A stretch of 37,999 bases of DNA from Octopus bimaculoides (GCF_001194135.2 NC_068983.1:99759011-99797009), one strand, 5' to 3'. Positions 1 to 37,999 are shown, counted from the first letter of the stretch. A program made the numbers and translations. The notes: a model not told the origin generated them from the letters alone.

Positions 1-38
<38 letters not shown>
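1..38. repeat. (TA)n microsatellite
   Basis: Directly visible. Confidence 0.99.
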
Positions 39-40
<2 letters not shown>

Positions 41-634
41 TGATAATCAAACCAAATGTTCATTTCAAGCCACTCACCCAATGAGTATTTCTGCCAAGTG
101 CAGTGAAAATCTGTTCAGCTGTTTTCCAGTAATTTTGCAGACAAACAAAGATGAGTGGTTACAATACACTGCTTTTACTTATGCATGCAGGGTAATAATA
201 AAGACAAACTTTATTGAAAATCTCATTTCTTTTCCTTGCTTTTCTCCAAAAAAAGAAAATTGAAACTGTTATACCTTGTATGACCTTTTAAGTCAGGTAT
301 ATCTTTATTCTTTCCCTGCTAGGTATATTTTCTAATTCATAACAAATCTAATATTTTGCTTTGCACAACTTCAAAGATACACTTAAGGACTCTCAATGCT
401 GTAGTTTACTGAACAATGGAAAATCAAAATATTGATAATTTGATAGCTTATCAGACTAAGCATAAGGGCGCTAAAAATATCTTCAGGATCAGAGTTAAAT
501 TCAATGAGGAGTATGCAGTTCCTGTAGCCAATCATCAAAAGACTCCATCCTAAATTACTATTTATTAGAGAATTTAGAATTGGCACTCATGAAAATATCT
601 TAAGATTAGAGTGTCATTTTCAAACACAATCTTT

Positions 635-1566
635 CATCATCATCATTGTTTAACATCTGCTTTCCATGCTGCACCAGGCTCCAATCTGATCTGGCAAAGT
701 TTCTACAGATGTATGCTCTTCCTAACACCAACCACTCTGAGAGTGAAGTGGATGCCTTTTACATGCCACCAAGTCGCACTGGCATCGACCACATTCAGAT
801 AATGCTTTTTAAGTGCCACCAGTATGGGAGCCAGTCAAGGGGCACTGGCATCAACCATGTTCACATGATGCTTTTTATGTGTCACTGGCACAGGGAGCCA
901 GTCAGGTGGCACTAACATGGGTGCTAGTCAGGTGGCACTGGCCATGACTATGACTCAACAGGTCTTCTCAAGCACATCACATCGCCCGATGGTTCAAGGG
1001 TACTTTCAAATGGGCCGGTTATGCAACACTGGCATTGGCCATGGCTGCAATCTCACTTTACTTTCCGGGTCTTCGCAATCAAAGCATATCTCCAAAGGTC
1101 TCGGTCTCTTGTCATTGCCTCTGTGAGGCCCAATGCTCAAAGGTTGTGCTTCACCACCTCATCCCATGTCTTCCTGGGTCTACCTCTTCCACAGGTTCCT
1201 TCCACTGTTAGAGTGTGACATTTCTTCACACAGCTGTCCTAATTCATATGCAACACATAACTATACCAGCACAGTCGTCTCTCTTGCACACCACATCTGA
1301 TGCTTCTTATGTCCAACTTTTCTCTCAGGGCACTTACACTGTCATCTATGCACACTGTCATTACACATACAGTGGCTTATACTAGCTTCATTTCTTTCGA
1401 GCCTACACATGTCCTCAGCAATCATGGCCCATGTTTCACTGTTGTGTAGCTTGGCAGTTCGCACACATGCATCATACAGTCTACCTTTCCCTCTGAGCGA
1501 GAGGCCCTTTGTTGCCAACAGAAGTAGGAGCTTTCTGAACTTTGCCCAGGCTATTCTTATTCTATT
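635..1566 (-). mobile_element. Degenerate 5'-truncated RTE-clade LINE (RT C-terminus, 3'UTR and (GAT)n tail)
   Basis: ORF 1342-1575 RIAWAKFRKLLLLL..GRLYDACVRTAKLHNSETW; homologous to the younger copy at 6564-8400; stops and deletions. Confidence 0.9.
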
Positions 1567-1759
1567 CTTATTCACAATCTTTGGAAAACTGGGAAAAAAA
1601 GAATTATTTGTGAAGAAGTTTGAAAAATAATATGGTTAAAACTTACGTTTTGGTCAATAGCTAAGTAGCTTACCAGTTGCAAAAAAATAGTCATGCTTAA
1701 TATAAAGTAAAATGCTTAATAGAAACAATTATGTAGGGAATCCAAACAATATTGTTTCA

Positions 1760-2105
1760 GTTATTAAACTGTAGCCATGTTGGGAACATTGCTTTCAAGA
1801 GTTTTTTTTTTTGATTATATAATTTGTCTGATACTTATCTTATTGGTCTTGGTGTAAAGGGACATAATTCAGAAGAAACTAAAAACGGCCAGGTTATTTG
1901 ATGTACTGATTTTGTTTATCTCATGCCAACACACATGGATGGACGGACTGACGTACATGCGCGCACACACACACACACACACATCCAACAAGCTTCCCTA
2001 CAGGTTCTGTCAATCAAATTTCACTGACAATACTTTAGTGGGTTCGAGGGACACTTACTCAAGATGCTATGCAGTGTAATCAAACCCAACCACTATACTA
2101 CTAAG
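1760..2105 (-). mobile_element. Decayed tRNA-headed SINE with central (CA)n
   Basis: Partial similarity to the SINE at 9398-9793. Confidence 0.5.
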
Positions 2106-2603
2106 TAGCAAAAGGTCATTCATTCCTTGGCTTGTTCGAGATTCAGAGATAACCATCCTTAATGATTTCATTTGTTCCCCATCTTCAAAACCTGCTGCTT
2201 ACTTTTCTGAAAGTTACTGCATTAACTGCTGCTTATATTTTTTACTTACTTTTGTGAAACTCATTCTAAACTAAACTTTTCTTATATAACTCTACTCCAG
2301 TCCCATACCTTTGCTTAGCTGAATTTACTTCGACAAAATATTCATAGCTTCCACAACCATTGAAAGCAACTAATTCAGAAGTTTAATAGTTCTAGAATGG
2401 AAATTATCAACCTTGGGCAGACTGTATATTGTGCTCGTATCACAATATATATACACCAAGACCTGTACTTTATTTAAGGTAGGTCTAACAGGTTTCTTCA
2501 TACAGGTCACTTCTTGGCTCTCAGACGCTTTTGGTGGAATTTACTCAGTTGTAAACTTTCAAAGCAAAATTGTGCTTCACATCTGCACTCCTCTCCTGAG
2601 AAT

Positions 2604-2985
2604 CATCATCATCATCATTTAGCATCCATTTTCCATGCTGGAATGGGGTACACGGTTTGACTGGAACTGACAAGCCAGAGAGCTGCACCAGGCTCCAGTT
2701 TGTTTTGGCTTGGTTTCTACAGCTGGATGCCCTTCCTAATGCCAACCACTCCAGGAGTGTAGTTCCTTTTATGTCATCAGCACAGGTGCCTTTTACATGT
2801 CACTGGCACTGGTCATGACAATTTCACTTAGCTTTACATGTCTTCTCAAACCCAACAGATTGTCAAAAGTCTTGGTCACTTGTCATCACCTTTGTGAGAC
2901 TCAACATCCAAAAATCATATTTCATCACCCCATCTCACATCTTCCTGGGTCTACCTCTTCCCCAGGTTCCCTCTACAGTTAGAGA
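2604..2985 (-). mobile_element. Old internally deleted RTE 3' fragment
   Basis: (CAT)n tail, ctacagctggatgcccttcctaatgccaacc motif and ttcctgggtctacctct (GRPRK) remnant. Confidence 0.85.
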
Positions 2986-3599
2986 TCACTTGATGACGGT
3001 GATATTGAGAATGCAACTGAAAAACAGGTAAATGTCAGGAAAACGAACATCCGACCATAAAATGTGTCTCAAATATGGCCTGGTTTAACCCGTGCAAGCA
3101 TTGTAAAATGAACATTGAACAAACCAATAAACTACTTTTATATTCTTCCTTACCTCTAAATCCAACATCATACCAACAATACTGTCAATGGATTGCCTAA
3201 ACAATGCCTAATCAAATAATCTCACATCATATCATATTCAACTGCACAATAACTCTGACCAGAGTTTTGCTAATTCTGTTGCTTGCTAATTGTGACAGCA
3301 AATGTGATTTCTTCCTGAGATATCTAAGAGAGCTTAGTGAGCACCTGATACCATCCTGTAGATATATATGTCCCTCTACAAGTCAAACAACCCCCAAAAC
3401 TACCAAGTTGTTTGCACAGAGAGGTTTGTTGGTTTTACTGGCAAAGAACAATGTCTGTAATACCAAGTAAAAAGTCACTATAACCAACTGGGAAGTGTCT
3501 ACTCATTCTTGCAACATCTGAAAAGTGACCCTTAGGAAAATAAGGAATGCTTTATGCATTGCACAGCATACATGCTTTCTTTCTCAGGAAATTACACCT

Positions 3600-5010
3600 A
3601 GGACATTTGGTCACTTGGTAAGAGAATATTTGCTAACTTTGACAATTATTTCAACTCACCACTTCTGCAGATAAGGTCACAACCTTCGCAACTAGTATTG
3701 TATCAAATTCTACACTTCAAAGCCAACAAGAAAGCTTCTCTGTGGTTGCTAGAACTGCTAGAAATAACAGCTAAATCTCTGGCAAATCACAGTATATATC
3801 AGAAAAGAACACATTTGACAACATGATTTGTGCTCAGGAAAAAAATTGGAAAGTCATGGTTGGAATGCCTTTGATTATAGATCTGCTTGATCAGAATTAA
3901 TCTGGAGCTAAAGAACACTAACATCAAAAACTATCCTCAGTCAAATTAACTTCATCTGCTTCACAAGGCATACACACAAGTGCCAAGGGGAAAAACATTT
4001 CCAGCTTCTTCAATCTAACATGGCTAACAGACCTGATAGCATTCTTTTCACACCCTCAATGTGGTCCAAAATAACCTATACCTTCACTTATCACTGCAAC
4101 CTTTCACTCTCTATAGGGATCTATCCCAACCATTGCAAACATGCAACAGTGTATCCCATTCTAAAGAAGAACAACAACTCTGACAAATATTTTTCTGTCA
4201 ACCCACTTCCAACATTTCAATGGAGACAGAAACAATTATAAAATAAATACCTTGTTTTATGACAGAGTTCCTTTTTCTTCTCAACGTCGAACAGTACAAT
4301 TTCTGAGATCTATTTTCATTAAGTCACAGACCTGAAGTCTTTCATCTCACAGGACTTCAGCAAAAAGAATGTTGTCACCTTTAACATCAGAACGTCTGTT
4401 GTGTTTAACATAATACCCTCTAAGCTTCCTTGCCAACTTTGCTTACCAATAAACATTGTTTCTTATCTCTTGCCAGATGACTCCATTCCAATATGCTTTA
4501 CTGGGGCCATCTCCACTCCACGTCTATCAACTATGGTATATGTCAATGTTCTCTCTCCCAGATTCTATCTATTATACATTAATGACTGTCTTGCTATTAC
4601 TGCTACTCATTGATTAGTATCACACTTCATCCTCCTTCTATATATAGCTGTTATCTACATACATTCTAGATATCTGATACCAAATGTACACAGCTTTGAA
4701 CAAACTTCAAAAATATCCTATAAACTAGTTTATTTCAACAGTATCAAACTATTATCCAGAATACAATCTTACATTACACTTTTCTATATCATGGACAACA
4801 CCCAACTAAAACTCTTGAATGCTAGGCCATACAAACTTTGATGAACTTTCATGGCAACCCCGTATTTATAAAACTCTCAGAAGGTTCAGCTTCTTTTCAT
4901 GGTCAGAATATACTTCAGCTGAAGTAAGGCTAATGTCGGAGTAGAGTACACGCATCAACAAACATATCTGTGGGAATTACATCAAGGTAAAACACACCAC
5001 ACCCTTTTAC
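3600..5010 (+). mobile_element. Highly decayed CR1/L2/Jockey-group LINE RT remnant
   Basis: Translated fragments ADKVTTFA..SNSTL, KHATVYPILKK and VLSP..YLLYINDCL resemble RT motifs of this group; boundaries approximate. Confidence 0.6.
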
Positions 5011-6074
5011 TGAACAATAATATCCTGTATATTACACTCACAAATATACTTAAAAGAAACAGTATATCTGTAAGGCTAGTAGTTATAATATTTTATAGGT
5101 ACACATAAGTACCTCTTTAAATTAGCAAGCTGCACACCCATTAAATCCTCCTATCTTCCTTGTCTAATCCACTAAACCTGACACTGAATACCTTATGATT
5201 TTTTTAAAAAAATGAATCCCCAAAATAATCGACAGTGTGAACAGTTAAAGACTAAATAACATGGACAAAGAAAATTAATTCCCTTTTGATTAGTAAGAGA
5301 AATGGAAAAATCATTATGACCAATGAAATTTATACCCAATGGAATATACCACCTGCTAGATGGTGGAGACGGTTGTAGATGAAGTTGTTGCACATGTGAA
5401 GGAGATTTTGTGTGCAATACAAACTACAAGAGGCCTGGTTTTGTAGCCTACAAAGCATTGTTTCAGTACACAAAGTCAAAATCACAGATGGGTCTTGGTG
5501 GTAGAAGTCTTCAGAAAGAACTAAGAGAAAAGCAGGGTCGCTAAGGAGGCACAGCAGGGAGTTCAGTGTGAATGGATATAGCTAAATTAAGTGGATCAGA
5601 AAGACATTGCATGAAACAATTTACTTTCAATGTCAGCAGAATGAAACTGGTTTGGAATTGGTTCCACATTTGGTATGCTTCTTTCTCCAATGCGTCTTAA
5701 GAGATGGAGAACTGATTAAAGTTAGTTGTGAAAGTTCTGTAAGAAGTTCAAAGGAGTGGGGTTGCCAGAGTACATGTTGTTTTGCTGTGGGACTTTTCTC
5801 TCAGCTTGTACTTGAAAGTACAATCAGATGCTCTTGTTTTTGGCAAAGGTTACTCACAAAGCAGTGCAGTGCAAATGTAGATGGATAAGAGACAACAGCA
5901 AGGGTAAAAATATCAAAATTGTGAAGGAGGGGCAAAAACAAAAACAAAAATGAGAATCAGGACATGTATACTCTCCTTTGGTGTTTGTGAAATGTTAGCA
6001 GCAGCAAATTTTTAGCAGATGAGACAAGAGTGCAGATGTTTGGGGTCTAATTCAGATTTTGTAAGAAGGACATG

Positions 6075-6268
6075 TGTTGTAAATGAGCATCACTGTCATG
6101 CAAGATGTGTCCTTCATTTCCGATCTTCCGTGAAAACATACCTGGGGAAATATTCACTTATTTGGAAACAAATGAGGGTTGACATCAGGAAGGACATCTG
6201 TCTACCTCAACAAATTCTATTTGACCCATGCAACCATGGAAAAGTGCACGTTAAAACAATGAAATAAC
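6075..6268 (+). mobile_element. SINE 3' tail module (tcactgtcatgcaag...ggaaac..gagggttg...ggaaaagtgcacgttaaaa)
   Basis: Same module at 31015-31080, 33590-33655, 34346-34460 and 34735-35290. Confidence 0.65.
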
Positions 6269-6563
6269 TGGGATTGATAAAATGAGAACCAGATCCAGTA
6301 ATGTGCTAGAGTTAAAGCAAATTTACAATGAAAGAACTTCTACAATAACACTTGCCAGAAATAGCAGCCAAATATTCCACAAATCCCACCCTACAAGCTT
6401 TAAAAAATGGAGGAGACACTGAGCAATATAGTCCTAAATACACTAAATAAAAGATGCAAAAGGCATGGATGAACTGCTTTGATCATAGGTCTGCTCACTC
6501 AAGACTGATCTGGGTCTAAACAACAATTGTCTAGTGACCAAGAAAAAAAATCCAATCTTATTT

Positions 6564-8400
6564 CATCATCATCATCATTTAACGTCCGCTTTCCATGGTA
6601 GCATGGGTTGGATGATTTGATTGAGGACTGGTGAACCAGATGGCTACACCAGGCTCCAATCTGGTTTGGCAGAGTTTCTACAGCTGGATGCCCTTCCTAA
6701 CGCTAACCACTCCGAGAGTGTAGTGGATGCTTTTATGTGCCACCGGCACAAGGGCCAGTTACGCGGTAATAGTAACAGCCATGCTCAAAATGGTGTATTT
6801 TACATGCCACCTGCACAGGAGCCAGTCCAGCGGCACTGGCAATGATCTCGCTTGAATGACTTTTCATGTGCCACTGGCACAAGTGCCAGGAAGGCGGCGC
6901 TGGGCACAGGTGCCATCACGATTTTGCTTGCCCCAACAGGTCTTCGCAAGCCGAGTTTAGTGTCCAATGAAGGAGATGATGTTGGCATGGGTGCCAGTCG
7001 TTGAATTTAGTTCGATTTCGATTTCACCTGCCTCAACAGGTCTTCGCAAGCGGAATTTAGTGTCCGATGAAGGAAGGTACGCATAAGTGGGCTGGCTACA
7101 CCCCTGGCAGNNNNNNNNNNATTTTACATGCCACCTGCACAGGAGCCAGTCCAGCGGCACTGGCAATGATCTCGCTTGAATGACTTTTCATGTGCCACTG
7201 GCACAAGTGCCAGGAAGGCGGCGCTGGGCACAGGTGCCATCACGATTTTGCTTGCCCCAACAGGTCTTCGCAAGCCGAGTTTAGTGTCCAATGAAGGAGA
7301 TGATGTTGGCATGGGTGCCAGTCGTTGAATTTAGTTCGATTTCGATTTCACCTGCCTCAACAGGTCTTCGCAAGCGGAATTTAGTGTCCGATGAAGGAAG
7401 GTACGCATAAGTGGGCTGGCTACACCCCTGGCAGAGGCCTTAGATTTAGGTCTCACTTGACTTGTCGGGTCTTCTCACGTATAGTATATTTCCAAAGGTC
7501 TCGGTCAGAAGTCATTGCCTCGGTGAGGCCCAATGCTTGAAGGTCGTGCCTCACCACCTCATCCCAGGTCTTCCTGGGCCTACCTCTCCCACAGGTTCCC
7601 TCAACTGCTAGGGTGTGGTACTTTTTCACACAGTTATCCTCATCCATTCTCGCCACATGACCAGACCAGCGCAATTGTCTCTCTTGCACACCACAACTGA
7701 TGCTTCTTAGGTTCAACTTTTCTCTCAAGGTACTTACACTCTGTCTAATATGCACACTGACATTACACATCGATCGGAGCATACTGGCTTCATTTCTTGC
7801 GAGCCTACGCATGTCCTCAGCAGTCACGGTCCATGTTTCACTGCCATGTAGCATGGCTGTTCGTACACATGCGTCATACAGTCTGCCTTTTACTCTGAGT
7901 GAGAGGCCCCTTGTCACCAGCAGAGGTAAGAGCTCTCTGAACTTTGCCCAGGCTTTTCTTATTCTAGCAGCTACACTTTCNNNNNNNNNNNNNNNNNNNN
8001 NNNNNNNNNNNNNNNNNNNNNNNNNNNNNNNNNNNNNNNNNNNNNNNNNNNNNNNNNNNNNNNCTAGATAGCGGAAGCTATCAACTAAGTCTAGTTTTTC
8101 TCCCTGGAATGTGGCCAAAGTTGTTTTCTGTACATTTTCAGTGTTTATTGCTCCTGAACATCTGCCACATACAAAAACTAACTTCCTAGTTAACCTTCCT
8201 TTGATATTGCTGTACCTCTTATGTGTTGATAGCTTGCACTGGGTACATCTTATAGAGTTTCTACCTATGCCTTTTCTACAGATCGAGCAGAGCCATCTAC
8301 CTGAAGGGGTTTGTGTTTTGTCTACCTTCCTACTTATTAGGACTTTGGTTTTAGCTAGGTTGACTCTAAGGCCCTTCGATTCTAGTCCTTCTATTTCTTG
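6564..8400 (-). mobile_element. Young 5'-truncated RTE-clade LINE: open frame 7453-8400 (RT C-terminus, Cys/His finger, RLRWSGHVARM..GRPRKTW), ~0.9 kb 3'UTR, (GAT)n tail
   Basis: Stop-free frame from GLESKGLRVNLAKTKV to EKTRQVK*; RLRW.GHV.RM and GRP..TW are RTE-clade C-terminal hallmarks. Includes gaps 7111-7120 and 7981-8063 and a 314-bp assembly duplication. Confidence 0.95.
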
Positions 8401-8456
8401 TTAGATATTTTAAGTAAGTTGTTATCTAAATAGAATTAACTTAAAATTGAACTTAC

Positions 8457-8530
8457 CAAAAGGGTGTAGTATATTTTGTGTCTTCTACAGTCAGAACAGT
8501 GTGAAAACATCGATCATCAGGTCGTTCAAC
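8457..8530 (-). CDS. DUS2: DUS2 exon (dsRBD strands): VERPDDRCFHTVLTVEDTKYTTPF(W)
   Basis: Acceptor ccttttctccag, donor gtaagt, 74 nt; resembles VQRPLDRLFSSIVTV...KY...W. Confidence 0.94.
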
Positions 8531-8622
8531 CTGGAGAAAAAGGAAAGAATAAGTCAAATGGGAGGAGTGACAGTAATACATACATTATGTGAGTTTCAGT
8601 ATTTGTGAATTGTTCTCCTATG

Positions 8623-9069
8623 TTAGCCCTTTTGATACCAATCCACCCAGACTGCCCTTGTTTCTATGATAAAACTTTGTTATTTCAAAGTGATTTAAAT
8701 TAACCTTTTAGTATTTAGACTGGCCATATCCGGCCAAAATATCATAACTGTTTTATGCTCAAACTGACCAGATCTGGCCTCTGACACCAACCCTACAATA
8801 TCATTCCAAATATTAGTGGCTACCTCATCAAAATCTCAAAGCTATCAGATAATGCATGATTAATTCAAAATAATGTGAATGAATAAGCCTTACTTTTGAC
8901 AGAATAATCAGAATGCTAAAGAGTTAAAGCTTTCATTGAAAATTCCATGTTAATTTATGTTCTAAATCCCAGTTTAATAATGATAAAATTATTTTAACAA
9001 ATTCTTCATTATTTTCAAAATTAGTTGAAACAAAAGAAGTATACGAGAATTTGATAATGAAAGGGTTAA
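8623..9069. mobile_element. piggyBac-type MITE (TTAA|CCCT...AGGG|TTAA) with a second TTAA-specific MITE nested at 8704-8923
   Basis: Terminal inverted repeats; duplicated TTAA at 8700-8703 and 8924-8927; both components occur separately elsewhere in the window. Confidence 0.8.
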
Positions 9070-9139
9070 AAACATTAATGGTGGTGGGAATAAGAAAAGA
9101 AGTAGCAAAAGGTTTGTTAAAATTTAGAAACAGACTCAC

Positions 9140-9227
9140 TGTGCAGTATATTGGAGATTTCATTTTATTTCGGCAAGTCCACTCAAATAATCTCATCTTT
9201 GGAGTAATGGCCAGTGGGTAATCTCTC
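9140..9227 (-). CDS. DUS2: DUS2 exon (dsRBD start): RDYPLAITPKMRLFEWTCRNKMKSPIYCT
   Basis: Acceptor tttgttatag, donor gtgagt, 88 nt; resembles YP..ITPKM.L.EW....K...P.Y.T. Confidence 0.95.
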
Positions 9228-9397
9228 CTATAACAAATAATTCAAATTATGAAAGTAACTAAATTGTTGCTTGTGGATAGTCATTTTATTAATCTAAAAC
9301 AGAGATGCTTCTATTTATTACTTTCTTATTGAGCACAAATAAATAAATATATCAGTAATCATGTTGTAAATCTAAAATAATAATAAAAAAGGACATT

Positions 9398-9793
9398 ATC
9401 TTTTACCTTTTACTTGTTTCAGTCATTAGACTGCGGCCATGCTGGGGCACAGCCTTGAAGAGTTTTAGTCAAACGAATTGATCAAAGTACTTATTTTTTG
9501 TGTAAAGTTTGGTACTTAGCTATTGGTCACTTTTGCCAAACTGCTAAGGTATGGCAACGTAAACACACCAACACCAGTTGTCAAGTGGTGGTGGGGGACA
9601 AACACATACACAAAGACATATATATATATACAGTAGGCTTTTTCCGTTTCTGTCTATCAAATCAACTCACAAGGCTTTGGTCAGTCTGAGGCAATAGTAG
9701 AAGACGTTTGCCCAAGTGTGTCAAACAGTTGGACTGAACCTGGAACCATGTGGTTGGGAAGTAAACTTCTTACTACACAGTCATGCTTGTGCC
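9398..9793 (-). mobile_element. Full-length tRNA-headed, CORE-like SINE with microsatellite hinge and ...GACTGAAACAAGTAAAAG tail
   Basis: A-box-like tgactgtgtagt and B-box-like ggttcagtcc on the minus strand; cttgggcaa CORE-like segment; second copy at 36189-36826. Confidence 0.85.
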
Positions 9794-10074
9794 TGATATT
9801 CTTTTACAGAAAAATAAGTAAATATATTAGAACATATGTTTTAAATGGAGAAAATTACAAGAAAAAGTAACAATATCAATACTCCGCTGCTCAGCACTGT
9901 CAGACCTCACCTACTCCTGCTTACCATTCATTGCTCTCTGGTTCCAAATGATCACTCCCATCCTCTTTTCTAAAGGTACTCTTCAACAGCAAGAAACCTC
10001 TTCTGCTTGGTTCCTTCTCTTCAGCATTTATTCATCTTTTACTCTCATCTCCTAGCATAAAGTTGCCTCTTCAG

Positions 10075-10295
10075 ATTTCATAGTCATACAAACTGCATGA
10101 TGGCCTCACCAGTGTTGATGGCACAAAAAATAAAAAAGCGTCCAGTACATGATGTAAAGTGGTTGGCATTAGTAAAAGCATCCAGCCACAGAAACTATGT
10201 CAAAGCAGATACTGTAGCATGATGCAATCCATAGGGTCCTGTCAAACCAGCTAACCCATGCCAGCATAGAATAAGGTTTTTGAATGATGATGATG
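10075..10295 (+). mobile_element. Old SINE/RTE 3' tail with (GAT)n
   Basis: gtggttggcattag..gcatccagc..acccatgccagcat..gatgatgatg. Confidence 0.7.
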
Positions 10296-10370
10296 ATGAA
10301 TTTTAGACCAAATTTTTCACACACACACAAGCAAACTTTTTCATTTAGTTCTATTGCTTTTCCGTTTATA

Positions 10371-10770
10371 GCAGATGTAGCTGTGTGGTTAAAAGTTTGC
10401 TTCCCAACCATATGGTTTTGGACTCAATTCCACTGCATGGGTTAAAATAGATCCAGGTTAACCAAAGCCTTGTGAGTGGATATGAAAGCCTGTTGTGTAT
10501 GTGTGTACATGCACGCACACACACACACACACACAAACAGTTGAGGGGTCTTGCCTTGTGAGTACTTGGCAACATCACTAGTGCTGATGCCACAGAAAAC
10601 AAAGCACCCAACACACTCTGTAAAGTGGTTGGCATTAGGAAGGGCATCCAGCTGTAGAAACCATGTCAAAACAGATATTGGAGCTCAGAATAACCCTCTG
10701 GCTCATTGGTTCTTGTCAAACCATTTAAATAAAGCCAGCAAGAAAAAGGAGGCATCACATGGCAATGATG
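10371..10770 (+). mobile_element. tRNA-headed SINE with (CA)n hinge and RTE-3'UTR-like tail
   Basis: Head gtagctgtgtggttaaaagtttgcttcccaaccatatgg; tail aagcacccaacacactctgtaaagtggttggcattaggaagggcatccagctgtagaaac shared with RTE. Confidence 0.8.
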
Positions 10771-11136
10771 ATGTTTCATATTTGAATGGTGTAAACTATC
10801 CCAATCAACCACTTGTCTCAAGTGAAAAGTTTTGGTAACAAACTCTGTGAAAGCGGTGCAAATGTAGTAAGAATGGTAGAATCCAAAATATATTGTTTCT
10901 AACTAAAAACTCATTTGATAATTCCTCTTTTGTTTAATGCTTATTCTTTTTAAAATTAGTATTTATTTCTTAATTAAAAATAAACGGCTTAATTGAAGCC
11001 TAGTAATGTATGTGTAATTTATATGTACTATTGTGATATAGTGCTGTAAATTTTGATATTTTGGATGAAATATTGGAATATAAGGTTCTATATTATTCTA
11101 TAACATGTAAAATATACTGCTTTTCAAAATACTCAC

Positions 11137-11301
11137 TTATTATATCGTATAGCCATTTCTATTATAGTTTTACCATCTTCTGCTTTTCTCTTTTTCACTA
11201 AAGGCTCCTCTTCACACTTCCGTTTCAATGCCAAGTTGTGAGACCTTTTCTGGCGTGTTTTCATTGTTTCTTCATAATACTTAGACAGATTCCAAATCTC
11301 A
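11137..11301 (-). CDS. DUS2: DUS2 exon (helical domain/linker): EIWNLSKYYEETMKTRQKRSHNLALKRKCEEEPLVKKRKAEDGKTIIEMAIRYN(K)
   Basis: Acceptor ttttttcag, donor gtgagt, 165 nt, phase 2-2; YEET and I.MA..F/Y anchors. Confidence 0.92.
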
Positions 11302-11794
11302 CTGAAAAAATCCAAGCAGTAATTAAAAGAATTATGAAATGTCAAACAAGTTCAATTTTCTCCTTGGATAAAATGCTAGATATTATGGAAAACTTTTCCC
11401 AGAAAGTTATACATCTAGTTCCTAGTTCATTAAGATGAGACTAAAAGAATTAAATATATCTTCAAAAGACATTACAACACATTTGGCTTCATACTTATAG
11501 TCCAATACCTCATTAATTTGGCATTATTACCACTCACAGCTAGCAATATATCAAGTGAAACTAGCAAGAAATCAAGTAAAAACTTTGTATCTACAATATA
11601 GAAGAAAATGGAATATTATATACAGTAGGTAACATATAATTGTAAATGCCTGTCAATAATATCTGATGAATTCTTTAGTTAGCTAATACATTAAAACTAG
11701 TAACTAAAATTACTGTATTTATTTGTGTACTAGGTGGATCCGTGAAAAATTCACGGAAAACATAAAAAATGTAAGCATCTGTAAACAGTGTACT

Positions 11795-11938
11795 CTTGCC
11801 ATGAGAAATGTTTGTATATTATGACCGCCTGTCTTTGTTCTGAGTTCAAATTCTGCCGAGATTGACCTTGCCTTTTGTCCTTTTGGGGTCGATATAATCA
11901 ACTGGGCCCCCTCTCTACAAAAAATTCAGGCCTAGAAT
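11795..11938 (+). mobile_element. Partial Meta-domain-like SINE
   Basis: gttctgagttcaaattctgccgagattgaccttgcctt..ggggtcgat. Confidence 0.7.
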
Positions 11939-12229
11939 TGTGACAGTTACAGAATATAGAAAGTAATGTAACACCAATGACTATATAATCCAACCAAAAT
12001 ATCTCAGTTACACAAACGTAAACGGAATTACTATTTAACCTTAAAATACATCATACATATTCAAAGAACCTCAGTGTACAAATTGAAATGCAAAAGAACG
12101 AAATAAATGGATTTACAAATGAAAGTTTGGTAATTGCCTTTATATCCATGCGACACATATTATTGCAAACATGTTTTAACTAACCTAAACTATACACACA
12201 CGCACACACAAATACATTCATATATATAT

Positions 12230-12355
12230 GTCTCGAGTTGTAGCTGTAATTCAAAGGGGCCAGCCTTGTCATATTCTGTGTGAAGCTGAATCTCCCTGAG
12301 AACTACGTTAATGTTATACATGTCTGTGGAGTACTCAGCCATTTGTGAGTTAATT
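12230..12355 (+). mobile_element. Fragment of the SINE family seen at 34854-35135
   Basis: ggccagccttgtcatattctgtgtgaagctgaatctccctgagaactacgttaa matches the reverse complement of 34960-35030. Confidence 0.75.
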
Positions 12356-12564
12356 TTATCCTCGTGTGGTAATGAAAAGTCAAATTGACATCCAATATTT
12401 GCTGTGTGTATGTATCTATGTACGAACTTTTCTTTGGATTTATGTATCTACTGTCTCTCTCACTTTCTCTTTCTCTTCCTTTGTGTTCCTCTTCTCTCCC
12501 GCTTTTGATTTAACAATGTGTATATGTATCTATGTATCTACTTCTCTTGCGATGTGATAAACAT

Positions 12565-12780
12565 TTAAAAACACAAAACGATTGCTGTCACACTCACTAT
12601 CTCTTTCTCTCTCTCTCACTCTCTTTCTTTCTCTCTGAAACATTTAAAAACACAAAATGAATGCCGTCACCACTCACTGTCTCTTTCACTCTCTCTCTCT
12701 TTCTCTCTCACTCTCTCTTACTTCCCCTCTGTCATCCTCTCTCTTGCTTTGCCACTTCTTTGAAGTAAGTGTGACACACA
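12565..12780. repeat. TC-rich low-complexity region with an ~80-bp imperfect direct repeat (acatttaaaaacacaaaa)
   Basis: Directly visible at 12561-12605 and 12640-12690. Confidence 0.7.
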
Positions 12781-14329
12781 CAACAGGTACATACAAAAAC
12801 AAAAAGTGTATTAACATTATTGATGATAATGTACATTCATATATAATACAACTAATTACAGGCAATGAAATCCCATGAAAAATTTCTAGTGCTTAATAAA
12901 CAGAGTTTTCTTTAGTATTGTTATGTACAAAAAGAAGAGTTTAATCTGATGTATTATAATTGCTGTATAAAATACATTGAACAAGTTAAAGTATAAAAAT
13001 GAAAATCGAAAGTGATCTTTGAACTTTACCAGTGTAAGCCATAAAAGCGACCAGCTGTCCTTTCATCATTGTGAAAATCATATGATATTTTTGCAAAATA
13101 ATCAAATTTAATTGATAATGATAGTGCACTTAAATAATTCTATACTCAATTTTATTATTCAGTTTGTACAATGATGCACATATGGTTGTGATGTTAAAAG
13201 GAAACACAACATTTAGAATTTAAGTATAGATTTTTAAAACACCCTACCTAACTTTTGCAGAAAGTGGTTTTACTCAACAACCTTGAGGAAAACCCTCCTT
13301 ATGTTGTGAGAAGCAAAGATGTCACCAGTGGCACATTTTACAAAAGGTAACTTTTCAGATTTTCTTAAGTTTTTCATATATTTCATCAAATATCTTTTTA
13401 CAGAGCAAGGATAAAATACTTTTAGTGATGAAAACTGTACTTATAGGAAATACTGAAAAAGTATTGCAGGAGTAGAAAATACAATTTTTTTTTTCTCTTT
13501 TGGTGGATAATTAACTTCATTATGAGAATAATCAAAAAAATTTAATTATGTTGTCAAAAGGTTAAAATTTTTTTTTTTCCATTACAAAATATTTTAGGTT
13601 AATTCATCCAATGCTTAATGTGATTTTGTGGAAAATGAATTATGTTAATGTCATAGGTAAATAGTTTCTATTTATTGTACAAATTTCTGCAGAGATGAAA
13701 GTAACCAATCAGTTTCATTGATGATATTTCATTTTAGGTGCATAAAATAGCCAATGAAGCTGAAATTGCCATTGACAATGAAAAGAATCACAATAGGTCA
13801 AAAAAATAAAACTGAATGGAAATGATTTTTTTTCTTAACTGTTTACATATTTGATAAATGGTTGAATGCGCAACACCAAATTTTCTGTAACAATCATGAA
13901 AGAGATCATTAATAATGAATATCTGACTCAAAGGAATTACTTTCTACGAGATATTCACTAGATAACTCATGATATCGATTTTACAATCGAGTTTCTTGCA
14001 GTCATTGGATTAATTCACAATTCAGTGATGTGCTGTAATCAGTAATAGATTTCTACATTCATGATAAATGTTCAGTTGGAAAAGCTTGGCAATGGTATTA
14101 AAACATTGGGTAAAATTCTGTCTTCTCTGTGTCTCCTAGCTGACTGTCTTGCCTTATTGAATTGATTTGCTGGTGAAAGGCAATTAACTACAAACAGTGA
14201 TGAGGATTTAACATTACTATCTACTGTAATAATTTTTTTGAAGAGGGGGTGGGCAAAAATCATTTTGTTTAGTTTTTGGATTTGACCAAAAAAAGAAAAA
14301 AATCCCCCTTAAATTGTTCACAATTTGGC

Positions 14330-15117
14330 AGAAAATCATAGGGGAGGGGCTGAGTGTGAGAGTTGCAGTAGAGGGGCGTAGGCCACGCTGCTTTAAATGT
14401 GGTGAAAAGGGTTACGTCCACTCTGAATGCAAGCCTAAAGGAAAAAAAGTGAAGCCCCTTCCCAAAAAGAACCGCTAGAGACAGGAGAAAAAGAGAAACA
14501 AGAACTGAAAGGACAAGAAAAGACACAAGAAGGGACACGAGAAGGGACACAAGAAAAAACGCAAGAAAAAACATAAGGAAAGACACAAGAAGAAACAAAA
14601 GATACAACTCAAATCTTAGAGGAAGAAATGGAATTTACAGTGGTTAAATCCCAAAAGAGAAAAAAGGCTCAAACCCCAGACTCCCTTCCCCATACAAAGA
14701 AAACAAATAAGCCAATGACAGACATACATGAAAAAACTACCCTCACCATCTCCTTTGTAAAACCCATAACCCATTACAAAACCCTACCCCAAGATGGAAA
14801 AAAAATTCTGTCCTTTAATGAAAAAAATGAGGTACTATCAAGAGTGATTAGAGCTCATTACAAAGCTCAGGTTTATAAAGACAATAAGGACATGCCGCCT
14901 CACATTTGAATTGCGAGGATGGATGTTGGATTATTCAATGAACTAAAAGGAAGGTATCCTGATGACTTAAAAGATGTAAGTGAAGAGAAGGCCAGTAGAA
15001 CCTTTATGGTCAGTCCAGTGGCTACATTGCAAAAGAAAAAGGATGGGGAGGAAGCTGAATTCTTGCAAGTGATTTGCAAGACAGAAAAGAACAAGAAAAG
15101 AGAAAAGCCTTCATGAC
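14330..15117 (+). mobile_element. L1/Tx1-like LINE ORF1 remnant: degenerate zinc knuckle plus K/E-rich region
   Basis: GLSVRVAVEGRRPRCFKCGEKGYVHSEC (CX2CX4[H>Y]X4C, 14389-14430), then EKTQE repeats and ORFs 14628-14909 and 14919-15116 broken by stops and a frameshift. Confidence 0.6.
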
Positions 15118-15123
15118 TAAATA

Positions 15124-15124
15124 T

Positions 15125-15170
<46 letters not shown>
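15124..15170. repeat. (TG)n(GA)n compound microsatellite
   Basis: Directly visible. Confidence 0.98.
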
Positions 15171-15171
<1 letters not shown>

Positions 15172-15649
15172 AAAGACAGACAGAGTATTAGAGAGTGGGA
15201 AATGTCTTTATGCCGGGTACTGAGAGATTTAACTGTGATAGATGGACAAGTACATGTGTCTTATTACAGAAGAGATAAATGGCTATCCAACATTATAATG
15301 GTGAATAGTAGTAATTGGGAAGAAGATGAAGAAGATGGTAGTGATGGTGTAGTAATTTAAACTCAGTGTTATACATAAGTTAGCTGGGATAATAGTGATA
15401 ACTTACATTCAAACATCTACTCCAAATATGTACATGCATTTGGGACTGAGAAAAATGTGTAGCATTTAGTTCTCATGTATAATGCATGCTCCTAAAATTT
15501 AAGCTTAACGCTTGGGAAAAAAGTGGCAAATAACTATGGTAACTACAATTCAAAGTTGTAAGTGAACACTCAGTAGAAATAACTTTCTTAACCAAATATC
15601 AGAAACTACTTTAGAACCTAAACAATAAGAAAACAATTGCTAAACTTAC

Positions 15650-15771
15650 CTTATTTCTTGGAGGGACATTGCTCCAAGCATTTTTTGACCTTCTTCCATA
15701 TCCATATCTTCATGCATCATTTGAAGCACACAGTATTTAGTATTAGCATAATGACTATCATAGCAGATTGC
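15650..15771 (-). CDS. DUS2: DUS2 exon: AICYDSHYANTKYCVLQMMHEDMDMEEGQKMLGAMSLQEI(S)
   Basis: Acceptor ttttatcacctag, donor gtaagt, 122 nt; resembles AVQYDNHYTNTKYCLCQM. Confidence 0.95.
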
Positions 15772-15897
15772 CTAGGTGATAAAAGAATGGTTTATAAGAG
15801 CAATACAGACAAGGAAGAGTGACAGTGGGGTCAAGCAGGTAGGATACTGAAAAGGATGTGTGTAAATTGGACCCTTGACACAGCCATTAAGTTGCCA

Positions 15898-16122
15898 TTA
15901 ATCCTTTAGCAATTTAATCAGCCATATCAGGCCCAACTATTCTACCTGTTTTATGTTCAATAACAGATCTGGCTTTGCACACCTATCCTACAATGTCATT
16001 CTAAAAATAAACAATCACATCATCAAAAATTCAAAGGTCTAGTGTAATGCATGATTAATTCAAAACAATTTGATTATATAAGCATTACATTTGACAGAAT
16101 AATCTGAATGCTAAAGGGTTAA
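15898..16122. mobile_element. Solo TTAA-flanked piggyBac-type MITE (same family as 8704-8923)
   Basis: ttaatcctttagca...gaatgctaaagggttaa termini; internal similarity to 8704-8923. Confidence 0.8.
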
Positions 16123-16514
16123 GCAAAGCATATTTCTTTTTGTTCTTTGGTTTTCCTAAAATCAAAACGAAGTGTGTTTTCTGTTCTTTGGTTTCCTAAA
16201 CTAAATGCTAAAGAGAGATAGACTATCTTTCAGTCTTTTCATTGATCATTCACAGAAAGAATAGGAGTATCAACAAGTGGTAAGATGAGAAATGTTTTGA
16301 CTGATGTAGGGAGAGTTTTCTAGATGAAAATAGTATAGGCATGTCTTTAAAACGTAGTAGATTTTGAGGTATGGTATGTTCTGTAAGCTTGTCGCTATAT
16401 ATAAATTGTATATGATGACAGGTATTGCTGTTTAATGTGCATCTAAAGCTACATCAGTTTATGTAGGTGTATATTGCCTGTAGTTATATTTTATGTAAAT
16501 ATATACAAACACAA

Positions 16515-16710
16515 GTACAAGCATGGCTATGTGGTCAAGAAGTTTGCATTGCAATCACATGATTTTGAGTTCAATCCCTAGTATGGCACATTGATTGGGC
16601 AAATGCCTTCTATTATAGCACCAGATCAACCAATGCCTTGTGAGAGGAAATTGTAGATGGAAACTGTGTGGAAGTCTGTCGTGTGTGTGTTTGTGTGTGT
16701 GTGTGTATGC
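16515..16710 (+). mobile_element. tRNA/CORE-like SINE head ending in (TG)n
   Basis: catggctatgtggtcaagaagtttgc..gagttcaatccc..gggcaaatg..ccttgtgag..gtagatggaaactg. Confidence 0.8.
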
Positions 16711-16859
16711 AGCCACTCCTTTTAACTCTCTTTACATATATCACATTTCCACACTCTTAAAACATACACACAGTAAACAACATCATAGTTATCTCCCCAC
16801 ATAATTTTCAACTCCACTTACATCAAAATTTATCATTTTTTTTTTTTTTGTTTTTGAGT

Positions 16860-17035
16860 ACCAACACCAAAGGACATCAAAAACCAAGCAATAATCACAC
16901 TGAAAAACACAAGTATACCAATACACTGAAGACAAAAGTAATAGGAGTTATGTACAACACTCCTTTAATATTCACAGCATATATAGAGGACACTGTGAAA
17001 AAAGCAAAACAATGCATAAACACTGCAAGAATATT
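16860..17035 (+). mobile_element. LINE RT C-terminal fragment (I/Jockey/CR1-like)
   Basis: KVIGVMYNTPLIFTAYIEDTVKKAKQCIN resembles LGV.FD..L.F..HI..I..KA. Confidence 0.45.
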
Positions 17036-17039
17036 CATA

Positions 17040-17335
17040 GGCGAGCGAGATCGTTGCCAGTGCCCCTGGACTGGCTCTTGTGCGGGTGGTACATAAAATA
17101 CACCATTTTGAGCGTGGCCGTTGCCAGTACCGCCTGACTGGCCTTCGTGCGGGTGACACGTAAAAGCACCCACTACACTCTCTGAGTGGTTGGTGTTAGG
17201 AAGGGCATCCAGCTGTAGAAACTCTGCCAAATCAGATTGGAGCTTGGTGTAGCCAACTGGTTTCACCAGTCCTCAGTCAAATCGTCCAACCCATGCTAGC
17301 ATGGAAAGCGGACGTTAAACGATGATGATGATGAA
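17040..17335 (+). mobile_element. Young RTE 3'UTR end with (GAT)n tail
   Basis: Near-identical to the reverse complement of 6564-6850. Confidence 0.93.
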
Positions 17336-17730
17336 GATTTGATTGATAGAAAGAAACATTTGTGCATAAATAATATGTTGTATCCACCATAGATTATGCC
17401 AATAATGTCTGGGCCAGATTTCTACAAAACAAATCACAAGAAGAAAAATTACAAAATCACGTACTTTGCATCATCACAGATATCATACAAACGATCTGGA
17501 CATGTGGGGACCAGTTGGTTGCAGTAGTAAGTACTAATACACACACACACACACATATCCAGTTCTTGCTTCTTCATATGAATTAAGCTATAAAACATGT
17601 AGATACATCTACAATACTTCATCCCAAAAATACCTACTCTGTCCAGATATAAAAACACATACATAAAAATAACATCATTAGTCTCCACACATTATGCTCA
17701 CCACCAAATGCAAATAGATAGCAACTGTCA

Positions 17731-18410
17731 TATGAGGGTGTTCCCAAAAGAAAACCAGAATTTTGCAATATTATTTTATTAATGTTTACACTTTTATTGC
17801 CTTCTAAGAATTCTCCATTTGAAGCAATGTAGATGCTAGAACTCTTGCAAAGTGATGCCTTTTAATACCTCTGTTGTTTTTTCCTTCACCTCTTCCACAT
17901 CTGAAATTCCATAGCACCAGCTTCCATCACTAGTGATAACCTTCAAAAATGGTCCAGATCAACTTCCAACTGTTCTTTCAGTTCATGACATGCATTCAGT
18001 CATGACTATTTCTGTGAGCAAGTGAAGCATAAATTTTACTGCAACTCTTTTCATTCACAATTCTCTGCTCAAAATTCATTGGCAGGAGCTCCAGGACACC
18101 AGTCATATCAACAAGTTCATCAATTGTTCAGTAACGGTCCTCCAAGATCAGTTCATGAATTTTCATGATGCTTTCATTCATTTGGGAAGTGACCATTCCT
18201 AAAGTATGAAAATCGCTCATAAACTTGTGTTTTGCTCATGGCTACGTCTTTGTAAGCTGTTTGAAAGCATGACAACTGTTTCAGCCTTCATTTTCCCTAG
18301 CAGAAAACAGAATTTCATGGAAGCCTGCTGTTCCTTCATTTTAGCCATTGCAAAAATCGACAAACAGGATAGAAGCACAGGTTTGTTTGATCAGAACTGG
18401 CCATAACAAA
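17731..18410 (-). mobile_element. Decayed mariner-like DNA transposon
   Basis: TATGAGGG terminus; minus-strand MAKMKEQQASMKFCFLLGK..AETVVML...AMSKTQVYE.F..F.NG resembles the mariner N-terminal HTH. Confidence 0.75.
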
Positions 18411-18487
18411 TATAGCTTCTTTTCAATCAGCAAATGTTTTAAAGATCAATAGTAGTATAAAAGAATAAGTAAGATAAATTGTCTTAC

Positions 18488-18976
<489 letters not shown>

Positions 18977-19549
18977 AATATTAAAATATAAACTATGTCT
19001 CAATATGTTAAATTTGCAACGTCAGACTAAAATTATAAAACTCTATCCAAAAGGATGTAGCAATTTTTGTCAGAGAAGTATAGTGGAAGAATGTTGAGAT
19101 AATTTTCTATTGACCATATGGTCAAGCATTTGAAGAATGTTACATAATTATATTGTGGCTCTAAACAATGTATATATTCATCATCTTGTTTCAGTCTTAA
19201 TAGCTGAATTTATGTACAGCTTCATGATGATGTGGTTAGCATTAGGAAGAAATGATATTCTTCCTAATTACTTCTTTTAATGAGTTACATACAAAACCCA
19301 TCCTTTCCATTCTACTATGAAAAACTGAATGCAAATCACAAGGAAAAATATACCACATTTTATAGTCTTTGCTAAACACTGACAACATGTAATGTTGTCT
19401 CACAAACTTCCTATATTTGTCAAGATACCAAGAAAGGTAAAAATATTACTTTTGGAATGCCACAAAAATTTGTTTTGAAGACATTAAAATATATGCATGC
19501 ATGAATANNNNNNNNNNNNNNNNNNNNNNNNNNNNNNNNNNNNNNNNNG

Positions 19550-19812
19550 GGGGGAAAGAGGGGGCGGGGGGAGAGAGGAGGAAATAGAAAAAGTAAGAGG
19601 AGAAATGAATATTTATTGAGAGAGGACATATGATGAATAGATAGATAAAAAGATAGAGAATGAACTTGTTAAAAGATAAAAAAGACAGAATGAACTTGTT
19701 AAAAGATAAAGAGAAAAGCCAACAAAGATAGAGAGGAAGAGAAAGAGGATGTGTGCATGTGAAAGAGAGAGAGAGAGAGAAGAGAGAGAAAGAAAAAGAA
19801 AAAAGAAAAATA
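19550..19812. repeat. GA-rich low complexity with a 28-bp tandem duplication (agaatgaacttgttaaaagataaa)
   Basis: Directly visible; lies just 3' of the DUS2 donor at 19838. Confidence 0.85.
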
Positions 19813-19837
19813 TTTATATATAAATCAATATGACTCA

Positions 19838-19999
<162 letters not shown>

Positions 20000-20206
20000 T
20001 TAGACAAAAGGAAAAAAAAATCAACCAAAACCATTGTGAAATAGTTAAAAGTATTTTGAACAATAATTAATAAGTCCAAAATGGAGATGAATACCAATGC
20101 TCCATGTAGAAGGCTTAACAATTGCTCAGAGATTTCTCTTAGCATGAAACCAATGGTAGCCTTATCAACCTACAAATAAAGTACACACACACACACACAC
20201 ACACAC

Positions 20207-20955
20207 GTATCAGGTTGGAATGAAAATTCACTCCAATTTTTTAACTGAAGATATTAAGCAGGATTTATTAAAGTACTATCTGTTTATATTGCTTTGTAAT
20301 ACCTTCATATGTGTATTATTTTCCTTTGAGGTTATACAAATTTATTGTCACAATAGCTTGCCACCCAATCCTACGTCTGAGTCAACTAGAGAGCATATTA
20401 GATATGTTTTGCTTTAGGAGTTTCATAAAAGTGCTAATGCCAGTGCAGCAGCAAAATCCATTCCGAATACTTATGGTCTTAATGTTTTAAATGAAAGAAC
20501 ATGCACAAAGTAGATTTCTCACTTCAGAAATGGTGATTTTAGCCTATAGAACAGGTCAAGGAGTGGACAGCCAAAATGATTTGATCCATAGGGACTTGAT
20601 GAGACTGTTAGAGCTAATTCTTTCATCATGACCATGAAAATTGTTGAACATTTTAATATTAAACATTCAACTGTTGCTTGTAAATAGAAAAGGATTGGAA
20701 AAGTGTCACTGACTGGAAAGTTGGTACTGCACAATCTGTCTGAAGGTAATCACCAACAACATGTCAATTGTTTTTGCTTATACAACAGCTTCAAAATCCA
20801 TTTTTAAACAGAGTTGCTACTGGTGATGAGAAAAACGTTGTCAGATCAGTCATGGGGACCAATAAGTTCAAAAGTCAAGGGGAGGCCTTCATTCCCAAAG
20901 ATCATATTGAGTATATGGTGGGATATCCAAAGAATCATTCATTATAAATTGTTGG
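20207..20955 (+). mobile_element. Decayed mariner transposase (Mos1/Hsmar-like), 3'-truncated
   Basis: TA|TCAGGTTGG start; REHIRYVLL, FRNGDFSL..RSGQP, GKLVLHNLSE (WVPHEL), RVATGDEK, IILSIWWD..IIHYKLL. Confidence 0.88.
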
Positions 20956-21213
20956 AGAATAGAAATTATTTCTTTATCTTTTCTTTCCTCTCCTTCTTCC
21001 CGTCCTCTCTGAAATTTCACAGAAACCTTTGCTACTCGGCAGTTTTCCTAAAGTTATTTTCCCTGAATTATTGTTAGCTCAATCTCTATTAGTTTTGCAA
21101 TAAATAATGGGAGCACTTTAATCAAGATAAATTAAGTAAATGAATTAGTAATACTAGAAGTTTTTTGAACCATGTCACTTCTAATGTACTAAACAATATA
21201 ATACAGTAAATTT

Positions 21214-21417
21214 AGGGCAGCGAGCTGGCAGAATTATTAGTGGTATTTCAACTGCTGTTATGTTCTGAGTTCAAATTCTGCTGAGGTTGACTTTGCCTTT
21301 TGGGGTTGATTAAATAAGTACCAGTTACACACTGGGATCAATGTAATTGACTTAATCCCTTTGTCTGTCCTTGTTTGTCCCCTCTACATTTAGCCCCCTG
21401 TGAGCAATAAAGAAATA
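21214..21417 (+). mobile_element. Meta-domain-like SINE with 13-bp target-site duplication
   Basis: AATATAATACAGT at 21195-21207 and 21418-21430; ggcagcgagctggcagaa head; gactttgcc..ggggttgattaaataagtaccag. Confidence 0.88.
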
Positions 21418-22419
21418 AATATAATACAGTGAAAAAGTTTTTTAAGAGCAATGTCAGTAGCTATCTTAGAACATGTTTTGATAGGGTCAATCTACCCACA
21501 TACAAGCATGTTTTTGCCTGTAATAATCTTTATGGGTGAGGCCACTAAGTTTAATGACATCTTTAGAATTGAAAGACCTATAAATATTTTTTGATTTACA
21601 ACTTTATTCTGCTATCCACCCTCATGATTGAGGGTAACCCTGATTAGAAATTTCACTTGTTGATGATCTGTTAGTTAATCAATATGTCATTGCTCACTTG
21701 TTGATTTGGTAAGCCTGATGAGTTGAGAGTTGCATAACATATTACATAATCTTATGGATGTTGTGTATACTGCACATCTGACTGCACCTTGTTACTGCCA
21801 CACTAAATACTCTTAATGAAACAATTGTAAGAGTACCAGATAACCCATTTACCTGCTTGCATTTGGTTTTATGGCATGCTTATGGTTCCATTCACCACTT
21901 GATACTATTGGAGTTGTGGATTACCAAACAATAGGAAACTTCTCTTCATCAACACACTCAGTGCCATGATAATGGATTATATAACTGTCTGACTTGCATC
22001 ATTCTGTCTAGCTAATTATTGTAGCTTGCTTCACTTTGATATGCATCAATTCTTTATGGACCCCATATAATCAATCAATCAAACAAACAAACGGACAGGC
22101 AAACAAATATGCATAGGCCTCCTCTCCTAGCCAGTGAGGTGGCATCATTCAAAAACTAAAACGATGCAAAGTGCATTGTGACAAACAATATATAACAGCA
22201 TCCATACATACACACACACACATATATNNNNNNNNNNNNNNNNNNNNNNNNNNNNNNNNNNNNNNNNNNNNNNNNNNNNNNNNNNNNNNNNNNNNNNNNN
22301 NNNNNNNNNNNNNNNNNNNNNNNNNNNNNNNNNNNNNNNNNNNNNNNNNNNNNNNNNNNNNNNNNNNNNNNNNNNNNNNNNNNNNNNNNNNNNNNNNNNN
22401 NNNNNNNNNNNNNNNNNNN

Positions 22420-22683
22420 ATATATAAAGTAGTTATATACTGCCAACTTAACGTGACAGTCCCAATAAGGGAATATACTACTGCTGTTTAGCCCTAGGAA
22501 GCTGGACCACTTCCTATTAGGCCTTGACACATTTCCTGTGCCCTTATCCTTACGAGGGGGAGACAAACTCCTCCACCCAGCCTAGCCTGGATTCAGGGAC
22601 ATGTTTCTGAGTCTTTGCTCGTCATCAGCCTGAAGTAGCACGACTGGCTAGATGAAGAAGTCTGTTTCACTCTCGTAAGGATA
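22420..22683 (-). mobile_element. Small structured ribozyme-bearing element (retrozyme/Penelope-like, non-autonomous) between (TA)n tracts
   Basis: GC-richer than its flanks; 24-bp inverted repeat 22545-22568/22660-22683; several further hairpins; contains the hammerhead. Confidence 0.55.
22592..22634 (-). ncRNA. Type I hammerhead ribozyme (near-canonical)
   Basis: Minus strand UUCAGG-CUGAUGA-CGAG-CAAAGA-CUCA-GAAA-CAUG-UC-CCUGAA: 6-bp helix I, intact CUGAUGA/GAAA core, GUC site, one C.A mismatch at the base of helix II. Confidence 0.8.
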
Positions 22684-23319
22684 TATATATATATATAATT
22701 CTCAGAATCATAATTTTTTACTCTACTGTTTTAATTTAATTAACCATAACCACGTTCTCAAAGTTGGTATATTCGATGCAGAAAACATTTTCTGCAGTTT
22801 TTGTAATTAACGGTCACAACATTCATGATGATTTGGATAAATACAGTTTCTTTTGACTGATGATAACTATTTAAATAGTGAGAATAGTTTGACTATCCAA
22901 GGGAGTAAGACGTTGAGATCTTGTCTGTGTTAATTTAAATCCTATCAGTGATAATACACTGTAGACAAGAGAGGTCACTAGATATCTCTTGCCTACTTCA
23001 GCAGGTAACAAAGTAGATTAAGCTAAAAATAATGATATAATGTGAAAGCTTTTTGCTATAAAATGACAAAAAAATTTGATGACTTATACTTCCAACAGCA
23101 AGTTCATTTTCACATATACACAACAGAAACTAATTTAAGCAGTGACCTAAATATTTCCATTGACATTAATAGAAGCAATTTATTGTGACATCAGTTCTCA
23201 ATTATTATGTTTCAAGTCTCAAAATCTTATTGCTCTAATAAATGCTTTGGTGAAATTAGTTGTAAATTGCCTTTTTTAAGTCACAAAAAAAAAAACAAAC
23301 AAACAGAAAACAGCCTTTA

Positions 23320-23495
23320 GGCACAGGAGTGGCTGTGTGGTAAGTAGCTTGCTTACCAACCACATGGTTCCAGGTTCATTCCCACTGCATGGCACCTTGG
23401 GCAAGTGTCTCAGGCCGACCAAAGCCTTGTGGGTGGATTTTGTAGATGGAAACTGAAAGAAGCACATCGTATATATGTATATATACACACACACA
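23320..23495 (+). mobile_element. tRNA/CORE-like SINE head running into a gap
   Basis: ggcacaggagtggctgtgtggtaagtagcttgc..ggttcattccc..caccttgggcaagtgtct..gccttgtgggtggattttgtagatggaaactgaaagaagc. Confidence 0.88.
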
Positions 23496-23989
23496 NNNNN
23501 NNNNNNNNNNNNNNNNNNNNNNNNNNNNNNNNNNNNNNNNNNNNNNNNNNNNNNNNNNNNNNNNNNNNNNNNNNNNNNNNNNNNNNNNNNNNNNNNNNNN
23601 NNNNNNNNNNNNNNNNNNNNNNNNNNNNNNNNNNNNNNNNNNNNNNNNNNNNNNNNNNNNNNNNNNNNNNNNNNNNNNNNNNNNNNNNNNNNNNNNNNNN
23701 NNNNNNNNNNNNNNNNNNNNNNNNNNNNNNNNNNNNNNNNNNNNNNNNNNNNNNNNNNNNNNNNNNNNNNNNNNNNNNNNNNNNNNNNNNNNNNNNNNNN
23801 NNNNNNNNNNNNNNNNNNNNNNNNNNNNNNNNNNNNNNNNNNNNNNNNNNNNNNNNNNNNNNNNNNNNNNNNNNNNNNNNNNNNNNNNNNNNNNNNNNNN
23901 NNNNNNNNNNNNNNNNNNNNNNNNNNNNNNNNNNNNNNNNNNNNNNNNNNNNNNNNNNNNNNNNNNNNNNNNNNNNNNNNNNNTAATAA

Positions 23990-24190
23990 TAATCTTTTCT
24001 ACTATAGGCAAAAGGCCTGAAATTTGGGGGAGGGGGAAAGTTGATTACATCGACCTCATAATTTATTGACCCTGAGAGGATGAAAAGCAAAGCTGACCTC
24101 AGTGGAACTTGAACTCAGAACATAGCGGCAGACAAAATACTGCTAAGCATTTCGCCCGGTGTGCTAATGATTCTGCCAGCTCACCACCTT
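23990..24190 (-). mobile_element. Meta-domain-like SINE (copy 1 of a tandem pair)
   Basis: Head ..ggtggtgagctggcagaa and ctttgcttttcatcctctcagggtcaataaat on the minus strand; (TTA)n tail. Confidence 0.88.
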
Positions 24191-24199
24191 AATAATAAT

Positions 24200-24425
24200 A
24201 ATAATAATAATGGTTTCAAGTTTTGCCACAAGGGCAGCAATTTTGGGGGAGAGGATGAGTTGATTACATTGACCCCAGAGTTTTACTGGTATTTAATTTA
24301 TCGATCTTGAAAGGATGAAAGGCAAGGCTGACCTTGGTGAAATTTGAATTCAAAATGTAGCAACAAGCAAAATACCGCTAAGCATTTCGTCCAGCATGCT
24401 AACAATTCTGCCAGCTCACTGCCTA
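24200..24425 (-). mobile_element. Meta-domain-like SINE (copy 2 of the tandem pair), bordered by (TAA)n
   Basis: Same consensus as 23990-24190. Confidence 0.88.
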
Positions 24426-24518
24426 AGTAGTAATAATAATAATAGTAATAATAATAATAATAATAATGATAATAATAATAAAAGTTGTAAATAAGTGAAA
24501 TAAAAGCCATAAACTTAC

Positions 24519-24584
24519 AGAAGGAAGGACTCGAATTTTGCATGTCACCGGTATAGATAAGTTGTTAACAAGTGTGGTTAAAAT
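24519..24584 (-). CDS. DUS2: DUS2 exon: ILTTLVNNLSIPVTCKIRVLPS
   Basis: Acceptor cttctttcag, donor gtaagt, 66 nt; PVTCKIR motif. Confidence 0.96.
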
Positions 24585-24683
24585 CTGAAAGAAGATTTTA
24601 CTAAAAATTATTTATGCCAAATATTTCTTAGAAGATCAAAAGAAAAAGCATCAAACAATTTTTTATGAATTAACGATCTATAT

Positions 24684-24935
24684 CAGTGTTTTTTTGTAGA
24701 GGTAGTGGTGGTGCTGCAGGGATTAAAAAAGGTAATACAAATTGCTATATTTAATAAAATTAAGGTGGTTTAAACTTTTTAAACTCATCCACTCAATAAT
24801 AAAAAAAATATTATATGAATTCAAACACTATTTTATCCTTGTTAATAAAAACTGAGGGTGGTGGGGAAAGAGAGGATCTAAAAATTTCACAAATATTTTG
24901 GGAGATTCTGGTATTTGACAATTTAAGAACTACTG
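24684..24935. mobile_element. hAT (Charlie-like) MITE
   Basis: CAGTGTTTTT...AAGAACTACTG termini; 8-bp TSD-like atctatat/atctacac fits the nTCTAGAn target preference. Confidence 0.6.
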
Positions 24936-25129
24936 ATCTACACCAGGATTCTGAGTTCAAGCTTAGTTATTGGTAATGTATAGATCTTCCAATTTGGAAA
25001 GATGCTTTATGGTACTTATCCAATAAATTTGTTTTGTTGAAAGCCAAATAATACTTCATCTCTTTTAATTTGACTCACATAAAAACATAAGAAATGATAT
25101 CATTACATATCAGTATAAGTGTGAGGAGA

Positions 25130-25500
25130 CATAGGCACAGGCATGGCTATGTGTTACAAAGTTTGCTTCATGTTCAATGCTGCTGTGTGGAACTTTGAGC
25201 AAGTGTCTTTTACCATAGCTTTGAGTTAACTGAAGCTTTGTGAGCACACTTTGGTAGATGGAAACTGTAGAGAAGCTAGTCACACACACACATGGTGATG
25301 ATGGTGCAGTACATGTATGCACATGTATGTGCATGCTTGTGTTTGTCTCAGCAAATCTTAAAACCAACACTGCTGGGCAGAGGTGGTGTTTGTTTATGTC
25401 CAGCAGCTCAGCAGTTTGATATGAATATTCCAGTATAAAACAGTATTTTACTTAAAAAGGAAAGGATGGTATTAGGAAGGGCATCCAACCAAAGAATAGT
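25130..25500 (+). mobile_element. Decayed tRNA/CORE-like SINE
   Basis: ggcacaggcatggctatgtg..tttgagcaagtgtctt..ggtagatggaaactg..(CA)n..gtattaggaagggcatcca. Confidence 0.75.
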
Positions 25501-25656
25501 ATTTCAAGAAGTTTTATTCAGCTAATACCAGTGTCAAAAAAGTGGATGTAACAAAACTGGCACTGACAATGATCAGACCGTTAAATTCTGGATTAGTATA
25601 TTCTCCTATTACCTTCGAATATTATCATTTTTATACATTCATATATTCTTAAATTA

Positions 25657-25958
25657 CAAGACATTAGAACGAGATCGTTGCCAGTGCCGCTGGACTGGCT
25701 CCTGTGCAGGTGGTACGTAAAATACACCATTTTGAGTGTGGCCGTTGCCAGTACCGCCTGACTGGCCTTTGTGTCGGTGGCATGTAAAAGCACCCACTAC
25801 ACTCTTGGAGTGGTTGGCGTTAAGAAGGGCATCCAGCTGTAGAAACTCTGCCAAATCAGATTGGAACCTGGTGTAGCCATCTGGTTCACCAGTCCTCAGT
25901 CAAATTGTCCAACCCATGCTAGCATAGAAAGCAGACGTTAAACGATGATGATGATGAT
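25657..25958 (+). mobile_element. Young RTE 3'UTR end with (GAT)n tail
   Basis: Near-identical to 17040-17335. Confidence 0.93.
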
Positions 25959-26475
25959 AAGTAAACTAATACTTCGTGTAACATAGAAGTTTCAACATTT
26001 TTATCTTGCATCCCTTCTCATGTAAGTAATACAGGCAAACTCTTATGCAAGTAATACAGGCAAAATCTAAATGCACTATGGCTTTTTCAACTGCAGAATT
26101 CTGTCTGAGAAAGTATAAAATTATTTGATTTGTGTACACTGAAATATCAAAACCATGTTAATAAAGTACCAAACACTATATAGACACTCCATCAGGTCAA
26201 TACCTAACCAAAAGATGAATGAAATAAAAGTTAGACTTACAACTCATAACTTTATAAAAGGACTTAAATAATCTAAAATGGGATGACACTTTAAGATCTT
26301 CAAAAGTCATAAGATCAGACCAAAAGAGATGCAAAGGTTTCATGAATGACAGAATATAACACTATATGGTAAGATTTGCACTGTAAATAAATAATGAAAA
26401 AAAGCTATAAATATAGCACATGACCATAGCGCAAAGGGTAAATGTTTTGAAACTGTATATTACAGTAAAGATGTG

Positions 26476-26683
26476 TTAACCCTTTCATTACAACATTTCT
26501 GTTGAAATACACTGTGTATGTTTCAATGAATTTGGAAAACAATGGAATATTTATTAAGCTGGTGTTTGGAACATAAATCAACATGATCTTTTTATGGGAG
26601 ATTTTAATTTAGATCACTTTAAAAAAGCAAGTTTTTAATACAGAACCATGTGCAGTCTCAGGTGTTTGTATCAAAAGGGTTAA
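26476..26683. mobile_element. Uninterrupted TTAA-flanked piggyBac-type MITE (host family of the nested element at 8623-9069, opposite orientation)
   Basis: ttaaccctttcatt...atcaaaagggttaa. Confidence 0.8.
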
Positions 26684-27033
26684 TCATAGCTCAAGGTAGA
26701 TGAAGATGATAAAAGAATTAATGTTTAAATATAATCTAGAAGGAAAGACAAAAGATGAGGTTATGCCTCATTTTATGAGTTTAAAGCTTGTACAAACAGA
26801 ACTTTTCCACTGATTTAACACACATTTTTCTCAGAACCTTCAGAACTGTCTGAATATTATGTAATTAGAAGCAGTTTAGAGATATTAATCAGAAAAAAAT
26901 ATAATGAATTATCTAGTTAGTGAAGCACCAAGAACTAACAGAACAAGGAAATCAGTCTGCCGACTGAGATTTTATTGAAATAAGAAGGAAGTTTATTTGC
27001 AGAACAATAATATAGAATTAATTTTAAACATAC

Positions 27034-27081
27034 CTCTTTAACTTTTTCTGGCTTCTTCAGAAGTGCAGCTCCCATTCCACC
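27034..27081 (-). CDS. DUS2: DUS2 exon: GGMGAALLKKPEKVKE
   Basis: Acceptor cttaccattag, donor gtatgt, 48 nt; GGMGAALL is diagnostic of DUS2. Confidence 0.96.
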
Positions 27082-27339
27082 CTAATGGTAAGTGATTAAA
27101 CAGAAAGACAGAAAATTTCTGTAATGAAACTTTATGGATGTAAGAGACTTACAGATTATTTTCCTTATGTACAGATTTACTTTAAACAGAGAAATACTTT
27201 AAAATTAAATTAGTTACATTGTAGCACTATATTATTTAATCTTATTTTCAGAAGGCATGAGATTAAATATTGTTGTATAAACACACAGATTTTGTAGATC
27301 AATACGTAAATGCATAGAAAAGTAGAAAAATATTAAGAG

Positions 27340-29085
27340 ACAGGTCTGAAAAGAAAGGAATAAAGAGGGGAGCAAGGAACAATAGCAGATAAATAGAAGT
27401 AGAAAGTAAGAGGTTTGTGATATAAGGCTGGAAGGTGTGAGGTGTTTCAGAATGCAAAGCAGCGCATCTGAATCTAAACATGGGACTGAAAGCATGTACA
27501 TAATGTAAGAGGTATACTTGCTGAGAAAAGAGAGGTATTGGAAGAGGCAGCTATGTTGAATACAGAGAATTGTGTAGGTGAGAGACTACCAAAGAAGAAA
27601 CAACTATAGGTTCTAAATAACCATTAAGGAAAGAACTGAACCATCAGGGAGAATTGGTGAGATACTAAAAATATCAGGTGAAGTAGGACATGCACTAATC
27701 ACTTGCATAGTTAATTAAGTAGTTCAGAGGTGTTGTCCCATATAACTATTGTAGAGGTATCATTGTCAACTGCTACAAGAGATAAAAGCAATGCTCAAGA
27801 AAGGAGCAACTACAGAAGTATCACTTATAGACAAAAAGAGCTGCAGTAGGAAGGAGCTTAAGTAGGAAGAGAATTAGCTTACATGAAATGCAGTTCAGCT
27901 TGGTGCCATGATGGGGAATTACTGATGTCCTTTACTCCATAAAGTAATATCAGCTTTTAGTTAAAAGCAAGAAAGCAAATTGACCTGGAGAAGGTCTTTG
28001 GTAGTGTTTCGTGTTTTGTAGTCTGGTGGTTATTAAAAAAACTGGATATAGATGAATGGCTTGTGAGAGCCATGTAGAGATGCTGTCATCAAGGTGTGAG
28101 TTAGCAATAAATTCAGTATGGAATTTAGCATGCAGGTAGGTACTCTCAGCTCCCATCTGTTTATTATAGATATCCAAGTCATAACAGAAAAATTCAAGAT
28201 TGGCTGTGGTAACTCCTGTATGTCAACAACCTAGTTCTCAAAGGTGAATCAATCAAAAAGTTACAAGTCTCAAACATGGAAGCAGGACCCAGAATGAAGA
28301 GGTTTAAAGTAAATGTAGCTAAGATAAAAGTCTTAGGTAGCAAGAAAGGATGTAGAACTATTGTCATTTAGGAAGTGGGCAAGCTTAATATGCAGAAAAG
28401 ATATAAATAAAAATTCTACACAGTGTAGCCAATATAAGAGTATATGAGAGACGCAGTGGGATTACAAGGAGGCTGAGAGAGAAGGAGTTCATATGTTGCA
28501 GATGCACAGGGATACAAAGAGAACTAATGAAATAAACCCTTTCAAATGCACAGAAACCCCCCTAGAAGTTGACAGCTCCTGTTTCTTATGTGGCAGCAGT
28601 GGTGGGTATTCCAAATGCATAGTGGCCAAAATTAGAAATGGGCAGAAAAAGTTGAGATTGGAAAGTCTATATGATGCCTGTTTATAATGTGTGATACTGC
28701 ACAAAGGTAAAACAGGAGTACTGGATGCATAAGAAAAAAATGAGGTGTCCATTCTGTGCTGGATGTATAATGTTAGTGTACATAAATGAACACAAAATGG
28801 GCTGACAGCAAAACTGAATGCAGGAGGTATCAACAATGATGTGTAAAAGAGAAGACTGTGCTGGAGTAGACATATGATGTATATGAAGAGTGACAGTCAG
28901 TCAAGTGATACAGGTGGAAGTAATTTGCAGAAGAGAGAATGAAAGGAAGATATGGAAAGAAGTAGTGAAGACTGATTTCAAGAGGCTAAATCTCACAAAG
29001 GAAGTGACAAAGGATTGCAATAAATGGTGAAATATTGTACTAGAGAAGACCCGACCAACTTATACAAGCGGGGGAAAATATGATG
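27340..29085 (+). mobile_element. Old RTE LINE remnant spanning the RT domain to the C-terminus
   Basis: IVNCYK...NYR.I, QFSLVP, DLEKVF, IDEWLVRA, LLYVNNLVL (decayed YADD), finger region, LYDAC; many stops. Confidence 0.85.
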
Positions 29086-29300
29086 ATAATTATTAAATTT
29101 CAGCTCACAGTGCAAACAAGAAAAATAAAAATAAAATAGGATTTGGCAAACATGAAAAATAGAAACTTTTCTTTTTTTTTCTTAGATTTTAATACATGAC
29201 AATTTTAAAATTATATATTAAAAATACGACAGTATTCAAATTGGATTTAGATGAATGGCTTGTGAGAATAGTAAACTAAAATATGAGAAAATATATTTAT

Positions 29301-29305
<5 letters not shown>

Positions 29306-29352
<47 letters not shown>

Positions 29353-29353
29353 T
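29306..29353. repeat. (TA)n(CA)n microsatellite
   Basis: Directly visible. Confidence 0.98.
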
Positions 29354-29452
29354 ATATGTAGATATACATACACACACACACAACAGTATTGAAGAGAGAG
29401 AATGGAATGAGAGTTCAGCATCATGTTTGATGGATAAATATTCTTTATTTGT

Positions 29453-29640
29453 GGATTAATAATGTAACTAAAGGTTTCATATGGAAAAAATTTCCATAAT
29501 TTCCAAGCAGTCTGCTTAAAAAGGCTGGTAATCACCTCCATTTTGATGAGAAATGGAGGTAATTACTAGCATTCTTAAGTGGATTGCTTGAAATTTGCGA
29601 AAATTCTTTCCACATGAAGCCATTGATAGTGTTAATCCAA
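29453..29640. repeat. Long imperfect inverted repeat (foldback), centre 29544-29550
   Basis: Core arms gtaatcacctccattt/aaatggaggtaattac match 15/16; pairing extends outward for about 90 bp per arm. Confidence 0.8.
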
Positions 29641-29655
29641 ATATATACATATGGG

Positions 29656-29701
29656 ATGCTAGCATGGAAAGCGGACATTAAATGACGATGATGATGATGA
29701 T
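29656..29701 (+). mobile_element. Extremely truncated RTE tail (~45 bp)
   Basis: atgctagcatggaaagcggacattaaatgacgatgatgatg. Confidence 0.8.
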
Positions 29702-30049
29702 TATATATATATATATAAATATTGAAAGAGATAGAAGGCTAAACAATGCAAAATGGACTGTAAGATGAAGCAACGAAAATTAAAAGTAAGTCACCTGGTA
29801 ATCTTTGCTTATTTTTTTATTGTTGTTGCTGTTGGTCTTTAATCTATCCAATATTTTGGGACCTAAAATTCCCTTCATCAGGGTTAAAAGGAACTTTCAT
29901 TGGATAATGTTCCAATTTCCTCTCTTCAGGATAAAATTTTGATTTTGATTAAAATTTTTTCTTAAATTATTTTCAAGCGTTTTTGATGGTTGTTTCACTT
30001 TCCACATGAATGACATCAATTGCTAATATAGTATTTCGCAAAATACTGT

Positions 30050-30570
30050 GTGTGGCAAATGCTCAGGGGCAATAAATACTGAAAATGTGCAGAAAACAGC
30101 TTCCATCACATGACAGGGGGAAAAAACTAGAAATAATTGATAGATTCCATTACCTAGGTGATCAAGTCATTGTCGTGGCCGATGACAGTACCGCTTGATT
30201 GGCTTCCATGCCAGTGGCTCATAAAAAGCACCATTCGAGCATGGTCAATGCCAGTGCCGGCTGACTAGTCCAGTGCCTGTGGTACATGAAAAGCACCATT
30301 CAAGCATGGTTGTTGCCAGTGCCACCAGACTGGCTCCTGTGCCGGTGGCATGTAAAAAGCACCATTCAAGTACGGTCAATGCTGGTGCCAGTGGCACATA
30401 AAAAGCACCCACTACACTCTCGGAGTGGTTGGCGTTAGGAAGGGCATCCAGCTGTAGAAACTTTGCCAGATCTGATTGGAGCCTGGTGCAGCCTTCTGGC
30501 TTGCCAGCCCTCAGTCAAACCATCCAACCCATGCCAGCATGGAAAGCAGGCGTTAAATGACGACGATCAT
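30050..30570 (+). mobile_element. RTE LINE copy with a large internal deletion
   Basis: CGKCSGAINTENVQK..EKLEIIDRFHYLGDQV joined directly to 3'UTR repeats and tail. Confidence 0.85.
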
Positions 30571-30910
30571 GAGTGGTACAACAATGCACCGATGTTTACT
30601 GGAAATAGCAGTTGATAATATATGATGCTATAGTAACGCTTCACTGTATATATATACTGGCAAAGATGTTTGTAGGCGGCAAACAAAAAATTTCATCTTA
30701 CCTGTAGGAAGAACATTAAATAAATGTACAACCCAGATGTGGATAATCTAGGATCTAGATTTTGAACTTTCCAAATTACGCTTGTTAACGTAAAATTGAT
30801 CAGTTCTCCTCCGCTAGATTCACCTAGACAAAATTTCGAATGTTGCTACATCAGTGCCAGTATACTTATCTGAACGCTTGCCCGTTAACAGACCGAGAAC
30901 ACTGAAAAAA

Positions 30911-31080
30911 CCTTGTGAGTGGATTTGGTAGATGGAAACTAAAAGAAACCCATCAGTATATTTATAGGCATATACACATGTGAATGTAAATACATGAGTG
31001 TGTGTTTGTGTTTGCTTGTCTTGACATCACATGGTAGTTGTAATTGAGAGTCACTGTCATGCAAGCAGGGTCATTCATTA
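30911..31080 (+). mobile_element. Partial SINE (post-CORE segment plus start of tail)
   Basis: ccttgtgagtggatttggtagatggaaactaaaagaaaccc..cttgtcttgacatc..gtcactgtcatgcaagc. Confidence 0.75.
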
Positions 31081-31140
31081 ATACCAAAAATACTTTTCAA
31101 AATACCAAAAATACTATTAAAATGTTGTCTAGGTACATAC

Positions 31141-31201
31141 TTTTATAGAAAACTCTTTTGGACAGCCCATGTTGACATCAACAGCAGTGACACAATCTTC
31201 T
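31141..31201 (-). CDS. DUS2: DUS2 exon: EDCVTAVDVNMGCPKEFSIK (catalytic Cys motif)
   Basis: Acceptor ctatttgtag, donor gtatgt, 61 nt; NMGCP is the Dus catalytic motif. Confidence 0.97.
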
Positions 31202-31574
31202 CTACAAATAGAAGGTGAATTTTAGTTACCTTATATTTATCAATAACTTTAAATCATTAAACATTTTAAAAGAAACTTCTAACATGTATCTTTTACTGAT
31301 AGCTATTAGAACTAGTTAAAATACATTTTGGGTAATGCAAACTATAATTTAATGTATTATACAAGGTAAACTAGGTACAACTTGAAGTCAAATGTGTTCA
31401 CATCCATTTAGAATGCTACTATAAACAAAACAAAGTTTGTTACTAGACTCTATTAGTATCAGCTTAAGTCAGAAAAGAAAAACAAGCTGACTGTCAGAAT
31501 TCAAACATCATATTCATTTGCCCAGCAAAATAAAATTATGCATTAATTATGCTAATTAAGTCATCATATTTGTT

Positions 31575-31710
31575 TCAAATTTTGGCACAAGGCCAACAGT
31601 TTAAAAGAGAGAGCAGGTCGATTATATCGACCCTAATGTTCAACTGGTACTTATTTTATCGACCCTGAATGGATGAAAGGCAAAGTGGACCTTGGTGGAA
31701 TTTGAACTCA
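31575..31710 (-). mobile_element. Partial Meta-domain-like SINE
   Basis: cttattttatcgaccctgaatggatgaaaggcaaagtggaccttggtggaatttgaactc. Confidence 0.8.
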
Positions 31711-31794
31711 ATAATTAAGTCATCATATTGATAATTCATTGCATGATTTATGTTAAAATAACATATAGGTACAGTTATAGGTAATTTTACCAGG

Positions 31795-32050
31795 GTATAT
31801 GTAGCATCAAATATAGTGTGCAAGAGAGAAGACTGCACTGGTATGGCCATGTAATGCATGAATGAGGACAGTTGCATCAATAGGTGTTGGTCGCTAAATC
31901 TAGAGGAAACATATAGAAGGGATAGACCCATGAAGACATGAGATGAAGTGGTGAGAATGAATCTATAAACATTAGAACTCACAGAAAGGATGACAGGGGA
32001 CTGAGACGCCTGGAGGTTTGCTGTGCTTGAAAAGACACATCAAGCTAAGT
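31795..32050 (+). mobile_element. Old RTE C-terminal fragment
   Basis: gtgcaagagagaagactgcactggtatggccatgt (VQERRLHWYGHV). Confidence 0.8.
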
Positions 32051-32117
32051 ATGGTTGCCCTTGCATACAAGCTCATCCATTGCAGCCCTCCAGCTGAGCA
32101 TTCCTAATCTTGCATCC

Positions 32118-33006
32118 GTTGGATGTGTAATGTCAATGTGAATACCCGTCAGAGTGTAAGTATCTTGAGAGAAAAGCTGAACATTAGAAGCATCAGTTGT
32201 GGCGTGCAAGAGAGACGATTGCGCTGGTATGGACATGTGGTGAGAATGGAGGAGGATAGCTGCGTGAAAAAGTGCCACACCCTAACAGTTGAGGGAACCC
32301 GTGGAAGAGGTAGGCCCAGGAAGACCTGGGCTGAGGTGGTGAGGCAAGACCTTCGTACATTGGGCCTCACCGAGGCGATGACTACTGACCGAGACCTTTG
32401 NNNNNNNNNNNNNNNNNNNNNNNNNNNNNNNNNNNNNNNNNNNNNNNNNNNNNNNNNNNNNNNNNNNNNNNNNNNNNNNNNNNNNNNNNNNNNNNNNNNN
32501 NNNNNNNNNNNNNNNNNNNNNNNNNNNNNNNNNNNNNNNNNNNNNNNNNNNNNNNNNNNNNNNNNNNNNNNNNNNNNNNNNNNNNNNNNNNNNNNNNNNN
32601 NNNNNNNNNNNNNNNNNNNNNNNNNNNNNNNNNNNNNNNNNNNNNNNNNNNNNNNNNNNNNNNNNNNNNNNNNNNNNNNNNNNNNNNNNNNNNNNNNNNN
32701 NNNNNNNNNNNNNNNNNNNNNNNNNNNNNNNNNNNNNNNNNNNNNNNNNNNNNNNNNNNNNNNNNNNNNNNCATAAAAGACACCATTTCGAGCGTGGCCA
32801 TTTTCGTGCGGGTGACACGTAAAAGCACCCACTACACTCTCTGAGTGGTTGGCGTTAGGAAGGGCATCCAGCTGTAGAAACTCTGCCAAATCAGACTGGA
32901 GCCTGGTGTTGCCATCCGGTTTCACCAGTCCTCAGTCAAATCGTCCAACCCATGCTAGCATGGAAAGCGGACGTTAAACGATGATGATGATGATGATGAT
33001 GATGAT
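32118..33006 (+). mobile_element. Young 5'-truncated RTE LINE (internal gap 32401-32771)
   Basis: ORF 32123: VQERRLRWYGHVVRMEEDSCVKKCHTLTVEGTRGRGRPRKTW; 3'UTR end and (GAT)n tail. Confidence 0.95.
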
Positions 33007-33222
33007 AACATGCACAATGTAGGCTTAATCAAAGCTATGATCTGAAGGTGATTTACTTCAAGAAAACTATTAAAAAAAATTGAATATCTAATACAAGAAT
33101 TTTGATCAAAGCTTGTGCTTATAAAATAAAAGATTAATATAAAAAGCAATAAATGCTTTTACTCATATATATCTTCTGAAATTTCCATAAATAATAATCA
33201 TATAGCAAACATATCAACATAC

Positions 33223-33266
33223 ACTTTTTTGGCAGATATAAGAGCCCGTTTCGCATCCGCTGTTCC
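33223..33266 (-). CDS. DUS2: DUS2 exon: GTADAKRALISAKK(V)
   Basis: Acceptor ttattgcag, donor gtatgt, 44 nt, phase 0 to 2; resembles GTSDAERALAVARLV. Confidence 0.93.
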
Positions 33267-33354
33267 CTGCAATAATAATAAGAAAGAAAACATGTATTCA
33301 TTATATTCAATAGATACTGTTCATAAATGATAGTTTCCCAAATAATTTAAAAAC

Positions 33355-33655
33355 TGGCACAAGCATGGCTGTGTGGTTAAGGAGTTTGCTTCCCAGCCAT
33401 ATGGTTTCAAGTTCAGTCCCACTGTAATGTACTTTGAACAAGTGACTTCAATTATCACCCTAGGTTGATCAAAGCTTTGTGAATGGATTTGGTAGAAGGA
33501 AAGTGAAAGAAACCTACTGTCTATATAGATATAGATAACAGGCTTCTTTATAACCATGTACGTGTATGTGTGCACGTGTGAGTTTGTGTGTCTCCTTGTC
33601 TTGACATCATGCGATAGTTGTAAACTAGCTTCACTGTCATGCAAGTGATGCAATT
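33355..33655 (+). mobile_element. tRNA/CORE-like SINE, 5' part (tail resumes at 34346-34460)
   Basis: ggcacaagcatggctgtgtggttaaggagtttgcttccc..agttcagtccc..; tail cttgtcttgacatc. Confidence 0.82.
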
Positions 33656-33667
33656 TATTTAACTAAT

Positions 33668-34352
33668 CATCATCATCCTCATCATCGTTGTTTAACGTCT
33701 GCTTTCCATGCTAGCATGGGTTGGACGATTTGACTGAGAACTGGTGGACCAGGAGGCGACACCAGGCTCCAATCTGATTTGGCAGAGTTTCTACAGCTGG
33801 ATGCCCTTCTTAATGCCAACCACTCCGAGAGTGTGGTGGGTGCTTTTACATGCCTCCGGCACGAAGGCCAGTCAGGCGGTACTGGCAATGGCCACACTCG
33901 AAATGGTATATTTTACGTGTCACCTGCACAGGAGCCAGTTCACCGGCACTGGCAACGATCTCGCTCGAATGTCTTTTCACGTGCCACTGGCACAAGTACC
34001 AGGAAGGCGACATTGGTAACGATCACGCTGGTGATATTTACGTGTCACCGGCACGGAAGCCAGACAGTTGTTCTGGCAACGATCACGCTCAGACGGTGCT
34101 CTTAGTGCTCTACTGGTACAGGTGCCATCACAATTTTGCTTTCGCTTGCCCCAACAGGTCTTCGCAAGCCGAGTTTAGTATTCCTACAAATTTAGTTCGA
34201 TTTCGATTTCACTTGCCTGAACAGGTCTTCGCAAGCGGAATTTAGTGTCCAATGAAGGAATATTACGTGTAAGTGGGCTGGCTACATCCCTGACAGAGGC
34301 CTTGGATTTTGGTCTCACTTGGCTTGCTGGGTCTTCTCATGCACAGCATATT
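33668..34352 (-). mobile_element. RTE 3'UTR copy with (GAT)n tail
   Basis: Collinear with 6564-7495. Confidence 0.93.
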
Positions 34353-34853
34353 TCCTGCTTGGAAACAGGTGAGAGTTGGCAACAAGAAGGGCATCCTGCC
34401 ACAGCAAATTCCACTTGATCCAAGCAAACATGGAAAAGTGGACATTAAAATGATGATGATAATAACAGGCAGAAATGTGATTTAGCACAAGAATATATTT
34501 CCAGTCTGCAGCTCCACTATGCTCCAAATAAAATAAGGAACAGCTTCAATATTGGCATTGGTTGATCTTAATACAATTATCATCACTACATACATTAACA
34601 GCAGACTCAAATATAATTTTTCAATTAAGACATTTGTTGAACATTAAAAAGGAGAAATAGATACAAACTTCATCTCTTTTTGAAATAATATAGAATTGCT
34701 TATTATTATTATTAATAATAATAATAATAATAATCATTTAATGTCCATTTTTCCGTGGTTGCATGGATCAGGCCAGAATTTGTTGGGGAAAGTTTTCTAC
34801 AGTTGGGTGCCCTTCCTGTTGCTAACCCTCATCTGTTATCAAGCGAAGTAATA

Positions 34854-35135
34854 AAGGAGCACTCTGCTGGTTACGACGACGAGGGTCCCAGCTGATACAA
34901 TCAACAGAACAGCTTGCTTGTGAAATTAACATGCAAGTGACTGAGTAATTCACAGACACGTGTACCCCTAACGTAGTTCTCAGGGAGATTCAGCGTGACA
35001 CAAAATGTGACAAGGCCGGCTCTTTGAAATACAGGTACTACTCATTTTTGCCAGGTGAGTGGACTGGAGCAACATGAAATAAAGTGTCTTACTCAAGGAC
35101 GCAATGCGTCGCCGGGAATTGAACTCATGACCTAA
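34854..35135 (-). mobile_element. 5'-truncated CORE-like tRNA SINE with perfect 14-bp TSD, nested in an older SINE tail
   Basis: CAAGCGAAGTAATA at 34840-34853 and 35136-35149; minus strand gagttcaattcccggcgacgc..tccttgagtaagacacttta. Confidence 0.88.
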
Positions 35136-35487
35136 CAAGCGAAGTAATATTTTTCCATGGCCAGACATGTGACATGATTTTCATGGAAGATTGGAAATGA
35201 ACAACATAGCTTGTATTATGGTGAGAATTGTCTACTAGTCATCACATGATATCAAAACAAGGGTATACACACATACATATCTATCTATCTATATATATAA
35301 TAATATTAGGGACAAAATCCAATATACCCATGCCAGCATGGTGATGATGATGATATACATATATATAAAATAATGAATATAAAATCAAAAAGGAAAAATT
35401 CAATTGTCACTGTGACAGATGATGCAGGGGTAGCACCTACATTGCTAGAAATAAGGAAGCACATGTCTATACACTGACAGGAGAGAT

Positions 35488-35497
<10 letters not shown>

Positions 35498-35561
<64 letters not shown>
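35498..35561. repeat. (TA)n(TG)n microsatellite
   Basis: Directly visible. Confidence 0.98.
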
Positions 35562-35563
<2 letters not shown>

Positions 35564-35728
35564 GTGACAAGCTTCTTTCCGTTTTCCTCAACCAAATCCA
35601 CTTACAAGGTTTTGGTTGACCAGGGGCTATAGTAAAAGATACTCATCCAAAGTGTCACATAGTGGGGCCGAACCTAAGACCACACGATTAGGAAGCAAGC
35701 TTATCAACCACAATCACACTAGTGCCTA
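35562..35728 (-). mobile_element. tRNA/CORE-like SINE head
   Basis: Reverse complement resembles 23320-23470. Confidence 0.75.
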
Positions 35729-35765
35729 TTTAATAAGTATAACTGAGCCATGATCCTGTACATTA

Positions 35766-35982
35766 TGAGGGGGTGCTGAAAAGTTCCTGGCTTTGGGTAA
35801 AGGAAAATACAGGAGGATCAGTTAATTATGATTTTATGTAGCATATTTCCCTCTCAGATTTACACACTTATTACAGCAGTCTTTCAGTTCTTCTAAGCCC
35901 CATAAAAGAACTTAGAAGGTTTGGCCTCCAGCCAGACCTTTTGCGATGCCTTTAAAACCAGGAACTTTTCAGCACCTCCTTG
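35766..35982. mobile_element. Mariner-derived MITE (217 bp), TA TSD
   Basis: ~29-bp TIRs TGAGGGGGTGCTGAAAAGTTCCTGGCTTT / rc CAAGGAGGTGCTGAAAAGTTCCTGGTTTT, flanked by TA. Confidence 0.9.
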
Positions 35983-36188
35983 TACATTACATTCTTAGAT
36001 ATAAATAAATGGAGCAGGTAACAAAGATCCTCTTATTGGTGAAAAAAACAGAAATTACTGGAAATGAGATCAAAGTAATGCACAAATGTTTTCTCCACTA
36101 GAAAACTCTTCATTGAAATAATATTAATTAATATACATGGTAATTCAGAAGTCCTTTCAGCATTTAAATTATTTTTCAAATTTTTCAT

Positions 36189-36826
36189 CTTTTACTTGTT
36201 TCAGTCATTTGACAGCGGCCATACTGGGGCACTGCCTTGAAGGGCTTTTTAGTCAAACGAATCAACCCAAGGACTTATTTTTTAAAGCCTAGTGCTTATT
36301 CTATTGATCCCTTTGGTTGAACCACTAGATTACGGGGATGTAAACACACCAACGCCAGTTGTCAAGCGGTGGTGGGCACAGACAGACACAAAGACACACA
36401 GACACAGACATGGAAATCTAACCTGTCATTGTGGTTTTGTGGCACAAAGCAAAGTAGGCCTAGCCTTCCATTCGAGAAAACATAGTAAATGATTCACAAG
36501 CACTCAAGTAAACTGAATCCTCCACTTGTTCCATTTGCCAAAAGGTTTGCAAGGCACCAGCAGGCCTCAAGAGACACATTTGTGTCCATAGAACATGATT
36601 AACGCTTTTATTTTATTGAACCCTCATTTGTTGTTCACAACAAGAGAGTTCACCATATATATATATATGATGGGCTTCTTTCAGTTTCCATTAACCAAAT
36701 TCACTCACAAGGCTTTGGTTGGTCTGAGGCTGTAGTAGAAGACACTTGCTCAAGGTACCCTGCAGTGTGACTGAACCTGGAACCATGTGGTCCAGAAGCA
36801 AGCTTCTTACCACACAGCTATGCCTG
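36189..36826 (-). mobile_element. tRNA/CORE-like SINE (family of 9398-9793) split by ~240 bp of foreign sequence
   Basis: Tail 36189-36410 and head 36655-36826 are both collinear with 9398-9793. Confidence 0.85.
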
Positions 36827-37344
36827 TTTTTTATTTTTATTTTATTTTATTACAATTTTGGCTTTATATATTTTTAATACCATCTTTGCAAGTTTGTTGT
36901 GAATATATCTTTCATTGATAAATAGATTTATATGTTTTTTTTTAGAAAAATGTCATTATAAAAAGATGAGACACTGTTCATTGTCCTTAAAATGATATAA
37001 TATGATGATGGTATTGTACTATTTTAGCTGTGGTGGTCCAGGTGGCTAGTATATGAAAAGCAGGACTGTAGACCAACAATCCTTGAATCTCTGAATTGAA
37101 GCAGTTATCAGAGGGAATTGAGGTCAGTTAGTGGGTAATGAAAGCAGTGGGAAGGTGGATGAAAACTATAAAGAAAAGGTGGGTGGTATGAAAAAAGGAT
37201 AGCAAGAAGGGTAGGAGCAATACGTACATTATGAAACTTCACTGATCTTATGTGTTAGTCACTTCATATTAATGCTTACTAGACTTTGAGGCTTACTAGA
37301 CTTGAGTTGTCACAACAGTATAAGGCTAATATTTTAGCTAAATT

Positions 37345-37562
37345 TAAGGCAGCAAGCTGGCAGAATTGTTAGCACACCAGACAAAATGCTTAGCAGTATT
37401 TTACCCATTGCTATGTTCTGGTTTTAAATTCTGCTAAGGTCGACTTTGACTTTCATCCTCTCGGGGTTGCTAAAATAAGTACCAGTTGAGTATATGGGCC
37501 AATGTAACTGACTTACTCCTTTCCCCAAAATTGCTGGCCTTGTGCCAAAATTAGGAACCAAT
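37345..37562 (+). mobile_element. Meta-domain-like tRNA SINE
   Basis: aaggcagcaagctggcagaattgttagc..gtcgactttgactttcatcctctcggggttgctaaaataagtaccag. Confidence 0.88.
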
Positions 37563-37714
37563 ATTTCCCTAACATCAAATATCTACACACTCTCTTTAAT
37601 TTATGTGGTTGAGAAGGATATCTTAGGTGAAAGTTCTTATAGCAATAATATATTTAAAAGTTTATCCAGCAACAAATCTTAAAAGCAGAGAAAATGAAAT
37701 GTAAATATTCATAC

Positions 37715-37806
37715 CAACTGGAAAATGACTTTGGATTTCTCTCGGTTGCAGGTACGAAATACAACAGTGCCATCAGATAAAGTAAAATCCAAAGTTCCCA
37801 ACGTTT
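37715..37806 (-). CDS. DUS2: DUS2 exon: (E)TLGTLDFTLSDGTVVFRTCNREKSKVIFQL
   Basis: Acceptor atgtttcag, donor gtatga, 92 nt; resembles DUS2 VDF..DDRVVFRTC.RE..RVVFQM. Confidence 0.95.
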
Positions 37807-37920
37807 CTGAAACATAACATTAACTTCTTTCATTATCAATTAAAAATTGGCAATTCATTGATGAGAGGCTTCTTATAAAATTTTGCAATTTTCTAGAACC
37901 CAAAACTAATGTATACATGT

Positions 37921-37921
37921 G

Positions 37922-37999
<78 letters not shown>
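37921..37999. repeat. (CA)n(TA)n microsatellite
   Basis: Directly visible. Confidence 0.99.

What the first reader, a model, noticed from the sequence alone, without database searches (positions are those of the whole stretch)
22592..22634. Type I hammerhead ribozyme on the sense strand of a DUS2 intron
Seen (minus strand): helix I UUCAGG/CCUGAA, core CUGAUGA, helix II CGAG/CUCA with loop CAAAGA, GAAA, short self-complementary helix III (CAUG) and a GUC cleavage triplet. The predicted cut is between 22598 and 22597. Helix I continues past an asymmetric internal loop (AGUCGUGCUAC / UCCA) into CUAGCC/GGCUAG. Known: this matches the architecture of the Schistosoma mansoni type I hammerhead (loop II CAAAUA docking onto a helix I bulge). 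Short palindromic helix III is typical of Penelope-associated and retrozyme hammerheads, which often cleave as dimers. The only core defect is a C.A mismatch at 10.1-11.1. Inference: a self-cleaving motif is transcribed within DUS2 pre-mRNA, in the intron between the 24519 and 19996 exons, and could affect co-transcriptional processing. This copy may be attenuated.
Basis: partly seen in the sequence, partly recalled or inferred. Interest (0 to 1): 0.85.

Follow-up and report, generated by a model that had tools for sequence, protein, structure and literature searches.

The report
Decayed hammerhead ribozyme relic in intron
A real but slightly damaged, solitary hammerhead self-cleaving RNA motif sits inside a small mobile-element-like insertion in an intron of a mollusc-like DUS2 gene; this is a common, already described situation in animal genomes and probably has little or no effect on the gene.

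Summary
On the minus strand, 22634→22592 carries a type I hammerhead: helix I of 6 bp, CUGAUGA, helix II CGAG/CUCA with a C·A at 10.1/11.1, loop CAAAGA, GAAA, A-U plus a CAUG tetraloop, and GUC with the cut at 22598|22597. A descriptor finds it once in the window and 0 times in 2000 shuffles. Rfam HH9 aligns over its full length at 23.7 bits, below the gathering score of 52. It lies sense-strand in the DUS2 intron between exons ending at 24519 and starting at 19996.

It is the apex of a 135-nt hairpin within a 255-nt, 47.5% GC block bounded by (TA)n in AT-rich intron. That fits a solitary copy of a hammerhead-bearing retroelement (non-LTR retrozyme or PLE-related). Two features predict weak or no self-cleavage: helix III needs a partner copy and none is nearby, and the most conserved helix pair is mismatched. 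No hammerhead occurs in three bivalve DUS2 genes. No same-species copies could be obtained, so family consensus and covariation are untested.

Verdict: a new member of a known kind, low interest.

The parts
22592..22634 (-). Type I hammerhead motif proper, from the helix I 5' strand to the helix I 3' strand. Predicted cleavage is after C17 (22598), between 22598 and 22597.
   Evidence: Sequence read; exact coordinates; only descriptor hit in the window, 0 of 2000 shuffles; Rfam HH9 23.7 bits
22622..22628 (-). Core strand C3-A9, CUGAUGA
   Evidence: aligned to the HH9 consensus CUGAUGA
22608..22621 (-). Helix II CGAG / CUCA with 6-nt loop CAAAGA. C10.1 (22621) is opposite A11.1 (22608), a mismatch, so only 3 Watson-Crick pairs remain.
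   Evidence: the loop aligns to the HH9 loop CAAAAA; a single transition (A11.1G or C10.1U) restores the pair
22598..22607 (-). G12 A13 A14, A15.1, palindromic tetraloop CAUG, U16.1, C17 (GAAACAUGUC). Helix III is 1 bp as a monomer. ACAUGU can form a 6-bp intermolecular helix III with a second copy.
   Evidence: cofold of two copies -49.2 versus 2 x -18.2 kcal/mol, isolated segment duplex -6.0 kcal/mol; architecture as defined in PMC4209133
22635..22651 (-). 5' side of the helix I extension: outer helix CUAGCC (22651-22646) and internal loop AGUCGUGCUAC (22645-22635), containing the 'UAC' that aligns with the HH9 / Schistosoma-type loop 1
22582..22591 (-). 3' side of the helix I extension: internal loop UCCA (22591-22588) and outer helix GGCUAG (22587-22582)
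22547..22681 (-). 135-nt long hairpin (UCCUUACGAG...CUCGUAAGGA) with the hammerhead at its apex. Both ends are flanked by TA.
   Evidence: MFE -66.2 kcal/mol, z = -5.99 against 200 shuffles; minus strand -65.7 versus plus strand -56.0 kcal/mol; 6 G.U versus 2 A.C among the arm transitions; coordinates
22427..22681 (-). 255-nt GC-normal block (47.5% GC) that looks like an inserted element: the hairpin plus a 3' part with smaller hairpins. Its 3' limit is uncertain because an assembly gap follows.
   Evidence: GC 0.475 against 0.29 and 0.37 in the flanks; fold; no other copy in the window
22682..22697 (.). (TA)n microsatellite directly upstream (in the minus-strand sense) of the block
   Evidence: TRF reports 22681-22697, period 2, 8.5 copies; sequence
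22228..22426 (.). TATATAT (22426-22420), then a 192-N assembly gap (22419-22228), after which ATATATGTGTGT... resumes. This is the second (TA)n boundary, and it hides whatever follows the block.
24519..24584 (-). Upstream DUS2 exon (ILTTLVNNLSIPVTCKIRVLPS); donor GT at 24518-24517
19839..19996 (-). Downstream DUS2 exon ([33 protein letters not shown]...IPVIA); acceptor AG at 19998-19997

Best explanation
The motif is a genuine hammerhead by descent. It is a canonical metazoan type I hammerhead: helix I of 6 bp, a helix I internal loop with UAC, helix II with loop CAAAGA, and helix III reduced to A-U plus the palindromic tetraloop CAUG.

It sits at the apex of a 135-nt hairpin inside a roughly 255-nt GC-normal block. 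That block was inserted into a (TA)n microsatellite within a 4.5-kb intron of a DUS2 orthologue, in the same orientation as the gene. The block is most likely a solitary (monomer) copy of a hammerhead-bearing non-autonomous retroelement of the non-LTR retrozyme / Penelope-like-element-associated kind.

In the parent family the ribozyme would process multimeric element transcripts, with two adjacent copies pairing through ACAUGU to build a stable helix III. This copy is transcribed only passively within DUS2 pre-mRNA. Two things predict slow or absent self-cleavage: no second copy is nearby to form the dimer, and the 10.1-11.1 pair is a C.A mismatch. That mismatch is reachable from C-G by a CpG-to-CpA transition in a strongly CpG-depleted genome. 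So it is probably a neutral relic rather than a regulator of DUS2.

Shown: the motif, its significance, the hairpin, the block and its (TA)n borders, and the intron and strand. Inferred: the retroelement origin, the mode of insertion, the attenuation, and neutrality.
For: - Motif present and non-random; 1 descriptor hit against 0 in 2000 shuffles; full-length HH9 alignment at 23.7 bits with core, UAC, CAAA.A and GUC aligned.
- The architecture matches the published definition of canonical metazoan type I hammerheads: helix I 6 bp, helix II 4 bp, helix III 1-2 bp with a 2-4 nt palindromic loop, acting as dimers (PMC4209133).
- Such hammerheads reside in 150-450-bp repeats of <50% GC whose RNAs are highly self-paired, with about 5000 copies in a mussel (PMC7229834). 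Here the block is 255 nt at 47.5% GC and the hairpin z-score is -6.
- (TA)n on both sides. Penelope-like elements insert into microsatellites, with (TA)n a preferred target (PMC8557442). Retrozymes are PLE-derived (bioRxiv 10.64898/2026.07.22.740005).
- Monomer copies are dispersed and about 43% of copies are intronic in Xenopus.
- Single copy in the window.
- Window CpG o/e 0.29 with TpG/CpA excess.
- The dimer is feasible and the pair is repairable by one transition.
- No hammerhead in three bivalve DUS2 loci, with descriptor controls of 95/120 positive and 0/51 negative.
Against: - No second copy of the block or of this hammerhead could be obtained from any source. Repeat-family status, the consensus at 10.1/11.1 and covariation are therefore untested.
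- The defining tandem arrangement of retrozymes is not seen, although a 192-N gap follows the block.
- No PLE reverse-transcriptase or GIY-YIG ORF was recognised nearby.
- The hammerhead is internal to the block, not split at its ends as a cDNA of a cleaved monomer would be.
- Natural families with a mismatch at the base of helix II (U.U in axolotl HHR_Amex2) still cleave (PMC7229834), so inactivity is not proven.
- The Rfam score is below the gathering threshold.
Confidence: 0.68

Rival explanations
1. Domesticated intronic ribozyme. Like HH9 in RECK or HH10 in C10orf118 of amniotes, this hammerhead is maintained by selection in the DUS2 intron. It cleaves the pre-mRNA, perhaps in trans-dimer form or with protein help, to modulate splicing or transcript yield.
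For: Sense orientation inside an intron of a conserved housekeeping gene. Its best Rfam match is the intronic HH9 family, and the loop 1 / loop 2 nucleotides are retained. Amniote intronic hammerheads are thought to derive from retroelement hammerheads (PMC6155905).
Against: Sense orientation is a 50% prior. The most conserved helix pair is mismatched. Helix III is 1 bp with no partner copy. The insertion-like block has (TA)n borders. There is no hammerhead in the DUS2 genes of three bivalves, although these are distant relatives. Retrozyme copies are depleted in introns relative to intergenic DNA but still very common there.
Confidence: 0.07
2. The vehicle is a DNA transposon of the MITE type: a 135-bp palindromic element with 10-12-bp perfect terminal inverted repeats (TCCTTACGAG / CTCGTAAGGA) and a TA target-site duplication (Tc1/mariner-Stowaway style). 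It happens to carry, or has captured, a hammerhead at its centre.
For: TA | TCCTTACGAG ... CTCGTAAGGA | TA arrangement; the termini are perfect while the interior arms are about 75% matched.
Against: The 5' TA is part of a (TA)8 tract, so it carries no information. The GC-normal block continues about 120 nt beyond the hairpin to a second (TA)n. Arm differences favour RNA pairing on the minus strand, at 6 G.U against 2 A.C and -65.7 against -56.0 kcal/mol, though this is not significant (binomial p about 0.14, my arithmetic). No other copy is in the window. I found no described hammerhead-bearing MITE in the papers read.
Confidence: 0.12
3. Chance resemblance: an ordinary intronic palindrome whose apex happens to spell a hammerhead core.
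For: Rfam score below gathering. One mismatch next to the core. The first-stage reader presumably screened many windows.
Against: 0 of 2000 shuffles give even the bare descriptor. Beyond the descriptor, the loop II CAAA.A and the UAC 6 bp from the core match the HH9 consensus. The 51 chance matches to CUGAUGA-N-GAAACAUGUC in viral contigs have essentially no helix I: 31 have 0 pairs and the maximum is 4.
Confidence: 0.03
4. The relevant feature is the long hairpin rather than the ribozyme: an intronic hairpin processed into small RNAs (a miRNA- or endo-siRNA-like precursor derived from a repeat).
For: 135-nt near-perfect hairpin, z = -6. Weak mir-878 model match at 17.5 bits, E 0.61.
Against: The mir-878 match is far below its gathering score of 80 and reflects only hairpin shape. 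The apex carries a complete hammerhead core, which this reading does not explain. No small-RNA data are available.
Confidence: 0.05

Closest known systems
Hammerhead_HH9 (Rfam RF02275), the intronic hammerhead of the RECK gene in birds and mammals
   Same: Type I topology. 6-bp helix I followed by an internal loop with UAC and a distal helix. CUGAUGA, 4-position helix II with a CAAA.A loop, GAAAC, GUC site. Intronic, on the sense strand (PMC6155905).
   Different: HH9 has a stable helix III (3 bp plus a 5-nt loop in the model) and a G-C pair at 10.1-11.1. It is ultraconserved at an orthologous position. Here helix III is 1 bp, 10.1-11.1 is C.A, the score is 23.7 against a gathering score of 52, and no orthologous conservation was found.
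Canonical type I hammerheads of animal non-LTR retrozymes and satellite-like repeats (Schistosoma Sm-alpha, newt/axolotl satellite 2 / HHR_Amex1, coral and mussel retrozymes)
   Same: [quoted passage not shown] The host repeat is 150-450 bp, <50% GC and highly self-paired (PMC4209133; PMC7229834).
   Different: Those occur as tandem arrays or in thousands of copies and are expressed as circRNAs. Here only one copy is visible, with no tandem partner, the hammerhead is internal to a long hairpin, and copy number and expression are unknown.
Minimal hammerheads of Penelope-like elements (PLE pLTRs)
   Same: The same GAAA-CAUG-UC helix III solution and reliance on dimers. PLEs prefer microsatellite targets, including (TA)n.
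   Different: PLE min-HHRs have helix I of 4-5 bp without conserved loops, helix II of 5-8 bp, and an unpaired nucleotide after A9: U in 133 of the 139 metagenome examples. The window motif has the canonical 14-nt helix II plus loop and the UAC loop, and no PLE ORF is adjacent.
Axolotl HHR_Amex2
   Same: A natural family with a mismatch (U.U) at the base of helix II that still self-cleaves, weakly as a monomer and better as a dimer (PMC7229834).
   Different: U.U is reported as the best-tolerated mispair (PMC3088659). Here the mispair is C.A, and it is seen in a single copy, not shown to be the family state.

Membership tests
Hammerhead ribozyme (any type) | Conserved core C3 U4 G5 A6 N7 G8 A9 / G12 A13 A14 / A15.1-U16.1 / H17 | tested here: met
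   CUGAUGA 22628-22622, GAAA 22607-22604, U16.1 22599, C17 22598; the core list is as in PMC3088659
Hammerhead ribozyme (any type) | Base pairs directly adjacent to the core are formed (1.1-2.1, 10.1-11.1, 15.1-16.1) | tested here: not met
   G2.1-C1.1 and A15.1-U16.1 are formed, but C10.1 (22621) opposite A11.1 (22608) is a mismatch. Perreault et al. rejected such candidates.
Hammerhead ribozyme (any type) | Score at or above the Rfam gathering threshold for a hammerhead family | tested here: not met
   No hit at gathering; HH9 23.7 bits against 52. Calibration: 0 of 20 loci with genuine short-helix-III hammerheads reach gathering either, so this criterion is weak for this architecture.
Hammerhead ribozyme (any type) | Site-specific self-cleavage giving 2',3'-cyclic phosphate and 5'-OH ends | not testable with these tools
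   Needs in vitro transcription or end mapping
Canonical metazoan type I hammerhead (Cervera & de la Pena 2014) | Type I topology with helix I of about 6 bp | tested here: met
   UUCAGG / CCUGAA, 6 bp, open-ended helix I
Canonical metazoan type I hammerhead (Cervera & de la Pena 2014) | Helix II of about 4 bp, with loop 2 / loop 1 nucleotides for the tertiary contact | tested here: inconclusive
   4 positions but only 3 pairs. The loop CAAAGA and the 5' UAC align with the HH9 consensus; the 3' side is UCC instead of UAC. Tertiary docking cannot be tested here.
Canonical metazoan type I hammerhead (Cervera & de la Pena 2014) | Helix III of 1-2 bp capped by a 2-4-nt palindromic loop (dimer-competent) | tested here: met
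   A15.1-U16.1 plus CAUG; the ACAUGU self-duplex and the cofold favour a dimer
Non-LTR retrozyme | Head-to-tail tandem repeats (>=2 units of 150-450 bp), each with a hammerhead | tested here: not met
   Single copy in 38 kb. A 192-N gap starts right after the block, so a second unit cannot be fully excluded. Monomer derivatives are described.
Non-LTR retrozyme | Unit size 150-450 bp, GC <50%, highly self-paired RNA | tested here: met
   About 255 nt, GC 0.475; MFE z = -6 for the hairpin, -108 kcal/mol for 271 nt
Non-LTR retrozyme | Multi-copy family in the genome; circRNA expression | not testable with these tools
   Source-genome DNA could not be reached; no transcript data
PLE minimal hammerhead | Helix II of 5-8 bp with an unpaired nucleotide at its 5' end, short helix I without conserved loops, location in a pLTR next to an RT / GIY-YIG ORF | tested here: not met
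   Architecture differs from the 139 metagenome examples. No RT/EN ORF within the block's neighbourhood in the ORF list. The LINE-like fragments elsewhere gave no Pfam hit.
Conserved (domesticated) intronic hammerhead, HH9/HH10-like | Presence at the orthologous intron across distant species | tested here: not met
   No hammerhead in the DUS2 loci of Saccostrea, Dreissena or Solemya (L172-L174). Only distant relatives were available, so this test is weak.
MITE (Tc1/mariner-type) | Terminal inverted repeats flanked by a TA duplication; many copies | tested here: inconclusive
   TA|TCCTTACGAG...CTCGTAAGGA|TA is present, but it lies inside or next to (TA)n, and the block extends beyond the hairpin. 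Copy number is not testable.

The most novel reading that the evidence does not exclude
The hammerhead is kept in the DUS2 intron, or more generally this hairpin-embedded form is a distinct family in which a canonical hammerhead sits at the tip of a roughly 40-bp extended helix I. It would act on the host pre-mRNA, for example through conditional, dimer- or protein-dependent cleavage that tunes expression of a tRNA-modification enzyme. That would make it an invertebrate counterpart of the amniote HH9/HH10 intronic ribozymes.
Probability: 0.06. Interest if true: 0.7.

Novelty: new member of a known kind. Interest (0 to 1): 0.22.

Why it matters
As it stands, this adds one more example to a well-described phenomenon: canonical type I hammerheads scattered through animal genomes on small retroelements, many of them in introns. 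It is useful mainly as an annotation point: this intron carries a hammerhead-bearing repeat copy, and Rfam at gathering score does not flag it. It is also a reminder that hammerheads with a 1-bp helix III escape standard Rfam thresholds.

It would matter more only if the source genome showed that this hairpin-embedded form is a family of its own, or if closely related species conserved it at this intron. Either would give an invertebrate test case for the unresolved question of what intronic hammerheads do.

Tried and rejected
1. Rfam at gathering score on the whole window and at E<=10 on 451 nt gave no hammerhead. Only an 86-nt scan, where the filters are laxest, recovered HH9.
2. Self-BLAST of 22400-22850 against the window found no second copy, only the hairpin's own inverted match and (TA)n.
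3. Specific hammerhead patterns in viral and metagenome contigs gave 0 hits.
4. The general pattern CTGATGAN{10,20}GAAACATGTC gave 120+ metagenome loci, but all were of the PLE minimal type and none was canonical or similar to the block. The 51 viral hits lack helix I and served as a chance control.
5. A junk-ORF trick, searching peptides translated across the element against 5.8 billion proteins, gave no hit.
6. A single-exon peptide search found no candidates because the query was too short for the word index.
7. Exact look-ups of two window ORFs to reach the source genome found nothing on record.
8. The source species could not be identified. The best DUS2 orthologues are molluscs at 65-73% identity. 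A cephalopod origin is my guess from the repeat content and is not shown.
9. Pfam on the LINE-like fragments gave no hit.
10. The mir-878 match (17.5 bits) was rejected as a hairpin-shape artefact.
11. The EMBO Reports 2010 intronic-hammerhead paper was not available. I used the 2017 review and Perreault 2011 instead.
12. For the isolated 70-nt domain, the MFE (-18.2) is an alternative fold and the active secondary structure is -11.6 kcal/mol. In the 161-nt context the MFE keeps helices I and II. I draw no conclusion from this, because tertiary contacts are not modelled.

Full report
**Observation**

- outer helix CUAGCC (22651-22646) / GGCUAG (22587-22582)
- asymmetric internal loop AGUCGUGCUAC (22645-22635) / UCCA (22591-22588)
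- helix I UUCAGG (22634-22629) / CCUGAA (22597-22592)
- CUGAUGA (22628-22622)
- helix II CGAG (22621-22618) / CUCA (22611-22608), with C10.1 opposite A11.1
- loop II CAAAGA (22617-22612)
- GAAA (22607-22604)
- CAUG (22603-22600), U16.1 (22599), C17 (22598)
- predicted cut between 22598 and 22597

**Is it more than chance?**

My explicit descriptor requires CUGANGA, helix II of at least 3 bp, GAAA, a short helix III, U-H, and helix I of at least 5 bp. It finds this one site on both strands of the window and none in 2000 dinucleotide-preserving shuffles. A much looser version averages 0.011 hits per shuffle.

Rfam gives nothing at gathering score and nothing on a 451-nt scan at E<=10. On an 86-nt scan, where the filters are laxest, Hammerhead_HH9 (RF02275) aligns across its whole model at 23.7 bits. 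That is E 2.6e-4 for that small search, against a gathering score of 52. The aligned features are CUGAUGA, the CAAA.A loop II, GAAAC, the GUC site and the 'UAC' in the helix I internal loop. The only large difference is a 5-nt deletion in helix III.

Failing the Rfam threshold is not informative for this architecture. Twenty metagenome loci that carry clear short-helix-III hammerheads also give zero Rfam hits at gathering score.

**Gene context**

A collinear series of DUS2-like exons lies on the minus strand from 37852 down to 8456 (the probe was recalled from memory and served only to locate exons). The 203-aa concatenate of the exon peptides matches human DUS2 crystal structures at E 3.4e-72. 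Its best named orthologues are molluscan: Saccostrea 72%, Solemya 73%, Dreissena 65%.

The exon upstream of the motif ends at 24519 with donor GT at 24518-17. The next exon starts at 19996 after AG at 19998-97. The source species could not be identified.

**What surrounds the motif**

The hammerhead is the apex of a 135-nt hairpin, 22681-22547, UCCUUACGAG...CUCGUAAGGA. Its MFE is -66.2 kcal/mol with z = -5.99.

The hairpin is more stable as minus-strand RNA (-65.7) than as its complement (-56.0 kcal/mol). Of the eight transition differences between the arms, six give G.U on the minus strand and two give A.C. This leans toward an RNA-level structure on the hammerhead strand, but it is not significant on its own.

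The hairpin is the 5' half of a 255-nt block (22681-22427) with 47.5% GC. The adjacent intron is 29% and 37% GC. The block is bounded by (TA)8 on one side (22682-22697). On the other side is TATATAT, followed by a 192-N assembly gap and then ATATATGTGT. There is no other copy of the block or the motif in the 38-kb window.

**Comparison with the literature**

Cervera and de la Pena define the 'canonical' metazoan type I hammerhead as follows: helix I of 6 bp, helix II of 4 bp, interacting loops, and a helix III of 1-2 bp capped by a 2-4-nt palindromic loop. That helix III is too unstable to act alone and is completed by pairing with a second copy (PMC4209133). The motif here fits this description.

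Such hammerheads live in 150-450-bp, <50% GC repeats called non-LTR retrozymes. Their RNAs are highly self-paired and often circular. A mussel genome has about 5000 copies (PMC7229834).

Retrozymes appear to be non-autonomous derivatives of Penelope-like elements. In Xenopus, monomer copies are dispersed along the chromosomes and are interpreted as immobile offspring. About 43% of copies lie in introns (bioRxiv 10.64898/2026.07.22.740005). Penelope-like elements insert preferentially into microsatellites, with (TA)n a preferred target (PMC8557442). That matches the (TA)n borders of this block.

The general pattern CUGAUGA-N10-20-GAAACAUGUC retrieved more than 120 metagenome loci with real hammerheads of the other class, the 'minimal' PLE type. 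These have helix I of 4-6 bp, and 133 of 139 have an unpaired U after A9. None is canonical and none resembles the block. The 51 viral matches have essentially no helix I and serve as a chance control.

**Catalytic competence**

All core nucleotides are present. However, Perreault et al. describe the 10.1-11.1 pair as the most conserved pair after 15.1-16.1. [quoted passage not shown] They also report U.U as the best-tolerated mispair (PMC3088659). Here the mispair is C.A.

One transition would restore a pair: A11.1 to G gives C-G, and C10.1 to U gives U-A. The window is strongly CpG-depleted, with o/e 0.29 and TpG+CpA o/e 1.31. Decay of an ancestral CUCG to CUCA is therefore a plausible route; this is inference.

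Helix III is a single A-U pair with a CAUG loop. Two copies can form a 6-bp ACAUGU helix, with a cofold of -49.2 against 2 x -18.2 kcal/mol, but no second copy is nearby.

A natural family with a U.U at the base of helix II still cleaves, weakly as a monomer and better as a dimer. Residual activity therefore cannot be excluded.

**Test of the 'domesticated intronic ribozyme' reading**

The DUS2 loci of three bivalves (L172-L174) contain no hammerhead by a descriptor that recovers 95 of 120 positive-control loci and 0 of 51 negative-control loci. These are distant relatives, so the test is weak. It gives no support for conservation.

**What could not be done**

I could not obtain any DNA from the source species beyond the window. 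Copy number, family consensus, covariation and the insertion boundaries at other sites therefore remain untested. These are the decisive analyses.

**Conclusion**

The most likely explanation is a solitary, slightly decayed copy of a hammerhead-bearing retroelement that landed in a (TA)n tract of a DUS2 intron. It is transcribed passively and is probably neutral. This is a new member of a well-known kind, of low interest unless a genome census or comparison with sister species shows otherwise.

Noticed in passing
window 23300-23460 (-), 36677-36827, 9641-9794, 33356-33510, 10377-10481, 16524-16666, 30907-30946: A SINE-like interspersed repeat of about 150 nt occurs at least 7 times in the window at 68-90% identity. 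Its translations recur in the ORF list. ARAGORN finds no tRNA gene in the window.
   Followed up: partly
window 7453-7900 (-), 1053-1497, 32115-32400, plus weaker pieces at 2864-2982 and 31803-31955: Fragments of a LINE-like retroelement (ORF ending ...GRGRPRKTWDEVVRHDLQALGL...) are present in three main copies at 82-89% identity. Pfam gave no hit for the C-terminal ORF pieces. Copies are listed.
   Followed up: partly
window 6800-6988 and 7124-7312 (-): Two identical 62-aa ORFs lie 324 bp apart, indicating a local tandem duplication next to the LINE-like fragment.
   Followed up: no
window 7820 and 1418 (-): Two further CUGAGGA...GAAA strings lie inside the LINE-like copies. They have no helix I and no U-H site and are not hammerheads.
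   Followed up: yes
window 22228-22419, 23496-23983 and many others: Numerous N gaps, often next to microsatellites ((TA)n, (GT)n, (CA)n), show a short-read scaffold assembly. The gap right after the hammerhead block hides its 3' end.
   Followed up: partly
window-wide: Strong CpG depletion (o/e 0.29) with TpG+CpA excess (1.31), in introns and exons alike, suggests germline DNA methylation over this gene body.
   Followed up: no
L001-L120 (e.g. L009, L020, L021, L038, L054, L062, L063, L070, L072): Metagenome contigs from a few projects carry PLE-type minimal hammerheads (CUGAUGA-U-helix II-GAAACAUGUC). These are often two copies on opposite strands 100-400 bp apart, and are presumably host (eukaryotic) DNA in host-associated metagenomes. 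Rfam at gathering score detects none of the 20 loci tested.
   Followed up: partly
L174 11574 (+): One weak descriptor hit (4-bp helix I including G.U) in the Solemya DUS2 locus, judged to be chance.
   Followed up: no
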